Virus record (IMG/VR): IMGVR_UViG_3300021255_001218
Span: 1 to 64,000 of that record
From: a virus
Lineage: Duplodnaviria > Caudoviricetes
DNA length: 64,000 nucleotides
Direction: 5' to 3' (one strand)
In this document: piece after piece, positions 1 to 64,000 of the stretch
How the letters are laid out: each line of letters starts with the position of its first letter
How positions within the stretch are numbered: the first letter of the stretch is position 1
Translations under genes and position numbers: made by a program
Notes under the pieces: generated by a model
Told to the model about the DNA's origin: nothing
The model's input: the letters and a program-made list of their open reading frames with translations, nothing else
Database searches by the model: none

Positions 1-17
1 ATGCATTAGGAGAAAAG

Positions 18-2480
18 ATGAGCAGATTAGATTTCTGTAATATGGCTCCAAAGATAGGATTTTATCAAGAAGATACAGTAAGTGTAATGCCGAAATATAA
101 TATGAACCATCCTGCGTCAGGTATATTTATTACGACAGATGCCTCTGGTAATGAAGTGGCATACTTTATGGCTGATGATGGCGGTTATGCTCGGCAAACC
201 CGTTTCTTCCAAGCTTATCGTACTAAACAAACACAGGTGTTTATTTATAACAATAATGTTTGTACTCCTGGTTTCTGTAATACATTGGGTGTATATATAA
301 CTGGTATATATACACTGGATAACGATTATATTATAGTAAACTGCTCTAATAACAGATGCTATATAGTGGATACTAAGTTTAGTTATGATGTAAGTCAATG
401 GACTACATACAAAGATATTACTAGTATAAGAGATAATTATGGATGGAGTATGATAAGATTCTTTAGAAAATGGGGAACCATAGCATGTTATAGTCATTTA
501 AATTATAATCTTAAAAATAGATATGATAGTAAAGTATTAAGAATATTTAGATATAGTGATTTATCATTGCTTAAGACTTTTAACTTAGAGAATGAAAAGA
601 TGTATGTAGATTTAAATGCTATATATGGTAGTAGTAGAAGATTCTTCCCTGCTAGTAGTCCATATCATAGTATTTATAGAGCACAAGACCTAACTGTAGA
701 CTGGACTTATTATCATTGGGGTAGCTATGGTATGCTTATGTTACCAGAACGTGGTATATTATGCTATGACCACGGTAGCTGGTTAATGGGCAACATTACA
801 TATGAACCAGGAAGTGATTTTAGTAGTTGGTCTTCTACATCAGTACAGGTAAGATATAATATACCTGAATCTTATTACTATAATAATACTAATAATAACG
901 GTGCTAATATTAATATAGCTGAAATTCGTATAGGCCAAGGTGCTCCTGGCCATGCAGCTGGTACTAATAATTCTTACGATTCATTTAAAGGAAATTATTA
1001 TCGTGGTCAGATAGATGATAACTACATCAATAATGGTGTGCATCAAAGAAAATTTCCAATGGCTAGTCAGAGTACAGCTACTGGTTGCTTTGGCTATAAC
1101 GACCAGGATAGTAAAGGTGTATGGAGAAATCTTACTGCAGCTGACGCATCTAACTGGGGTAAGTTTGTATTCCCATTCTATGTAGTATGGGATCATGTAA
1201 TAATGAATTCCCAGAATAAACAAGGTAATCATCTTACTTATTTCCAAGAATGTAGATTAATAGCTGGTCAGGAAAATAACCATTACTTTGAACCCAAACC
1301 TGGTAAGTATTTTGAGATTTCTTTTGGCGATTTTAATCCTACTATGCTTAGATCAGATCCTAGTGGTTTAGTTTTTTGTAGGCAAACTAATAATCAGTTA
1401 TTGATAGTCTATTCTTATTATGATTCTGCTAATAAACGTTTAGTAGCTGAGCAAGTAAATCAGGTTACTACTTCAAACTCGTTTACTTCTAATAGATCAA
1501 CTTATCGTACACTGAATTTCGATTTAAATATTAAGATTCCTACTTCTCATAGTGGATATAATATTTCTTATGGAGCAGTTTTCCACAATCCTTTAGGAAA
1601 TTATTGGATAATTTGTTGTACTACTAGAACTAATGGTACTTATAATAGATACCCAGTAATATTCTTTGTAAATTCTGCAGGTACTGTTACTACATTTAAT
1701 AACTGCTTTACTAAATTCGCTTCCAATGCACATAGTGATACTAAAACTGCTCGTGCAAATGGTGGTATAGATGAATCTAACTGGACTTTTAAAACTATGA
1801 ATTGTGTTTCTGCAACTTATAATGTATTAGGTATTTATGCTAACTACACTTCTACTGACCAACATTGGGTAGGTTACTTTACAGTAGAATTTAATTCTTC
1901 TTATAATAACTTTACTTCTAGAAATGTACCTCGTAATACTTCATATGTGTGGTCGTTCTCTAATGGGTGGTTTGCACAGCAGTTATATTATAGTGGTCCA
2001 GCATTAGGATTTATTCATGGTGATAATCAAGGATATTCTCAGATTATAAGGTCTTTTGCATCTCAGAAACCTTTCTTAGCATTTTCTGGTTCAGCTACTT
2101 ATTCTGATGATGATTTTATAATTAATAATAGGGAAAATCGCTATTATTTCTGGTGCAGATCTTCTACAGGCTTACGTTGTTTCGTACCGGCTATTGATAT
2201 ATTCTTAGGTGGTTATTATTCTGAAATGCTTGAAGCTGTAGAAGTACCATTAGTTGGTAATGCTACTAACTATATTTATATGGAAAGGCCTAAAGATTCT
2301 CGTGATAAGATTAATTGCTTCGCTGATACTACTCAGATGATTCCTGTTGGTTCTCGTCAGTTCTCTCGTATCTTAGTAGCTAAAATAGTTACAGATGATG
2401 AAGGACCAACTGATATTACCTATTATCACGTTAATACAGGATATAATGATTATATGTTCCACTATGGTCAGCATTATTAA
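18..2480 (+). CDS. putative tail fibre / receptor-binding virion protein
   Basis: 820 aa, N/Y/G/S/T-rich beta-type composition, adjacent to the structural cluster; RBS AGGAG upstream. Confidence 0.45.
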   Translation: MSRLDFCNMAPKIGFYQEDTVSVMPKYNMNHPASGIFITTDASGNEVAYFMADDGGYARQTRFFQAYRTKQTQVFIYNNNVCTPGFCNTLGVYITGIYTLDNDYIIVNCSNNRCYIVDTKFSYDVSQWTTYKDITSIRDNYGWSMIRFFRKWGTIACYSHLNYNLKNRYDSKVLRIFRYSDLSLLKTFNLENEKMYVDLNAIYGSSRRFFPASSPYHSIYRAQDLTVDWTYYHWGSYGMLMLPERGILCYDHGSWLMGNITYEPGSDFSSWSSTSVQVRYNIPESYYYNNTNNNGANINIAEIRIGQGAPGHAAGTNNSYDSFKGNYYRGQIDDNYINNGVHQRKFPMASQSTATGCFGYNDQDSKGVWRNLTAADASNWGKFVFPFYVVWDHVIMNSQNKQGNHLTYFQECRLIAGQENNHYFEPKPGKYFEISFGDFNPTMLRSDPSGLVFCRQTNNQLLIVYSYYDSANKRLVAEQVNQVTTSNSFTSNRSTYRTLNFDLNIKIPTSHSGYNISYGAVFHNPLGNYWIICCTTRTNGTYNRYPVIFFVNSAGTVTTFNNCFTKFASNAHSDTKTARANGGIDESNWTFKTMNCVSATYNVLGIYANYTSTDQHWVGYFTVEFNSSYNNFTSRNVPRNTSYVWSFSNGWFAQQLYYSGPALGFIHGDNQGYSQIIRSFASQKPFLAFSGSATYSDDDFIINNRENRYYFWCRSSTGLRCFVPAIDIFLGGYYSEMLEAVEVPLVGNATNYIYMERPKDSRDKINCFADTTQMIPVGSRQFSRILVAKIVTDDEGPTDITYYHVNTGYNDYMFHYGQHY

Positions 2481-2498
2481 TACTATATACAAAATATT

Positions 2499-2524
2499 AG
2501 GAGAACCCATAATAGGGTTCTCCT
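2499..2524. terminator. bidirectional hairpin between convergent genes
   Basis: AGGAGAACCC-ataata-GGGTTCTCCT. Confidence 0.75.
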
Positions 2525-2534
2525 TTATTATTTG

Positions 2535-3791
2535 TTAATATTGTCTATGACTAGCAGTGAGATTATTTCTTTCTTCTTTATTCCAATACTCAAAAAAGCT
2601 AGCAGCTCTTTTATCATCGGAATTATTCTCGAATCTATACTTATATTTCTCATCACTCTTATATCCAGGAGGATTTACATAATCCCTATGTCTCTGGATT
2701 TCTATCTGATCCATTACTATATCTATATTGGATTTATCTTGTGTATAAAATCCAGGAGCACCATATATCTTATGGTCTATATGCTTAGAACTCTCCTCCT
2801 CTTCTTGTTTAGTTACAATCTCAGATTCAGGATGAGTATTATGTATAGATCTATGTACTACATCGAAAGACTCTCTGTGTAAACAGTCAGTACAAAATGC
2901 TATTTCATCAAACTCTATTTGAGGTCCTTCTTGCATTATAAATGTACTATCGGCTATATCATCATAGTTCCCTATCTTTAATCCACTAAAAGTGTAATCA
3001 AAATTTCCTGTATAATATTGATCATAATATAACACTCCATCTATAAAGATTCTTAATCTATTATCTGTATCCATACACATCATGAAGTTTATAAAATAAT
3101 CTCCACTATATGTATCGTAATCGTACAGTATATCAAACTCTAATTGATAGTATCTGAAATGTATAACTCTCTTTAGTTTAGTATTATTACTAGACGGTTT
3201 CCAGAATAATTTAATCTCACCATTTTTCCACCATACACCATAGATTTGTTTATCATACTTCAATGCTTCTATAAGATAATGCCTTTCTATCTTATAGAAG
3301 AAAGAGAATGTAAACATCTTGTTTTCAGATACATCTATATCTCTCTTAGAATAGATATAAGTATAAGGATATTTAAACTTTAAGCTTCTATATCCTAATT
3401 TAGCAAGATTAGTTATAGCCGATGGGTTAGTAGTATCAAATACAGTAGAGTATGGAGAATAACCATAAGTATCATTATTGTTTACAAATCCCCAAGGATT
3501 ATCTATCCTTTCTATATCATTAAAGCAATGGTTAGCATCCCATTCTTTAAAATAGAGTGTAGATACAAAGTCTCTAGCTAATATATCTTTACTAGGGTCT
3601 ATAGAAGGATCTACACTCTTATTACTATTCCCCCAAGTAGCAGGATTTTCTTTACTATTCAAATCATATCCAGTATCACTATTAGAGTTATAATTAGTTG
3701 ATATAGGAATAGCGTTTTTAACATTAGTATTCATTGCACTTCCACTAGGATATGGTTGTGGAGATTCATAACGTAAAGTAGGTGTAGGCAT
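2535..3791 (-). CDS. virion structural protein with LamG/concanavalin-like domain
   Basis: FTFSFFYK...RLRIFIDG...FDEIAF pattern typical of LamG-like folds; last gene of the minus-strand structural run. Confidence 0.5.
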   Translation of the reverse strand: MPTPTLRYESPQPYPSGSAMNTNVKNAIPISTNYNSNSDTGYDLNSKENPATWGNSNKSVDPSIDPSKDILARDFVSTLYFKEWDANHCFNDIERIDNPWGFVNNNDTYGYSPYSTVFDTTNPSAITNLAKLGYRSLKFKYPYTYIYSKRDIDVSENKMFTFSFFYKIERHYLIEALKYDKQIYGVWWKNGEIKLFWKPSSNNTKLKRVIHFRYYQLEFDILYDYDTYSGDYFINFMMCMDTDNRLRIFIDGVLYYDQYYTGNFDYTFSGLKIGNYDDIADSTFIMQEGPQIEFDEIAFCTDCLHRESFDVVHRSIHNTHPESEIVTKQEEEESSKHIDHKIYGAPGFYTQDKSNIDIVMDQIEIQRHRDYVNPPGYKSDEKYKYRFENNSDDKRAASFFEYWNKEERNNLTASHRQY

Positions 3792-3793
3792 GA

Positions 3794-4342
3794 TTAATCA
3801 CTCCATTTTCCGAGATTTATAGACATCTGCAGAGTCTGAGTATAATCATGTATACCATTATTTTCATTAACACCATTTTGAGTAAGATAATATACTGTAG
3901 TCTTTCCATATGTAGCAACCTGTTTATTAGGAAAGTTAGATGGTAACCAACTATCACCTTCTGCTATACGTTTGATAGTTTCATGTGTATAATGATAGTA
4001 TTCAGGATGCCATGCTAATTTACCATTCTGATTATTAGGTGCATCAGGTGGGATATAATATCCTTCACTATAATCTACTTTACCAGTAGAGCCTTTAAGC
4101 AATATCTTATACGGAAGATTGTAAGTAGATACCCAATCTTGAATCTCATTAAACTGCAAAGCACAATCATGAAGATAAGATTGAGTATTATTATTTATTA
4201 TATCCGGCCATACTATAACTTTAGTATCTGGATTATTATTGTTATAATGAGGCTGTACGTCTGGATATACAGCCGTTAAATCAGTTACATCACCAGGGAA
4301 ACTAATAGTTCCATCAGCATTGAATGTGGGAAATCCAGCCAT
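3794..4342 (-). CDS. hypothetical virion protein
   Basis: 182-aa ORF tightly packed in the structural operon. Confidence 0.5.
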   Translation of the reverse strand: MAGFPTFNADGTISFPGDVTDLTAVYPDVQPHYNNNNPDTKVIVWPDIINNNTQSYLHDCALQFNEIQDWVSTYNLPYKILLKGSTGKVDYSEGYYIPPDAPNNQNGKLAWHPEYYHYTHETIKRIAEGDSWLPSNFPNKQVATYGKTTVYYLTQNGVNENNGIHDYTQTLQMSINLGKWSD

Positions 4343-4344
4343 GA

Positions 4345-7300
4345 TTAATCATCCTCCTCATCATCTACATCCCATTCTGTAGGTATACTTTCAGAGTTAG
4401 TAGGTTGAATATCCATATGCTGAGTCCATTGTACTATACCAGTACCATCACGTTCTGTACTAACAACCCATTCAAATATACCTACCTTATCTGCACCAGC
4501 ATCAAATTTATTTGCTTGTAATTCATAATACAATACGCATTCTTCATTCTCTTTAGATCTTATACCACTTATATTAAATCTTCCTAATATACCATCTATA
4601 GCTAATTTCTGATGGTGTACATCACCAGTTATAACTTTAGTAAGATTCTCTATTCTCATAGTAGAATAACAATAGTCTTTATCTATCTGAGTAATAGTTA
4701 CAGGAAGTTTTACTAATAAGAAAGAAGAATCAGATTGTTTAGTAAGATTATCATGACTACTAGAAACTCGTAACTCTATAGTTACATCTACAGATTCTGG
4801 ATAATCAATATAATCATCTCTAAAGAATTGTAAGGTATAATTAACGTCTTTATCACTCTCAGGAGTATGTGTATGACTTCTATGGATAAGACTAATCCAC
4901 CATTCTGGATGGTCTAATATACTAGGATCGAATATAATAGGATTAAGTAATGGAGTTATATGCTTCCTATTATAAGGAGTAAGATTAGGAACCAATATAG
5001 TACCACTAAAGTCTCTAGATACTATCTGTTTAGGTACGTCTTCTTCTGTATTAGCTCTCTTATAAAATGGAACTATACTATCTATTCTAGGACTCATATT
5101 CCTTACTTCAAGATTATATCTTTCTCCTACATCTCTATTGAATTTGTAGATGTTGTTAGTCATCTTAGTGATATCTTTTCTTGGTACTAATTTACCATTT
5201 AAGAATACTGCCATGAGATTATTATTGTAATTCCTATCTATATCATGACGCTTAAGATAGATATATCCAGATTCTGGTAAATTCTGTATAGCATGATTCT
5301 TTCTTACACCAGTAAAGAAGATTACTATATCTATATACTGATTATTCTCCATTACTATATTTTCAGTATCCAATATATACAAGATACCATTATTATAATC
5401 AAATCTTGCTTGATTCTTTTCTAATTCATATCCTTTATAAAAGCATATAGATCTCATATTGAGATTAAGAAATGCATTATAAGGACTCATATCTAATTGA
5501 TACTCATTTACTCCTGCAGAAGTCTTTATAGAATATTCTACTTTATTTATATAACGCTTATTAGCATTATGCATAAAAGTAAATCTAAGCTTACTATTTG
5601 GTCTTAGATTATCATCTAGTATATACAATGTATTAGGATCAGTTCTATACCAATTTCTTTCTGGTATAAGAATCTTCTTATCTTCTAATGTAATAAAGAA
5701 TTGTGTATCAGTAAATTTAGTATAAGGGAATGGTATAGTTACTCTATATCCATCATCTGGTAATTGCTCTACATCTGCATATCTTTCTTCAAATTGAGTA
5801 TAATCATTATCCTCTTTCATATCCTGTATAATATCCTTATATGGGTCATCATCAGGATTAGTATAAGCTGCTAGATATATACCAGTAAAGTTGCCAGGGG
5901 GTATTTCATTATCTGCATAACCACCAGTAGGAATAGTAGTATTAAGATAAATCTTATTATTTATTATCCTATATCTAGTAGGCTCTAGATATACACCTCT
6001 AAAGAATAATAAGAGATTAGATGCATTAAACTCCATATCATCATATAAATATGGAGGTATAGGAGTAGGATTAGGAGATTTAGCAGGAAACTCCATCTTT
6101 CTAAATATAGTCTCTTTTTGTATACGAGTACGAGCAGGTTTTAAGAATACGAAATAAACAGTTCTACCATAATTTACATAATCATTATAATGAGTTATTT
6201 CTATCTTATGTGTAGTATTGTTTATCTCATACATATCATCTCTATCATACAGTATACTACCAACGAATAATAAGAAAGATAAGTATTTCTTATTTACTAC
6301 TGGTATATCGAAATACTTTTGATTATATTCTGTAGCTTTTACAGGTATAACTAAGTATTCTACATCTCCATATTTTCTATTAAACTTACTAGTTTCATTA
6401 AAGATATTCATTACATAACGATTCCAACCACATCTCATTTTATCTTCAGGATATTTAAATCGTATTGTATTATTATCTATAAGATCATATCTTTCTGGGT
6501 CTATCCATGTAGTACCACCAAATAAGATAAAAGACTTTTTAGTTAAATCAAACTCTTCATATAAAGGTTCAAATCTTACTATACCATCACCACTATAAGC
6601 AGTAGGATTCCATATAGAATATAATTGGTCAAATCTTATAGTATTCTTTCCATCATCTACTTCAAAATCTGGTTCTATATATGGGAAAGTAAATACTAAC
6701 CAATTCTTACCATTCTCTAATAATTTATGTGGGTCTAATAGAGTTATAAATCTTCCATCTTCACTTATATCATAATCATATCTATTATCCAAATACTCTC
6801 CTTTATCATTGAATACAAAGAAAGAGTTTTGAGATCTTGGATATGTGCTATTAGGATAGGGAATCTGTATTATAGTCTCATTATCCATACGAGCAATATA
6901 TTTATATGAGTTAAGATGAACGTCTCTTACTATAGGAACGTTATCTGTAAGATTATCGTCACATTCTATATAGAATACATCTAATATATCTCCAGCTTTA
7001 AGAGTTCTTGTAATATACAATATCTTTTTAAGATAAGTATTATCCAGTTTAGGTATAACAAAGTTACATAAAGCTGGGTTTACTAAATACCCATTAAGAT
7101 ATATCATAAATTTATCAGGATTCCAAGCTGTTTTAAAGTATTCATCAAATGCAAATTTATTACTATCACTTGGTACTGTATACTGTTTATATAAAAACTG
7201 ACGCTTAGATCCTATAAAGATACTTGCACCAGCTATGATATCATCATTCTCTATTCTTACTTCTCCATCTTTAGTCATATAAAAATCTATAGGATAATAA

Positions 7301-7443
7301 CTGTAATCAGTGACTTTAGCAAATATTTGTATATCTTCTGGATGTAATCCTATAAGATCATTCTTAATTTTATTATTTATTTCAGTTTCCAAATCATAAG
7401 CATCTATAACACTAAGTATTGATCTTGTAGTATATTGTGACAT
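4345..7443 (-). CDS. large baseplate/tail-associated virion protein with repeated beta-sandwich modules
   Basis: repeated [F/Y]xxGxxxxPxxYxI modules (YLNGYLVNP, FGGTTWIDPERY, FRGVYLEPTRY, FLNGKLVP). Confidence 0.55.
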   Translation of the reverse strand: MSQYTTRSILSVIDAYDLETEINNKIKNDLIGLHPEDIQIFAKVTDYSYYPIDFYMTKDGEVRIENDDIIAGASIFIGSKRQFLYKQYTVPSDSNKFAFDEYFKTAWNPDKFMIYLNGYLVNPALCNFVIPKLDNTYLKKILYITRTLKAGDILDVFYIECDDNLTDNVPIVRDVHLNSYKYIARMDNETIIQIPYPNSTYPRSQNSFFVFNDKGEYLDNRYDYDISEDGRFITLLDPHKLLENGKNWLVFTFPYIEPDFEVDDGKNTIRFDQLYSIWNPTAYSGDGIVRFEPLYEEFDLTKKSFILFGGTTWIDPERYDLIDNNTIRFKYPEDKMRCGWNRYVMNIFNETSKFNRKYGDVEYLVIPVKATEYNQKYFDIPVVNKKYLSFLLFVGSILYDRDDMYEINNTTHKIEITHYNDYVNYGRTVYFVFLKPARTRIQKETIFRKMEFPAKSPNPTPIPPYLYDDMEFNASNLLLFFRGVYLEPTRYRIINNKIYLNTTIPTGGYADNEIPPGNFTGIYLAAYTNPDDDPYKDIIQDMKEDNDYTQFEERYADVEQLPDDGYRVTIPFPYTKFTDTQFFITLEDKKILIPERNWYRTDPNTLYILDDNLRPNSKLRFTFMHNANKRYINKVEYSIKTSAGVNEYQLDMSPYNAFLNLNMRSICFYKGYELEKNQARFDYNNGILYILDTENIVMENNQYIDIVIFFTGVRKNHAIQNLPESGYIYLKRHDIDRNYNNNLMAVFLNGKLVPRKDITKMTNNIYKFNRDVGERYNLEVRNMSPRIDSIVPFYKRANTEEDVPKQIVSRDFSGTILVPNLTPYNRKHITPLLNPIIFDPSILDHPEWWISLIHRSHTHTPESDKDVNYTLQFFRDDYIDYPESVDVTIELRVSSSHDNLTKQSDSSFLLVKLPVTITQIDKDYCYSTMRIENLTKVITGDVHHQKLAIDGILGRFNISGIRSKENEECVLYYELQANKFDAGADKVGIFEWVVSTERDGTGIVQWTQHMDIQPTNSESIPTEWDVDDEEDD

Positions 7444-7474
7444 TAATCACACCTCTTTTGTGTTATAAAATAAT

Positions 7475-7500
7475 AGGGTATACCTGAAAAGGTATACCCT
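7475..7500. terminator. hairpin/terminator
   Basis: AGGGTATACCT-gaaa-AGGTATACCCT. Confidence 0.65.
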
Positions 7501-7508
7501 TTAATATA

Positions 7509-10500
7509 TTACCAATCGTCGACTTCAACCGTACAAGTAAATTCAAATCCAACAGGCCCAGGTACTTCCATATGACCAGTGAATTCATAAATCATATTAA
7601 ATCTACTCAAATCAACCACTACTCCGTTAGGTACGTCTTCTACCTCAACCTTACCTGGGAATACGTCTTTATTAAGCAGCGCAGATACATGTACTCTTCC
7701 TTTGAATGTATCGAAGAATATAGGATCTATATGAATTCTTAATGGTTCTTCTACGTATACCTGACCTATAAAACTATAAGACCTATTACACATTGCTACA
7801 TTTACTTTATTAACTGTAGTAGGTACATTAGTAGGCCAGAAGTAATTTAATACTGTACCAGCTACTACTCTACCATCAAAACAAGCATTAATCTCTTTTA
7901 CTTTAGTAGCTTTACTTTGTACAGGCATTAAGAAGTTTACCATTTTATGTGCATGTAATGACTCTACTAATGCACCTGATGGTAATTTAGTAGGCATATT
8001 GATATAGGTAGCATTATTAGTATAAGTAGTATTCTTATACCAAGATGCTAGTTTACCATCTTGGAATACCAAAGGATACGTTCTATACCAATTATTACCA
8101 CTATAATTATCCCTTTCCAATCTATATCTATACATACCACCAACATTATAACTCATATTATTTATAGTAGCAGTATTATAAGTTCTTCTAGTAGCTGTAG
8201 TATTAGATTCATATACACTATCTAAAAGAGATTGGTTGTATGTAACTACATGATCAAGCATTCTAGCAAGATTAGCACCATAAGTATGACTGGTTCTATA
8301 ATGCTCATCAAAATCTGCCATTAGAGTATCGAATTTACTATCTAACTCATTAAACTCTTTATAAAGTTTAATGTAATTCTTTAAGAAGTTAGTATTATCA
8401 GGTCTTATAGCATTAGCAAAGTTCTCTAAGCTATATACAGGGCTATATACACAAGTTAAGAATCTTACAAATCTATGTACAGGGTCAGAAGTCTTAAGAT
8501 GCTTAATAATATTAAGATTATAAATCTTACCTATCAAATCTGGTATATACTCACCATTCTGGTCAAAGCATATAAGATTATCCAAAGTAATCTTCATATT
8601 CTTAGGTATATTAAGATCATATAAGATAAATCTACTACCCTGTAGTATTTGTTCTTTAATAACTTTATCTCTTACTGATATAGGATCAGCAAAAGCATCT
8701 ACTATACGTAATACTACAAATGTAAGCATTCTCTTAGGATGACCTAAATTCATAGTACCACTATCATTAGGATCTAAGAAGATAAATAATTTATGCTTTT
8801 CATCTATAGTGTATCTATTTGGATTTACAAACAATCCATTTTGGAATACTAATACATTGCTATGAGTACAATGTATATTTTTTAATAATCCTGGTAATTC
8901 TACACCAAAATGATCATTATATTTGAAAGAAGGGTCATCAAGTATTTCGATATTATATATCGGAGCAAATGTTGTATACATGTAAGGTTTTACATGTAAT
9001 CTACCACTAGCATTCTGATGATTAAGTTTTACAAATACGAAACAAATATGACGTCCTTTAGATACATAATCTGTATCCCTTAAGAATCTTACAGTCATAT
9101 TCTCATAATCTATTTCGTATCTATCTTGATCACCCATAAATACTCCACCACGGAATATTAAGAAATCTCTAAATGGATGGCCATCATCATCTAATACTTC
9201 TGGTATATTGAATACATACTGATGCTCTAATGTAGCTTCTACTTCTACATAACGTATCTTAGTATAGTCAGCAAATAACCAATCTGGTGTAGGTTCTGCT
9301 ATAACTTGTAAAGTTACATTACGAGAAGTATTTACATTGAGATCTTTATAGTCATAGAAATATATTAAGTCATAACCTATGACTTTATATTTAGATGGGT
9401 CTACTACAGTAGAACCAAGATACATTACAACTTTATCTGTAGGATCTATCCAACCATGATCCCATGCCATAAAGTACATAAATGCACCTACACCATCATT
9501 AGCTATACGAATTAGTTCTAATTTACCATGTCTCCATACAAAACGCATCATATCTTTCTCTTCAAGAATATTATCTGTATTAGGAGATGTATTCCCTTTA
9601 TTAATAGAAGCAATCAAATTATTCAGGTTTACTTCTCTATCTAATTCTTCTTGAGGTATATAGTCTTCTCGACTACCAATAGATTTTATTTTATTCCCAA
9701 TTCTATTAGAATCTATATAGTAGAAACTAATACCACCACCTGGACTGAATTTACCATTCTCATCGAAACTATATAATGGAAGCATATCGGGTCTTTCACC
9801 ATAGTCTTCTTCATATATAACTGGGAATGGTAATATTACAATCTCAAATGATTTTACTGGATCATTAAAATAAGGATCTCTATCAGTAAATACGAATGTA
9901 TAGAAGTTATCAGATTTTATTATCTTAATCTTAGATACCTTTACAAAGCATCTATTAAGAAAACACATAAAGGGAAGAATCTTCTGATTTTCTATTCCTT
10001 TAAGAGCATTGATTTCTAAGAATCTATCATTTACTGTAAAGAATGGGTTATCTACATTGGTTACATGAACTATTGTATAGTCTCTACTCCTAGTAGTATG
10101 ATAAGTGAATTTCTCATCTTTAAAATAAGTATCATCTTCATACCAAGTAATAGCTAATCGTCTAGGTAACCAACCCTTCTGGAATTCATTTAATTGATAA
10201 GTAGAGTGTTGCTCTAATCTATCTAACTTATGTTTTACATCATCTTCTAGATTATCTACATTAGCTGGATCATTTTCATAATAATTGGTTACTATATCTG
10301 CATTCCAGAAATATTCTGTAGGAGCTATATGATGTGACTCATATACACAACCTTGAGTTATATTGAAATCATCTAATGAACCACCTTGGAATGTAATTAC
10401 AGTATTACCATAATTCTGGTAACCTAAAAACATTTCATCTCCAAATTCAAATCCATTAGTAGCTACATCATACTTAGCACTACAGTAACCATCAATAAAT

Positions 10501-10865
10501 ATTCTTAACCATTTATCTTTTCTGGTTATACAACAAGTATGCCATTTACCATTAAAAGTATAGCTAACGTCTCTAGAAAAGAATGTATTATCATCATCTG
10601 CTGATATAGAGAAGAATTTACTATCTTGGATAATAAGAAATGGTTTAGTAGTTCTATCAGCTACATCTCTAGGCCATCTTTGCCTATAAGAGATGATAGG
10701 AGCAAAATCTCCAGTCTTATCCAAATTTTCTTTATCTACTTTATACTTAAAGTAAATAGTCCATTCCATACTTAGTCTAAATAAGTAATATAAAAGATAA
10801 CCATTCGTATCAAGATAATACAAACCAGCATTATCATTCTCAGGTTCAAAATATACCGAATTCAC
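7509..10865 (-). CDS. large virion protein, N-terminal LamG-like domain plus repeated beta modules
   Basis: WHTCCITRKDKWLRIFIDG...GSLDDFNIT; modules similar to 4345..7443. Confidence 0.55.
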   Translation of the reverse strand: MNSVYFEPENDNAGLYYLDTNGYLLYYLFRLSMEWTIYFKYKVDKENLDKTGDFAPIISYRQRWPRDVADRTTKPFLIIQDSKFFSISADDDNTFFSRDVSYTFNGKWHTCCITRKDKWLRIFIDGYCSAKYDVATNGFEFGDEMFLGYQNYGNTVITFQGGSLDDFNITQGCVYESHHIAPTEYFWNADIVTNYYENDPANVDNLEDDVKHKLDRLEQHSTYQLNEFQKGWLPRRLAITWYEDDTYFKDEKFTYHTTRSRDYTIVHVTNVDNPFFTVNDRFLEINALKGIENQKILPFMCFLNRCFVKVSKIKIIKSDNFYTFVFTDRDPYFNDPVKSFEIVILPFPVIYEEDYGERPDMLPLYSFDENGKFSPGGGISFYYIDSNRIGNKIKSIGSREDYIPQEELDREVNLNNLIASINKGNTSPNTDNILEEKDMMRFVWRHGKLELIRIANDGVGAFMYFMAWDHGWIDPTDKVVMYLGSTVVDPSKYKVIGYDLIYFYDYKDLNVNTSRNVTLQVIAEPTPDWLFADYTKIRYVEVEATLEHQYVFNIPEVLDDDGHPFRDFLIFRGGVFMGDQDRYEIDYENMTVRFLRDTDYVSKGRHICFVFVKLNHQNASGRLHVKPYMYTTFAPIYNIEILDDPSFKYNDHFGVELPGLLKNIHCTHSNVLVFQNGLFVNPNRYTIDEKHKLFIFLDPNDSGTMNLGHPKRMLTFVVLRIVDAFADPISVRDKVIKEQILQGSRFILYDLNIPKNMKITLDNLICFDQNGEYIPDLIGKIYNLNIIKHLKTSDPVHRFVRFLTCVYSPVYSLENFANAIRPDNTNFLKNYIKLYKEFNELDSKFDTLMADFDEHYRTSHTYGANLARMLDHVVTYNQSLLDSVYESNTTATRRTYNTATINNMSYNVGGMYRYRLERDNYSGNNWYRTYPLVFQDGKLASWYKNTTYTNNATYINMPTKLPSGALVESLHAHKMVNFLMPVQSKATKVKEINACFDGRVVAGTVLNYFWPTNVPTTVNKVNVAMCNRSYSFIGQVYVEEPLRIHIDPIFFDTFKGRVHVSALLNKDVFPGKVEVEDVPNGVVVDLSRFNMIYEFTGHMEVPGPVGFEFTCTVEVDDW

Positions 10866-10871
10866 TCCTAA

Positions 10872-13800
10872 TCACCCCCTTTGTATAATAGCACTTTCAC
10901 CAGTAAAGTTACAACCACTCATAGCTTTAATAGTCTTATTAGTAGGACCAGATATGTCAAATTGTGTACTAAAGAGATTTACTATAACTCCAGGAGTAAA
11001 TGTAGGAGTTTCGAAATCTTCTACGATACACGGTAAATCTAACCATACTGGTTCTCCTTCAAGATATACAGATGCTCCATCAAATAATGGATCAAAATCT
11101 AATTTAGTTTCTTCTAACTCTAATACACTTGGAGTTTCGAAATAGTCTTTGATATAAAGAGATCTTACTAATTTAAGCTTACCAGGAATCAAATCTGTTT
11201 TATAAGAAGAAGCTTCTAATTCTGTCTCACCATCTACGATAATATCTACATTTATATCAGTATGGTCTATATCTTCGATCTTACCATCAATTATAGGTTC
11301 ATTTAAAGTCTCTTTATCTATTTCAAGATAACCATCTACATCAGTAGGATCAGCCTTTTCACCAACAGTAAATGTACCTGGTAATATATCACCTTTATAA
11401 TCATTCTTATCATGCTCTATACTACCGTCAATGATATCGGTATCTTGTTTCTCACCATAGAAACCAGTACCATCAATGATATCATCTTTCTCTTCAGATT
11501 TTTCTAATTCGAAACTTCCATGGAATATATTTGTTATAAATAAACCTTCGTATTCTTCGATAATACCATCAATGATATTATCTTCATACTTGTCTATTTT
11601 AGATAATCTACCATATATAAAGTCGTAATTAAGTTTACGTTTATATACCTTCTCAAGATCTAATTTACCATCAATGATATCTATTACGGATATACCTTCA
11701 TATCCTTCGATATTACCGTCGAGTATATCTTCATCATACCCATAAGTATTATAAAGACTACCATGGATAAAGTCATAGACAATCTTACGTTTATATACCC
11801 GTTCGAGATCTAATTTACCATCAATGATATCTACTATAGTTATGCCTTCATATCCTTCAATAGTACCATCAATGATATCTTCATCATACCCATAAGTATT
11901 ATAAAGACTACCGTAAATGAAATCGTAATTAAGTTTACGTTTATATATCTGCTCAAGATCTAATTTACCATCGAGTATATCTACTATGGATATACCTTCA
12001 TATCCTTCGATATTACCGTCGAGTATATCTTCATCATACCCATAAGTATTATAAAGACTACCATGGATAAAGTCATAAGTGAGACTATCATGTTCTATTA
12101 CAGGCTCAGATATGAATTCTAAATTACCCTGTAATATATCTTCAACTATTCCACCTTCATTGATTATACCATTAAGTATATCTTCGGAATAGTTTGTTAA
12201 AGTAAGAGAACCATTTACGATATCACTATTGTATTCTATATCTTCTATTACAGGCTCAGATATGAATTCTAAATTACCCTCAAGTATATCTTCAAAGATA
12301 CCACCTTCATTAATGATACCATTGAGTATATCTTCGGAATAGTTTATTAACGTAAGAGAACCATTGATTATATCATTTTCATATTCTGCATCTTCTATTA
12401 CAGATTCAGATACGAATTCTAACGTACCTTGAATTATATCTTCAACTATTCCACCTTCGTTGATTATACCATTAAGTATATCTTCAGAATAGTTCGTTAA
12501 AGTAAGAGAACCAGATACTATATCACTATTGTATTCTATATCTTCTATTACAGCTTCAGATACAAATTGTAATGTACCTTGTATTATATCTTCGAATACA
12601 GCACCTTCATTGATTATACCATTAAGTATATCTTCAGAATAGTTTATAAGGCATACACTACCATCAATTATAGTAGATTTATGAGTTTCTTGCTCTATTT
12701 CAGTAGAACCTTGAATTATCTCTTCTTCTGTATCAAATTTCTTTAGCTCAGTAGTACCAGTAATAAAGTCATATCCATAGTAATCGTATTCTACATAACC
12801 TTGTGATGGAATATCAAATTTGAAATCATCATTAGGTGCATGCTCTAAAGTTACGTCAATAAGATCTACTACTTCTTTATTACCTACATAACTCTCTCCA
12901 GAGAATAAGATATCAGATTTATATTCTTGCTCTAATATATCTTCTATAGTACCATCAATGATATATTCATCTAAGTCATAAGCCCAGATTAAACTACCAT
13001 TGATTATATCATTACTATAGGTATCATTAATACAATGCTCTAAACTACCATCAATGATATCTATATCAATATCTTCGATTAAATCGAATTCACCATTGAT
13101 GATATCATAATTACCTAACTCACCTATATCAAGAATACCATCTATGATAGTATCATCATAGCTGAATACGTAACTTAATTCACCATCAAGTATATCTTCG
13201 TCATAATCTTCTATTAATGTAGCATCACCATGTATGATATACCAAACATTGTATTTTTCATTATCAAGATCACCTGTAATGATATCTTCATCTACATACC
13301 CAATCTCTAATTCTATTTCACCTTGGATTATAAGATCTACATCTAATTGGAGATTGAGATAGTTATTACTAAGTATATCATTATTATACTCTTCAGTCTC
13401 AGTTTCTAAACTACCATCAATAAGATCATCTATTTCTTTTTCACCAAAATAACCTTCTGATGGTAAATCTGTATTAGAAGTCTCATAATCTAATGATAAA
13501 GAACCATTAGGTATACTATCCCAATAATAATCAGATATTTCTAACTCTACATTAGAAGGTACGTCTATAGATTCTTCATATCCTTCTAGATTTAACGTAG
13601 AAGGAATATTGAAGTTATATTCTACGTCACCTTCATGCTCTAAAGTACCATCTAATAAATCAGTAGAGTATCCTTCTGGTGCTTCTGGTTCCAAAGTACC
13701 TTCAATAAGGTATTGGTCTATACGATTTACTAACCATAAATCCATTACACCATCTGGTATAATATCTTCTACTACTTTTCCAGTATACTCTAATTCTACA

Positions 13801-14456
13801 GTAGCATTAGGTAATACATCTTCTTCTAATATATCGAGATCATAATCTAATTCACCAGATATTAAGTCTTCTACAACTTCTCCTTCTGGTTCAAGATTTA
13901 CACTACCAGTTATTATATCTTCATCTAAGAAGAATGTAACAGCTAATTTACCTGGAAGTATATCATCTTCCAGTATACTTATATCGTAATCAAGCTCACC
14001 ATCTAATATATACTCTGTATAATTATCTCCCTCGAACTCTAAATTACCATTAGCTAATAGAGTTTCAAGAATATCGAGATATTCTGTAATAGTACCATCT
14101 AAAATATCTTCTTCATACTCTTCTATTTTAGTCATCTTACCATATATAAAATCATAGGTAAGATTATTTCCATCTATTACAGGTTCAGAAGCAAATTGTA
14201 ATCTACCTTGAAGTATAACTTCAGAGTATCCACCTTCATTGATTAAACCTGTAATAATATCAGAAGAGAATGGAACTATTAAAAAGGTACTACCATCAAG
14301 CATATCATCTTCCACTACTTCTAAATCTATCTCTAGAGAGCCTGGAAGAATGTCTTTATCGTAGTCTTGAGGAACTGGCTCATATACAGTTACTGAACCA
14401 ATATAATCAGCTTTCCATCTACCACCTGGTCTTACAGGAACCGGTACTGTCGACAT
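10872..14456 (-). CDS. very acidic repeat-rich protein (DIIDG repeats), probably virion-associated
   Basis: dozens of [D/E]D[I/L][I/L]xGx[L/I] units across 1194 aa; co-oriented with structural genes. Confidence 0.55.
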   Translation of the reverse strand: MSTVPVPVRPGGRWKADYIGSVTVYEPVPQDYDKDILPGSLEIDLEVVEDDMLDGSTFLIVPFSSDIITGLINEGGYSEVILQGRLQFASEPVIDGNNLTYDFIYGKMTKIEEYEEDILDGTITEYLDILETLLANGNLEFEGDNYTEYILDGELDYDISILEDDILPGKLAVTFFLDEDIITGSVNLEPEGEVVEDLISGELDYDLDILEEDVLPNATVELEYTGKVVEDIIPDGVMDLWLVNRIDQYLIEGTLEPEAPEGYSTDLLDGTLEHEGDVEYNFNIPSTLNLEGYEESIDVPSNVELEISDYYWDSIPNGSLSLDYETSNTDLPSEGYFGEKEIDDLIDGSLETETEEYNNDILSNNYLNLQLDVDLIIQGEIELEIGYVDEDIITGDLDNEKYNVWYIIHGDATLIEDYDEDILDGELSYVFSYDDTIIDGILDIGELGNYDIINGEFDLIEDIDIDIIDGSLEHCINDTYSNDIINGSLIWAYDLDEYIIDGTIEDILEQEYKSDILFSGESYVGNKEVVDLIDVTLEHAPNDDFKFDIPSQGYVEYDYYGYDFITGTTELKKFDTEEEIIQGSTEIEQETHKSTIIDGSVCLINYSEDILNGIINEGAVFEDIIQGTLQFVSEAVIEDIEYNSDIVSGSLTLTNYSEDILNGIINEGGIVEDIIQGTLEFVSESVIEDAEYENDIINGSLTLINYSEDILNGIINEGGIFEDILEGNLEFISEPVIEDIEYNSDIVNGSLTLTNYSEDILNGIINEGGIVEDILQGNLEFISEPVIEHDSLTYDFIHGSLYNTYGYDEDILDGNIEGYEGISIVDILDGKLDLEQIYKRKLNYDFIYGSLYNTYGYDEDIIDGTIEGYEGITIVDIIDGKLDLERVYKRKIVYDFIHGSLYNTYGYDEDILDGNIEGYEGISVIDIIDGKLDLEKVYKRKLNYDFIYGRLSKIDKYEDNIIDGIIEEYEGLFITNIFHGSFELEKSEEKDDIIDGTGFYGEKQDTDIIDGSIEHDKNDYKGDILPGTFTVGEKADPTDVDGYLEIDKETLNEPIIDGKIEDIDHTDINVDIIVDGETELEASSYKTDLIPGKLKLVRSLYIKDYFETPSVLELEETKLDFDPLFDGASVYLEGEPVWLDLPCIVEDFETPTFTPGVIVNLFSTQFDISGPTNKTIKAMSGCNFTGESAIIQRG
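11580..12080 (-). repeat. 150-bp coding tandem repeat (about 3 copies, 50-aa unit YDFIHGSLYNTYGYDEDILDG...)
   Basis: TCATCATACCCATAAGTATT recurs at 11731, 11881 and 12031. Confidence 0.9.
12085..12660 (-). repeat. second 150-bp coding tandem repeat (about 4 copies, 50-aa unit NYSEDILNGIINEG...)
   Basis: TCTTC[G/A]GAATAGTT recurs at 12181, 12331, 12481 and 12631. Confidence 0.9.
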
Positions 14457-14500
14457 AACTTAATGGTCACCTCCTTCCACATATACTATTACATTACTTA

Positions 14501-15496
14501 TTATACAATATTATCGAGCATATTAATAATTGCTTTAGAGTATTGAACCATATCTACTTTACAAACGTTTTCTATAGTTCTCTGATTGTTTAAGAAAGCA
14601 CCTATATATGCATCAGTCATCATAGCAGAGAAAGCAGGTAAATATTCCATACCAAATACTGTACCAGGGCCAAATTGATGCATCCATCTTTCTACAACTA
14701 CGTCTTCAGTAATAGCTTTATTAAAATGCATTACAGTACGCATTGCACGAATAAAAGATTTAAGATCCCTATATGGATCTGTATCTTTTTCTGGTACACC
14801 TTTTACATGAGTAGCTTTATCCATAAGAATATTAATCATATTAGCTTCTCGAGTATTAATATCCGATATAGTAGACGCAGCTATAGTAGCTCTTTCATCA
14901 CTATAATTAAGGAAATATCTATAGAAAAACATTGCCGTGAGATATAATACTTTAGCCTTATTAGTTTCCTGAATACTTACCTTTACAAGATAATCTATTA
15001 CATAAGTAAAGCACTTAGCATAACATTTAGCCATATCTTGTATAAGAGTAGAACGAGATAAAATCTTTTGTGGTAATTTATGATATACCATAGTAACACC
15101 AGCATTGATAAGATGAGAAATCAATGCACTTTCGTTTACTATAAGATCTGAAGACTTTTTACTCTTAGTAATTACATTAGTACAATCAATAAATATCTTA
15201 AGCTTCTTATCTCCAGTTTTTATATCTTTAGCACAAAATACTTTAAATGCACGAGGCATAGGATCATCGCAATCTAATAATACTACATTTGTACTATTAA
15301 GAATCCGTACCAAACTTTCTGATACACGAGTACGTTTAATCTCATATATTACATCTTGGAATGCATCAGTTTTCTTATCTATTACGGGGTCATTCATAAT
15401 AGCACTGGTGATTCTTTTTGTATATAATGGGTATTTGGAATATAAATACGTATCACTATAAGACTTAAGATCAAGTGGCTTATTGTTATCAATCAT
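14501..15496 (-). CDS. hypothetical protein, likely virion component
   Basis: ORF 14501..15532; ATG at 15496 has a GGGAGG RBS; late-type motif at 15535..15546. Confidence 0.55.
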   Translation of the reverse strand: MIDNNKPLDLKSYSDTYLYSKYPLYTKRITSAIMNDPVIDKKTDAFQDVIYEIKRTRVSESLVRILNSTNVVLLDCDDPMPRAFKVFCAKDIKTGDKKLKIFIDCTNVITKSKKSSDLIVNESALISHLINAGVTMVYHKLPQKILSRSTLIQDMAKCYAKCFTYVIDYLVKVSIQETNKAKVLYLTAMFFYRYFLNYSDERATIAASTISDINTREANMINILMDKATHVKGVPEKDTDPYRDLKSFIRAMRTVMHFNKAITEDVVVERWMHQFGPGTVFGMEYLPAFSAMMTDAYIGAFLNNQRTIENVCKVDMVQYSKAIINMLDNIV

Positions 15497-15534
15497 ATCA
15501 AGATCCTCCCTTAAAGATAATAAAATCATCATCT

Positions 15535-15593
15535 TAATCTGATGTCTTGGGCTGGGATTTATATAAACTTAGTACGGTAAAAACAGATTTATA
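15535..15593. promoter_or_regulatory. divergent pair of late-type promoters ([A/G]ACA-N6-TA)
   Basis: GACA-TCAGAT-TA on minus (15546..15535) and AACA-GATTTA-TA on plus (15582..15593). Confidence 0.55.
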
Positions 15594-15627
15594 AGGATAA
15601 CAAGAAAATCTTATGAGGTGATTTGTT

Positions 15628-16368
15628 TTGATAAATGAGGTAGATTTGAGATCGTTAAATCTTAAAAATATCATAGAAGAAAGCCCTTATCAATATAAGA
15701 ATAGAAATGTTGCAAGAGTTACTAGCATACTTAGTAAAATGATATCAGAAGAGAATTATATTTATTGGGCAAATAGATTAGGATTAGATGGAGAAAAATA
15801 CTCCCAGGTTATGAAGTATTATCAAGATTTTGGTACTGCTACTCATTATGGTATAGAGTGTTTTCTTAAGAATGAACCTGTACCACAAGATACTCCTTTA
15901 TTTCCATTTACTCAATTTATGGAATGGTGGAGTAAGCTTAATAAAGACTATAAAGAAGTAAAAGTATTAGGGCAAGAAGAAGAGTTAGTTGGTCCTTATT
16001 ATGGTGGTAAATATGACTTAATGATGAGTGTAGATAATAAAGTATGGTTAGTAGATTTCAAAACTTCTTCTAAGGTTACTTATAAATACTTTTTGCAATT
16101 AGCTGCTTATACTACATTATTAGAATCAATGAATAGAAGAGTTGATGGATTATTAGTATTACAACTTCCAAGAAATGATAATGCTAAATATAAAGAGTAT
16201 TATTTGGATAGGTCTTATCAACCTCATGAAGAGTATCTTAATATGTGTAAACGTACTTTTGAGTCTATGGTATATACCTATTATCATACTATTAGATTAG
16301 AAGAGGAGTTTAAGAATGAATGGGTTAAAAATATTTCTAGAGAAGTACGATCCAGTCAGAGTAAATGA
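15628..16368 (+). CDS. PD-(D/E)XK exonuclease
   Basis: VTSILS, GTATH, E-x-GKYD...VDFKTS...QLAAY motifs. Confidence 0.85.
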   Translation: MINEVDLRSLNLKNIIEESPYQYKNRNVARVTSILSKMISEENYIYWANRLGLDGEKYSQVMKYYQDFGTATHYGIECFLKNEPVPQDTPLFPFTQFMEWWSKLNKDYKEVKVLGQEEELVGPYYGGKYDLMMSVDNKVWLVDFKTSSKVTYKYFLQLAAYTTLLESMNRRVDGLLVLQLPRNDNAKYKEYYLDRSYQPHEEYLNMCKRTFESMVYTYYHTIRLEEEFKNEWVKNISREVRSSQSK

Positions 16369-17098
16369 TATTTTATATAGTATTTTGAATATGCACTATA
16401 AAAACTGCTCTAAAGAAACTAATAAGATTGTAAGTAAATTAAGAGCATGGTGGATAAGAAAAGTTACTTATCCATTATTACAAAGAAAAGTGGATAAAAT
16501 AAATACTTATGCTATAAATCTTGTAGTAAACCATCCAGAGACTTTTGTAATGGTAATATCACGTTATATCTGCTATATGATAAACCATTGTAAAATGTTT
16601 AATGTAACTTTTAAAGAATTGGTTAAAATCTTATTTAATGATGAAACCATTACTTTGAATATGGAGTTAGAAGATTTAGCAAATAATAATGGTAAGCAGA
16701 TAAAGGCTTTTGATCTTATAGTAAAGGGAAATATACCATTACCAATAAAAGTAGAAGATAAGAAAGAAAAGTTTTCGGTTACTACACTAAATGCTGATAT
16801 GGAAAATAAGATTTTCTCTATATCACAAATTGGATATGATACCAATAGTAAAGATGATTATTCTACAAGTAGAATTTTATATAAAAAGAATTTCGAATTA
16901 CGTGGAGATATGAAACTACATAATCCGAACTATTTATTGGATAGTAGTATTAAGGACGAAGATAATATGTGTTTCGTATTTATGATATGCCACATAATGT
17001 CGGTATTTTGCAATATATTACAAGGTACTACACTTATAGATTTAGATAAGATGGAAAAAGAGGTTGAAGATAAACAAAATAAAAAAGAAGAGGTTTAA
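16316..17098 (+). CDS. hypothetical protein
   Basis: 260-aa ORF with GAGGAG RBS. Confidence 0.6.
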   Translation: MNGLKIFLEKYDPVRVNDILYSILNMHYKNCSKETNKIVSKLRAWWIRKVTYPLLQRKVDKINTYAINLVVNHPETFVMVISRYICYMINHCKMFNVTFKELVKILFNDETITLNMELEDLANNNGKQIKAFDLIVKGNIPLPIKVEDKKEKFSVTTLNADMENKIFSISQIGYDTNSKDDYSTSRILYKKNFELRGDMKLHNPNYLLDSSIKDEDNMCFVFMICHIMSVFCNILQGTTLIDLDKMEKEVEDKQNKKEEV

Positions 17099-17113
17099 CT
17101 AACCTCTTCTTTT
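17083..17113. terminator. intrinsic terminator
   Basis: AAAAGAAGAGGTT-taact-AACCTCTTCTTTT. Confidence 0.7.
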
Positions 17114-17128
17114 AATATTTCTGTAGAT

Positions 17129-17145
17129 TATATACTATAAAAGTG
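17129..17145 (+). promoter_or_regulatory. early-type promoter TATATACTATA-N4-TG
   Basis: motif recurs at about 13 intergenic sites. Confidence 0.65.
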
Positions 17146-17163
17146 AGAGGTGAATAACTTAGT

Positions 17164-18306
17164 ATGGATATTGTTGTTAGAGAAAAACCACAGACTTTAT
17201 TTGTAGAAGCCCATATTGCAGATATACATTTTGGAGTAATAGATCCAGCTACAGAATTTAAGATACTTAAAGAGCAATTCTTGGATTATATATATCAAAT
17301 GCAAGTTTTAGATATAGTATCTATAAATGGTGATATATTTCACCATAAATTTATAGCATCTTCTGATGCAGTTATGTATGCAATGTATTTTATGAGAGCT
17401 TTATTGGATATATGTAGAGCTAAAGGTGCTACTGTTATATTAATTAGCGGTACAGCATCTCATGATTCTGACCAAATAAAAATGTTTTATCCGTTTACTG
17501 AATCTTATGATTTACGAATAATAAACTATACTCAGTTTATTTATGTAAAGGGTAAGAGAATCTTATGTATTCCAGAAGAGTATAATAAGGGAGAAGAATA
17601 TTATAATAGATTTTTAGTATATGGAGGTTTATATGACTCTTGCTATATGCATGGGACTTATAAAGGCTCAATTTATGGGAAAAATTTACATGATCTGAAT
17701 TCCAATAGAGAACCTGTGTTCGATATTATGGATTTCAGTTCATGTAAAGGTCCCGTAATTTCGGGTCACGTGCATATATTTAATAACTACAACGACGAAT
17801 TTTTTTACTGTGGATCGCCTATTAGATGGTGTTTTGGAGAAGAAAGAGATAAAGGATTCCTTATACTTCTTCATAATATAGAGACTCGTAAATATAAAGT
17901 TCATCTAGAAAAGATACACTCTTTTAGATATGAGACTATACGATTATCTGATTTAATAGGTCAAGACCCTAATACGATAATACAATATATCCATCAGGTA
18001 AAATCTTTAGGTATAGATTATCTTAGAATTATATTTACTATAAATGACTCTGATAAGATAGCAATGCTTAAATCTTATTATCGTAATAGACCTGATATAC
18101 GTATCGAGTGCGATTTTGAGAAACAACAAATAGAAAATGAATTAAATAAAATGGAAGAAGAGAATAGATCTAAAGTAGCCTATTTAGTAGATCCTAATCT
18201 TAGTCCAGAAGAAAAGTTGGTGCAGTATATGAATACTAATGAAGGGAATTCCTATTGGTCAGTTGACCTTCTTCAGAAGTTTATGGAAGATATCAAAAGA
18301 CTATAA
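17164..18306 (+). CDS. sbcD: SbcD/Mre11-like metallophosphoesterase nuclease
   Basis: ADIHFG, GDIFH, GTASHD, MHG, SGHVH, YCGS motifs. Confidence 0.85.
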   Translation: MDIVVREKPQTLFVEAHIADIHFGVIDPATEFKILKEQFLDYIYQMQVLDIVSINGDIFHHKFIASSDAVMYAMYFMRALLDICRAKGATVILISGTASHDSDQIKMFYPFTESYDLRIINYTQFIYVKGKRILCIPEEYNKGEEYYNRFLVYGGLYDSCYMHGTYKGSIYGKNLHDLNSNREPVFDIMDFSSCKGPVISGHVHIFNNYNDEFFYCGSPIRWCFGEERDKGFLILLHNIETRKYKVHLEKIHSFRYETIRLSDLIGQDPNTIIQYIHQVKSLGIDYLRIIFTINDSDKIAMLKSYYRNRPDIRIECDFEKQQIENELNKMEEENRSKVAYLVDPNLSPEEKLVQYMNTNEGNSYWSVDLLQKFMEDIKRL

Positions 18307-18348
18307 TATCGAGACATTTTAGTACAACTTAAAGAAGAAGGTAGCAAT

Positions 18349-20172
18349 ATGGATTATAAAAAAAGAGGTAATAAATATTTACCTAGAAAATCTCAAGCGA
18401 ATAATACCATTGGTGGTGTTCCAATGGTATATGGGTTAGATAATAGCTTATTAAATCTTTATGCATCTTATCTTTTAAGCTCTAATAAATCTGTGCATAG
18501 GTATACGGTAAATAATATGCGTAAACTTATGTTTACGATTAATGAATCTAGCTTTAATGATCAATACCTTATATTGAAATTTCATTTTATTAGAAATGCA
18601 TTAGAAGCTAAAGAGAAAGGGCTTAATAAAGACCTATTAATATCCGATGTATCTCGTAAAATGGATATATCTCCATTTCTTCAAGATCAAGATTTTATAA
18701 GAGAGATTAGTAATGATGAAGTAAAATATGTAGAAGAGACTTTAGCCACATTCTTAGATACTGTAACTCTCGATACTAATCTAGATACTTTGTTTAAGTG
18801 CTATGAAGAGTATAGTAAGGTTAAGAATCCACTAGATAAAAGAAAATATCTTGAAGTATTGAAATCACGATTTAAAGATATGAATACAGAGTTTAGAAAG
18901 AATAATACTAGTGGATATGATAGTAGCAATGTATTTAGACTATCTGCATTAGAAGACTCTGCTGAAGATATACACCATTATATATCCGATCCATCATTTA
19001 TGTTGGTTACAGGTATGCAGGGTATGAATGGATTCTTAGGTGGTGGGTTTCAAAAGGATAGACTTTATTGTTTCTTTGGTATGTCTGGTGAAGGTAAGAC
19101 GGTTACTATGGTTAATCTACTTTATCAGACTTGGAAATATAATAAAGGATTTAAGACTAATGATCCTACTAAGAAACCTGTACTTATATTGCTTACTATG
19201 GAGAATTTGGTAATAGAGTATGTATGCTCGCTGTTCCATGTAATTACCCATGGTAAGAATATAAAGAATTGCTCTAGTGCAGAAGAAGTAATCCAAGAGT
19301 TTAGAGATAGAAAATTTGAATATTCTGAGGAAGGTGACATTGAACTTTATATCGAATTCCAGCCTGTATTTGCTAAAGATACGTCTTATCTGTATGAAAT
19401 GACTGAAAGATTGGCAGATGAAGGATTTGAATGTATCGGATTCTTTATGGATTACATTATGCGTATTAAGCCGATTGATTATACTCATGATGCATATACA
19501 GATTTGGGTAATGTAGCTAATGACTTTAAGAACTATAGTATGTATTATCACGTACCGTTTATTACTTGTTCCCAACTTAATAGAGATGCCGCTAAGATTA
19601 TAGATGAAGGTAGATCTAGAAATCAGAATGATATCATTCGTAAATTGGGAAGATGTAATATTGGCGACTCAGTGAATATAGATAGAAATATTGATTGTAG
19701 TATCATACTAGTTCCAGAAGTATCAGCTACTGGTATAAGGTATATGTCGTTTATGCTTACTAAGCATAGATATGAAATCTTTACTAATAAGCTAGTTATC
19801 TTCCAACCAATGTATGAAGGTTCCTATATTGCTATGGTAGAAGATATATATGACCATGTACCTGCATTTAAAGAAACTCTTGCTAGAGATACAGAGGATA
19901 TTAGAGAAGCATTTGGTGATGTAGAACGAGTATCTATAAATAATACTATCAAATCTCTTACTGAAATGAGTTCGTCTAAAGATATGATGACTCCTGGTAT
20001 AATGACTACACCTAAAGCAATAGCTCCTCCTAAACCTGAGGAAGATATTAAGGTAGAGATGCCTGTAGCTAGATTAGTTAATAAACTTGAAATAGTTACA
20101 GTAATACCACCAGAAAAGAGAGAAGAGATGAGAAAAGTATTATTCCCAGATTATGAAAAATTGCATGCATAA
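18349..20172 (+). CDS. DnaB-like replicative helicase
   Basis: Walker A GMSGEGKT, TMEN, DYI, SQLNR. Confidence 0.85.
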   Translation: MDYKKRGNKYLPRKSQANNTIGGVPMVYGLDNSLLNLYASYLLSSNKSVHRYTVNNMRKLMFTINESSFNDQYLILKFHFIRNALEAKEKGLNKDLLISDVSRKMDISPFLQDQDFIREISNDEVKYVEETLATFLDTVTLDTNLDTLFKCYEEYSKVKNPLDKRKYLEVLKSRFKDMNTEFRKNNTSGYDSSNVFRLSALEDSAEDIHHYISDPSFMLVTGMQGMNGFLGGGFQKDRLYCFFGMSGEGKTVTMVNLLYQTWKYNKGFKTNDPTKKPVLILLTMENLVIEYVCSLFHVITHGKNIKNCSSAEEVIQEFRDRKFEYSEEGDIELYIEFQPVFAKDTSYLYEMTERLADEGFECIGFFMDYIMRIKPIDYTHDAYTDLGNVANDFKNYSMYYHVPFITCSQLNRDAAKIIDEGRSRNQNDIIRKLGRCNIGDSVNIDRNIDCSIILVPEVSATGIRYMSFMLTKHRYEIFTNKLVIFQPMYEGSYIAMVEDIYDHVPAFKETLARDTEDIREAFGDVERVSINNTIKSLTEMSSSKDMMTPGIMTTPKAIAPPKPEEDIKVEMPVARLVNKLEIVTVIPPEKREEMRKVLFPDYEKLHA

Positions 20173-20183
20173 AAAAATTTTGA

Positions 20184-20206
20184 TGGTACGGGTTAATCCC
20201 GTACCA
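20184..20206. terminator. bidirectional hairpin between convergent genes
   Basis: TGGTACGGG-ttaat-CCCGTACCA. Confidence 0.75.
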
Positions 20207-20209
20207 CCA

Positions 20210-20692
20210 TTATTTAAAGATTTTAATCTCATCATCTCTCGTAACATTATTATGTTTGTAGTTATAACTATCTATTGCGTATTTATTTGCATTATAGATA
20301 GTATCTAAACTCTCTCTCATTACTTTAGGTTCTAGTAATCTAAGTTTCTTTTTATCTAATGTAAATTCATGCACATCTGCAATATCATTTATCTTCAATA
20401 TAACCCAATAAAGTTCTGTAGTTTTATATAACTTATACGATAACTTTTTAGGGTTATACATATAATCTTCAGCTTCTTCAGATGTGATATTTACATTAAC
20501 TGATAACTCTTTTAATTCAGCTAGATAATCATCTAGTATATTGCTTACTATGAGTTCACTACCATTTACGATTTCTTTAAAAGAAAACATACCATAATGA
20601 TTAGCTCTATCTAAACTTTGGCCTATAGCAATAAATTCATTTAGTGTATGGCAATCTTCTGGTGCTTCTGTACCCCTTGTATTAATAGCCAT
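20210..20692 (-). CDS. baseplate wedge protein (T4 gp53/LysM-like)
   Basis: PKKLSYKLYKTTELYWVILKIN motif. Confidence 0.7.
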   Translation of the reverse strand: MAINTRGTEAPEDCHTLNEFIAIGQSLDRANHYGMFSFKEIVNGSELIVSNILDDYLAELKELSVNVNITSEEAEDYMYNPKKLSYKLYKTTELYWVILKINDIADVHEFTLDKKKLRLLEPKVMRESLDTIYNANKYAIDSYNYKHNNVTRDDEIKIFK

Positions 20693-21063
20693 TAGGAATC
20701 CATCCTTCCTGTTATATAAGGTTTGGTAATATCACCATTCTTAAAAGAGATTGTGAATCTAGTTCCTATAGGGATATATTTTTTGGGATAATCCCTAGTG
20801 AATTCTATAGATAATGGTAATACTAAAGCTGATGCTCTATCAACATTTGATCTACTCATAAAAGGAGTCTTGTCTTTGTTAAGTAAAAAACTTGTAGAGA
20901 ATTTCTCAGTAGTAATACTCTTACTATTTTCTTGTAATCCTGTTAATGCTTGTAGTTTAAAAACTTGATTTCCAGGATGGTATTTATCCACTTTATCATC
21001 AAGTAATATAGCGATATCATCTGAAATATGAGATGTATTATCAACCATTCCCATAAGGTTCAA
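20692..21063 (-). CDS. putative baseplate hub/spike protein (gp5 OB-fold-like)
   Basis: C-terminal IPIGTRFTISFKNGDITKPYITG resembles gp5/VgrG OB-fold ends; next to the gp53-like gene. Confidence 0.45.
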   Translation of the reverse strand: MNLMGMVDNTSHISDDIAILLDDKVDKYHPGNQVFKLQALTGLQENSKSITTEKFSTSFLLNKDKTPFMSRSNVDRASALVLPLSIEFTRDYPKKYIPIGTRFTISFKNGDITKPYITGRMDS

Positions 21064-21076
21064 CCCCCTTTCATAT

Positions 21077-21120
21077 TACTCTGGTGTTAAAAATGGCATA
21101 AAGTATATACTATAAAAGTG
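21077..21120. promoter_or_regulatory. divergent late (minus) and early (plus) promoters
   Basis: AACA-CCAGAG-TA on minus (21088..21077); TATATACTATA-AAAG-TG on plus (21104..21120). Confidence 0.6.
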
Positions 21121-21150
21121 TATAGATAAATTATTAGGAGGAATTTAAAA

Positions 21151-21747
21151 ATGGCAGCTAGAAGTAACTATCGTAAGTATAAAGGGACTAGTCTTACCAA
21201 TATAAAATCTAAGTTATGTGCTAATCCTGAATTATCAGAAGCATTCGTTAATGATGTAATAAGAATCACTGGATATGATATTGATTCCGAAGGATATTTA
21301 GTAGATCCAGAATCTGACCCATTCGAACCTGATTATATATTGGTAAAGAATAAAGCTCTTCGTCATACTAATAGTGGTGTAGTACATTCCACAGATCTTA
21401 TTTTTGACCCATATAATAACTGTTTAATAATGGAAGAGTTATGGAAGAAATACCTTGAAGAAAATCACCCTAACGTAGCATCTGCACAGATTTATGCTAA
21501 TTCTCAATCTCAGATTCCGAGAATAAATACTTATGGGTATATAACTATCTTATTTGATGATGGTAGTAAGATTCAGACTGCTAATCATTGGAAAGATACT
21601 ACTAAATACTTAGAAGCATTTATGCGTATGGAATCTATGACAGATTTTATGATATCTGAGGTAATGAGACCTTATGATGAATATGAGAATTATGTATTTA
21701 AAAACAATCTTGGATTAGAACCAGGATCGGAAGGTAAGATACAATGA
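21151..21747 (+). CDS. hypothetical protein
   Basis: 198-aa ORF, strong AGGAGG RBS. Confidence 0.65.
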   Translation: MAARSNYRKYKGTSLTNIKSKLCANPELSEAFVNDVIRITGYDIDSEGYLVDPESDPFEPDYILVKNKALRHTNSGVVHSTDLIFDPYNNCLIMEELWKKYLEENHPNVASAQIYANSQSQIPRINTYGYITILFDDGSKIQTANHWKDTTKYLEAFMRMESMTDFMISEVMRPYDEYENYVFKNNLGLEPGSEGKIQ

Positions 21748-22979
21748 GCATAGAATTATCAGATGAGCAAAGAGAAGTAGTTAATGGTGCTATAGAATGG
21801 TTTAATCATGGAGAAGAACAAGTGTATTCTATATCTGGTGGAGCAGGAGTAGGTAAAAGCTTTTGTTTGCATGAGATAATAAAAAGACTTGGTTTAACTC
21901 CAGATGAAGTAGCACCAATGGCATTTAGTGGAGCTGCTGCTATAGTAATGCGTAGAAATGGTTTCCTTAATGCTAAGACTATTCACTCTTGGATATATAG
22001 TTTCTCTTTAGAAAGAGATAAAGAAGGTAAGCTTAGAAAGAAGTTTAAGTATATAGGTTTACCTAAGAGTATAAGATTAGTAGTAATGGATGAAGCATCT
22101 TTTACTGGAGCTAAAGTAGCTAAAGACTTAGAAAAGTCTAGAGTTCCTATTATAGCATGTGGGGATTTAAATCAGTTACCACCAGTAAAAGACGAACCGT
22201 ATTATTTATCAGACCCATCTAAAGTTCATATGCTCACTAAGATATATCGTCAGTCTGAAGGTTCAGCTATTATAGATATCTCTAGAATGGTATTAGAAGG
22301 TAAGACTCCTAGAGTTGGTAACTATGGAGATGTGATAGTAATTACTAGAAGTGATTTCTATAACAATCTCTATCAAATAGTTAAAGAATATGGGATAATT
22401 ATCTGTGGTACTAATAGAACCAGGGATAGGTTAAATGAAACCATAAGACGAGAGATATATGGATTTGATTCTCCTTTACCAGTTAGAGGAGATAAAGTAA
22501 TCTGTAGAAAGAATAACTGGGAGATTGAATTAGAGGGTATTAATCTAGTAAATGGTTTATACGGTACAGCTATGAGCACACCATCTATTTCATCTTTTAA
22601 AGATGGGTATTTTGAAATGGATTTTAAACCTATCTTTATGGATAGCGTATTTGAAAAGCTTAAAATAGATTATAACTACTTTAAAGCAGATTACTTTACT
22701 CGTAATAGAATGAAGGAAAGCTTTTTAGATATTAATGAGTATGAAAAGTTCGAATACGCTTATTCTATAACCACGCATGTTTCTCAAGGTAGTCAGTTTA
22801 ATACTGGTGTATATTTAGAAGAATTTCTTCCATCTCATACCAGAAATCTTAATTATACTGGGATAACTCGTTTTAGAAATAAAGCTATATATGTAATACC
22901 AGATAAGAAAAGATTTTGGTCAAGTACTGCATTGCAGACTAAACTTCTTAATTTAATCCCAGTACCCAAAGTTAGATAA
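21744..22979 (+). CDS. RecD/Dda-like SF1B helicase
   Basis: GGAGVGKS, TIHS, DEAS, GDLNQLPPV, IYRQ, YSITTHVSQGS motifs. Confidence 0.9.
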   Translation: MSIELSDEQREVVNGAIEWFNHGEEQVYSISGGAGVGKSFCLHEIIKRLGLTPDEVAPMAFSGAAAIVMRRNGFLNAKTIHSWIYSFSLERDKEGKLRKKFKYIGLPKSIRLVVMDEASFTGAKVAKDLEKSRVPIIACGDLNQLPPVKDEPYYLSDPSKVHMLTKIYRQSEGSAIIDISRMVLEGKTPRVGNYGDVIVITRSDFYNNLYQIVKEYGIIICGTNRTRDRLNETIRREIYGFDSPLPVRGDKVICRKNNWEIELEGINLVNGLYGTAMSTPSISSFKDGYFEMDFKPIFMDSVFEKLKIDYNYFKADYFTRNRMKESFLDINEYEKFEYAYSITTHVSQGSQFNTGVYLEEFLPSHTRNLNYTGITRFRNKAIYVIPDKKRFWSSTALQTKLLNLIPVPKVR

Positions 22980-23012
22980 AACTATATACTATATTATTGG
23001 AGGAGATTTACA

Positions 23013-23237
23013 ATGGCTATTAAATCTACTAAAAGAAGACTCAAAGGTGTAAAAGTGTCTACAGTTAAGACCTATTCTTGTTTCGAGGAAGCATGTAATA
23101 GTCTTGGGAATGTAAGACACAATGTATTAGATAAACGACATTTACCATTTAATAATGATAAACCTGTAAGATCTGTATTGAATAGAAGTGGATTTGATAG
23201 TAAAAGAAGAGTATATTTGTATGGGAGGGAAGTATAA
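23013..23237 (+). CDS. small basic hypothetical protein
   Basis: GGAGG RBS; early motif at 22983..22999. Confidence 0.55.
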   Translation: MAIKSTKRRLKGVKVSTVKTYSCFEEACNSLGNVRHNVLDKRHLPFNNDKPVRSVLNRSGFDSKRRVYLYGREV

Positions 23238-23662
23238 TGCCTATATTCAAAAAGCTTGTATCTATAGTAGATAAGTATGACCTGAATACTGGTTTAAAAG
23301 ATGACTTTGATAAACCGTATTTACTTTTATTAGTTACAGCAGGTCAGAAAGATATGGAGTACGGAGAATATAGGGCAATTAGAGGGAGACAAGCAGCATA
23401 TGAATCTGTAATGAGTGAATTGGGTAACTACGATTTATTAAGGTCACATGTATTAACGGGTAATATATCTTTTGGTAATGAAACGAGTGTATATTCATTC
23501 CTAAGACTATGTATTGTTAAATACAAATTTGCTACTGAAGATGATTTATCATATCTTAATGAAACACTAATAGATATGTATCAAGCTGATAATGAAGAAC
23601 TTACCCAAGAAACTCTTAATCAGATTTTTGTAAAAGAAATGAATTCTCAAGTAAGGGGATAA
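23237..23662 (+). CDS. hypothetical protein
   Basis: translationally coupled ORF. Confidence 0.6.
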   Translation: MPIFKKLVSIVDKYDLNTGLKDDFDKPYLLLLVTAGQKDMEYGEYRAIRGRQAAYESVMSELGNYDLLRSHVLTGNISFGNETSVYSFLRLCIVKYKFATEDDLSYLNETLIDMYQADNEELTQETLNQIFVKEMNSQVRG

Positions 23663-23665
23663 TGT

Positions 23666-24151
23666 ATGAGAGCTCTTAAACAAATTCTTAACACAAAACC
23701 AAAGAATAGTAAATTCTTTGAGTATTTTATTAACCGCTATGGAGAAGCGGCTACTAGAGATGCTACAGAAGAAGAGATACTTAAGAATATAAGGTCTTTA
23801 TATGTAGATATCGTATATGGTAATATCAATCAGGATAGGTATATTGATTATTTAGTAGCTTATCCGAAAGTATTAGATATCGCTATTAAAGATTCTTATA
23901 GAAACGTAATGAAGTTCTTCATATTAGGAGAATCCATGCGTAGTACTCAGGTTAGTGGTAATAATATCATCACTATCCCTCAGTTTAATGAAGTAATGGA
24001 TGAAGTAAATCAGAAGTATACGAATTATACTATTATTTATAATACTTTATGTGGGTTTGTGAATAGTAATTATAATAAAGGATACTTTGCTTCAGCAGCT
24101 GTACAGTTTGCTAATCCTAGTACTAGATATATGAAAACAGTATTGTTTTGA
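23666..24151 (+). CDS. hypothetical protein
   Basis: ORF in operon. Confidence 0.6.
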   Translation: MRALKQILNTKPKNSKFFEYFINRYGEAATRDATEEEILKNIRSLYVDIVYGNINQDRYIDYLVAYPKVLDIAIKDSYRNVMKFFILGESMRSTQVSGNNIITIPQFNEVMDEVNQKYTNYTIIYNTLCGFVNSNYNKGYFASAAVQFANPSTRYMKTVLF

Positions 24152-24192
24152 TATATACAACTATATCTTATTAAAGGAGGTGATATATAGCG

Positions 24193-24723
24193 ATGCATCT
24201 ACCTACTATATTTCCTAGAGTTAGTATTTCAAAACATGCTAAGAAAAGAATTAGAGAGCGTGTTGGAGTTAAATCAGAAAGAGATATAGAAAGATTTATA
24301 AGAAAAGTATGCTATGAAGGCATACCATTATCTAGAATACCAAAAAGTAATTTTAATCTTTTTTGGAAGTATCTTAAAAATATAGAGTTAAAAGCTCAGG
24401 AATCTGATGAGTTAAAATGTATTATAGTATTCAAAGAATATATAGTAGTAGCTTCCAGAAGAAATGGTGAAGTTATTACAGTCATAAAAATAAAATACCC
24501 ATATACGAATTATTATAGTAGGGTAGTAGCTCATATTGCACTTTGTAGATTTGCTTTTGATGAATCTATTATTAAACAATCAGAGGAGTTGATAAATACT
24601 AAAGGAAAAAGTGTTGCTAGACAATATCTTTTAGATAATGGATGTAGTCCTAAAGAAGCAAACAATATCTTATGTAAAAAGCATGAGTTTAATCTAAATA
24701 TCTTCAGGTCCAAAACATTTTAA
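24193..24723 (+). CDS. DUF4258/RelE-like (BECR-fold) putative RNase
   Basis: ISKHAKKRIRER...GEVITV pattern. Confidence 0.4.
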   Translation: MHLPTIFPRVSISKHAKKRIRERVGVKSERDIERFIRKVCYEGIPLSRIPKSNFNLFWKYLKNIELKAQESDELKCIIVFKEYIVVASRRNGEVITVIKIKYPYTNYYSRVVAHIALCRFAFDESIIKQSEELINTKGKSVARQYLLDNGCSPKEANNILCKKHEFNLNIFRSKTF

Positions 24724-24769
24724 TAATGCGTTAAGACCTGAGATACCATTTTAAGGAGGGTATTAAGAT

Positions 24770-25327
24770 ATGGATAAAAGTCATGTTGTTGCTATAAGAG
24801 ATTTGTTTAAGAAAGCCAAGTTTACTTGGAAAAATAGGTATGATGGAGAGCCTAAACAGTTTGAACCAGAGATACACATTTGTTGTGATAACTCTTTAAA
24901 TGCCGTAGATGATGGCAATGGTTCAGTTATATGGGATGATGATAATAGTCGTTTTTATTGGTTTAAGTTTAATGGCTATAATTCTACACCTAATAGCCCT
25001 ACGATGGGCCAATCTATGGGTAGCAGAGTAGGTGTACCTGCTATGGTTATTGGTGTAGACTATGATGAGATTCAGAATATGCGTATATCTATGAATGCTG
25101 AAATGTTTGAGAATCTTTTGACTCAGATGACAGCAGATGGTATACCTATTACTGATGATCAGAAGAACTATCTTCGTCATATACTGTTTATTGAGACTGA
25201 TATGGACTACATTATTAGACGTAAGCAGAATGTAAGCTATATGACTGAGACTTCTGTAAATGCTGAGATATCTCAGAGACATTATACAGAAGATGATGAG
25301 TATTCCAAGACTATTCATACTATGTAA
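24770..25327 (+). CDS. hypothetical protein
   Basis: AAGGAGG RBS; late motif at 24714..24725. Confidence 0.6.
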   Translation: MDKSHVVAIRDLFKKAKFTWKNRYDGEPKQFEPEIHICCDNSLNAVDDGNGSVIWDDDNSRFYWFKFNGYNSTPNSPTMGQSMGSRVGVPAMVIGVDYDEIQNMRISMNAEMFENLLTQMTADGIPITDDQKNYLRHILFIETDMDYIIRRKQNVSYMTETSVNAEISQRHYTEDDEYSKTIHTM

Positions 25328-25510
25328 GTAGTGTATAATAATTTATAACACACTTGACTTATTGATAAGTATGGTAGTGCTTGGGATTTTGTCTGTTAAA
25401 ACTAATTTCAAGCATGTACTATAATAATGTAGTGTATAAGTCTCTCTAGCCTTAGGGCTAGAGAGGCTTTACAACACTCAAACCATTTATTTCCTAGGAG
25501 GTAATTTTTT

Positions 25511-26521
25511 ATGTACAACACCTATCAAAACCCTGGTATCTACAATCCCATGTATGGTACTCCGACTATGCCTAACGTGTATGGCCAACCGCAGGCACAG
25601 CCGATTACCATGAAGAATTTCCTTAATCCGGAACAGCAGGCTGAACTGCGCCGTAATGGTCCGGTATTCCAGACCAAATTGAACGTTGATGAATATCATC
25701 GCGCAATCTGCTGCCATAATGATGGTCAGCGTATTACGTTGCCGATCAATAATAATGGTGAACGTCATTGTACGATTTGCTCTGCTGACTTCTATCTGTA
25801 TCCGACGGATACTCCGGATGAAGAAATCGAACTCATTATCAAACGGTATCATGATTTGCTTCAGACCATTAAGACTTATTTCCTCAATGCTCCGGAAGCT
25901 ATGAAGGATATCTATATGATTATTGGTTTCGTTAATAAGACGAAATATCTGTGGCAGACTGCTAAGAAGATTTTTGATCAGGCTCAGCTCAATAATCAGT
26001 TTGGTATCCAGAATAACAATATGGAACAGAATGCATTCGCTGCTATTGCTTCTATCCTTGGCCCTGGCTATGGTGGTGGTTATGGTGCTCCGATGGCTCC
26101 GAATTATTATGCCGCTAATCAGTATGGTGGTGCTCCTGCTGGTTATGGCGCTCCCGTAGCTCCTCCGGCTGCTCCGATGGCTCCTGTAGGTGGTTATAAT
26201 CCGGCTATGGCTAGTGTAGCTCCTGGTTATGCACCGACTGTTCCGGCTCAGACTGCACCTGTAGCTCCTCCGGCTACCGGTACTCCGGTTTATGGTGCTC
26301 CCGCTCCGGTAGGTTATCCTAGCCCGAATCCGATTGGATATGTAGATCAGTCTACTACTCCGACTACGACTCAGCAGGTACAGCTCCCCATTAATGGTGG
26401 TGCGGCAACTCCGACTCCCACTGCTCCCGTAGCTCCGCCTCCGGCACCTACTGCAACTCCGGTAAATCCTAATATTAAGGATGCTGCTCAGCCCGCTGTG
26501 GTTGATAAGCAGTTCTCCTAA
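25511..26521 (+). CDS. putative Zn-binding protein with long Pro/Ala/Tyr/Gly low-complexity tail
   Basis: CCH...HCTIC; host-like codons (CCG, CTG); AGGAGG RBS; early motif at 25413..25429. Confidence 0.7.
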   Translation: MYNTYQNPGIYNPMYGTPTMPNVYGQPQAQPITMKNFLNPEQQAELRRNGPVFQTKLNVDEYHRAICCHNDGQRITLPINNNGERHCTICSADFYLYPTDTPDEEIELIIKRYHDLLQTIKTYFLNAPEAMKDIYMIIGFVNKTKYLWQTAKKIFDQAQLNNQFGIQNNNMEQNAFAAIASILGPGYGGGYGAPMAPNYYAANQYGGAPAGYGAPVAPPAAPMAPVGGYNPAMASVAPGYAPTVPAQTAPVAPPATGTPVYGAPAPVGYPSPNPIGYVDQSTTPTTTQQVQLPINGGAATPTPTAPVAPPPAPTATPVNPNIKDAAQPAVVDKQFS

Positions 26522-26539
26522 TAATATACTAACCACTAT

Positions 26540-26582
26540 AATTACAGAGGAGAGGGTTAAACCTCTCCTCTGTAATTTTTTA
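26540..26582 (+). terminator. intrinsic terminator
   Basis: 16-bp stem AATTACAGAGGAGAGG/CCTCTCCTCTGTAATT followed by a T-run. Confidence 0.85.
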
Positions 26583-26627
26583 TACCGTATATAAACAACC
26601 AAGTAAGTTTCTTAGCAATTAGAAGGA

Positions 26628-29045
26628 GTGATATTTTTGTTTTATGATAGAGAGCTTTATTATACGGTAAATCAGTATACTCTAGCTACACTAGCTGCTT
26701 GTGCAAAGCTTACTGCTGAACAAAAGAAAGCTATAGAGAATTATAGTAAGCAAATCAAAACCATTGAACTATTCGTAGACTCTGTAAGACAGAATCCTGG
26801 TGAATATCTGAGTTCCATTGGAGATGAAGGTTGGATTAATGCTTGCAGAGAAGTTATCCAGAATGGTACAGATGAAATGGGAAGAGATGTATCCCCATGT
26901 GATACTGTATGGATAGAATATTTTGATGGTATTAATCGTATGATAGTGGCTGATAATGGTAGAGGTATTCCAGCTAAAGATATTGTACGAGTATTTACTA
27001 GAGAGCATACTTCGACTAACTTTGTTAAAGAAAAAGGTGTATATCCATCTGGATTACATGGTGTAGGTGCTAAGTGTACTAATGCTATTAGTTCTAGATT
27101 TGCTGTAACTTCTTTTATATTAGGCAAAGCATATTTTATAGAATTCTCTGAAGGTAAGCCATTGCCTAAATATAAGAATGGTCCTAAAGAGATTCCTAAT
27201 AAGGGTGATAGACAAGGTTTATTAGTAGATTTCGAACCAGATCTTAAGATAATGAAAAAGATTACTATAGGATGGAGAGATATACTCAATCTATTAGAGA
27301 ATCTTGTACCATTGATTAAGATTGGGTCTAAGATAGAATTTATTGGTCATGATGTAAATGGTAAGACTTTTAAGAAAACTCTTATAAATCAGAATGGTAT
27401 TAGTAGTTATATTGAAAGAATGATAACTCCTAATACTCCTCCTATTATTAAACCTATTATATTTGGTTATGATAATGGGATAATGAAAGTAGAGGCAGCA
27501 TTTGTATATACTAATAGCCCAAAAGCATCTGCTAATATACTTACATTTGCAAATGTAACTCCAGTAGATACACTAAGATCTACTCCATCTCAAGGTTTCT
27601 TTCAAGGGTTATATCAATTCTTTAGAAACTATATGAATAAGATCTACCTTAATAATACTAGGTCTAAGTTAGAAGTAATAAATAGTGATATAGGAGTTGG
27701 TATTGTAGGTGCAGTAGCAGCAGCACACATGGATGTAATGTTTGATGGCCAGGCTAAGAATGTATGTAAGAATGAAGACTTTGTAGAATTCTGTAAGTCT
27801 GTTACATTTAAAGCATTAGAAGCTTGGTCTAAGAATAATCCTGAAGACTTACAGAGAGTATGTGAGTTTATTAAGGCTGTAGCAATTGCTCGTAATAAAG
27901 CTAATAAAGAGAAAGATAAAATCTCTAATAAGTTTAAAGGAAACTCATTTATAGATGCTCCTCAGAACTATGCTAAGCCTGAGAATAAGAAGAATATAGA
28001 ACTACTTATTGTAGAAGGGTTATCTGCAGGTTCATCTGCTAAAGCTGGTAGAGATACTAGAACTCAGGGTATATATCCTATTAGAGGTAAAATGCCTAAT
28101 GCATTATCTACTCCTAAGCAGAGATTCTTGAATAATGAAGAAGTCCAAGGATTATTAGCCGTTATAGACCAGGGTGGATATGGTAAGAGTTTTGATTTAA
28201 AGAAATGCCCATTTGATAAAATCATACTCATGCCAGATGCTGATTATGATGGCTTCCATATTAGACTTCTTATCTTACTATTTCTTTTGGTATATTGTCG
28301 TCCATTGATAGATGCTGGTATGGTATATTGTGTAATATCACCATTGTATCATATTAATAAAGGCACTAAGAAATGGAGATACTTTACTGATAGGAATGAG
28401 TTCATCAGATATGTAAGAGATCAGTTTATGATGAATAATAAAGTTCAGCATGAACGTTCTAAGAAAGTATTTGATAAAACTGAGTTTCTTAAGCTTATAG
28501 AGACTAATAATAACTATGACCTTAATCTTGCTAAGATATCTGATAATTATGCTATATATCCAGTATTGTTAGAAGATCTTCTCATTCTTAGAAATGAGTC
28601 ATTTAGTAAGATAAAGTCATTATTGGAAAAGAAGTATCCATATCTGCATGTAAATAAACATAAAGGCGTTATTATGCTAGAAGGATATGTAAATGATTTA
28701 TCTACTCAATTCATATTCAATGACCATCTTATTAATGCTTGTAAGCCTATAATACCTTATATAGATAGATCTGAAAAACGTTATCTAGTTAATGGTACTA
28801 AGATGGGTCTATATGAGTTAATACGGTTATATAGATTATCCGAACCTAAGAATATAGAACGAGCAAAAGGGTTGGGTTCTCTTAAGCCGTATGAATTAGG
28901 AGCATCTACATTGAATCCTAAGAATAGAAAACTTATCAGATATACTGCATCTGATATAGAAGCAGAGATTGCAGAATTACGTAAAGTAAATGATGATAAG
29001 TTTGTACTTCTTAAAGATGTAGATATTTCTGAATATGAATTCTAA
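26628..29045 (+). CDS. gyrB: type II topoisomerase / DNA gyrase subunit B
   Basis: GHKL motifs EVIQNGTDE, DNGRGIP, GLHGVG; TOPRIM motifs EGLSA, PIRGK, DADYDG; KGLG. Confidence 0.92.
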   Translation: MIFLFYDRELYYTVNQYTLATLAACAKLTAEQKKAIENYSKQIKTIELFVDSVRQNPGEYLSSIGDEGWINACREVIQNGTDEMGRDVSPCDTVWIEYFDGINRMIVADNGRGIPAKDIVRVFTREHTSTNFVKEKGVYPSGLHGVGAKCTNAISSRFAVTSFILGKAYFIEFSEGKPLPKYKNGPKEIPNKGDRQGLLVDFEPDLKIMKKITIGWRDILNLLENLVPLIKIGSKIEFIGHDVNGKTFKKTLINQNGISSYIERMITPNTPPIIKPIIFGYDNGIMKVEAAFVYTNSPKASANILTFANVTPVDTLRSTPSQGFFQGLYQFFRNYMNKIYLNNTRSKLEVINSDIGVGIVGAVAAAHMDVMFDGQAKNVCKNEDFVEFCKSVTFKALEAWSKNNPEDLQRVCEFIKAVAIARNKANKEKDKISNKFKGNSFIDAPQNYAKPENKKNIELLIVEGLSAGSSAKAGRDTRTQGIYPIRGKMPNALSTPKQRFLNNEEVQGLLAVIDQGGYGKSFDLKKCPFDKIILMPDADYDGFHIRLLILLFLLVYCRPLIDAGMVYCVISPLYHINKGTKKWRYFTDRNEFIRYVRDQFMMNNKVQHERSKKVFDKTEFLKLIETNNNYDLNLAKISDNYAIYPVLLEDLLILRNESFSKIKSLLEKKYPYLHVNKHKGVIMLEGYVNDLSTQFIFNDHLINACKPIIPYIDRSEKRYLVNGTKMGLYELIRLYRLSEPKNIERAKGLGSLKPYELGASTLNPKNRKLIRYTASDIEAEIAELRKVNDDKFVLLKDVDISEYEF

Positions 29046-29112
29046 AACATAAGTAATCAGGAGTAGTGTAATACTACTCCTGATATATATTATTAGTGGA
29101 GAGAAAGAGTAA

Positions 29113-29472
29113 ATGAATCTAGATATTTTATCTACCTATCCTTCTATTGTGTATTTTATAGCTAATAGAATAGAAGTATTAAATATGGTATTTGGAAGTA
29201 TAGGTATAATAGGAACAAGTATTTGTTTAGTAAATTTAGCAATATTCTCTTCAGAAGATCCTAGTGAATTTGAAAGAAGTATGGTTAAAAAATCTGAGAG
29301 ACTATTGCTACTTTTTATAATTCTGACAGCAATAGGATTCTCTATTCCTAGTACAGATACTTTGCTTCATTATTTGGTTACTGATATGATGAGTAATCTT
29401 CATTATACTGATATGGATTTATATCAACAAGATATGAATAGATTAATTGAATTTATCAAAACAGTTTATTAG
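29113..29472 (+). CDS. membrane protein
   Basis: two hydrophobic segments. Confidence 0.55.
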   Translation: MNLDILSTYPSIVYFIANRIEVLNMVFGSIGIIGTSICLVNLAIFSSEDPSEFERSMVKKSERLLLLFIILTAIGFSIPSTDTLLHYLVTDMMSNLHYTDMDLYQQDMNRLIEFIKTVY

Positions 29473-29478
29473 GGGGTT

Positions 29479-30045
29479 ATGAAAATGAAAGTGATTGTTG
29501 TTGTAGACATGCAGAATGACTTTGTATCCTGGCAGGATGAAGCAGCTGGTAAACAATTAGTGAAAGATATAAGAGAATATCTTCTTAAAGAATTAGCAGC
29601 TGCTCCAGATACCCATGTAATCTTTACTATGGATACACATAATGAAGATACTTATGAGAAGTACTTTGAAAGTTCTATTTATCTTATCCATTGTATTAAT
29701 GGGTCTAAGGGTTGGAATATAGTAGAAGACCTAGCAGATATTGCATTAGATCCTAATACTTATCCTACAGTATCTACTGTAAGAAAAGATACTTATGGTA
29801 ATGGAGATTTGGTATGTAAACTTCTTGAAATACAAGAAGCTACTAAGAATCCTCCTAAAGAATTCGAAGTAGTTGGATTATGTACAGATATCTGTGTATT
29901 GGCTAATATGGTAGTACTGAATAGCAACTTCCCATTTAGCAAGATTTCTCTTATAGAGAATCTTACTCTTGGTTCTAATGAGAATAAGAAAAAATCGGCT
30001 ATTGATGTAATGAATAGCATGGGTTTTAATATTATTACTAAATAA
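29479..30045 (+). CDS. pncA: nicotinamidase/isochorismatase-family cysteine hydrolase
   Basis: VVDMQNDF, DTH, HC, K and GLCTDICV catalytic motifs. Confidence 0.85.
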   Translation: MKMKVIVVVDMQNDFVSWQDEAAGKQLVKDIREYLLKELAAAPDTHVIFTMDTHNEDTYEKYFESSIYLIHCINGSKGWNIVEDLADIALDPNTYPTVSTVRKDTYGNGDLVCKLLEIQEATKNPPKEFEVVGLCTDICVLANMVVLNSNFPFSKISLIENLTLGSNENKKKSAIDVMNSMGFNIITK

Positions 30046-30058
30046 AACAAATAGCACC

Positions 30059-30093
30059 GCTGGAGAGCTATTAAGCTCTCCAGCATTTTTTTT
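30059..30093 (+). terminator. intrinsic terminator
   Basis: GCTGGAGAGCT-atta-AGCTCTCCAGC followed by a T-run. Confidence 0.85.
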
Positions 30094-30557
30094 ATTTAAA
30101 ATTATATATAAGACTTAGGAAATATTGAGATACTAATTTAAGAGGTATAAACGATGTTCCAGAAGAATACACAACAATAGGAAAATTTAAAATGTTAAAG
30201 AAAGATGGAGAAACAAATCTATGCAAATGAATTCACGATGACAGAAACGCAGAAGAAAAGGAAATGAAAAATTAGGAGTGATATTAATGTTTGTCTTATA
30301 TATAATTTAATCTGGTTTAAATAGAATGATAATAGATTTTACTCTATTATCATTCTATTATAAAAAATTGTATAATAATATAAAATGAATAAGTCCAAGA
30401 GTAATATAGTACTATCTGTTTCGACAATACTATATTACTTGAGTGTGTATGAAACTGATTTTAGGAGAGGTTTAGCACCATTATATTAATGTTGAATTTT
30501 ATTATAACTTAAGTATAAGATCCGATAATATATTTTTTATTTAAAGGAGTTTATTAT

Positions 30558-31124
30558 ATGGATAGTGTAATCGAAACATTATATGCTATAATAGCCTGTG
30601 TATCTTTTATGTTTATAGTAAACTATCTACAGCAACTAGAAGGGTATTTTAATATGACTTGTAGAAATAAAAGATATATTGCAGCTAAGGATATAATAAA
30701 GAAAGGAGATTTTATATATAAACCTAATTGCTATTCCTATACTGATTGTGTATATATGAAAGTTATATTCACAGATAATAGAAAAGATATTGATTTAAAA
30801 TACATTAGTAAAGAATTTATTAAATGGCATGATTTTCTCGTTAGAAAATACTCTGACGTAGGATTTAATGATACTGATATAGCTAGATTAGAAGGATTAG
30901 CCAATATCATAAATGAAAGAGATATGGATTTATTAGATGAAAAAGGTAATAAGATATCGCCTTATGATATAGTAGTTAATAATATGATAAAACCCATGAA
31001 GAAGATAAAGAATAACCATATCTACATAGAAAGAATGAAGTCAGAAAGAAATCTTACTATATTCAATCTAGGTATCTTTATACTAATATTTTTTGTTTGC
31101 TTTGTATTATTACTATACAAATAG
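30558..31124 (+). CDS. membrane protein
   Basis: N- and C-terminal hydrophobic segments; AAGGAG RBS. Confidence 0.55.
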   Translation: MDSVIETLYAIIACVSFMFIVNYLQQLEGYFNMTCRNKRYIAAKDIIKKGDFIYKPNCYSYTDCVYMKVIFTDNRKDIDLKYISKEFIKWHDFLVRKYSDVGFNDTDIARLEGLANIINERDMDLLDEKGNKISPYDIVVNNMIKPMKKIKNNHIYIERMKSERNLTIFNLGIFILIFFVCFVLLLYK

Positions 31125-31173
31125 TAGTAATACTATACATATAAATTTATACTACACTTTAGGAGGAATTAAA

Positions 31174-31809
31174 ATGAGTGAAGAAAAGAGAATTACCCTT
31201 GATTTAGAGATTGGTAATACTGGGGTAGAAATGACAGAAGAAGTATCCAATGCTATTTCTAAATTATTATCTACTACTTTTGTGGTTGATACTATCTTAA
31301 AATGGGGTGTAGAAAATAGTAAGACTGAAGAAGATATAGCTAAAGAGATTAAAACTGTTATTGATGATTTTATCAATTTTATAGTAATAGAAGAAGATAC
31401 TATGGAATTGACGTCTGCTAAATTAGTAGATAAATATTCATCTTTTATGCATAGAGCTAATATTGATAGAGAGTGTAAACTTAATAATATCTATATAGAT
31501 TTTGATAATAAAGATATTATTGAGTTTATGAAGAATGATAGCTTTGTAAGAATATTCAACTATCTTATTCATTTTATGAATTCTACTGGATATACTGGTT
31601 TAGTTAATACTATCTATCCTAATAAAGAAATCAATAATATCGTCATGGAAGATATTGGTAATATAATTCCTATTATGGAAGCTAAAGGTAAGAATTCCAG
31701 TGTAGATGTAATTAAACTCTTCTCTGAGTACTATACTAAGAAGACTGCAGATATGCTGGAGAAACTTAAAGCTACTCATAATAAGAATAAACTCAAAGGA
31801 GATAAATAA
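31174..31809 (+). CDS. hypothetical protein
   Basis: ORF 31093..31809; ATG at 31174 has an AGGAGG RBS. Confidence 0.6.
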   Translation: MSEEKRITLDLEIGNTGVEMTEEVSNAISKLLSTTFVVDTILKWGVENSKTEEDIAKEIKTVIDDFINFIVIEEDTMELTSAKLVDKYSSFMHRANIDRECKLNNIYIDFDNKDIIEFMKNDSFVRIFNYLIHFMNSTGYTGLVNTIYPNKEINNIVMEDIGNIIPIMEAKGKNSSVDVIKLFSEYYTKKTADMLEKLKATHNKNKLKGDK

Positions 31810-31812
31810 TGT

Positions 31813-32154
31813 ATGAGTGAATGGCATAAAGATGATTGTATGTTATCGAAAGAATATATAGATGGTAATTATCTGGTAGATTTAGATCATATAAGATACT
31901 TGGAGACTGCTAATCTCTTATCAAATTATATAGTAAAAGCATATATACAGAAAATAAATCTTGCTATATATCATGCTATACTTAATTTTGAAAAAACTGC
32001 TGAAGTAAAATTAAGTGTAAATACTAAAAATATTGAAGAGTTAAGAATCTACGAGTATTTTATGTATTACATTAAAAAACAGCAGTTGATTATTGATAAA
32101 GAAGAATTAGATTATGAGAAAAATACTGCTACTATTGTTATAGGATGGAAATAG
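31813..32154 (+). CDS. hypothetical protein
   Basis: ORF in operon. Confidence 0.55.
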   Translation: MSEWHKDDCMLSKEYIDGNYLVDLDHIRYLETANLLSNYIVKAYIQKINLAIYHAILNFEKTAEVKLSVNTKNIEELRIYEYFMYYIKKQQLIIDKEELDYEKNTATIVIGWK

Positions 32155-32158
32155 GTAT

Positions 32159-32545
32159 ATGTTTAAGAAACTAAAAAGGTATATAAAAGACAAACTAGCT
32201 TATATTGATAATAAGTATTATCGGTTTAAGTATATCCATTTATGGAAGAAAGATTATCAGATGGATACTAAATACTATTCTGAGACTTTTAGAAATGTGG
32301 CTATAGACTTAGATAAGTTATTACAAAAAGAGTATAAAGCTAATAAGCCTAAAACTAACTTTACCTTATACTATGGATACTTTAGAAAAGGTAGAGATGA
32401 TGCTTTTAAATTTCTCGGATTTTTAAGATGGTTAGGATTCGAATTCACTATATATGAACCACCATATAGTGAAAGTACGATTATCCTAACTATTACTATT
32501 GATAAGCCTTTATTAGATAAACTGGCTGAGGATACAATAGAATAA
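32159..32545 (+). CDS. hypothetical protein
   Basis: ORF in operon, followed by hairpin 32552..32579. Confidence 0.55.
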   Translation: MFKKLKRYIKDKLAYIDNKYYRFKYIHLWKKDYQMDTKYYSETFRNVAIDLDKLLQKEYKANKPKTNFTLYYGYFRKGRDDAFKFLGFLRWLGFEFTIYEPPYSESTIILTITIDKPLLDKLAEDTIE

Positions 32546-32664
32546 AATGCGTAGAGAGGGGAATTTAATCCCCTCTCTATTAACATGCCTTTTAGTTATA
32601 TACTATAATATTGATAATATACATTTATATGTATAAAGTAATTGTATAATGGAGGAGAAGTAAA

Positions 32665-33681
32665 ATGAAGTATTATGACAAGAATGATTTGAAAGTTATC
32701 AACGAAACCAAAAAGAAGTATTTACCAGAAAGATTGGTAAAATGCGATGATAATATAACTATTGCACCAGACGTATGTATCTTAAATAAGATATTTACTG
32801 AATGGAATGAGGAAACCGAATTACCTATTGAATATTTATATATCTATAAAGCTTTGTATCCAAATTCTTATGCAATCGAAATTAAATTAAAGGGTGAAAA
32901 ACCAACTAGTAGTCCTTGCTGCTATTCAAATGATGAATTTTTTGTGCCAATAGTATCAACTTTATTTAATTATAATAAAACCCTTAGTAGTAAATTTAAT
33001 AAAGCACTTGAAGATTATTTCTCATATACTAATGGTTATATGTATGAAGATAAAGAAGATTTTCAGTACCAAATTAGAGAAAAATATAGATCCAATAACC
33101 CATCTGTAGGAAATACGGATATTATTCCTATTGAGCATATTGAAGCGATTGAATTAGTTCGAGCATTTAGAAATCGCTATATTGATATTCAATATACATC
33201 ACAATATGATTTATATGCAATAATGCATAATGAAACGACTATATTAAATTATATAACAGATAAATTCTTAAATGTATATAATGATATTTTAGATAATAAT
33301 TGCTTACATAAAAGGTATTTTAATATCGAAGATATTGAAAGTAAATGGGAAGAAATGCCAAACGATACTGATCGCCCATATAATGGAATTTGGCATATAA
33401 ACTTAAATTATATTAAAAATCATAATACTTATATACCATTAATTTGCGATAGTCCAGCCAATATTGCTAATCAATTATTAAACTTTTCCATATTATATGG
33501 TACAAATATTATAGGTTTAGATTCTATGGATTCGGAATTGGAAAAGAGATTAGTAGTTAATATAATTAGTCGTATTTATCTTGTTAATAGTAAATACACT
33601 AAAAATGAGCAGTATCAAGGGATTACAGTGTGGGATAAAACAATGGAAGAAATGAAAAAGGAGAATAACAATAATGCCTAA
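32665..33681 (+). CDS. hypothetical protein
   Basis: GGAGG RBS; early motif at 32597..32613. Confidence 0.6.
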   Translation: MKYYDKNDLKVINETKKKYLPERLVKCDDNITIAPDVCILNKIFTEWNEETELPIEYLYIYKALYPNSYAIEIKLKGEKPTSSPCCYSNDEFFVPIVSTLFNYNKTLSSKFNKALEDYFSYTNGYMYEDKEDFQYQIREKYRSNNPSVGNTDIIPIEHIEAIELVRAFRNRYIDIQYTSQYDLYAIMHNETTILNYITDKFLNVYNDILDNNCLHKRYFNIEDIESKWEEMPNDTDRPYNGIWHINLNYIKNHNTYIPLICDSPANIANQLLNFSILYGTNIIGLDSMDSELEKRLVVNIISRIYLVNSKYTKNEQYQGITVWDKTMEEMKKENNNNA

Positions 33682-33973
33682 AGTAATAGAGACGACTATC
33701 AATGAAAGAATCGAAAGTATCATAACCAGTATTAAACTCGATACTATAAATGAGGTTATGGATATTACCAGTGAAATCAAAGATCCTAAACAAAGACTGA
33801 AATTAATTGAAGAAAAAACTGAAGAAGCTAATAAACTCTTTGAAGATATAGTTACCAAAAACTTCAAAGAAGTAAAAGGCTCTATATTCGATTATCTTTT
33901 AGATTGTAAGATAAAAGCGAATAGGATTAATAGTAGTATCGAATTAGGTATTGAAGATTACGAAATAAAATAA
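33674..33973 (+). CDS. hypothetical helical protein
   Basis: overlapping start, AAGGAG RBS. Confidence 0.55.
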   Translation: MPKVIETTINERIESIITSIKLDTINEVMDITSEIKDPKQRLKLIEEKTEEANKLFEDIVTKNFKEVKGSIFDYLLDCKIKANRINSSIELGIEDYEIK

Positions 33974-33978
33974 AATAT

Positions 33979-34010
33979 AGACTGCGGGATTAAATCCCGC
34001 AGTCTTTTTT
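33979..34010. terminator. intrinsic terminator, potentially bidirectional
   Basis: AGACTGCGGGAT-taa-ATCCCGCAGTCT followed by TTTTT. Confidence 0.85.
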
Positions 34011-34137
34011 CTTAAGGAGGAACTCAATACGCAAACAACAACACAAGGACTCACTCAACCCATTATATAGTATCATATAAATACTATATTAGAATCTATT
34101 TCAATTCTATTACTCGAATGTTAGGAGAGGATATATA

Positions 34138-34386
34138 TGGAATCTAATAAAATAATGAATGTTGTAGAAGGTATCTTAGTAGATACAGTAAGGAATGTAT
34201 TCAATGATAAGACTAATGATACATTAGAAAAAAAGATACTTAATGGTGCTATAGATGCGATACCTAACAATCTAGGATTGGATACTACAGAAATTAAAAA
34301 TTTAGCAAGGAACAAACTTAATAATAAAATAGTTGTAGCAGAATATACTCGTCCAGAAGATAAATCTAAGAATAGATTTAGATAAA
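34138..34386 (+). CDS. small hypothetical protein
   Basis: 82 aa; AGGAGAGG RBS (ATG read at 34138). Confidence 0.55.
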
Positions 34387-34413
34387 AATTAAAAAATAAT
34401 ATGCATGTAACAG

Positions 34414-35053
34414 TATGGTAGTGTGCAGAAGAGATGAATACATATTATTAGACTAATTTTATGATTTGCCTTTGTGCACAGCTTTAGATTGTTTTCTATA
34501 GCAATCTTAACTGATACTAACACTTTACCATAGTCCGAATATTCCTGATTTAAATTTTAGTGCAGTGACACTAGAGAATCGGTGGATTAATGATAATTCG
34601 GTCTAAAAAGACAAATACTAATACCTAGGTAGTAGTAAAAGTAATACGTGTAGGAGGAGAAACCTTGCGTATGATCGTCTCCAGGTTTTATCATTTCCTG
34701 TAGAATGCTTTATCTTCATAGCCGTTGTCTATAAATGATGGTAGTAGTTTCAGTATAGGTGGATTGATCTCAATTCTTTATGGGTCCCTGTGTTTCTATT
34801 ACGCCTTAAAGAACAGATCGCCGAAGTACCATCTGCCTAAGACTGTAAACGAGGTCATAACTAGGATTTGGTCATATTGGGTTATGAATGACGGTTTTGC
34901 CTATTTTACCTGATCAATAAAATAGGCTTTACTCGATATCAAATACACACTTAGTGTATTTAATATATTAAACTAAAGAAACTCTCCCTATAATAGGTTT
35001 GGTAATTTTTCCAGATTAGCCAAAAACTATTCCCCATATAGTTTCTTTAGTTT
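34414..35053 (+). ncRNA. candidate large structured ncRNA (ROOL/GOLLD-like context)
   Basis: no credible ORF; more than 10 nested and long-range helices; late promoter motif at the 5' end; directly upstream of two tRNAs. Confidence 0.65.
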
Positions 35054-35055
35054 TT

Positions 35056-35141
35056 ACCGGACTGGCGGAATTGGCAGACGCAAGGGACTTAAAATCCCTG
35101 GGCTTTTGGCTGTACGGGTTCAAGTCCCGTGTCCGGTACCA
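35056..35141 (+). tRNA. trnL: tRNA-Leu (anticodon TAA)
   Basis: ACCGGAC/GTCCGGT acceptor, AGGGA-CTTAAAA-TCCCT anticodon arm, long variable arm, TTCAAGT loop, encoded CCA. Confidence 0.95.
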
Positions 35142-35143
35142 GT

Positions 35144-35220
35144 GGACCCTTAGCTCAGTTGGTTAGAGCATCCGGCTCATAACCGGACGGTCCTCAGTTC
35201 AAGTCTGAGAGGGTCCACCA
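35144..35220 (+). tRNA. trnI: tRNA with CAT anticodon, most likely Ile2 (lysidine, reads AUA)
   Basis: GGACCCT/AGGGTCC acceptor, TCCGG-CTCATAA-CCGGA anticodon arm, CCA; resembles Firmicute tRNA-Ile2 and lacks initiator features. Confidence 0.9.
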
Positions 35221-35262
35221 ATTTTGCTTTATCTTATTCACCATATATAAAGATAAAACTCA

Positions 35263-35292
35263 GAGCGGGCTTATCATAGCCCGCTCAGGTTT
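35263..35292 (+). terminator. terminator after the tRNAs
   Basis: GAGCGGGCT-tatcat-AGCCCGCTC then aggTTTT. Confidence 0.7.
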
Positions 35293-35321
35293 TATCTAAA
35301 ATTTTTAGGAGGGTATAAATA

Positions 35322-35822
35322 ATGTTCGAATTTGTAAGTAAAGAGACTTGGCTGAAAACAGATGTTGGATTTAGCACTACTGAGGATAATTACCCTGGTA
35401 ATGATAAAGATAAGTTTACTCCTGTAAGATCTACTCCTGGTTCTGCAGGATATGATATCCGTGCTCCATTTTCTTTTAAAATATTTCCTAATGAAAGAGT
35501 TATTCTTCCTACTGGATTAAAATGGAATCCTAAAACTTGTGAAGCATATCCAAATTTTGGTGTCTTACAGTTGTATCCTAGATCTTCTCTTGGATTTAAA
35601 TATGGTTTCACTCTGCTTAATACAGTTGGTATTATAGATGCAGATTACTATAATAATCCTGTTAATGAGGGACACATTATGATAGGATTTACTGTAAATA
35701 AAGAAATGAATATTGAAATGGGAGATAAGATTTGCCAAGGTATAATTCTTCCTATTATCTTAGATGATGAAATAGTACCTACAGTAAAGAGAGAAGGTGG
35801 AATTGGTTCCACAGGAAAATAA
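35322..35822 (+). CDS. dut: trimeric dUTPase
   Basis: all five motifs present: SAGYD, PRSSLG, GIIDADY, ICQGI, REGGIGSTG. Confidence 0.92.
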   Translation: MFEFVSKETWLKTDVGFSTTEDNYPGNDKDKFTPVRSTPGSAGYDIRAPFSFKIFPNERVILPTGLKWNPKTCEAYPNFGVLQLYPRSSLGFKYGFTLLNTVGIIDADYYNNPVNEGHIMIGFTVNKEMNIEMGDKICQGIILPIILDDEIVPTVKREGGIGSTGK

Positions 35823-35893
35823 TTCTCATATAACATACTCCTGAGGATAAATTCCTCAGGAGTCTATATATAAAGTCTTAAGGGGTAGATGAA

Positions 35894-36115
35894 ATGAATA
35901 ACAATAATGTAGAGGGAAAAACCTATGGGATTATTATTTACGTACTAGTATTTATCTTAGGAGTAATGATAGGAGTAGGTTCATATTACATAGTAAAAGC
36001 TTTTGTAAAATCGGGGATAGATGATAGAAAAGCTTTTGATAAAGCTAGATCAAGTATTACTACTACTTATCAATATGCTGATAATAGTATTAACAATAGA
36101 ATAAAATTTTTGTAA
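35894..36115 (+). CDS. small single-pass membrane protein
   Basis: one hydrophobic helix. Confidence 0.55.
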   Translation: MNNNNVEGKTYGIIIYVLVFILGVMIGVGSYYIVKAFVKSGIDDRKAFDKARSSITTTYQYADNSINNRIKFL

Positions 36116-36132
36116 ATAAAGGAGTTTTTATA

Positions 36133-36303
36133 ATGACTAAAAGTGAAGCACTACTTAATTTGAAACAGTTGTTTACGAATCCTGTAAATAGCTCTATCAA
36201 ACTAAAAAAAATAAAATCTTTATATATGAAGGTTAAGGCACTTAATATTCCAGATAATGCTGAAGTTCCTAACCAGATTATGATGGAATATCGTAATTTA
36301 TAA
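36133..36303 (+). CDS. 56-aa hypothetical protein (not in ORF track)
   Basis: AAGGAG RBS; MTKSEALLNLKQLF...EYRNL*; followed by a terminator. Confidence 0.5.
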   Translation: MTKSEALLNLKQLFTNPVNSSIKLKKIKSLYMKVKALNIPDNAEVPNQIMMEYRNL

Positions 36304-36309
36304 AAAATA

Positions 36310-36331
36310 GGGGCAGCTTAATTGCTGCCCC
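36310..36331. terminator. bidirectional terminator
   Basis: GGGGCAGC-ttaatt-GCTGCCCC with T-rich runs on both strands. Confidence 0.85.
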
Positions 36332-36360
36332 TTATTATTTTTTTTCTAGTAATACTAACC

Positions 36361-36426
36361 TTAGCCAAATATGGCTTCGATTAGTATTACTAAAATCTCT
36401 GTGTCATCGGCTGGACGGGGACGCAT
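36361..36426 (-). CDS. 21-aa peptide MRPRPADDTEILVILIEAIFG (not in ORF track)
   Basis: AAGGAGGTGA RBS; TAATG coupling to the upstream ORF. Confidence 0.4.
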   Translation of the reverse strand: MRPRPADDTEILVILIEAIFG

Positions 36427-36596
36427 TAGAATTCACCTCCTTCTTCGTCGACGACACTGCGATTGTATCTAGAATCCTCCAGTGCCCAGTCTAATTGGGA
36501 CTGATCATATACCGACATGCCATAATCGCTATCATTGTCACAGTCACCGTCATAATAGAGTTCAATTTGATCTTCAAAATCCATTACATCATACAT
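36426..36596 (-). CDS. 56-aa highly acidic protein (not in ORF track)
   Basis: MYDVMDFEDQIELYYDGDCDNDSDYG...DEEGGEF; 18 D/E versus 2 R; AAGGAGG RBS; early motif at 36668..36684. Confidence 0.7.
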   Translation of the reverse strand: MYDVMDFEDQIELYYDGDCDNDSDYGMSVYDQSQLDWALEDSRYNRSVVDEEGGEF

Positions 36597-36690
36597 GATA
36601 ACTCCTCCTTAGAGTTGACACAGGGATCACTGTTTTACATGATACTCTTGTACCACAACCCTATTATCATAATTATAATATATAACCAAA
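36594..36690 (-). promoter_or_regulatory. early promoter plus conserved structured leader (copy A)
   Basis: closely similar to 56090..56190. Confidence 0.75.
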
Positions 36691-36766
36691 AAATATAGGA
36701 ATTACATCTTGGTATCATAGAAAATTTACAAAAAAGAGAAGGGAATCCATTCCCTCCTCTTTTTAC

Positions 36767-37015
36767 TTAGTCGCAGTAGCTCCAACCACAACTGTGACAG
36801 CCAGTAAATAAGTTAGTCTCAGCATCTTTCTTATGATAATGCCAAGGCTCACCAGGCTTTTCGGATTCTTCCGGAAAATATATGGGTTCTCCACACTTCC
36901 AACAGAATCCACTTGCAGGAACGAAGTTCGGATAGTGGTGTTCGCTACAGAACTTCTCCTGTGCCTCCAAGCACTCTTGCAGATACTTCTTCTGGTCTTC
37001 ATTTAATTCTCTCAT
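36767..37015 (-). CDS. small Zn-ribbon protein
   Basis: CWKC and CHSC...YCD; early motif at 37075..37091. Confidence 0.7.
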   Translation of the reverse strand: MRELNEDQKKYLQECLEAQEKFCSEHHYPNFVPASGFCWKCGEPIYFPEESEKPGEPWHYHKKDAETNLFTGCHSCGWSYCD

Positions 37016-37158
37016 ATTACCCTCTCCTCTTAAAAAATTGAATAGAATTAAACTATAGATAGTATTGCTACTATCACATCTATAATATATAATTATAAAT
37101 TATTTTTATCTATACACTTTAATAAATTTTATTATTCTATTTATTTAGGGGGTTAATA

Positions 37159-38472
37159 ATGATGGATAGAAAACCTAAATCTTTTCGTGGTTGTTTGTCT
37201 TTTGATATACCAACTAATAAACCTGATTGGTATACTGAAAATGCTGTATGGTTTACATATGATCCTAAAAAAGGAAGTTCTACTGAATACAGTAACTATG
37301 GTAATGAAATCATTCCCAATCATGATGATAGATTGATTTCTGATGAAGTTATAAATAAAAATGATAATTCGTATGGTGTAACTACTATTAATGGTAAACT
37401 TAGACAGCTTACTATACACCATAAAGAAATCATTTATCGTATTAACAATACTCCATTGAAAGATGATAAATGCGATGAGTTTTATTGTTATGATGCTGAA
37501 TTAATTCCTTCCAATGCTAATAGTGATACGGTATTTGATATACTTGATGATGAATATATAACCAATAGATTTGCTGATAAGAAAGGATTTGCTAATCTTA
37601 CAGTAAATGGTCGTACTGGAGAGACTATGCAATTAAGTGGCTTCTCTATTGGTGCTGAAAGTAGTATCCAAATGGATATAGATAAATTTGTAAAAGTAAT
37701 TTTAAGGGCTGAAACTGATAAAAATGTTAGCGAGCAGCCTACATTTATAATGAAAGTAAATCCAAATTTCGACTTTAAAGGCTATCTGCAGTTAACTGTT
37801 GTAGACTATGGTGTTTTAAAGTCTCCTGAGATAAATATTCCTAAAGGTGCTACTTATCTCTATACTTTCTCTAAAGAAGAGGTAGAAAAGGTAATTGGGA
37901 TTACACCTAAAGAAGAAAAGAAAACATATCCACCTATTCCTACTAAACAAGAAGAGAAAAAGAAATATATTTCTCCTATATCTACTAGGGATTTAATTAT
38001 TCATCCTGATGATGCTATCTTTGATAGAAAGACTGGTATAGCACTTAAGATCTCTCTTATTGATGCTGTAACTAAGCATAAGTATAGAGTTACAGTTAAT
38101 CCTGATAGTCTTATTAATAGACTTAATAAAGAAACAGTCATTACTAAATATGAAGCTATAAGTAATTCTATTTATCAATTTATTAAGACTGATGGTACTA
38201 TATACTTTGATAAAGAGAATAGAAATAATTATATCAACTTTATTCTTACTATTACTCATCATATTACAGATAAGACTGAATTACCTAGCATTGAATTAAA
38301 ACTTTGGAAGTTTGATCATGTAGAACCGTTTAGTGCTTATCTTGATATAGCATCTAATAGGAAATTCATATTCCATACTAAACCAGCTAAAAAGATCACT
38401 CTAAATAAAGAGAACTATAGCTTCATATTTAAATATAGTGCTCTAGCAAATAAAGTATACTGCTACGAATAA
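37159..38472 (+). CDS. hypothetical protein
   Basis: 437-aa ORF with GGGGG RBS. Confidence 0.6.
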   Translation: MMDRKPKSFRGCLSFDIPTNKPDWYTENAVWFTYDPKKGSSTEYSNYGNEIIPNHDDRLISDEVINKNDNSYGVTTINGKLRQLTIHHKEIIYRINNTPLKDDKCDEFYCYDAELIPSNANSDTVFDILDDEYITNRFADKKGFANLTVNGRTGETMQLSGFSIGAESSIQMDIDKFVKVILRAETDKNVSEQPTFIMKVNPNFDFKGYLQLTVVDYGVLKSPEINIPKGATYLYTFSKEEVEKVIGITPKEEKKTYPPIPTKQEEKKKYISPISTRDLIIHPDDAIFDRKTGIALKISLIDAVTKHKYRVTVNPDSLINRLNKETVITKYEAISNSIYQFIKTDGTIYFDKENRNNYINFILTITHHITDKTELPSIELKLWKFDHVEPFSAYLDIASNRKFIFHTKPAKKITLNKENYSFIFKYSALANKVYCYE

Positions 38473-38487
38473 TATATACAAAAAGAA

Positions 38488-38513
38488 CCCTCAGGGCTAT
38501 TAAGCCCTGAGGG
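38488..38513. terminator. bidirectional hairpin between convergent genes
   Basis: CCCTCAGGGCT-atta-AGCCCTGAGGG. Confidence 0.8.
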
Positions 38514-38570
38514 ATTGTTGTTTAAGGAATGGAAGATAGATTCTTGGAAATGGTATAACAAACGTACCGA

Positions 38571-39062
38571 TTAGGTGAAATAACCCGACAGACGAATCTT
38601 AAAGGTCTTTTCACCAGGATTGGAGTTCGGCGGAGCTACTGCACGGAAACGCAGAGTCGCGAAGTTCTTCGTGCAACCACTACCATCACTATCATTACCA
38701 GGCTCACCATCATTAGCAGCACCACTGATAGTATAATCAAGAATCAAAGCACTATTTGCTTTAATATCTTTAGTCAGAGAACCACCAATTGGAGTAAAGG
38801 TAGTCTGGTCACCATCTACAGCCGGTTCATTAACCTGAATCCAACCATCACGAGCGACGTCATCATTAGCAGTATCACCTTCACTATCAAGTACAGTGAT
38901 ATATGCTTCCTTTAAATCAGAGACGTCAGTAGAACCACCTTTATTATTCCAGAGATTTACTTCCAGAACTTCAGTTGCTTCCTGAGCTTTAATCTTACCC
39001 AGGTTCCAACTGGAAACCAAATTCGTATGAGTAGAGTCATACAGAGCCATTTGTGGACCCAT
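38571..39062 (-). CDS. putative virion accessory protein (paralog of 39087..39566)
   Basis: shared WNN[KR]GGS..SDLKEA.IT.LD..G and G.ANDG...N..T motifs, C-terminal KIR..GYFT. Confidence 0.6.
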   Translation of the reverse strand: MGPQMALYDSTHTNLVSSWNLGKIKAQEATEVLEVNLWNNKGGSTDVSDLKEAYITVLDSEGDTANDDVARDGWIQVNEPAVDGDQTTFTPIGGSLTKDIKANSALILDYTISGAANDGEPGNDSDGSGCTKNFATLRFRAVAPPNSNPGEKTFKIRLSGYFT

Positions 39063-39086
39063 GATTACATCCTCCTTATTATATTA

Positions 39087-39560
39087 TTAGGTAAAATAAC
39101 CATTAATACGAATCTTATAATCACGAATACCAGCTGTTACACCAGCAGGTATTTTGATCTTAAGATTAACTGTACTATAGTTATTTCGAGAATTAGCAGT
39201 TATACCATCATTAGCAGTGCCTTTCAATACATATCCATCAGTAGCTCCAAGACCATCTGCACGGATATTCTTTACAGTAGCACCACCAACTGGAGTATAA
39301 GTAGTAGTATTACCATCAATGGAAGGTACATTAACACGAATCCATTTACCAGTAATAATATCAGTAACAGCTCGACCATCAGTATCTAAAGAAGTAATAT
39401 TAGCTTCTTTTAAATCTGAAAGAGCTACTGAGCCACCACGATTATTCCAGACAAGAATGGTTAAAACAGCAGACTCATTGTTAGCCTGTACTACACCAGC
39501 ATCCCAATTAGTAACTGTTCTATCGCTAGTATCAACTACTGTTATACTAGGAGCAGCCAT
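39087..39560 (-). CDS. putative virion accessory protein (paralog of 38571..39062)
   Basis: same motifs as its paralog; AAGGAGG RBS. Confidence 0.6.
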   Translation of the reverse strand: MAAPSITVVDTSDRTVTNWDAGVVQANNESAVLTILVWNNRGGSVALSDLKEANITSLDTDGRAVTDIITGKWIRVNVPSIDGNTTTYTPVGGATVKNIRADGLGATDGYVLKGTANDGITANSRNNYSTVNLKIKIPAGVTAGIRDYKIRINGYFT

Positions 39561-39632
39561 AATCACAAACCTCCTTTACAGAAAATTTGCAAGAGAGTAT
39601 ATTATTTAATAATATACTCTCATTCACATTAT

Positions 39633-41186
39633 TTAAGAGTCTACAATTTCAAAAAGGAATGGACGTGCACCATCATCATCAATCTTATTCGGATCAAAGA
39701 TGATAGATTTACCATTAGCCATACCAGCAGGAAGAGCTGCAGCAATAAGTATAGCATTCGGATTACCATTATCAGCAGTCCAGCCACTACCAATAGACAT
39801 ACGACCATTGACAACAGTATTGTGTTTATATTTAGACGATACACGAGTCGGGATAAGAACTACGATATGAGAACCTTCCGGACCGGTAGTAAACATCTTG
39901 GATACGATATCATGACTATTGAAATCTACTACTACATCAGAAATGAATACATAGTTTTCAAAGTTTTCATCTACATAACCTACAGATGCTTTGAATACTT
40001 TATCCGCAACAATGGGTTTGAAATAGAACGGCAATGAAGTTTCACCAGTATCATAATAACCCATAAGCTCAAGATTAGTAATAGCCTTATAAGTAGAAGT
40101 CGGGAATGTAAACGTACCATCAGCAGCCATATCAACACCATTCATAGTAAGTTTAACAAACCGATTTAAATCAATGAAAGAACTATCAATCTTGAGTACA
40201 GTAGTAGTACCATCATCTTCACAGCTAGTAACTTCGAAACGAGGTTTAATAGAAGTGAGGATATTGGTCATATTAGCAATAACGCCTTTATCTACTGCAG
40301 AGTTTGCAGGATTAAATACGTTATATGCAGCACAACCAGTAAAGTCACCAAATGCAGACTGAGAATCGCATACATGGAAACGATCTACTACCATAGCACT
40401 CTTCGGGTTAATTACATTAACCTCTTCAGTGCTGAGTGTAGACAGAACGTATACCATATTCTTACTATCAATAGCAATAGCAGACGGACCATCACCTACA
40501 GCTATCGTAGTCGGTTCAACATAGCTATTCTCAGATGCTAACATAGTAACAGTATCATCTTCATAGTTAGCTACGAATACATTCATCTTCGTATCTACTA
40601 CAACTGCTACAGGGCGTTTACCAGTCGGAGAAGTAAGAGCTTTACGACCCTTAGTAATCTTAACAACACAGTTACTACCAGAGCAAGTTACCCAAATATT
40701 ATTCTGAATATCGCAGGTAATACCTTCCGGATTAAACGGAACCTGAATGCGATCTACTACAGTGCGATTTACAATCTTTACTACAGTATTCGATAAGTAG
40801 CATGCAACGTAAATCGTACCATTGCTATCGGATACTATACCTTTCGGACCAGCATCTACATTAATAGGATATGCATATGGCTGATTGTTTTCAATCAGAG
40901 TTACAGTATTATCACTGTAATTAGTTACATAGATAACTCCATTAGGATCTTCGCAGATAGCAAACGGTGTATTGCCAACAGGAATATCGCCGATTACTTC
41001 ATCATTATTAATACGAGTGATGCTATTAGAATCGCGATTAACTGTATATACATCAGCCATATTCTGAGCAACAAGCAAAGAACAAACCTGTTTAACTGTA
41101 TAAATACTTCCAACAACTTTGTTGTCTTCTACTGTATACAGCTTACCTTCATTGGGGCTAGCTATATATAAAGTATCTGGAAACAT
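39633..41186 (-). CDS. NHL/YncE-like beta-propeller protein
   Basis: repeated PxGIxxDxxGxIYVxNYxxxTV blades; late motif at 41222..41233. Confidence 0.8.
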   Translation of the reverse strand: MFPDTLYIASPNEGKLYTVEDNKVVGSIYTVKQVCSLLVAQNMADVYTVNRDSNSITRINNDEVIGDIPVGNTPFAICEDPNGVIYVTNYSDNTVTLIENNQPYAYPINVDAGPKGIVSDSNGTIYVACYLSNTVVKIVNRTVVDRIQVPFNPEGITCDIQNNIWVTCSGSNCVVKITKGRKALTSPTGKRPVAVVVDTKMNVFVANYEDDTVTMLASENSYVEPTTIAVGDGPSAIAIDSKNMVYVLSTLSTEEVNVINPKSAMVVDRFHVCDSQSAFGDFTGCAAYNVFNPANSAVDKGVIANMTNILTSIKPRFEVTSCEDDGTTTVLKIDSSFIDLNRFVKLTMNGVDMAADGTFTFPTSTYKAITNLELMGYYDTGETSLPFYFKPIVADKVFKASVGYVDENFENYVFISDVVVDFNSHDIVSKMFTTGPEGSHIVVLIPTRVSSKYKHNTVVNGRMSIGSGWTADNGNPNAILIAAALPAGMANGKSIIFDPNKIDDDGARPFLFEIVDS

Positions 41187-41235
41187 ATCTTTATTCCTCC
41201 TTAATTTTTGATATTGCTACTTATCAAGATGTCGT

Positions 41236-42039
41236 TTAATCCTCTTTGATACTATTAAATAACTCATCTAACTCTTCTTCTTTTTTAAGCACCTCAGCTA
41301 GCTTTAAGGCTGAAGTTATGGCTATTTTATCCATATCTTTTATACCATTTTTCAATAAAGCTATATCTATTTTCACTATCTCATAATGATCTCTAAACGG
41401 ATCTAGATTAAAATTACTATTATTGATAACCATATCTTTTTTATTTAAAGATTTTTTAGCTCTCTCTATATTATGAAGTATAATATCCAATCTTTTATCT
41501 ATATCTATAACTGTTTCATTAGCTTCTTTTTGTTTCTCTTCTACTTTATCATCTTTCTTTTCTTCTTCTTTTTTAAATTCTGGTATCTTTTCTAAATCAG
41601 CATCAGATATTATATCTTCTTTGATTTCACTTTTTGATTCAGATGGAGTGGATTTAGATTTTGCTTCTAATTCATCTAATCCATCATGTTTATCCACTTT
41701 ATTTTTGATACTAAAAAACCCGAGAATATATTCTATTAAAGAGGAAGACCCCTTTATTGTACCCATTCTTTTAGTTAATTCATTTCCAAGTAATCCAAGT
41801 ATTAATGGTGGTAATAATATGAATCTTGGATTAAATGATACTATAAGAGGGTTTATAGAATACGATATAATAAATACAACTACTACTGTAGATATTACAT
41901 TGGGATTTTTTAAGAATCCTTTATCTACTCCACCAAAAATGTATTCATGTACTGAGGCACCTATAAAGGAGACTAAAATAATTAAAACCGCTTCTAAAAC
42001 GGAAACGAAATCTTTTATATCTAAGAGTTCATTTGTCAT
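41236..42039 (-). CDS. membrane protein, possibly holin/lysis-associated
   Basis: three N-terminal hydrophobic segments plus a charged coiled tail; next to the holin-like gene. Confidence 0.45.
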   Translation of the reverse strand: MTNELLDIKDFVSVLEAVLIILVSFIGASVHEYIFGGVDKGFLKNPNVISTVVVVFIISYSINPLIVSFNPRFILLPPLILGLLGNELTKRMGTIKGSSSLIEYILGFFSIKNKVDKHDGLDELEAKSKSTPSESKSEIKEDIISDADLEKIPEFKKEEEKKDDKVEEKQKEANETVIDIDKRLDIILHNIERAKKSLNKKDMVINNSNFNLDPFRDHYEIVKIDIALLKNGIKDMDKIAITSALKLAEVLKKEEELDELFNSIKED

Positions 42040-42123
42040 TATTTAATCTGCCTCCTTTCTATAAAAAAATGAGGGAAGAATCCAATCTCCCCTCATGTTT
42101 ATTAATAAATATATAGATTAGTA

Positions 42124-42561
42124 TCATTTCTTTTCTTCAAATGGAATATCTACTTTACTAGCTATTCTAATAGCTTCATTCTTGATTGATTCTTTAGCAG
42201 CATTCTTTATATTTTCTTTAGTATTTTCTATAGCCTCAGCTATATTATCTTTCTTATTTTTGAGTATACTATCTAAAGTGACAGATTCTGTACTACCAAT
42301 AGCAGAGTTGTATTTACTATTAACGAATTTATTACCAAACTGTAATGCTAAACCACCACCACCGGTATATGAAGCAAATACAGAATAATCTTCCCAATGC
42401 TTATTCTCATACATAAGATAGAAAGAACCTATAATAAATACTAAGTATCCAGTAAATGCTAATAAACGAGTTAATGAGAGATTTCCACCTTCAAAGAAGC
42501 AGCTACTCATTATACGTCTAAACCAACGAATCCAAGAAGATAATTCTTTACTAACAGTCAT
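42124..42561 (-). CDS. putative holin
   Basis: FEGGNLSLTRLLAF transmembrane segment, NKFVNSKYNS; ATG at 42561 with AAGGAG RBS, late motif at 42597..42608. Confidence 0.55.
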   Translation of the reverse strand: MTVSKELSSWIRWFRRIMSSCFFEGGNLSLTRLLAFTGYLVFIIGSFYLMYENKHWEDYSVFASYTGGGGLALQFGNKFVNSKYNSAIGSTESVTLDSILKNKKDNIAEAIENTKENIKNAAKESIKNEAIRIASKVDIPFEEKK

Positions 42562-42596
42562 TACAAAAACTCCTTTCTTATATATTTTTATATGCT

Positions 42597-42628
42597 TACA
42601 GAAATGTCTCAAATTCGACATTTCCATA
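42597..42628. promoter_or_regulatory. divergent pair of late-type promoters
   Basis: GACA-TTTCTG-TA on minus and GACA-TTTCCA-TA on plus. Confidence 0.55.
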
Positions 42629-42661
42629 ACCTTATACTATATATAGGAAAGGAGATTCTTT

Positions 42662-44368
42662 ATGGCAAATAGATCAATTCTGATGATTCCATATGATGAA
42701 AGATCAGAACGAAAAGATAGCATTATAAATGGAGAAGAATTTGAATATAATGATAGATTTCTTCTTATTTCAAATAAAGAGATTCCTAAAGATTCCAGAA
42801 TATATGCTGAGATTACTATAACTGAGCATCCATATAATAAAGAGATAAGACACATTCCTATATACTTAGGAATACATAAAGAACCATCTTGGGGAGTATT
42901 AGCATCGGATTGTTGTTTAGGAAATGTATTTTATAAACGGTATTTTACACAAACTGAAAATGATGGTGAGTATCTTGCATTTAATATGATGGAGAGACAC
43001 AATCATGCTGGGGTAATGACCCAGCAATTTACTTTTAACGTTTATGCTAAAGTACCTATAATAAATGGTGTTATTGGTGTAGGAATAGATATGCTAAATA
43101 ATACTATAAATCTCTATTCTGAGGGTAGATTGTTTTACTCATTCAAACCACAAACGTTTAATATGAATAACCAATCTAATAGTGTATTCTTAGCATTTTA
43201 TCAGTCTGAAGTAGGAGAGCATATTAAAGGATTTATAAATCTTGGTAGATATAAAACGGCTTATCTTCCTACAGGGTATTTTACAATGTATCAGGAATAC
43301 TTTGATAAGATGCCTAGTAGTTATGATATATCAGGTATTATAAAAGTTGGTACAATATATCTTAATCCTCCTAGAATGTGGGATTGGCCTGGAAGATTAG
43401 ATATATCTAATGATGTAGCACCATTACTAGATGGATCAAGAGATGTATATTTAGGGTTTAATCATCCAGCATCTATGATATATTTTAAAAATCCTCCGTA
43501 CAATACAGTATCCAATAATAATGCCTTTAACTTCTATTCTAATATTGTAACTCAATCGGATCATGATATTGCTTATATTACTTACCCAATGGCTCCTAGA
43601 CAGAAAGTATATTTTGAATTTACTTGTAGAGGAGCTACAATGAACGATTCTATTTTAGGTATACCATTATCTATAGGAATCACTAAAGACCCTAATAATA
43701 TAAATAGTAAAACTTTTAAGTTTGATTTATTCCATCCTAGAATGGATGGTTATAGGGTAGAGACTATAGTAAATGGTAATACTTATACTGGAGGTAATTA
43801 TAGTATTCTCAATCCATCTGCACCATATCAGCCCAATGTAATTGGCGTAATGGTAGATAAAACTAATAATACAATAGCTGTATATACTGATGGTACTAAG
43901 TTCTGTGAGCTTACTAGTAATATAGCAGACTTTAGTGAGATTACAGAATTAACTTACTTCTTCTTTGAAGGTAGACCTGATGTATTTACTGGTGAAGGCC
44001 ATGTAATATGTAACTTTGATGAAGATAAAGATATTCCATTAAGATATACTGATGTATATGACCAGTCTACTATTATGAGTTTAGGTTATTATTATACTTA
44101 CACAATCAGATTCCCGTACTGGTATGATCTTGATGCTACTATAAAAGTAATTGATGAGTTTATTAGTTACAATAGATATATCTATGGTAACGTTATAGTA
44201 GAAGATGTAAGTGAAGAGAATAATGGTTGGACTCCTGGTGTTAATAAACTCTGGCATACTTATAATACGGTTTCCAATAACGATAATGATGATATCAACG
44301 TACCTGATAAATCAATATTTGATATTAGAAAACTTATGTCAGATGATGATACTAATAATAGAAGATAA
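42662..44368 (+). CDS. tandem SPRY/B30.2-like domain protein, probably virion-associated
   Basis: two copies of [I/V]Y[A/F]E.T...IP..[L/I]GI...VIGV..D..NNTI..Y..G. Confidence 0.65.
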   Translation: MANRSILMIPYDERSERKDSIINGEEFEYNDRFLLISNKEIPKDSRIYAEITITEHPYNKEIRHIPIYLGIHKEPSWGVLASDCCLGNVFYKRYFTQTENDGEYLAFNMMERHNHAGVMTQQFTFNVYAKVPIINGVIGVGIDMLNNTINLYSEGRLFYSFKPQTFNMNNQSNSVFLAFYQSEVGEHIKGFINLGRYKTAYLPTGYFTMYQEYFDKMPSSYDISGIIKVGTIYLNPPRMWDWPGRLDISNDVAPLLDGSRDVYLGFNHPASMIYFKNPPYNTVSNNNAFNFYSNIVTQSDHDIAYITYPMAPRQKVYFEFTCRGATMNDSILGIPLSIGITKDPNNINSKTFKFDLFHPRMDGYRVETIVNGNTYTGGNYSILNPSAPYQPNVIGVMVDKTNNTIAVYTDGTKFCELTSNIADFSEITELTYFFFEGRPDVFTGEGHVICNFDEDKDIPLRYTDVYDQSTIMSLGYYYTYTIRFPYWYDLDATIKVIDEFISYNRYIYGNVIVEDVSEENNGWTPGVNKLWHTYNTVSNNDNDDINVPDKSIFDIRKLMSDDDTNNRR

Positions 44369-44375
44369 AAAAGAA

Positions 44376-44399
44376 GGAAGGACCATTTAAGGTCCTTCC
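44376..44399. terminator. bidirectional hairpin
   Basis: GGAAGGACC-atttaa-GGTCCTTCC; T-run on the minus strand. Confidence 0.75.
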
Positions 44400-44503
44400 A
44401 ATAAATTTGGGGGTTTACAAATACGAAAAAGCAAATGCCATACAGGTCATTGTAAGAACTGAAACCACTACTGGCAATATAATGATTCCACGACCACGTA
44501 TTT
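44400..44503 (-). ncRNA. candidate late small RNA
   Basis: AACA-TTATCA-TA at 44514..44503, no ORF with an RBS, ends at the minus-strand terminator. Confidence 0.4.
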
Positions 44504-44604
44504 ATGATAATGTTGTATAGGGTATTATTATTTTAAACTATATACTATAAAAATGTAAGCAGTATTATTATACTGACTTATAAATTATTTAGGAGGTTTT
44601 GCTA

Positions 44605-45156
44605 ATGAAAAGGCTGTATGTCGAACCGATGGAGTTTAGTAGACAACTAACTTCAGATTGGAGAGCTACTTATGATGGGGAGGTAGTTTTATTCGACAAT
44701 ATTATCACAGGAAGGAGGATAGAAGTAAAAGCTGTACCTGGTCAGATGATCGGGTTTGTAGAGACTACAGGAAAATGGTTTAAAATGGGTACACCTAAAG
44801 ACCATAGAATGATTCCATTCTTTATCGCTGGATTTACTAAAAAGCATAGAGTAAATATATCCAGTAAATATCAGGATAATTTTATTGGATTCCATGAGAT
44901 GCTTAAAAAGCGTTATAATGGGACTAATAAGTATCTTGATGAGAATGGTGAGTTTATCTTAGATAAGTATGTAAAGTATCATACTATCAAAGATAATTAT
45001 GGTCGTATTAAAATTCAAACTCAACAAGGTAGGTTACTTAATGGTAATTACATTAGAGGTTGGTTTATTCATGATGACGTTACTGATAGAGAGATAAAGC
45101 AGTGGATTAAAGAGTATAACCGTTACAATGTATATCGTCCGATAATGTATATATAA
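44605..45156 (+). CDS. hypothetical early protein
   Basis: AGGAGG RBS; early motif at 44539..44555. Confidence 0.6.
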   Translation: MKRLYVEPMEFSRQLTSDWRATYDGEVVLFDNIITGRRIEVKAVPGQMIGFVETTGKWFKMGTPKDHRMIPFFIAGFTKKHRVNISSKYQDNFIGFHEMLKKRYNGTNKYLDENGEFILDKYVKYHTIKDNYGRIKIQTQQGRLLNGNYIRGWFIHDDVTDREIKQWIKEYNRYNVYRPIMYI

Positions 45157-45172
45157 GGAGAGTGATTACCAT

Positions 45173-45301
45173 ATGAAATACACTAAGCCCATTAGAAGTT
45201 TGAATACCAAGAGAGTCACTTTGTCTTTAAGTATAGGGGAGAGGATCCATAGGATTATAAGCAAATTAATAACTTTCCTATTTACCAGTAAAGGTATTTA
45301 A
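45173..45301 (+). CDS. 42-aa basic peptide (not in ORF track)
   Basis: AAGGAG RBS; MKYTKPIRSL...SKGI*. Confidence 0.35.
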   Translation: MKYTKPIRSLNTKRVTLSLSIGERIHRIISKLITFLFTSKGI

Positions 45302-45356
45302 GAAAGTTAGTAAAACAAATTAGAATAAGTAGGGTAATTAAACCCTACTTATTTTT

Positions 45357-46361
45357 TTACAATTCATCAGCAGCTCTATTACCTACTAATACCATTGGAT
45401 AACTTAAATTAGCATTAGAGTTAGTAGCTATACCATTAATAAAGTCAGGACGCATATTATCTAATAAGAAATTAGCAGGTCTCTGAATTCCTGGTACACT
45501 CTGACCAGTAGATACATCTACTACATCAAATGCTTTATTACCAGTAGTTTGGTCATAAACTACAACAGTCTTTATATTAGGATTCTTTTCAGCTAGCATT
45601 CTTGATTGAATAGGATTAAGATTTTGTTTATAGGATTCATACTGTTGATCAGCTAAACTATTCCCAGTAGTACCAGCAGTTATAATCTGTGGGGTCTGTG
45701 CTATAGGAGCACTAGGAACTACAGCACCAGAAAGATTAACTCCAGTATTGATTGAAGATTGTGCAAGAGGAGGATTGAAAGAAGGGAGACCATAACGAGT
45801 GGAATTAACCAAAGCATAAAATGCGTCTTGAATTCTCTTATCACTGTTTTCTTCACCTGTATCTTTCATCATCTGTTCTTTCTTCATTACAAGGTCATTA
45901 ATCTTATGCCTCATACTATTAAGTTCTCTTACAGCATTTACTTTAGCACCTATAGCAGCTACTTGTGTACTTAAGAAAGAAGCTACAGTCATCTGACGAG
46001 TTTTACCACCGTAAGATTTATTATTACGGTATTTCTCTAACTCGTTCTCTACGTTATTATAGATATTATCAGCCTGACCTACAGAACCCATAAGCAAAGC
46101 AGCCTGACCAGTATATCCTTTTTCTAATTGCGTTTCATAAGAATTTTTTTTGCGTTTAGCAGTCTCACGATCTTCGGTAACCATATCGGTATAAGTTACA
46201 CTACTTCCATCATTTCTAGGTCTACCAGGACCTCTTTTTCTAGGAGTTTCTACTGGAAGTGTTATAGCAGAACTACTATTATCGTCTACTACCATTTTGG
46301 ATGCATCTAAACCTATATTTCTATCTGATTCTTTACTGACTATTTCAACTACCTGAGTCAT
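45357..46361 (-). CDS. hypothetical protein with AT-hook-like motif and coiled coil
   Basis: PRKRGPGRPR; late motif at 46391..46402. Confidence 0.6.
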   Translation of the reverse strand: MTQVVEIVSKESDRNIGLDASKMVVDDNSSSAITLPVETPRKRGPGRPRNDGSSVTYTDMVTEDRETAKRKKNSYETQLEKGYTGQAALLMGSVGQADNIYNNVENELEKYRNNKSYGGKTRQMTVASFLSTQVAAIGAKVNAVRELNSMRHKINDLVMKKEQMMKDTGEENSDKRIQDAFYALVNSTRYGLPSFNPPLAQSSINTGVNLSGAVVPSAPIAQTPQIITAGTTGNSLADQQYESYKQNLNPIQSRMLAEKNPNIKTVVVYDQTTGNKAFDVVDVSTGQSVPGIQRPANFLLDNMRPDFINGIATNSNANLSYPMVLVGNRAADEL

Positions 46362-46448
46362 TATATTTAACCCTCCTATATATAAAATTTTATACTTTTG
46401 TTAAAACTTTCAATAATGATATACTATAAAAATGGAGTGGTATAATCA

Positions 46449-46763
46449 ATGAGTAGATTCTTCATTAATAACTTTTATAAGATCTATTTATTTTATGCAG
46501 TGGTTTATTTGATATACTCTTATTGTGTGATTAATATAGATTTCATATATTATCCAGAGGTACTGGCTTTCAGTATCTCTGACCAAATAACGACACATGA
46601 GTTTTTAGACAATCAGTTTCATTTTTTTACTTCGATATTGCTAATAGGAGTGATAATGGCTTTATTTGAATATAATCTGATTCATTTCGTATTTGAATTA
46701 GTATTACTCGTATGCTGTGTTATAATGACATATTTAGTTATAACAGGATTTGGTATAATCTAA
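46449..46763 (+). CDS. membrane protein
   Basis: three hydrophobic segments; early motif at 46418..46434. Confidence 0.5.
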   Translation: MSRFFINNFYKIYLFYAVVYLIYSYCVINIDFIYYPEVLAFSISDQITTHEFLDNQFHFFTSILLIGVIMALFEYNLIHFVFELVLLVCCVIMTYLVITGFGII

Positions 46764-46820
46764 AGATTCATTATTTTAAAAACATTTGTATGAGATGATA
46801 TATAGAGAGGGGAAAATGAT

Positions 46821-48740
46821 ATGCTAATAGTAGATGGGTATGAGCCTGGTAGTAATTTAACAATAATCAATGTAATTTATCAATATGCTAAGAAAGATCC
46901 TGAGACTGGTAAACGTACAAAAGATTTCGCAATTATTGTGTATAAAGATAATAATACTGGTGAGAAACATGCTACCACAATATATGAACCAGAATATACA
47001 TGGTATTTAGTAAAAGAAGGAAGACATCCAGATCCACACTTTGCTGAATTTGATGATGTAATTCCTATAACTTGTAAGTATTCTGAGGTTACTAAATCTA
47101 TAGCAAAAGAGACTGGTAATCTGGCATTATATAATAAAAATATACAAGATGGGAATTGGAGATTAAATAAACAATTCTTCTTACACCCAAGAAGTTATGG
47201 TGCAGATATACCAATCAAGAATTATTTGAGAATACAGTTTAATGAAACTTATAAGAATCCTATAATAGATTTGGATGTAATGTTTTTCGATACAGAAGCA
47301 GATATTATTAATTCATTGAATGATAATCCAGTAATGGGTGAATGCCCGACTGTAATGATATCTGCTATATATCCAAAGACTAATACAGTGTATTGTTTTA
47401 TGGTAAGAAATCCTAAGAATCCTCAAATAGAGAAATTAGAGAATTCTATTAAAGAAAATTTTGAAAAGATTAAAGCTGAGGTACATGAGTATATAAGAAA
47501 GCAGTTAGGAAAAGAGTATGATAAATATGCTAGTGTAGCTACACCAGAATTATCTATAGGATTCTTTGATACTGAGATTGAAATGTATATCACATTCTTT
47601 GATTTAATTAATCAATTAAGTCCTGATTTATTAATAGCATGGAATGGATTCGGATACGATTATGCTCAGATTACTGAACGTATTAAGGTATTAGGATATA
47701 ATCCGGCTGATGTTATATGTGATAGGAGAATTAAACCTAAAGTATTTGAATTGTTTATAGATGAGAAGAATAAGAATGACCCACAACAGAGAACTGATTA
47801 TGCAGATATATCAGTTATGTATGTATGGCAAGATGATATGATTATATATGCATCTCGTCGTAAAGGTGGTAAAGTAATAGAGTCCTTTTCATTGGATTAT
47901 ATTGGTGGTACAGAATGTAATGTACATAAATTCGACTATCATGAGATTACTACTAATATCGCTAAGTTCCCATGGTTAAATTATAAGCTGTTTTGGATAT
48001 ATAATATCTTAGACGTATTAGTTCAGGTTTGTATCGAAATAGCTACACAAGATATAAAGTTTATGTTTAATAACGTTATCGAGATGAATACATCTTTTGA
48101 TAAGATTTGGAGACAGACTAACTTCTTAGCAGCTAAAGGTGCAGACTTTTATATACATCATGAGAACGTTGTAATGGGTAATAATACGAATAGATTTAAT
48201 GATAAACCTTCGGAGAAATTCCCTGGTGCATTTGTAGCTAGACCTAACTTATTATCCGATAAGAATAAAGTAAAGACTCCATTAGGTACTATTAGTAAGT
48301 ATAATAATGCTGATGACTGGGATTATAAATCTCTGTATCCTTCTTTGATGCGTGAGTTTAATACAAGTCCTTCTACATTAATTGGTATGATACAGATAGA
48401 AGATGCACCATATCATGATCCAGATTATCTTAGAATAGCACCAGGTGGTACTTTTGTAGAGAACTTGGCATCTTATAACTATATTGAGTTCTGTCATAGA
48501 TGGCTTAATATGGCTAATGTAGAAGAAGCATTAGAAGACTTTGAAGAGTATTTTAATACTTATAGAACCCCAATGTATAAAGGAGAGGGTAATTTAGAAT
48601 TTGATAGAACGCGAAAAGTTATAGCTTATCATACAGATACAATAAATGGAAATCGCATGATAGCAAGTGTAGAAAGACCCATACCTGATTGGATATGGCA
48701 AGAAGTAAATAAAATAAGAGCGTCTATACCTATTAAATAA
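46821..48740 (+). CDS. B-family DNA polymerase, N-terminal subunit (3'-5' exonuclease + motif A)
   Basis: ExoI FFDTEAD, ExoII AWNGFGYD, ExoIII YNILDV, motif A DYKSLYPS; motifs B and C absent. Confidence 0.9.
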   Translation: MLIVDGYEPGSNLTIINVIYQYAKKDPETGKRTKDFAIIVYKDNNTGEKHATTIYEPEYTWYLVKEGRHPDPHFAEFDDVIPITCKYSEVTKSIAKETGNLALYNKNIQDGNWRLNKQFFLHPRSYGADIPIKNYLRIQFNETYKNPIIDLDVMFFDTEADIINSLNDNPVMGECPTVMISAIYPKTNTVYCFMVRNPKNPQIEKLENSIKENFEKIKAEVHEYIRKQLGKEYDKYASVATPELSIGFFDTEIEMYITFFDLINQLSPDLLIAWNGFGYDYAQITERIKVLGYNPADVICDRRIKPKVFELFIDEKNKNDPQQRTDYADISVMYVWQDDMIIYASRRKGGKVIESFSLDYIGGTECNVHKFDYHEITTNIAKFPWLNYKLFWIYNILDVLVQVCIEIATQDIKFMFNNVIEMNTSFDKIWRQTNFLAAKGADFYIHHENVVMGNNTNRFNDKPSEKFPGAFVARPNLLSDKNKVKTPLGTISKYNNADDWDYKSLYPSLMREFNTSPSTLIGMIQIEDAPYHDPDYLRIAPGGTFVENLASYNYIEFCHRWLNMANVEEALEDFEEYFNTYRTPMYKGEGNLEFDRTRKVIAYHTDTINGNRMIASVERPIPDWIWQEVNKIRASIPIK

Positions 48741-48800
48741 CAATAAATCGAAAGTAGAGGTATTAAACCTCTACTTTCCTTAAATTAAAGGAGACTTTAT

Positions 48801-49604
48801 ATGATAGAATATGGTGTACCTCATACATGTATATTAGATTTCAATTTGTGTGTTACATTATTTGAAATGTGTAAGACTGCTAGTTGTGATTATCTAATAA
48901 TTCCGAGAACTCTATTTCAATCTTCTGCATATAGTTCTATAGTAGGAGTAAAAGGAAATACTGTAGTATCAATCCATAAATATGATTATAACCCTTATCA
49001 GTTTGCGGATTTATGGGATGAACCTACTTTATCTCATATTATAATACAAAATAAAGACTTATCTCCATTTATAAGACAGATGAAAGATAACAACCTATCC
49101 ACTATGACTTTATTATATAATAAATTCAAGGTAAATGATAGAGAAATATCTGTAGGGAAAGCTATATTTAATGATACATTGATTACAGTATCTACTCCTC
49201 AAGGACCAGTAAAACTATATCCTACTATACAGATATTACCTGATACTAATTCTATGATGAATAATATAGTTGATATGATATCACTATTTAATGATGGTAA
49301 TACTGTAGGAGAAACGTCATTAGAGAATAATGAAACGTTTTTAAATATAATGAATACCAAAGCATCTGATGGAGCGTTATTATGGTTTCCTCCTCCACCA
49401 TTTAATGACCCTAATTATATGATGTTTTTAGCAAAGTCTATGATACCAATGAATAAGAATGATAAGATTAAGATGACCATAAAAAATAATTTAAAAGTAT
49501 TAAATCCAAGAGAGTTTATAGTAGAATTTGAAGTAGTAAAGAAAAAGAAGAAAGGCGTCTTTAGTTATCATAAGTATTATATGAAAGGGGTAGGTATGAT
49601 ATGA
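48801..49604 (+). CDS. hypothetical protein downstream of the polymerase
   Basis: 267 aa; AAGGAG RBS. Confidence 0.6.
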   Translation: MIEYGVPHTCILDFNLCVTLFEMCKTASCDYLIIPRTLFQSSAYSSIVGVKGNTVVSIHKYDYNPYQFADLWDEPTLSHIIIQNKDLSPFIRQMKDNNLSTMTLLYNKFKVNDREISVGKAIFNDTLITVSTPQGPVKLYPTIQILPDTNSMMNNIVDMISLFNDGNTVGETSLENNETFLNIMNTKASDGALLWFPPPPFNDPNYMMFLAKSMIPMNKNDKIKMTIKNNLKVLNPREFIVEFEVVKKKKKGVFSYHKYYMKGVGMI

Positions 49605-50203
49605 AAAAAGATGTAACAGTTGATGATATCGTAATTGAGGAGGTGATATCAGATTTAACTTTTGCTAATGATCCATCATATTTCCCAGAGAAATTATATG
49701 ATACTTTATTCAAAATGGATTTTATAAATAGTATTCAAAAATTATACCCCAATGCTAAAGACTGGATTACCAAAGTATCATCTGAAATTAAGAATGGAGA
49801 TGGTGATCATAGATTATTTGCTATGAGAAATATTAAGACTAAAATCATTTATGGTTTTTATATAATAAAAGATGATAAAGTGGATAATATGAAGAAGATT
49901 TGTACGTTATTTGTATTTAGTAGATATCGTAATAGAGGATTGGGTAAAGTTCTTTTAAAAGATGCAGTTAGTAAACTTAACTACTCCAAAGATAATATGA
50001 TATATCTTACTGTAGCTAACTGTAAGTTTAAGAGACTATTATATTTCTTTATGGATAGTGGATTCTGCTATTGGGATAGAAGAAGAAATTTCTATAAACG
50101 TGAATCCATTAGGAATATAATAGATGGTAATATACGAAATTCTCACTTAGGAGACGAACATATCTTCGTGTATAAAAATGCAAGCGATGTAACATACCAA
50201 TAG
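49601..50203 (+). CDS. GNAT acetyltransferase
   Basis: ICTLFV..RYRNRGLGKVLL acetyl-CoA-binding motif; F...GF. Confidence 0.8.
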   Translation: MKKDVTVDDIVIEEVISDLTFANDPSYFPEKLYDTLFKMDFINSIQKLYPNAKDWITKVSSEIKNGDGDHRLFAMRNIKTKIIYGFYIIKDDKVDNMKKICTLFVFSRYRNRGLGKVLLKDAVSKLNYSKDNMIYLTVANCKFKRLLYFFMDSGFCYWDRRRNFYKRESIRNIIDGNIRNSHLGDEHIFVYKNASDVTYQ

Positions 50204-50263
50204 TGTGATATAATATTATTACCATACTAATAATTTTGTTTATCCCTAAAGGAGGAATTTAAA

Positions 50264-50800
50264 ATGAGTAAACTCGGTGGTTGGGAAATTGATGTTAAAG
50301 TTAACGAATTTCCGCAGAAAGTAGCTACTGCTATTTCTGATCTTCCGGAAAATCTGCTTGGTTGTGGCTATGAACCGTTTGCTTATCTTGGCCAGCAGGT
50401 TGTAGTTGGCACGAACCATGCTGTTATGGCTGAGCAGACTGTAGTTACTGGTGTGGACACCAAGAATGTAGTTCTGCTGAAATTCAATGAGAAACCGGAA
50501 GGTGTATCCCTGTATGCTATCGAGACTCTCGTAGAGAGTGGCGGTCGTCTTGGTGGTACTCGCATTGATGTGAAGACTGACATTCCGGAAGATGCTAAGC
50601 GTGTCTTCGATGAAGCAATGGCTTATTTTGTAGGCTCCAACGTAACTCCGTTTGCTTATCTTGGCACGAAGGTTACTAATGGTGTAGAATATAAGTTCGC
50701 TGCTGAAGTTGCTCCGGTAACTCAGAATCCGGAAAAGCATGTTTCTATCGTTACGATTAACTCCCTGACTAAGGACGTTAAGTTCGAAACGGTACTGTAA
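50264..50800 (+). CDS. two-repeat protein with cystatin-like QxVxG motif
   Basis: GGW...PFAYLGQQVVVGTNH and GGT...PFAYLGTKVTNGVEY; host-like codons. Confidence 0.55.
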   Translation: MSKLGGWEIDVKVNEFPQKVATAISDLPENLLGCGYEPFAYLGQQVVVGTNHAVMAEQTVVTGVDTKNVVLLKFNEKPEGVSLYAIETLVESGGRLGGTRIDVKTDIPEDAKRVFDEAMAYFVGSNVTPFAYLGTKVTNGVEYKFAAEVAPVTQNPEKHVSIVTINSLTKDVKFETVL

Positions 50801-50856
50801 TAACTGCGCGCTTCCTATAGTTTTTCATAAATTTGTTTTACCTCGTGATAATATTT

Positions 50857-50884
50857 CAGGAAGGTCTCTTAAGAGACCTTCCTG
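50857..50884. terminator. hairpin/terminator
   Basis: CAGGAAGGTCTC-ttaa-GAGACCTTCCTG. Confidence 0.75.
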
Positions 50885-50980
50885 GATATTTTGTAAAATA
50901 TACTATGCTTATATACTATAATATTGAGTGATAATAAATTGCAGTGTTAAAATCTAATTTAATTTTAAGGAGAGAGTTTA

Positions 50981-51241
50981 ATGTTTAATGGCCAGTATGA
51001 TAGTAAAATAAAGATTATTGCAGAAAAGAATGGTAAATCTGTTGTAGATAGTGTTATATCTAAAGCTATTGATAATTATATAGAGAAAAGAGCTGATAAA
51101 GAAGCACAAAGAATATCCCAAGATGCTCAATATGAGACTAGATATGATTGTGCCAAAGAAGGATATAAGTCTGGATTCGATGATGGTAGTGTAATAGGAG
51201 GTTTATTAGGAGTTATAGCTACGATATTTGTTGTTAAATAA
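50981..51241 (+). CDS. small protein with C-terminal membrane anchor
   Basis: early motif at 50910..50926; AAGGAG RBS. Confidence 0.55.
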   Translation: MFNGQYDSKIKIIAEKNGKSVVDSVISKAIDNYIEKRADKEAQRISQDAQYETRYDCAKEGYKSGFDDGSVIGGLLGVIATIFVVK

Positions 51242-51319
51242 TGTAATTTATGGGATAGACCTTATGGGTCTATCCTATTTTTAAATTATTAAGTTTTTTA
51301 TTATATGGAGGGGTTTATT

Positions 51320-51673
51320 ATGAAGAAAGTTCTTATAGTATTATTGGTATTGATTAGTTGTGTTAGTAGTATAAGTGAAGCAGCTTATTATTATTTGTGG
51401 AATAATGATGACTACATTGCTTGGATAAATGATAGAACTATAGAAACTAATGAAATACGAACAGCTGCTAAGTTTGAAATAGTTATGGAGAATAGAAGAA
51501 ATAAGACCCAATCTATTGCTAGTGGTAAAAATGTAATATATAAAGATAGTGGAGAGTGGTATTTTTATATTGAAAATGGTAATATGACTCCAGAAAGAAT
51601 AAGTTTTTATGAGGGTTGGTGGCAACCATATGGATTAGAATGGTTATTAGACCATAAATTTCTTGTACAATAA
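51320..51673 (+). CDS. secreted protein
   Basis: MKKVLIVLLVLISCVSSISEA signal peptide. Confidence 0.6.
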   Translation: MKKVLIVLLVLISCVSSISEAAYYYLWNNDDYIAWINDRTIETNEIRTAAKFEIVMENRRNKTQSIASGKNVIYKDSGEWYFYIENGNMTPERISFYEGWWQPYGLEWLLDHKFLVQ

Positions 51674-51685
51674 GGAGGGTTTAAA

Positions 51686-53224
51686 ATGAATGAATTGAAT
51701 GCTATTTTGATTGGTGGAGCTAAGAGATGTATTGTTTCTTGGGAGAGATTAGCATTTGATGAAAGGGCTTGTAAAGCAGGAAGAGGTGTTTATAAAGACG
51801 TATTAACTCAATTGCAGTATAACTCTATATTATTTGGTAATTTAGGATATAAGAAATGCCCCAAAGATCTTAGCTGGATTGAAATGGGTATACCAGTAGA
51901 AGATGTGAATAAAACTGAGGACCTTGATACAAATAATATTACTACTAGAGCATTGTTTATAAGAGATGAATGTACTCTTGGTAAGATATTAGAGATTAGT
52001 GCTAATTTTATTAGAGGAGGTGTAGAAAGAGGCAATATAATCAATCCTGAATCTCTATCTCAAAAAGATAGTAAGGATATCCAGTTTAATATGGATCATA
52101 ATCTAGAAGTAGGAAGAAACTTTACGATTATGAGTAAGATGGTATATTGGGATAAGAATAATCTATTCATAAGAAGATTGTTTAATATCACTCCCAATAT
52201 AGATAAAGAGTATTTTAAAGCTGCTTTATCTAAGTTTGCTGATGTAATCAGATATGTTAAGCTGGAGAATCCTTATATCATATTCACTGCTATGATTATG
52301 GATCCAGATATAGTATTGAATTTAATACGAGAAGCAGAGATAGAAGCTACTAATGTAGTATGCCAGAGATTTAATACTAATAGGGAGAATATAGAAGAGT
52401 TGAAAATAGAAGTAGAGTTTATAAAGATTATAACTCTTAAATTAAGGAGGTTGTATAATATCTATAATAGATATGGTATAGCAGGATTCAATACTCATAG
52501 AGAAAATAATGATGTATTAGGCAATGTAGAGTATCATATCTTACCACAACCATTTGTAAATACTAATACTCTTATCAATAATGCTAGAAGAGATACTATA
52601 CAGTATTGGTCTCAAGAAGTATTAGCACAACCACTATCTGGTAGACAAAAAGATAGAGTATATGCTAATGTGGATAGAGAAAGTTGTATGTTTTTGGAGG
52701 AGTTTAAGACTAATCCAGATTATGAATCTATTTATAAGAATCTATATTTGGTATTAGATCTTATAGATGAAAGTAATCCTGAGTTATTGGTAAGAAGTAA
52801 TAAACTGATATTTAGTAGATCTTTCTATGTGAATCCAGAGATATTTGCTCTTTATGATAGAGAAGCCAAAGAGTATTTTGCTATTAGAATTCTTATCAAT
52901 CCATTAAGAGTAGAGTATGCTAATATCAAACTATTCGATATGGTTAAATATTATAAAGACAGATATGGATTAGATACATCTATAGACCAAAATGAAGTAG
53001 GGGATATATTCTCTGAACCGGTGGATGTAGAGTTCTATAATAATTGGATGGATGAAATGGAAGGTATACAAAGACAACCAGTAACTCCTCTTCCTTATAT
53101 AATACCAACTCCACAACCTAATATACCTGTATTAAATATCCCATCTCCAGTTCCTCCTGTAACTAATCAGAATACTGGTACTATTGTATATGGGTTCAAC
53201 GAGTCATTTGTTAATACTCCCTAG
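51686..53224 (+). CDS. hypothetical protein with Pro-rich C-terminus
   Basis: 512 aa; AAGGAGG RBS. Confidence 0.6.
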   Translation: MNELNAILIGGAKRCIVSWERLAFDERACKAGRGVYKDVLTQLQYNSILFGNLGYKKCPKDLSWIEMGIPVEDVNKTEDLDTNNITTRALFIRDECTLGKILEISANFIRGGVERGNIINPESLSQKDSKDIQFNMDHNLEVGRNFTIMSKMVYWDKNNLFIRRLFNITPNIDKEYFKAALSKFADVIRYVKLENPYIIFTAMIMDPDIVLNLIREAEIEATNVVCQRFNTNRENIEELKIEVEFIKIITLKLRRLYNIYNRYGIAGFNTHRENNDVLGNVEYHILPQPFVNTNTLINNARRDTIQYWSQEVLAQPLSGRQKDRVYANVDRESCMFLEEFKTNPDYESIYKNLYLVLDLIDESNPELLVRSNKLIFSRSFYVNPEIFALYDREAKEYFAIRILINPLRVEYANIKLFDMVKYYKDRYGLDTSIDQNEVGDIFSEPVDVEFYNNWMDEMEGIQRQPVTPLPYIIPTPQPNIPVLNIPSPVPPVTNQNTGTIVYGFNESFVNTP

Positions 53225-53262
53225 ACTTAATATTAATTGAGAGGGAGGGAGCTGCACACAAT

Positions 53263-54021
53263 ATGACTGATCAAGAATTATCTGAAACACTTCTATATAA
53301 TAAATTCACTGATAATTTATTATATCTTGGAAGTAATGCTTTACTATCAATGAATGTAGTACTATACAAAAATAATAGTGATGGTAGTAATAGAGAGTAT
53401 TTCTATAGAGAAGTACAGTATTTAGATAAGTTTGGAAATGTTTGTAGAAAGGGTACTAGAAATATAGATGCTTTCCTTACTATTAGTAATCTAACTGCTG
53501 TAGGAGGATATAAAGAATCTATAATGATACGAGGTAGGGATTTAGAAATGTTTAGAGTATTTCTTATCCCTAAACTCGAAACTATAATACAAAATTTCCA
53601 AGAAGTATTTCAATATAGAGATAATAATAAACTCTATGTGAATGAAACCATTAAACCCATATCTATAGACGTAACTGGTAATAAAATCGTTGTCTTTAAA
53701 CCAGGAATACATAAATTATATAGTGAAGAGATTGTACCTTGTATGGAGATGTATTTGAATTCTCCAGATAATATGAGTGTAATGACTTTCCAAACTGTAT
53801 ATGATTTTATGTATATAATTCGTACTTTTCAGATACAAAATTATGCTTCTAATATGCTATCGTATTATACTAAGAATCTTCCTATGGGATTGAATATGTA
53901 TGATATGACTTCTCAGCAGTTTGTAAATGATAGTAAGAATTATATTGATAATGAAGGACCACTTAGGATACAGAAAAGAGAAAAAGGATTCTTTGATAAA
54001 GCATTGGAAGACAAAAAATAA
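53263..54021 (+). CDS. hypothetical protein
   Basis: 252-aa ORF. Confidence 0.6.
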   Translation: MTDQELSETLLYNKFTDNLLYLGSNALLSMNVVLYKNNSDGSNREYFYREVQYLDKFGNVCRKGTRNIDAFLTISNLTAVGGYKESIMIRGRDLEMFRVFLIPKLETIIQNFQEVFQYRDNNKLYVNETIKPISIDVTGNKIVVFKPGIHKLYSEEIVPCMEMYLNSPDNMSVMTFQTVYDFMYIIRTFQIQNYASNMLSYYTKNLPMGLNMYDMTSQQFVNDSKNYIDNEGPLRIQKREKGFFDKALEDKK

Positions 54022-54022
54022 T

Positions 54023-54056
54023 ATAGAGTGCCTTAATTGGCACTCTATTTTTTTTA
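54023..54056. terminator. bidirectional terminator
   Basis: ATAGAGTGCC-ttaatt-GGCACTCTAT followed by a T-run. Confidence 0.8.
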
Positions 54057-54224
54057 TTTGATTTTGTATCTATTATTATTCTTTCCCATTTTCTTCTTCA
54101 TCTTTTTAAGATGCTCAGAGAATTCTTCAGCAAGATTTTCACGATTTCTACGATCTTTATCTTCATTTCTTTCTGAATCTCTAGGGCATTGTGTATTTAT
54201 CCCATTAAGATGAATTCTGAACAT
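54054..54224 (-). CDS. 56-aa charged peptide (not in ORF track)
   Basis: AAGGAAG upstream; MFRIHLNG...RYKIK*. Confidence 0.4.
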   Translation of the reverse strand: MFRIHLNGINTQCPRDSERNEDKDRRNRENLAEEFSEHLKKMKKKMGKNNNRYKIK

Positions 54225-54245
54225 TTTTATCTTCCTTACGTATTA

Positions 54246-54752
54246 TTAGGTAAAGTTAGTAGTCTTTACAAAATTAGTTCTACCGAATTTTTTTCTAAGC
54301 TGTGATAATCTAACCTGTTTATCATGACCCATTATAGAATTATGCTGGATATTATTATGATGGGCATACCAATCAGGACTCTTATATTTCAACCCAGCAA
54401 CTTTCTGTTGTTCAGCTGTAGTATGAGCAGAAGGATCATGCCTCTTAGCAAAATTCATAAACCCAGTATTAGTAGATCTCTGTACTTGTGGGTGATTAGC
54501 AATAAGAGCTTTTCTACGTTCTTTCTCTGCTTGGCGTAATTGGAATCCAGATGGTTTTTGTACTTTAGCTGGAGCTTCTGGAGCATTATTATTATGGCCA
54601 AAATGACTAAACGGCGAAGCATGAGCAGTCTTCATAAATGCATTTCCTACTTTACCAGCAGCACCCTTTAAGGCACTAAAGAATCCTTCTTCTAAGTATT
54701 CTGGTTCTACTTCTTCACTTACAGGTCTATATAAATGATCTCTAAAATCCAT
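54246..54752 (-). CDS. putative internal head protein with acidic propeptide
   Basis: acidic N-terminus ending YLEE|GFFSALK, then a basic mature region. Confidence 0.45.
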   Translation of the reverse strand: MDFRDHLYRPVSEEVEPEYLEEGFFSALKGAAGKVGNAFMKTAHASPFSHFGHNNNAPEAPAKVQKPSGFQLRQAEKERRKALIANHPQVQRSTNTGFMNFAKRHDPSAHTTAEQQKVAGLKYKSPDWYAHHNNIQHNSIMGHDKQVRLSQLRKKFGRTNFVKTTNFT

Positions 54753-54771
54753 ATATTTACACCCCTTTATA

Positions 54772-55539
54772 TTAGTTTATCGTATAGAATATAGGCTGAC
54801 CAAAGTTAGCTGCACTAACATGCCCAGCTTTAAACTTATCTATTAACTCTGGTCTCATATCACTATATCTTCTTATTGTATCTAATCTAAGATTGATATT
54901 CATATTAGCAATCTCAGTATCATCATACATCTTAAGTTGCTCTAATAAAAATGTTGCTATATCGCTAAATGCTAACAATTCAAAGTCTTCCATCTTTCCT
55001 GAATCTATAGTCATAAGATTTGGAGCATGTTTAACATATAGATTTATAGGAATTCTTTGGAAATTAGTTAAAAAAGAAGAAGAGATTACTATATTGAGTT
55101 TTAATAGATTAGGAGAATGATACTCCAGATAAATACCATTAGTAAATGCAGATACATGGTCAGCCATCATCTGTACATCTGCTAAGGTTTCAAAATCTAT
55201 ACCTGAAGTCATCATATCATAGCTATTTACACCACCATATAATAATCCTGGATAATGTGCAGACCATGCTTTCCAATCTATATCTCCACCATCCATTATT
55301 TCATATCCTTCACAGATATTTTCATCTATTAAATAATACTCTCCCTTTTTATTCTCTGGCCCTAATACATATGGTATTTTATGTGGAAAGAATCTAGAGA
55401 ATGTATCTAAAGTATCTTCAAAGATAACTTCATTACCCCAAGCATCTTTACCCATTGATTCTGGGAGATTAAGCATTTTGGTTCCTAGTCTTCTTTCTGC
55501 TTTATTTAATAAACGGGTCATATTATTTATCATTGGCAT
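54772..55539 (-). CDS. putative neck/head-completion protein (T4 gp13-like)
   Basis: N-terminal LLNKAERRLG...DTLDTFSRFFPH resembles gp13 ILRRLG...ALELYGEYH. Confidence 0.5.
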   Translation of the reverse strand: MPMINNMTRLLNKAERRLGTKMLNLPESMGKDAWGNEVIFEDTLDTFSRFFPHKIPYVLGPENKKGEYYLIDENICEGYEIMDGGDIDWKAWSAHYPGLLYGGVNSYDMMTSGIDFETLADVQMMADHVSAFTNGIYLEYHSPNLLKLNIVISSSFLTNFQRIPINLYVKHAPNLMTIDSGKMEDFELLAFSDIATFLLEQLKMYDDTEIANMNINLRLDTIRRYSDMRPELIDKFKAGHVSAANFGQPIFYTIN

Positions 55540-55648
55540 ATTACTAACCCCCTTTCAATCGTATTACCCATATTATTAAAATGTAAAAATTGACAAAAAA
55601 ATTTGGCCCCCGTAAGGAGGCCAATAATTAAAAGGAGGTTTTAACCGC

Positions 55649-56092
55649 TTATGCGGAATAAGTCATTTCAAAATGATCCAGGAACTCGCCATACTCAGCA
55701 TATTCTGCAATCGATTTTTCCGTAAGCATTTTGTAAAAATCTAATGCTTCTTTGGTATCGCAGAAGATACATTTTACAATTCGGTCATCGGCGTCTTTCA
55801 TTTTCATCTCGGCATAGTAATCGTGTTCCGGCAATTTCGGAAGCTCACTGGTTCCCGCTACATAGATATAGTAGCTGTATTTGTTGTCAACCAGAAATGA
55901 ATACTTCCAAATGCCATCGCCGATTTTTTCCTTCTTATAAGATTCAGTAAATCCGAATCTTTTCTGAAGGTCTCCAATATTGGAGACAAACGATTCTCCA
56001 ATATTATTCAGCATGATTGCAGCTTCTTCTTCCGTAAACTTACTGTCTACAACCGGCAAACCATTGATGGAAACGATAATAGTGTTCTTCAT
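55649..56092 (-). CDS. hypothetical early protein
   Basis: GC-richer ORF driven by the duplicated promoter/leader. Confidence 0.65.
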   Translation of the reverse strand: MKNTIIVSINGLPVVDSKFTEEEAAIMLNNIGESFVSNIGDLQKRFGFTESYKKEKIGDGIWKYSFLVDNKYSYYIYVAGTSELPKLPEHDYYAEMKMKDADDRIVKCIFCDTKEALDFYKMLTEKSIAEYAEYGEFLDHFEMTYSA

Positions 56093-56190
56093 GATAAACT
56101 CCTCCTAGAGTTGATATAAGGGTCACTGTTTTCCGTGATACTCACTCTTGGCATCACAACCTTATTATCACCTCTATAATATATAATCGA
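56090..56190 (-). promoter_or_regulatory. early promoter plus conserved structured leader (copy B)
   Basis: closely similar to 36594..36690. Confidence 0.75.
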
Positions 56191-56278
56191 AATATATCAC
56201 TTTTACACTATTTTTATTGGGTATCACAGGTATTTTACCAAAAAAATATAGGGAGTCCTATATAAGGACTCCCTTTTA

Positions 56279-56530
56279 TTATGATAAGCTCAATACCATA
56301 TCTTTATATTGTACTCCTATATTTATAGCACAGCAACTATCAGCTGAATCACTGAATACCATCTTTATTTCATGGTTACTGTACTCTCTCATCTTATTTA
56401 CTACATCACAGTTTATTCCTCCTTTATCTTTATCTACAAACATTTCTTTACATTTCTCTATAGCATCTCTTATATCCTCATCAGTCTGAGTATCGTATGC
56501 TTTCTTTATAGTATTAAACAATTCTTCCAT
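56279..56530 (-). CDS. small hypothetical protein
   Basis: GAGGAG RBS, downstream of the polymerase subunit. Confidence 0.55.
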   Translation of the reverse strand: MEELFNTIKKAYDTQTDEDIRDAIEKCKEMFVDKDKGGINCDVVNKMREYSNHEIKMVFSDSADSCCAINIGVQYKDMVLSLS

Positions 56531-56542
56531 TACTTACTCCTC

Positions 56543-58663
56543 TTATAAAGATAATATATTAGAATGAGTTATAGTCTTAGACTCCATCTTACTAATACCT
56601 ATTTCCTCAAATGGGAAACTTCTAAGATTATCCTGAATGATTGTAGTATAATCAATAAACGGTATAATCCAGTCAGGAATTTCTATATTAGTAGGAATAG
56701 CTATAGCAGATATATCACTAAACCCTTTAGTCTCTAATAACTTCATTAATCTTAAGAAATGCTCTGGATGAGTCTCTGCTATAAGATTAGCATTCTTTTT
56801 ACTTATATTAACTTTGATGATTAATACAGTATTTCTTTCCTCAAGATTAATACCTTCTTCATCTCTAGATTTTATAGTATTATAAGCTACAGATGCTTTT
56901 ATACCCTGAACACTCATAGGATTCTTATAGTTACTAAGAGACTTAATACGTGCAGGTTTATGATACTCTTTATTCTTAGCTTTAATGGATGCATAGATTT
57001 CACGTTCAAAGATTACAAACTTCTTTAACAAATCTACTTGGTCTACAAAACTCTTTCTTAATATATCAAACTCTATAAAATCACTTAACTTCTTAGATGT
57101 AGACTCTGGTATACCCATCTTATATATCGGCATACCTTTAATATCAAACTGCTTATCCTCAGGAATTATATTACCTTCTTGCAATAACTGCTGAGAAGCA
57201 TAATTCTTCTTCTGATACAATTTCAATAACATTGCTCTGAATAAGAATTCATTCTTCATTATAAGCAAGCACTTTCTATCTCCCTTAGTATTATAATTCT
57301 CGGAGAATAATACCATATAATCCATTATAAGATTCGATACTATATTGGAGATTATATTGATTATACTATAACGAAGATTATCTTCCTCTATAATAACTGC
57401 TGGATATGTAAGTCTCTTCTTCTCTACTAACTTATCATTATAGAAGTCATATTCATTAGTAGGTTCAGTATGCTGATATTCCATAATAACCTTATCGGTT
57501 ACTTCCATAATCTCTTCTTTGGTATACTTAATATTCATAGGTATACCCATAGTCTTAGGTAATACATATCTATACCATTCATCAAGAGATACTACACAAG
57601 AGTCTGTATCTGTAAGTAATACCACATCTCGTATCATTGTATATACACGTTCTATCTTATCTATATAGATATGACGATAATATACATATTCATACATAAG
57701 ATCTTTAAGTAAAGTAAGATCATCCATAATCTCTTTAGGTGGTTTATTAGGATTAAGGAATGGCTTATCTAGAGTTACAAGTATCCGTATTATTATTTCA
57801 GATACTACTCTATTCTCACAGAATGTATATAGATTATTCTTATAATAAACCATATTTAATTGCTCTTGGTTAAGATTGTTGATAGTATTCCAAATTGCTT
57901 TAACTGCTTCATCTGATGGTACCCAAGAATTGAATCCACAATTATGCATTACTTTTAGGAAACATTCCTCAACTCCTATCATTCTATCTAATATCATATA
58001 GTCATTAAACTTACGTGGTTTAGTAAGATCTAAACAGATATTATCTATAAACGTAAGTACTTCAGTAAGAGAACCGAACTTTACATTATTTGCTAAGAAC
58101 GATTCAAACATTGTAATCGCTGCAGATATACAACCACGACCCTGGCCAGTAACTGCAGTACAAAGATAGAGATTGTAATATATAGAAGAATACTGACCAG
58201 CACAACCATATAATGCATTACAAGCTACTTTGTAGTTCTTCTGTAATAAGTTATAATCATCATATTCTTTACTACCCTTAGGAAACGTTTTCATCTTTTC
58301 TTTTGCTTCTTCACGTTTATCTAAGAAGTATTGGATAAGATTATAAAATGGATTCTTTACTGTACCATGCTTAGCAAATAATACACCCTGTGTAGACATG
58401 ATCATAGAGTCTTTTAATAGACTATCTATCAATCTTGTAATATCTACATTATCCAATGTATTAATATGGTTATTATGAATCTTTACTTCTCTGGTTCTAA
58501 ATCTCTTACTTATACTATAATTAATAGCCTCCGATATTTCAAATGGTTGTAACTTAGGACATACTTTAGCTACAATGGTATACAACGTACTAGCATATCT
58601 TTCAAGTATTAACCTATCAGGAACTTTCTCTTTAAACGTTTCACTCAATGAAAAATCTTGCAT
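56543..58663 (-). CDS. B-family DNA polymerase, C-terminal subunit (motifs B and C)
   Basis: QKNYKVACNALYG, TGQGR, LTDTDS, KNEF, KKNYA, IKG. Confidence 0.9.
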   Translation of the reverse strand: MQDFSLSETFKEKVPDRLILERYASTLYTIVAKVCPKLQPFEISEAINYSISKRFRTREVKIHNNHINTLDNVDITRLIDSLLKDSMIMSTQGVLFAKHGTVKNPFYNLIQYFLDKREEAKEKMKTFPKGSKEYDDYNLLQKNYKVACNALYGCAGQYSSIYYNLYLCTAVTGQGRGCISAAITMFESFLANNVKFGSLTEVLTFIDNICLDLTKPRKFNDYMILDRMIGVEECFLKVMHNCGFNSWVPSDEAVKAIWNTINNLNQEQLNMVYYKNNLYTFCENRVVSEIIIRILVTLDKPFLNPNKPPKEIMDDLTLLKDLMYEYVYYRHIYIDKIERVYTMIRDVVLLTDTDSCVVSLDEWYRYVLPKTMGIPMNIKYTKEEIMEVTDKVIMEYQHTEPTNEYDFYNDKLVEKKRLTYPAVIIEEDNLRYSIINIISNIVSNLIMDYMVLFSENYNTKGDRKCLLIMKNEFLFRAMLLKLYQKKNYASQQLLQEGNIIPEDKQFDIKGMPIYKMGIPESTSKKLSDFIEFDILRKSFVDQVDLLKKFVIFEREIYASIKAKNKEYHKPARIKSLSNYKNPMSVQGIKASVAYNTIKSRDEEGINLEERNTVLIIKVNISKKNANLIAETHPEHFLRLMKLLETKGFSDISAIAIPTNIEIPDWIIPFIDYTTIIQDNLRSFPFEEIGISKMESKTITHSNILSL

Positions 58664-58759
58664 AATAATAATCCTCCTATTCTTATTAAGAGGTCGATTT
58701 GATATTCAAAACAAAAATAAAGAGTACGCTTTAAAAGCGTACTCTATTAACTATAGTAA

Positions 58760-59155
58760 TTATTTATCCTCTTCTTTAGAGGGAGGATTTATTTGTAGTA
58801 CTTTTTCTATTTCTTTGAATCTAGAATCAAACTCGTCATATTCTGCAATATGATTGTTTAAATGTTCCTGGTTACTTTGTAATAACTTCAAAATCTCACC
58901 ATTCGTGTTTAAAGATGATTCTATACGTACCATTTCTAATAATAGCACATTTAAGATAGCGTATACTAACGCTGATGCATATAAGACAATATAACGGTAT
59001 TTATATAGAATATCGTTGGTTTCCTCAAATACCGCTGCTAAAGTCATAAAAATCAGTGGAGTAATCAATATATACGAAATAAACATCGAATTTAGAGTTT
59101 TATCTTTAGTAATTTCTCCTATTGAATTAACGAACTTTTTTACTTTGTTTAGCAT
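58760..59155 (-). CDS. membrane protein
   Basis: two hydrophobic segments plus a coiled tail. Confidence 0.5.
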   Translation of the reverse strand: MLNKVKKFVNSIGEITKDKTLNSMFISYILITPLIFMTLAAVFEETNDILYKYRYIVLYASALVYAILNVLLLEMVRIESSLNTNGEILKLLQSNQEHLNNHIAEYDEFDSRFKEIEKVLQINPPSKEEDK

Positions 59156-59456
59156 TTTTATTTTTCTCCTTATCTTTTCTATCTCTCATTATTTCTTTTA
59201 TAGTATAATTCTCGAGATGCATATTTAAGAGTTCTTTCTCAGTAAAGTCTTTTACATACTTTTTGAGAAATTTACCATGCCATTTACCATCAAATCTGGT
59301 TTTCTCTCCATTAGGATATTCTGTTGGAGCACATTCACTACAAAAAACTTTTCCATAAGTTTCTTTAGTAGTCAAATCCTTCATAAAGGCTCCCCAATAC
59401 CAACCTAAAGCAGTATTCTCAATACAACCACACTTATCGCATACGAATAGCGACAT
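59127..59456 (-). CDS. Zn-finger protein
   Basis: CDKCGCIENTA...CSEC...GKWHGKF. Confidence 0.7.
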   Translation of the reverse strand: MSLFVCDKCGCIENTALGWYWGAFMKDLTTKETYGKVFCSECAPTEYPNGEKTRFDGKWHGKFLKKYVKDFTEKELLNMHLENYTIKEIMRDRKDKEKNKNAKQSKKVR

Positions 59457-59709
59457 AACAATTCCTCCTATCTTCTATATCTATAGAATCTTTTATAAGA
59501 TCTATATACCACTTATCATAATCTAAAGTATCTGATATAGGAAATCCTAAATCACCTAGATACTCGTATAACAAACCATTCGAATAAACATTGCCACTAG
59601 CAGTTTTAATCATCATTTTAGCTATCCTTTTTCTAGCATATTCCTTTATTAATCCATCTAATTCTTTATAGGTTTCTGCATAAACTACAGCTTTAATCTT
59701 ATCATCCAT
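59434..59709 (-). CDS. hypothetical protein
   Basis: AAGGAGG RBS; early motif at 59725..59741. Confidence 0.55.
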   Translation of the reverse strand: MDDKIKAVVYAETYKELDGLIKEYARKRIAKMMIKTASGNVYSNGLLYEYLGDLGFPISDTLDYDKWYIDLIKDSIDIEDRRNCYVAIRMR

Positions 59710-59855
59710 TTATCTTTCCTCCTTCATATTTATAGTATATAATAGTTTAAGATTTTATAAATATTTAAAAAAGAGCTAGGGCAACATAGATATAATGATC
59801 TGTGATTTCTTTAAAATATTTGTACAAATAAAATAACCCTTAAGGAGGAATTTAA

Positions 59856-60347
59856 ATGTATTTTGCAGATAATCGAGGTTCTTTAGCTGAATCTCAGAAC
59901 TATACCGATCCTATCCAGGAAGAAGGCCTTGACGAAGGCGTTGAACCCTATGAAGGTGAAGGTGTTGTAGACTCTGATGCTCTTCTGGAAGAATTCATTG
60001 TAGATATGGTATGCCGTATGAATGAAGATGCACGTAATGAGTATCTTCAGTCTGAAGAATTCCAGACTCTTGTTGAAGCTGGTGCAGTTGGTCGTAAGGC
60101 TATTGTACGTATGTCTCGTCAGGCTGATTTGGAACGTCGTATTAATCTTGCTTCTATCCAGAAAGCAAAAGAAAAGGGAGATGCTGATTGGGAAGCTCTC
60201 CGTAAGAATCGTGTAAACGAACGTCGTCTGCTTAATCGTATTTATCAGAAGTATGGTCGTGCAGTACGCCAGGATGCAGTTGCATCTCAGAAACGTTTAC
60301 TCAAGATATCTCCGCAGGCTTTTAATATGATGAAAGCCATTCGTTGA
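59856..60347 (+). CDS. putative abundant head protein
   Basis: late motif at 59783..59794; acidic N-half ending LVE|A, basic C-half; host-like codons. Confidence 0.55.
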   Translation: MYFADNRGSLAESQNYTDPIQEEGLDEGVEPYEGEGVVDSDALLEEFIVDMVCRMNEDARNEYLQSEEFQTLVEAGAVGRKAIVRMSRQADLERRINLASIQKAKEKGDADWEALRKNRVNERRLLNRIYQKYGRAVRQDAVASQKRLLKISPQAFNMMKAIR

Positions 60348-60553
60348 AAATATACTTCTAAAAATGGGATGGAGTTTTATACTCCATCCCAACTATATTT
60401 TTAAATATATACTATAAAAATGATAGGGTGGTGATAATATAAAGGTAATAATACAGATTGGATTTGAGATTCATAATCTCAAATCCTAAAAGTCTGAAAA
60501 CAATCTTATAAACTTATTTCTATTCTTTTTTGTCTTAGATATAAATTTGGAGG

Positions 60554-62818
60554 GTGATTTTAGTGTTAGAAAATCTGGCAGGATACTATGCTTATGCTGA
60601 ACTCGTTAAAACTGGTAAAGTATATATACGAGCAGACCAGATAGATCGAACTAATTGGTTAGATCATTATAATGGAGTATTAAATATTTTAAGAGATGGC
60701 ATAGAGACAGATTATGTACAACACCTTTTCGTTACGTTAGATTTTGGTACAGGAGATCCAATAGATGTAGTAGATATCTCACTTAATACTTATTATTTTA
60801 ATCTTATTATGTGGTATCATATAATAGCATTAGATGATGAGAGAATTCAGCCTAAGCATTTAATCATCTCTGATAATATTACTAAGAAGACTATAAAGAA
60901 GTTCATTGATGATTACTTTATTACTCCTAGAAAGACTAAGTATTCTAATAGAATCCTTAATAATGTAATCTCTGATGCTATCTATAGATTTGTAGATATA
61001 GATATCTTCTCCTTATATCTTGCCAATACACTTAATCTCGAAGATACGATAGAGCTAATGAATGCATCTCCAGAATATGACCAGATTATCCATGTAGACT
61101 TATCTAATGAGCCTTTGGATAATATGAAGAATAAAGGTATGGAATACGTTAAGAAAGCTAAAGAGATTATAGCAAATGCTGAAGCTATAATGGGTCATGA
61201 GCATTGCTTACGTAATCCTTTTGCTGCATCTGATGGTATTAATGATAAGCAATACAAAGATAACTCTATTAATATTGGTACTAAGCCTGATGGCCAAGGT
61301 AGTATTTATCATGAAAGGATTAACACTAGTTATATCACTGGTGGGTTGAAGAATATATTGTACTATTATATTGATTCTGCATCTGCTCGTGTAGCACAGA
61401 TTATCTCCAAAGAAAATGTAGGTGACTCTGGAGAATTTGCTCGTATTGTAGGATTAAATAATGAAAATATGTTTCTTCATAGAGACCCACATTATGATTG
61501 TGGCACTAATAACTATTTACATCAATTCATTCCTAATAAAGATATACTGAATATTCTCGTTGGTAGATATTATCGTTTAGATAGAATGAGTCCATTGAGA
61601 GAGATTACTGAGAATGATACTTGGTTAATTGGTAAAACCATATTATTACGATCTCCAATATTTTGTAACTCCCATGCACATGGTCATGGTGTTTGTTATA
61701 AGTGTTATGGTAAACTTGCATATACGAATAATGATATTAATATTGGTCGTATTGCATCAGAACTTATTACAGCTCAGCACACTCAGAAAAAGTTGTCTGC
61801 TAAACATGTATTAGAGCCTAAAGTAAAGACCATTATTTGGGATGATATCTTTAAGAATATCTTTGATATTGATATCAACTCAGTTATTATCCGTAAAGAC
61901 TTAAATTTCTCTGGTCTTAAAGGTTGGACTATTAACTTCAATTTTGATAATATCGAATTGGAGAATGATGATGACTTTTATTCCAGAAAAGGATTTAATA
62001 GTAGTAATGGTATCGTAGATGAGCCTATGTATAATGAATACCTTACTGAGTTTGATGTAACTGATAATGAGGGTAATACTGTAACCATTTCGGCTACTGT
62101 AGAGGATGATGATAATAATAGAAAACCTGTAAAACTTTATCTTACTACAGCATTTAGAGAAGCATTCTCTAATAGTGTAGATATTGATGAAGATAGTGAT
62201 ATGGTATCTATTAGACTTCTTGATTTTGTTGATAAGCCTATCTTTAAAGTTAAGATGGAAAATAATGACCTTGGTAAAGCTTTGGAAGAGTTTGAAGCTC
62301 TTATTGATAATAAAGCTATTACTAAGTCATTTAATGCTAGTGAACTTATCTATAGACTGCAGAATAATACCATTAAAGGTGGTATAGATTCTATGTCTAT
62401 CCATCTCGAAGTACTGATTTCAAATCAGATTTGCTCTATACATGATAGATTATCTAAACCTAACTGGTTAAATATTGATGAACCCTATGAGATTCTTACT
62501 CTTAATGAAGCATTGAGTGATAATCCATCTATTATTGTAAGTAGTATGTATAGAAGACTTAGTAGGTCTCTTAACTATCCTCTTGCATTTAAGAAATATG
62601 GTTCATCTGTATTTGATCCATTCTTTGTAAGAAAACCTGTTAAGTTTATGAAGGTTGATCATGAAATACTCGATATTCCTAATCAGTATAGGAATGCTCC
62701 TGGAGAATCTCCAGTAATGTATGACCATGATTATAAGAATAAAGATAGAGCACCTAGAGATCTTAAGAAGTTTATAGAACCGTTTAATACTAAGGAACCT
62801 ACTGGATTGGATGATTAA
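60554..62818 (+). CDS. phage multisubunit RNA polymerase beta-prime subunit, C-terminal part (probably non-virion RNAP)
   Basis: bridge helix ARVAQIISKENVGDSGEFAR, DCGT, RSPIFC...CYKCYG Zn site, trigger loop TQKKLSAKH; early motif at 60406..60422. Confidence 0.85.
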   Translation: MILVLENLAGYYAYAELVKTGKVYIRADQIDRTNWLDHYNGVLNILRDGIETDYVQHLFVTLDFGTGDPIDVVDISLNTYYFNLIMWYHIIALDDERIQPKHLIISDNITKKTIKKFIDDYFITPRKTKYSNRILNNVISDAIYRFVDIDIFSLYLANTLNLEDTIELMNASPEYDQIIHVDLSNEPLDNMKNKGMEYVKKAKEIIANAEAIMGHEHCLRNPFAASDGINDKQYKDNSINIGTKPDGQGSIYHERINTSYITGGLKNILYYYIDSASARVAQIISKENVGDSGEFARIVGLNNENMFLHRDPHYDCGTNNYLHQFIPNKDILNILVGRYYRLDRMSPLREITENDTWLIGKTILLRSPIFCNSHAHGHGVCYKCYGKLAYTNNDINIGRIASELITAQHTQKKLSAKHVLEPKVKTIIWDDIFKNIFDIDINSVIIRKDLNFSGLKGWTINFNFDNIELENDDDFYSRKGFNSSNGIVDEPMYNEYLTEFDVTDNEGNTVTISATVEDDDNNRKPVKLYLTTAFREAFSNSVDIDEDSDMVSIRLLDFVDKPIFKVKMENNDLGKALEEFEALIDNKAITKSFNASELIYRLQNNTIKGGIDSMSIHLEVLISNQICSIHDRLSKPNWLNIDEPYEILTLNEALSDNPSIIVSSMYRRLSRSLNYPLAFKKYGSSVFDPFFVRKPVKFMKVDHEILDIPNQYRNAPGESPVMYDHDYKNKDRAPRDLKKFIEPFNTKEPTGLDD

Positions 62819-62875
62819 ATAATAATAGGAGGGAGATTAATATCTCCCTCCTTATATAATGAATGGAGAAACATA

Positions 62876-63436
62876 ATGAGTAGAAGAAAAGCTGAACTTA
62901 AACCAATATATGGTGATGTAATGATGGTAGTGTATTTACCATTTTCGATGGAGATTAATAGCGAAATAATCAATGTAATCTACAAAAATTGTTTAGTAAG
63001 AGAGTTTCAAGCATTACCTTTAGATGCTGCATCTTTAGTATTACGATTTAGATTTAGTAGAGCTGAACCAGAGGCTTTATTAAATATCGAGCATAGCTTC
63101 TTAAAGTCAGCGGTATCTATCGTATCTGATTCAATACGATTTGTTTTAGGTAAACATAAGATAGAATGGAACTTAGGAGTTACTGCTAATAGTATAGTTA
63201 CCTTAGATCTTAATGATGACTCTCCTACATTAATGACCAAGTTGTTAGATGACTATAGGAATAGAACTATTACTGTAGATGAATTAAGAAGAAAAATATA
63301 TTCCTTAGCAGCACAATCAGTATTTGATAATAGTCAAATAGTAGTAGATAGTTTTGGTGATGGTACTAGTTATAGAGCTATAGAAAGTTTTGTGTTTGAG
63401 AGGTATGAATATGTCTTACGGACCAGTAGAAATTAG
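62876..63436 (+). CDS. hypothetical protein
   Basis: 186 aa; GGAG RBS. Confidence 0.6.
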   Translation: MSRRKAELKPIYGDVMMVVYLPFSMEINSEIINVIYKNCLVREFQALPLDAASLVLRFRFSRAEPEALLNIEHSFLKSAVSIVSDSIRFVLGKHKIEWNLGVTANSIVTLDLNDDSPTLMTKLLDDYRNRTITVDELRRKIYSLAAQSVFDNSQIVVDSFGDGTSYRAIESFVFERYEYVLRTSRN

Positions 63437-64000
63437 AAACTCCTGTATGGTAATTCATAATTACACCCCAGGAGATAATATAAGACTTGAAAGGATGTTT
63501 TCCTTTTGGATTAAAGCTACTCATCAAATGAAGTTTATGGGTATAAGATATGATGTAAATACAGGAGACTTATACGTTCCAGGAGGAGTAGAGTTATATT
63601 ATATCATAAAGTCATTTGATTTAAGTAATGTAATACCAAAGATACCACCAGATCCTTATGATGTAACTTCTAATATGAGATTAACTACTCCTCCTAGAGA
63701 TGAAAGACAGTTAGAAGCTATAAGATTTTGTTTAGGATTGGAAGAGTATAAGAATATAAGAAACCACTCCCAAATATCACTTAACTTAGATACAGGAGTT
63801 GGTAAAACTTATGTAATGCTATTTACAGTATGCTTTTACTCAGTAAAGACTATTATGATTACATCTAACCAAGACTGGTTATTACAATGGAAAGAAGATG
63901 TAATCAAATTCACATCTTTAACTAAAGATGAGGTATTTGTAATCAATGGTTCTACTGATATACAAAAGCTTTTAAATGGATATAAGGATAGTAGTAAGAT
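63411..64000 (+). CDS. SF2 (UvsW-like) helicase, truncated by the window end (not in ORF track)
   Basis: open frame from ATG 63411 with PRDERQLEAI (Q motif) and LNLDTGVGKT (Walker A). Confidence 0.8.
   Translation, partial: MSYGPVEIRNSCMVIHNYTPGDNIRLERMFSFWIKATHQMKFMGIRYDVNTGDLYVPGGVELYYIIKSFDLSNVIPKIPPDPYDVTSNMRLTTPPRDERQLEAIRFCLGLEEYKNIRNHSQISLNLDTGVGKTYVMLFTVCFYSVKTIMITSNQDWLLQWKEDVIKFTSLTKDEVFVINGSTDIQKLLNGYKDSSK

Follow-up and report, generated by a model that had tools for sequence, protein, structure and literature searches.

The stretch of DNA analysed here, which we call the window, comprises the first 64 kb of an IMG/VR virus record that is 94,410 bp long, has a GC content of about 27% and is an estimated 35% complete. 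Because the record encodes a phiKZ-type split RNA polymerase beta subunit, DnaB-like and Dda-like helicases, pieces of a DNA polymerase and a GyrB-like protein, it is taken to be a fragment of a jumbo phage genome. Between the stop codon of orf82 and the tRNA-Leu(taa) gene lie 670 bases without a usable reading frame, and this gap together with the tRNA genes (34386-35321) forms the longest stretch of the window without an ORF of at least 70 aa. The GC fraction of the gap is 0.35-0.38, against 0.25-0.28 in its flanks. The locus contains the following features, the third of which is, in our judgement, probably the gene for a structured non-coding RNA outside the catalogued families:

33979-34005, plus strand: intrinsic-terminator-like hairpin closing the upstream gene, a 12-bp stem with 7 GC pairs, then TTTTTTCTT
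34137-34385, plus strand: orf82, encoding an 82-aa protein, immediately upstream of the RNA in every copy
34404-35055, plus strand: gene for the candidate structured non-coding RNA, about 650 nt
35056-35141, plus strand: tRNA-Leu, anticodon UAA (ARAGORN and the Rfam tRNA model, 54.3 bits)
35144-35220, plus strand: tRNA called Met, anticodon CAU (ARAGORN and the Rfam tRNA model, 70.9 bits)
35263-35286, plus strand: intrinsic-terminator-like hairpin closing the unit, a 9-bp stem with 7 GC pairs, then AGGTTTTATC

Homologous copies of the region were reached via the neighbouring proteins (a 338-aa protein, the dUTPase and orf82), and a 20-mer scan of metagenomes added two loci. There are nine distinct full-length copies, all metagenomic (the window, L013, L002, L114, L007, L012, L120, L121 and L017), L117 and L118 are identical to L017, and three further copies (L003, L005 and L006) are partial. 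Approximately four lineages can be discerned: lineage A consists of the window, L013, L005 and L006; lineage B of L002, L003 and L114; lineage C of L007, L012, L120 and L121; and lineage C' of L017, which is divergent in one rod of the structure. One copy is located on a contig of 323,660 bp. The gene order in all copies is orf82, RNA, tRNA-Leu(UAA), tRNA-Met(CAU) and dUTPase, with the succession of orf82 and RNA verified in L002, L007, L017, L114, L120, L121 and others; tRNA-Leu follows the RNA in all copies that extend that far, and the tRNAs start 1-3 nt 3' of it. Outside these loci the searches were negative. The region had no match among GenBank phages in a distant-mode blastn search, exact 19-24-mers from the RNA matched only the window's own record in IMG/VR, an exact 20-mer had no match in GTDB genomes, and single-protein searches of IMG/VR with orf82 and with the dUTPase returned no match. 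No similar sequence lies beside the dUTPase of a more distant relative (L009, dUTPase 53% identical), and no repeated or DGR-like copies were found elsewhere in the window.

Could the gap nevertheless encode protein? The sequence-only reading, an earlier interpretation of the window made from its letters, had described about 650 nt without a credible ORF, and this was borne out. Each of the six frames of 34386-35055 holds 12-26 stops, and because the stops in every frame are of mixed type, no single stop reassignment opens a frame; none is open under code 11 or under any such reassignment. Of the indel events that separate the window from its relatives, 10 of 11 in L002 and 18 of 19 in L007 have lengths not divisible by three. 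We therefore looked on a decayed protein gene, or on small functional ORFs such as a 10-codon frame behind a Shine-Dalgarno-like loop, as highly improbable. AGGAGG at 34653-58 is followed by an AUG 12 nt further on, and the 10-aa product, read from the alignment, is near-identical in lineages A and C (MIVSRFYHFL and MVVSRFYHFL), but the frame is reduced to AUG-UAG in L017 and is a different, 22-aa frame in lineage B. Similarly, a 62-aa ORF is open in both the window and L002 but is missing from L007, and indels that break the frame occur throughout the region. A 35-aa antisense ORF of the window is missing from L002.

The hairpin at 33979-34005 likely sets the upstream limit of the transcription unit, and the one at 35263-35286 is conserved in L002; the plus strand between them holds no terminator-like site. 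Since terminator-like sites are found only before orf82 and after the tRNAs, the simplest reading is that orf82, the RNA and the two tRNAs would be made as one transcript. The earlier proposal that the RNA is co-transcribed late with the tRNAs is thus plausible as regards co-transcription, with terminator-like sites bracketing the unit and none inside it, and unsupported as regards timing. That timing had been read from a late-type motif, AACA-N6-TA, which when tested as AACANTATNNTA occurs three times in 64 kb against 3.9 expected; with the pattern at chance level, a promoter at 34409 is unsupported. The motif at 34409 is conserved as sequence among the copies. Two candidate promoter words, AACANTATNNTA and GTATAGTA, were rejected, being not enriched and mostly inside genes, and sigma-70-like sites were at chance level (10 found, 10.1 expected).

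Sequence constraint and conserved pairing

The window and L002 are 89% identical across 9.8 kb, and at first sight the RNA region is no better conserved than its surroundings. As a neutral yardstick we used the third codon positions of five flanking genes, which are 63-79% identical between the window and L007. Between the same two sequences the first three domains of the element are 90.6%, 94.4% and 87.2% identical, and since these values of 87-94% exceed those at third codon positions, about 480 nt of the 5' and central part are under purifying selection. An approximately neutral rate is seen in the 3' hairpin region (76% identical to L007), in the interior of the last hairpin (67-68%) and in a linker at 34504-34527.

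A consensus structure computed with RNAalifold from the full-length copies has 175 pairs in 21-22 helices, the pairs being counted on nine distinct sequences. In this model, which was derived from the same sequences on which it is scored, standard pairs make up 99.0% of the cells in the nine copies, a proportion that drops to 37-45% once the 3' partners are shifted by 1-3 columns. Compensatory double changes are found at 13 pairs, against 0-3 in the shifted alignments, and none of 500 column shuffles reaches 13. A further 29 pairs vary one-sidedly with pairing kept, and six depart only by mismatches; paired columns are less variable (17%) than unpaired columns (26%). The copies belong to a single clade, with identities of at least 85%, and represent about four lineages, so that the covariation amounts to few independent events, which precludes a proper statistical test of it. 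The sequence-only reading had held that a lack of conservation or covariation in related phages would count against an RNA; both are present, the former as the 87-94% identity of the 5' and central 480 nt between lineages, the latter as the 13 pairs with double changes in few independent lineages. Pairs kept by compensatory change, and kept on one strand, are what is generically expected of a structured RNA, here across few independent lineages.

The pairing distinguishes between the strands. G-U occupies 118 paired cells, and standard pairing falls from 98-99% on the plus strand to 86% for the same pairs on the minus strand, which favours a plus-strand RNA over a DNA cruciform. Since the region is large, conserved and non-coding, has many inverted repeats and lies in a jumbo phage, it could also be viewed as an element acting at the DNA level, for instance an origin of replication, a packaging site or a protein-binding array whose inverted repeats act as DNA hairpins or operators, and the minus strand of the core (34404-34969) also has a low folding-energy z-score, -3.5, against -2.1 for the plus strand. 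Such an element is nonetheless quite improbable: the strand specificity of the pairing is that of an RNA, GC is raised and not lowered, and neither iterons nor tandem repeats are present, the repeats being limited to two weak direct ones of two copies each.

Thirteen helices had been proposed from the sequence of the window. All 13 are complementary there and 10 are kept in the homologues, while three are not. In the proposed helix 34414-24/34520-32, the GUGU proves to be part of the hairpin 34421-28/34472-79, and all other copies have A where the window has G34417. Two lineages lack the 3' arm of 34486-91/34502-07, the conserved helix here being 34481-88/34495-502. In two lineages 34737-43/34827-33 is disrupted, and its place is taken by 34738-41/34855-58 and 34756-64/34831-39. 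The description of the fold as ornate was overstated. The predicted structure is for the most part a row of hairpins with a single long, irregular rod, and a scan for pseudoknots and long-range helices that are conserved and covary yielded only candidates of 4-6 bp, which with four lineages are indistinguishable from chance. A GNRA tetraloop with its 11-nt receptor was considered by eye and rejected: CCUAAG is invariant, but the would-be partner UAUGG is UAUGA in lineage C.

Domains and folding energy

The consensus divides the element into four domains, a variable linker and a terminal hairpin:

34404-34503, plus strand: domain 1, an AU-rich long hairpin (H2 stacked on H3) and the hairpin H4
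34421-28/34472-79, plus strand: H2, domain 1
34432-50/34454-71, plus strand: H3, domain 1
34481-88/34495-502, plus strand: H4, domain 1
34504-34527, plus strand: variable linker and insertion site, identity 67-79%
34528-34707, plus strand: domain 2, a three-part rod (H5-H7), then the hairpins H8, H9 and H10
34531-40/34596-605, plus strand: H5, rod of domain 2
34541-51/34576-87, plus strand: H6, rod of domain 2
34556-62/34569-75, plus strand: H7, rod of domain 2, loop CAGUGA
34616-24/34629-37, plus strand: H8, loop CUAG (34625-28)
34644-54/34663-72, plus strand: H9, invariant Shine-Dalgarno-like loop AGGAGAAA at 34655-62, with no conserved ORF behind it
34678-85/34697-704, plus strand: H10, loop UUUUAUCAUUU, with a 5-nt extension in lineage B
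34713-34891, plus strand: domain 3, long irregular rod in which H11 closes off H12-H17
34713-23/34880-91, plus strand: H11, domain 3
34747-64/34831-50, plus strand: H15, domain 3
34765-69/34816-20, plus strand: H16, domain 3
34774-85/34803-13, plus strand: H17, 17-nt apical loop
34892-34960, plus strand: domain 4, H19 flanked by H18, and the hairpin H20
34892-94/34933-35, plus strand: H18, domain 4
34899-908/34918-27, plus strand: H19, domain 4
34942-49/34953-60, plus strand: H20, domain 4
34971-35055, plus strand: terminal hairpin H21 (34971-82/35041-52), ending in U5 and abutting tRNA-Leu

The evidence for pairing differs in kind from one domain to another. H2 carries four one-sided changes on its 3' strand, each of which pairs only through G-U wobble, so H2 is able to pair only on the plus strand. 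The linker that follows domain 1 is longer by 21 nt in lineage B and by 31-33 nt in lineage C. Domain 2 contains eight pairs with compensatory double changes, two in H5, one in H6, two in H7 and three in H10. One of those in the H5-H7 rod is a switch from U-A to C-G within lineage C, in L121, and in L017 both partners of one pair of this rod have been deleted together. No other part of the element is as GC-rich as domain 3, or as well conserved between the window and L002 of lineage B; its identities are 87-95%, and no double compensatory change occurs inside it among the nine copies. One pair of H11 appears as G-U, A-U and G-C and another as U-A or U-G, on the evidence of L017 and L114, and H14-H16 show only wobble-consistent one-sided changes, with one A.C break in L114. 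In domain 4, four pairs of H19 have undergone double changes under a constant loop, and one pair of H18 has done so; the loop of H19 is an invariant 9 nt, CCUGAUCAA, with the palindrome UGAUCA at 34910-15. The 14-bp stem reported earlier as abutting tRNA-Leu is present in the window and is kept in the copies as the 12-bp H21, whose stem is invariant except for one A-U/G-U change. Its interior (34983-35040) is fast-evolving, with 15-17 gap columns.

Folding energy gives a mixed picture. The whole region has a z-score of -4.7 against 20 dinucleotide shuffles, which is weaker support for the core than it seems because three plain 3' hairpins drive it. By part, the z-scores are -2.5 for 34417-34503, -2.2 for 34528-34707 and -0.6 for 34711-34894, followed at the 3' end by -5.0 for 34892-34963 and -5.7 for 34970-35054. 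In a 12-kb scan with 300-nt sliding windows, those within 34400-34999 have z-scores of -0.6 to -1.75, and many nearby coding or terminator windows score below -3. A folding energy no better than that of dinucleotide-shuffled controls had been named in advance as a result that would speak against an RNA, and here the outcome is divided, since the whole region and the 3' hairpins fold better than the shuffles, while the long-range domain (34711-34894) folds no better than shuffled sequence and the sliding windows are likewise unremarkable. With the energy comparison only half in favour, it is conservation and covariation that carry the case.

The distribution of these signals bears on the main rival to an independent RNA, which is that the region is a cis-acting spacer, the 3' UTR of orf82 joined to an extended leader at the 5' end of the tRNA precursor, and that its hairpins are signals for processing, stability or attenuation only and the excised RNA is degraded. 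The signals envisaged would be RNase III or RNase E sites, exonuclease blocks or weak terminators. No promoter or terminator separates orf82 from the tRNAs, the strongest thermodynamic signal lies in the three simple hairpins that adjoin the tRNAs, and the terminal hairpin abuts tRNA-Leu, all of which a leader would explain. Part of the region is near-neutral (D4 76% and D5 68% identical to L007), and relatives have a tRNA directly upstream of the dUTPase without any such region. However, about 480 nt at 87-94% identity, where neutral sites are at 63-79%, goes far beyond the needs of processing signals, and it is this amount of sequence constraint that disfavours the spacer. Invariant loops are also carried on covarying stems, and the full length is kept in nine of nine distinct copies. 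We consider the cis-acting reading unlikely, though it deserves more weight than any of the other alternatives.

Known RNA families and phylogenetic reach

Is the element a member of a known family? All 4227 Rfam families were compared by cmscan, at the gathering score for the 64 kb and at E<=10 with permissive filters for 34000-35400. Only the two tRNAs were found at the gathering score, and the additional matches at E<=10 were noise, for example a snoRNA-like match at E>1. The sequence-only reading had suggested a divergent relative of ROOL or GOLLD. ROOL is a structured RNA of about 580 nt first seen in cow rumen metagenomes (PMC5737381). Both ROOL and GOLLD are found near tRNA islands in phages and prophages and form nanocages held by kissing loops and A-minor contacts, and expression of GOLLD is reported to rise during lysis (bioRxiv 10.1101/2024.12.08.627333). 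The element studied here has the same kind of setting, beside tRNA genes in a phage, and is of similar size. Neither ROOL (RF03087, gathering score 99.1 bits) nor GOLLD (RF02032, gathering score 150 bits), however, was matched by cmscan at the gathering score or at E<=10. A directed search of the 94-kb record with RF03087 produced no candidates, a result that is weak alone because control genomes gave no match either. With RF02032, six candidates in the record were scored, none at E<=10, and five control genomes gave weak matches.

Like ROOL, an RNA of no known function, the element would be a large phage-encoded structured RNA beside tRNA genes, but it is predicted to be a hairpin chain plus one rod without a supported pseudoknot, and whereas ROOL spans several phyla, it is confined to one phage clade. 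Like GOLLD, it would be a large phage RNA near tRNAs with a conserved part, a variable part and a poorly conserved linker. Unlike it, GOLLD is longer (often >800 nt), and the conserved domain of GOLLD is its 3' side, whereas here the 3' part is fast-evolving. A highly divergent member of either family is accordingly extremely improbable, and membership is close to refuted. To judge from these searches, the element resembles ROOL and GOLLD in its genomic setting and is not their homologue. The other earlier suggestion, a new large RNA class, holds in a more modest form: the element is non-coding, selected, structure-conserving and of the plus strand, but confined to one phage clade and less ornate than was suggested.

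A precedent for the arrangement may be found in phage T4, whose tRNA cluster includes species 1 and 2 (rnaC and rnaD), stable non-tRNA RNAs that are co-transcribed with the tRNAs and set free by the enzymes of tRNA processing. These RNAs, which have no known function, are about 140 nt long, compared with about 650 nt here, and would not be expected to be related to the element in sequence.

How far does the family extend? The 82-aa protein has no match in Pfam or PHROG, its scores in the ESM Atlas (0.85 or less) are uninformative, and it forms only three clusters among 5.8 billion proteins, all of this clade. For the RNA, covariance models were built from near-identical sequences of two parts, R1 (34528-34707) and R2 (34710-34892). 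A profile of distant homologues of the RNA polymerase beta subunit identified 214 relatives in IMG/VR, and the whole records of 40 of these, 35-56% identical in the beta subunit and 21 of them at least 90% complete, were searched. R1 and R2 had no credible match in the 40 jumbo-phage records. The best matches, of 19.7 and 15.6 bits, were dismissed as false because they lie inside ORFs of 403 and 243 aa. orf82 is absent from 24 related jumbo-phage records, the dUTPase neighbourhoods of three complete relatives have no ORF-free gap, and in one complete relative tRNA-Arg is directly upstream of the dUTPase. The protein and the RNA therefore have the same narrow distribution. Because both are restricted to one clade, the module that they form would either be a recent acquisition or invention of that clade or have diverged beyond what the models can detect.

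A proposed RNA released from a tRNA precursor

Taken as a whole, these comparisons describe the stretch as a non-coding element of the plus strand that is under selection, conserves its structure and adjoins two tRNA genes, and the RNA as what appears to be a new family, restricted to one phage clade and with a moderately supported structure. If it is an independent RNA, as we favour, its maturation could follow from its position. orf82, the RNA, tRNA-Leu(UAA) and tRNA(CAU) would be transcribed as one unit bounded by the two terminator-like hairpins, and RNase P, in forming the 5' end of tRNA-Leu by cleavage at 35055/35056, would at the same time create the 3' end of the RNA. That end would be capped by the terminal hairpin of 12-14 bp with its U5, which could protect it from 3' exonucleases, and the 5' end would lie somewhere within 34386-34421. 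The product would be a stable, trans-acting RNA freed from a tRNA precursor. It would have a sequence-constrained body of about 480 nt, comprising a long hairpin, a rod in three parts, three hairpins whose loops are invariant and a rod of 180 nt, followed on the 3' side by three hairpins whose stems are kept by compensatory change, with two fast-evolving linkers overall.

The invariant loops AGGAGAAA, CAGUGA, UUUUAUCAUUU and CCUGAUCAA are, judged from the loops alone, putative contact surfaces for a protein or ribosomal partner. The 82-aa protein encoded by orf82, being co-inherited with the RNA, is a candidate for such a partner; the 30S subunit, or another copy of the RNA, might also be bound by the loops.

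ROOL and GOLLD are abundant and form striking assemblies but have no known function, and how a phage benefits from such RNAs becomes a sharper question with every independent family of like genomic habit. The RNA described here could be viewed as a smaller and simpler specimen, with a small protein inherited alongside it, two hyper-variable linkers and loops that stay invariant while their stems covary. Coming from one narrow clade of metagenomic jumbo phages with an uncultivated host, it offers a lead and is not yet a system on which experiments could start.

By analogy with those assemblies, the RNA might even be a third independently evolved self-assembling phage RNA, a homo-oligomer joined through the palindromic loops UGAUCA and CUAG, with the Shine-Dalgarno-like loop capturing the 30S subunit or an anti-Shine-Dalgarno-like partner and with the 82-aa protein as cofactor; this is a long shot. 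The two loop palindromes are both invariant, and by our estimate about 0.5 such palindromes would be expected by chance in ten loops, which makes them weak evidence alone. UGAUCA, in its 9-nt loop, is laid out like the dimerisation loop of HIV-1.

Short frames and repeats inside the large RNA

Does the large RNA, the candidate structured non-coding RNA at 34404-35055 (+), encode a peptide? One short frame lies just beyond its Shine-Dalgarno-like loop (34655-62):

34671-34703, 10-codon ORF, starting 12 nt 3' of the loop and spanning hairpin H10 (34678-85/34697-704)

Its product would be MIVSRFYHFL in lineage A, which includes the window, and MVVSRFYHFL in lineage C. Because it is reduced to AUG-UAG in L017 (lineage C'), and lineage B has another frame in its place, 22 aa long, we rejected it as a conserved peptide. 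Two direct repeats also occur inside the RNA, one pairing 34575-34599 with 34752-34776 (76% identity over 25 nt) and the other 34628-34643 with 34740-34755 (81% over 16 nt). They are mutually non-collinear, and may reflect either chance or an old internal duplication.

The tRNA pair and the dUTPase gene

In all copies of the RNA, tRNA-Leu(taa) is accompanied by a tRNA called Met(cat), at 35144-35220 in the window. The latter may be an initiator, an elongator or a tRNA-Ile2. Should lysidine modification of its CAU anticodon make it a tRNA-Ile2, the pair would decode UUA and AUA, A-ending codons of the kind in heavy use in an AT-rich phage. In a complete 342-kb relative (L112, G007:C1:62000-71000), tRNA-Arg(tct) at positions 3361-3435 is directly 5' of the dUTPase gene and no gene-free region is present at that locus; the tRNA-dUTPase adjacency therefore seems to predate the large RNA.

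Divergence and folding in the flanking DNA

Two further features lie 5' of the RNA:

30087-30557, second ORF-free gap (471 nt, GC 0.23), without any ORF of at least 50 aa
32665-33681, gene for a 338-aa protein, two genes upstream of the RNA

The 338-aa protein has evolved much faster than its neighbours, with 65-75% amino-acid identity between lineages at an overall DNA identity of about 89%, and within its gene nucleotide identity drops to 68-71% at 33000-33400. At the ORF-free gap, overlapping 300-nt windows at 29900-30349 gave folding z-scores of about -4. The 12-kb folding scan gave its strongest values at 36050-36499 (-6.9 and -8.5) and 32300-32599 (-6.5); the RNA core has none nearly as strong. 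The 36050-36499 stretch falls within a small-ORF region.

Placement of the phage

Relatives were also collected for one RNA polymerase subunit:

60554-62818, phiKZ-type RNA polymerase beta-like subunit, with relatives at loci L020-L099

IMG/VR contains 214 relatives of this subunit, many of them encoded on records of 220-340 kb that have terminal repeats. Beyond the clade, even the nearest relatives are just 55-56% identical and, judged by this divergence, the phage is a member of a sparsely sampled branch.

Follow-up and report, generated by a model that had tools for sequence, protein, structure and literature searches.

Early promoters of the Bacillus phage AR9, which are read by the virion RNA polymerase (RNAP), have the form AAATATATATTAT-(6N)-G+1, and transcripts of phiKZ and phiR1-37 likewise start 6 nt past the promoter consensus (PMC5312081). 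The published transcriptomes of jumbo phages report short early 5′ untranslated regions (UTRs) and no repeated leader. A 5′-terminal stem combined with a strong ribosome-binding site (RBS) is the classic mRNA-stabilizing arrangement of Firmicutes. In Bacillus subtilis, downstream mRNA is stabilized by an RBS or by a hairpin located at the 5′ end or close to it, and RppH requires at least two unpaired 5′ nucleotides (PMC3997798). The PeSL cassettes of T4-type phages are composed of a terminator and an early promoter, and units shuffle at these cassettes among non-essential ORFans (PMC2839356, PMC4122927). Here we describe a repeated phage cassette in which a promoter of the AR9 type is followed by a compact RNA element of ~75 nt that contains three covarying helices and is absent from Rfam.

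The window, i.e., the whole 64,000-nt stretch of DNA analyzed, covers positions 1 to 64,000 of an IMG/VR record (G000) of 94,410 bp, which is rated 35% complete. Its gene products include a B-family DNA polymerase that is both split and divergent, a DnaB-like helicase (likewise divergent), and a gyrase B-like protein, as well as a Dda-like helicase, a dUTPase, and virion proteins. The open reading frame (ORF) at 60554-62818 matches phrog_3015, the RNA polymerase beta subunit (E value of 1e-51), and is the sole RNAP subunit seen in the 94-kb fragment. The nearest polymerases found by tblastn are those of Bacillus phages AR9 and PBS1 and of staphylococcal jumbo phages (~25% identity); two complete uncultivated relatives, G001 (342 kb) and G002 (333 kb), have polymerases with ~60% identity. 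Judged by its polymerase, helicase, and RNAP beta-like genes and by the 333- to 342-kb size of these complete relatives, the record comes from an uncultivated phage that belongs, as a remote relative, to the jumbo phages with multisubunit RNAPs of their own. The exonuclease and catalytic parts of the split DNA polymerase are encoded by separate genes located 8 kb apart on opposite strands (46821-48740, plus, and 56543-58663, minus), with one of the cassettes described below, copy B, lying directly downstream of the catalytic part.

The cassette was initially noticed as two copies, A and B, whose minus-strand sequences proved to be exactly as quoted in the preliminary description. They extend from the promoter core to the ATG codons at 36594-36596 (copy A) and 56090-56092 (copy B). 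Two degenerate 27- to 31-nt patterns derived from them each matched A and B alone in the window and had no matches in 100 dinucleotide shuffles. The original count of two was, however, too low, as the record contains four copies, two of them (C and D) outside the window. The stretch over which the copies are similar spans from ~60 nt 5′ of the promoter core to the ATG: the four leaders are 76 to 84% identical to each other, and the first 180 nt of the coding regions show 51 to 68% identity in gapped global alignments of the four copies, which is the background level in AT-rich DNA. Additional leaders were gathered by pattern scans of IMG/VR and JGI metagenomes and then with a covariance model built from eight copies. 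This survey of the genome and its relatives, of the kind that had been proposed at the outset, brought the total to 15 distinct leaders, all from the phage of the window and a handful of its close relatives, with compensatory changes in their helices. These leaders precede at least seven unrelated protein families (56, 147, 81, 78, 97, 77, and 148 aa).

In each unit, the terminator that ends the preceding gene is followed by a short upstream box and an early promoter of the AR9 type, presumably read by a virion RNAP; then come a structured 5′ UTR of 72 to 77 nt, a strong Shine-Dalgarno sequence, a single small ORFan, and a terminator that belongs to the unit itself (Table 1). The upstream box CT[A/G]TGATACC and the upstream terminators reported in the preliminary description are present at both A and B, with the terminators located 40 to 70 nt 5′ of the promoters. 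A near-identical terminator, with the stem GGCCGCCCA/UGGGCGGUC, is reused between ORFan units of the record (G000 80846-80880 and 81673-81705) and of its relative L133 (3785-3815 and 4393-4425). In the variant of this terminator found 5′ of copy D, the two arms of the stem have changed in a compensatory manner (GACCACCCA/UGGGUGGUC). Transcription unit A also contains, before its closing terminator, a 21-codon ORF (36361-36426, minus strand) that has its own GGAGGTG ribosome-binding site and whose start overlaps the stop codon of the 56-aa ORF (TAATG). An upstream ORF within the leader was considered and rejected: the frame in B has 21 codons and ends on the start codon, and those in A and D stop after 1 to 3 codons and lack an RBS.

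Table 1. Cassette components and related features (window coordinates unless G000 is given)
Feature	Position	Strand	Basis or remark
Intrinsic terminator at the 5′ edge of cassette A, belonging to the upstream gene	36731..36764	-	15-pair stem, then T run
Upstream box CTATGATACC, cassette A	36711..36720	-	Same box 5′ of B, D, and several relatives' copies
Promoter core TATATATTAT, cassette A	36675..36684	-	Fits AR9 early consensus; predicted start G 36668
Leader A, 5′ domain	36617..36668	-	Consensus fold, pair counts, single-sequence minimum free energy (MFE)
Leader A, P1	36659-36668 with 36617-36625	-	Consensus fold, pair counts, MFE
Leader A, P2	36651-36656 with 36639-36644	-	Consensus fold, pair counts, MFE
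Leader A, A-rich junction	36626-36638	-	Consensus fold
Leader A, hairpin P3	36600..36616	-	Shine-Dalgarno AGGA in loop, its last two G paired
ORF A, highly acidic 56-aa ORFan	36426..36596	-	Orthologues in L135 and L138 with same leader
Terminator closing transcription unit A	36309..36332	-	Terminator scan
Intrinsic terminator 5′ of cassette B	56250..56274	-	Terminator scan
Upstream box CTGTGATACC, cassette B	56220..56229	-	Sequence
Promoter core, cassette B	56176..56185	-	AR9 consensus; predicted start G 56169
Leader B, 5′ domain	56113..56169	-	Consensus fold, pair counts, MFE
Leader B, P1	56160-56169 with 56113-56121	-	Consensus fold, pair counts, MFE
Leader B, P2	56153-56157 with 56135-56139	-	Consensus fold, pair counts, MFE
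Leader B, junction	56122-56134	-	Consensus fold
Leader B, Shine-Dalgarno hairpin P3	56097..56112	-	Fold and pairing counts
ORF B, 147-aa ORFan	55649..56092	-	Monocistronic unit
Terminator closing monocistronic unit B	55603..55624	-	Terminator scan
Copy C	G000 80895-80990	+	Outside window
Copy D	G000 81323-81415	+	Outside window
Family 2 sister cassette	37058..37091; core 37082-37091	-	Same core TATATATTAT; predicted start 37075
Family 2 plain hairpin, 5′-terminal	37058-37075	-	Opens leader of 82-aa ORF 36767-37015
Further family 2 starts	G000 80331 (+), 90309 (-)		Outside window
C-class promoters TATATACTAT-N5-TG	17129-17145, 21104-21120, 22983-22999, 32597-32613, 44539-44555, 50910-50926, 60406-60422	+	
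C-class promoter TATATACTAT-N5-TG	59725-59741	-	

The promoter core of the cassette fits the AR9 early consensus, including its spacing to the G. Because of this fit to TATATATTAT-N6-G+1, the predicted first transcribed base is the G of TGATA in both copies; the start site, as well as the early timing, would be carried over from AR9, a phage whose DNA polymerase is only ~25% identical to that of the record. The record contains 16 sites of the form TATATAYTAT-N5-TG, compared to ~1.2 expected, all of them intergenic and aimed at a gene, and the G at the predicted start position is preceded by T in all 16. Each of the complete relatives (333 to 342 kb) carries ~40 such sites, against 0 to 2 for a reversed control. 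The AT-rich core, ending in ATATATATTAT, is of the AR9 type, with the exact TATATATTAT at 7 of the 16 sites and a single C substitution at the remaining 9; the AAA that comes before the AR9 core is not conserved at the sites of this record. The seven exact-core sites are followed by leaders of 60 to 77 nt that all start with GATARTA and lead to small ORFans with a mean GC content of 37.7%. The nine C-class sites (C at core position 7) have mostly short leaders (14 to 55 nt, with one of 141 nt) that are unrelated to each other, and precede longer genes or operons with a mean GC content of 30.2%, among them the RNAP beta-like gene and the operons of the two helicases (DnaB-like and Dda-like). 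These C-class sites may form a temporal class of their own, or they may be weaker versions of the early promoter. A host sigma-70 promoter was also considered for the cassettes and discarded, as there is no sigma-70-like match on the cassette strand at A or B.

The helices of the leader were derived with RNAalifold and by counting pairs over the 15 distinct leaders. Helix P1 is formed by the first ten bases downstream of the predicted start, GAUAAUAAGG, and CCUUAUAUC located ~40 nt downstream; it is fully (100%) paired in all leaders, and its variation comprises several G-U wobbles and one double change, from A-U to G-C, although the leaders are few and closely related and many of the P1 changes are A-to-G transitions that keep the pairing automatically. 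The G-U wobble variants are meaningful only as RNA transcribed in this orientation. Inside P1 lies P2, a hairpin of 5 to 8 bp with two covarying positions, whose arms come in four types (GUGAU/AUCAC, GUGGUA/UAUCAU, GUAGAC/GUCUAC, and GUAAGG/UCUUAC) and whose loop keeps GAGU; the pairing register survives insertions and deletions in that loop. Taken together, P1 and P2 are 98% paired over the 15 leaders, compared to 27 to 59% when the partners are slid, with three pairs changed on both sides and a covariation score that was reached by none of 500 shuffles. P2 is followed by an A-rich single strand of 12 to 13 nt, in which six A residues (four consecutive ones and two more) are invariant in the 15 leaders and about half of the columns vary. 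The third helix, P3, is a hairpin of 5 to 7 bp that has the AGGA of the RBS in its loop, with a 3′ arm that opens with the last two G of this motif. It shows double-sided changes at three positions (the arm variants are AACUCU/GGAGUU, AUCUCU/GGAGAU, AAGACUU/AGGUCUU, AGCCU/GGGCU, and AGUCU/GGACU), and the observed pairing was reached in 0 of 2,000 shuffles. P3 is absent in the four D-type leaders and weak or missing in L139 and therefore cannot be essential.

For 9 of the 14 full-length leaders, the single-sequence MFE fold contains both P2 and a P1 that starts at position +1; P3 accompanies them wherever the leader has one. Folding z-scores are modest: those of the whole leaders A and B are -1.25 and -1.29, and those of the 5′ domain range from -0.8 to -2.8. 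The stems originally drawn for copies A and B, an outer GGTTG/CAACT and an inner TCAY/GTGA, fare worse than P1, P2, and P3: they are 88% paired, without double changes, and were equaled by 492 of 500 shuffles. Likewise, the AGAGT/ACTCT pairing that had been suggested as an alternative next to the RBS is 67% paired, which is no better than in shuffles, and the leaders yielded neither a pseudoknot nor any other conserved alternative pairing. At the gathering threshold, Rfam 15 recognizes two tRNAs in the window and does not match the leaders; with E values of up to 10 allowed, the only hits over the leader core are terminator-like ones attributable to chance.

A second type of leader (family 2) accompanies the exact core in a sister cassette next to copy A and at two further starts in the record. 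In these leaders, GAUAGUA folds directly onto UACUAUC via a four-base loop. All seven exact-core transcripts would therefore begin, from the predicted start, with a 5′-terminal stem, in two different architectures. AR9 early leaders, on the other hand, are mostly short and unstructured, so the 5′ stem is a feature of this lineage and not a requirement of the polymerase. One AR9 early leader (L166, 251023-251040, minus strand) has the same 5′ arm as the cassette: its GAUAAUA pairs with UAUUAUC 17 nt further on. Two early leaders of G002, the 333-kb relative with 60% polymerase identity (L167 and L193), pair their first 7 to 9 bases with the bases before the start codon, enclosing an inner hairpin and the RBS; the theme is that of P1, and the sequences are unrelated.

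The genes behind the leaders are ORFans. According to blastp, the products of ORFs A and B are unrelated to each other, in agreement with the preliminary description, and both ORFs have a higher GC content (40.4% and 38.1%, respectively) than the record as a whole (31.3%). The seven leader-linked protein families show no significant similarity among themselves, and none of them matches a Pfam or PHROG family at a significant E value; a marginal Pfam match to NCKAP5 (E value of 0.009) was below the cutoff for that family and was disregarded. For protein B, only 5 homologous clusters were found; one homologue, with 58% identity, is encoded by a contig of 323,660 bp, the best of the intermediate relatives, and none was found in the complete relatives G001 and G002. 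Three paralogous segments of ~1 kb (G000 87275-88338, 88497-89593, and 91632-92688, outside the window) all match the same stretches of L137 and L139 with 70 to 77% identity and point to a repeated gene family beside the early ORFan region.

Close relatives display four different gene arrangements at the locus that corresponds to 80 to 82 kb of the record. The gene order is X-G′-C-D in G000 and X-C-G″-D in L133, with flanks that are 96 to 97% identical, and the BLAST segments of this rearrangement meet within a 23-bp block that extends from the promoter core to position +6 (one junction mapped). A 45-kb relative has the order X-G-D, without unit C, and its orthologue of B, located 25 kb away, has a P2 of the C type. 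L143 has G-D, where G is preceded by a family 1 leader, as opposed to the family 2 leader of its G000 orthologue (54% identical). In L138, an extra unit that is missing in the phage of the window is found between the 82-aa gene and cassette A (2380-2650, minus strand) and comprises an exact early promoter, a short leader with a 5′ hairpin, an ORF of ~58 aa, and a terminator. Comparison of the genes behind the copies thus reveals order swaps, insertions and deletions, and orthologues with differing leader types, and the suggestion that the cassettes act as recombination handles holds up: whole cassette-bounded units are swapped, inserted, and deleted, with the mapped junction falling into the promoter block. 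Since the promoter and start block is near-identical between units, it would provide sites of homologous exchange through which whole ORFan units could be swapped, gained, or lost.

All copies of the motif belong to a single narrow clade of phages. The covariance model (R1) found no third copy in the window, no match in 100 other AT-rich viral loci that have the promoter-plus-TGATA pattern, and only weak matches (E values of 0.005 to 0.9), unrelated on inspection, in the relatives with 60% polymerase identity. Likewise, blastn against 50,697 cultured-phage records gave no match.

The interpretation that we favor, and regard as reasonably probable, is that of a PeSL-like early cassette whose leader stabilizes the mRNA and tunes its translation and whose units are exchanged at the cassettes. 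The repeat, the match to the AR9 promoter, and the helices are well supported, and the shuffling of cassette-bounded units was observed directly; the start site, the polymerase that uses the promoter, the early timing, and the effects on mRNA stability and translation are inferred. The first ten bases of the transcript would be held in P1, leaving no unpaired base at the 5′ end; P1 would enclose P2 and the A-rich strand of 12 to 13 nt, and P3 would display the AGGA of the RBS in its loop while pairing the last two G. Such a leader could protect early mRNAs from 5′-end-dependent decay and set the rate of their translation. This role is favored chiefly because a stem that starts from the first base is common to all seven exact-core transcripts; it presupposes a host with RNase J and RppH, which we assume. 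The upstream box and the invariant A residues of the junction lie outside of what a stabilizer role explains. The idea of a cis-regulatory RNA for early genes, put forward in the preliminary description, is supported with altered details: the AR9-type promoter, the covarying helices, and the association with at least seven unrelated ORFans speak for it, whereas the helices differ from those originally drawn.

The invariant junction residues are among the features that could point instead to a true regulatory RNA, a binding site for a phage or host protein or for a small ligand that switches the ORFan mRNAs together, for example, in an early shut-off where an activity like that of RegA or RegB would target the exposed Shine-Dalgarno hairpin. 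The presence of the same element on at least seven unrelated genes, the six A residues and the GAGU of the P2 loop kept unchanged, the GGA of the RBS shown in the loop of P3, and the resemblance of the closing-stem architecture and size (52 to 57 nt) to those of small aptamers would all fit this explanation. Nevertheless, we deem it unlikely, as the leaders match no Rfam family and show no conserved alternative pairing or pseudoknot (AGAGU/ACUCU pairing is equal to that in shuffles), about half of the junction columns vary, D-type leaders do without P3, no candidate binding protein was found, and the conservation itself may just reflect the young age of the copies. That young age, together with the restriction to one narrow clade, the blank result of the model in the relatives with 60% polymerase identity, the evident recombination between copies, and the weak folding z-scores, could also mean that the leader has no function as RNA and is promoter-proximal DNA carried along by a promoter that was duplicated recently, and either kept alike by gene conversion or required by the phage polymerase as a downstream promoter or initial-transcribed element. 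GATA is also common at AR9 early starts, so a part of the 5′ arm of P1 may indeed be a promoter feature. Still, compensatory double changes in all three helices and strand-specific G-U wobbles would not arise from drift or a DNA role, the pairing register is kept across the P2-loop indels, and the second leader family keeps its 5′-terminal stem in another architecture, which makes a leader without an RNA function quite improbable.

A role for the 5′ domain as an abundant early small RNA, such as a decoy for a host nuclease or a defense sensor, with the ORFs being secondary, appears highly improbable. Several copies do seem to stand behind strong early-type promoters, and small RNAs derived from 5′ UTRs have been reported in the jumbo phage 201phi2-1 (PMC11512511), but none of the copies has a terminator or a U run after P1, no processing signal was recognized, and each leader leads directly to a strong RBS and an ORF that is conserved in relatives.

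With these cassettes, the early promoter code of the AR9 type reaches a distantly related clade of uncultivated jumbo phages, and modular shuffling in the PeSL style is shown not to be restricted to T4-type phages with host-RNAP promoters. The element of ~75 nt can be tested as an mRNA stabilizer or a translation leader in Gram-positive hosts, and the ORFans, being GC-richer, patchily distributed, and predicted to be early, form a ready list of candidate genes for host takeover or anti-defense functions. A more far-reaching and rather doubtful proposal is that the leader represents a new class of phage cis-regulatory RNA, a tag for a regulon of accessory immediate-early mRNAs. If true, such a tag, spread among genes by cassette exchange, would place these mRNAs under one shared control by a phage or host factor, be it timed shut-off, selective translation, or protection during degradation of the host mRNA. 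As the motif has been seen in one narrow clade only, its general reach is limited.

In comparison with the described systems, the cassettes share with the early promoters of the AR9/phiKZ type the AT-rich core TATATATTAT, the fixed 6-nt spacing to the G, the presence of tens of copies per genome, and the location of these sites in front of RNAP and replication genes as well as small hypothetical ones, with an RNAP beta-like protein and AR9-like replication proteins encoded here as well. They differ in that AR9 has AAA before the core, whereas here it is not kept and there is an additional class with C at core position 7. Furthermore, AR9 leaders are mostly short and mutually unrelated, whereas here one promoter class bears a repeated leader that, as judged from sequence, is structured. 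Like the PeSL elements of T4-type phages, these are small composite cassettes of a terminator and an early promoter that are repeated between ORFans, and close relatives differ by insertions, deletions, replacements, and changes of order with junctions at the cassettes. PeSL promoters, however, are sigma-70-like and served by the host RNAP, whereas those described here are of the phage-RNAP type, and the stem-loop of PeSL is a terminator, whereas here the promoter is also followed by a conserved, covarying 5′ UTR. With the aprE and ompA leader stabilizers of Firmicutes and E. coli, respectively, the leader has in common a stem that begins at the first (here, predicted) transcribed base and a strong RBS close behind it. 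Those leaders belong to single genes, whereas here one leader family is found on many genes, and, while plain stabilizers need neither an inner hairpin nor a conserved junction, this leader has both.
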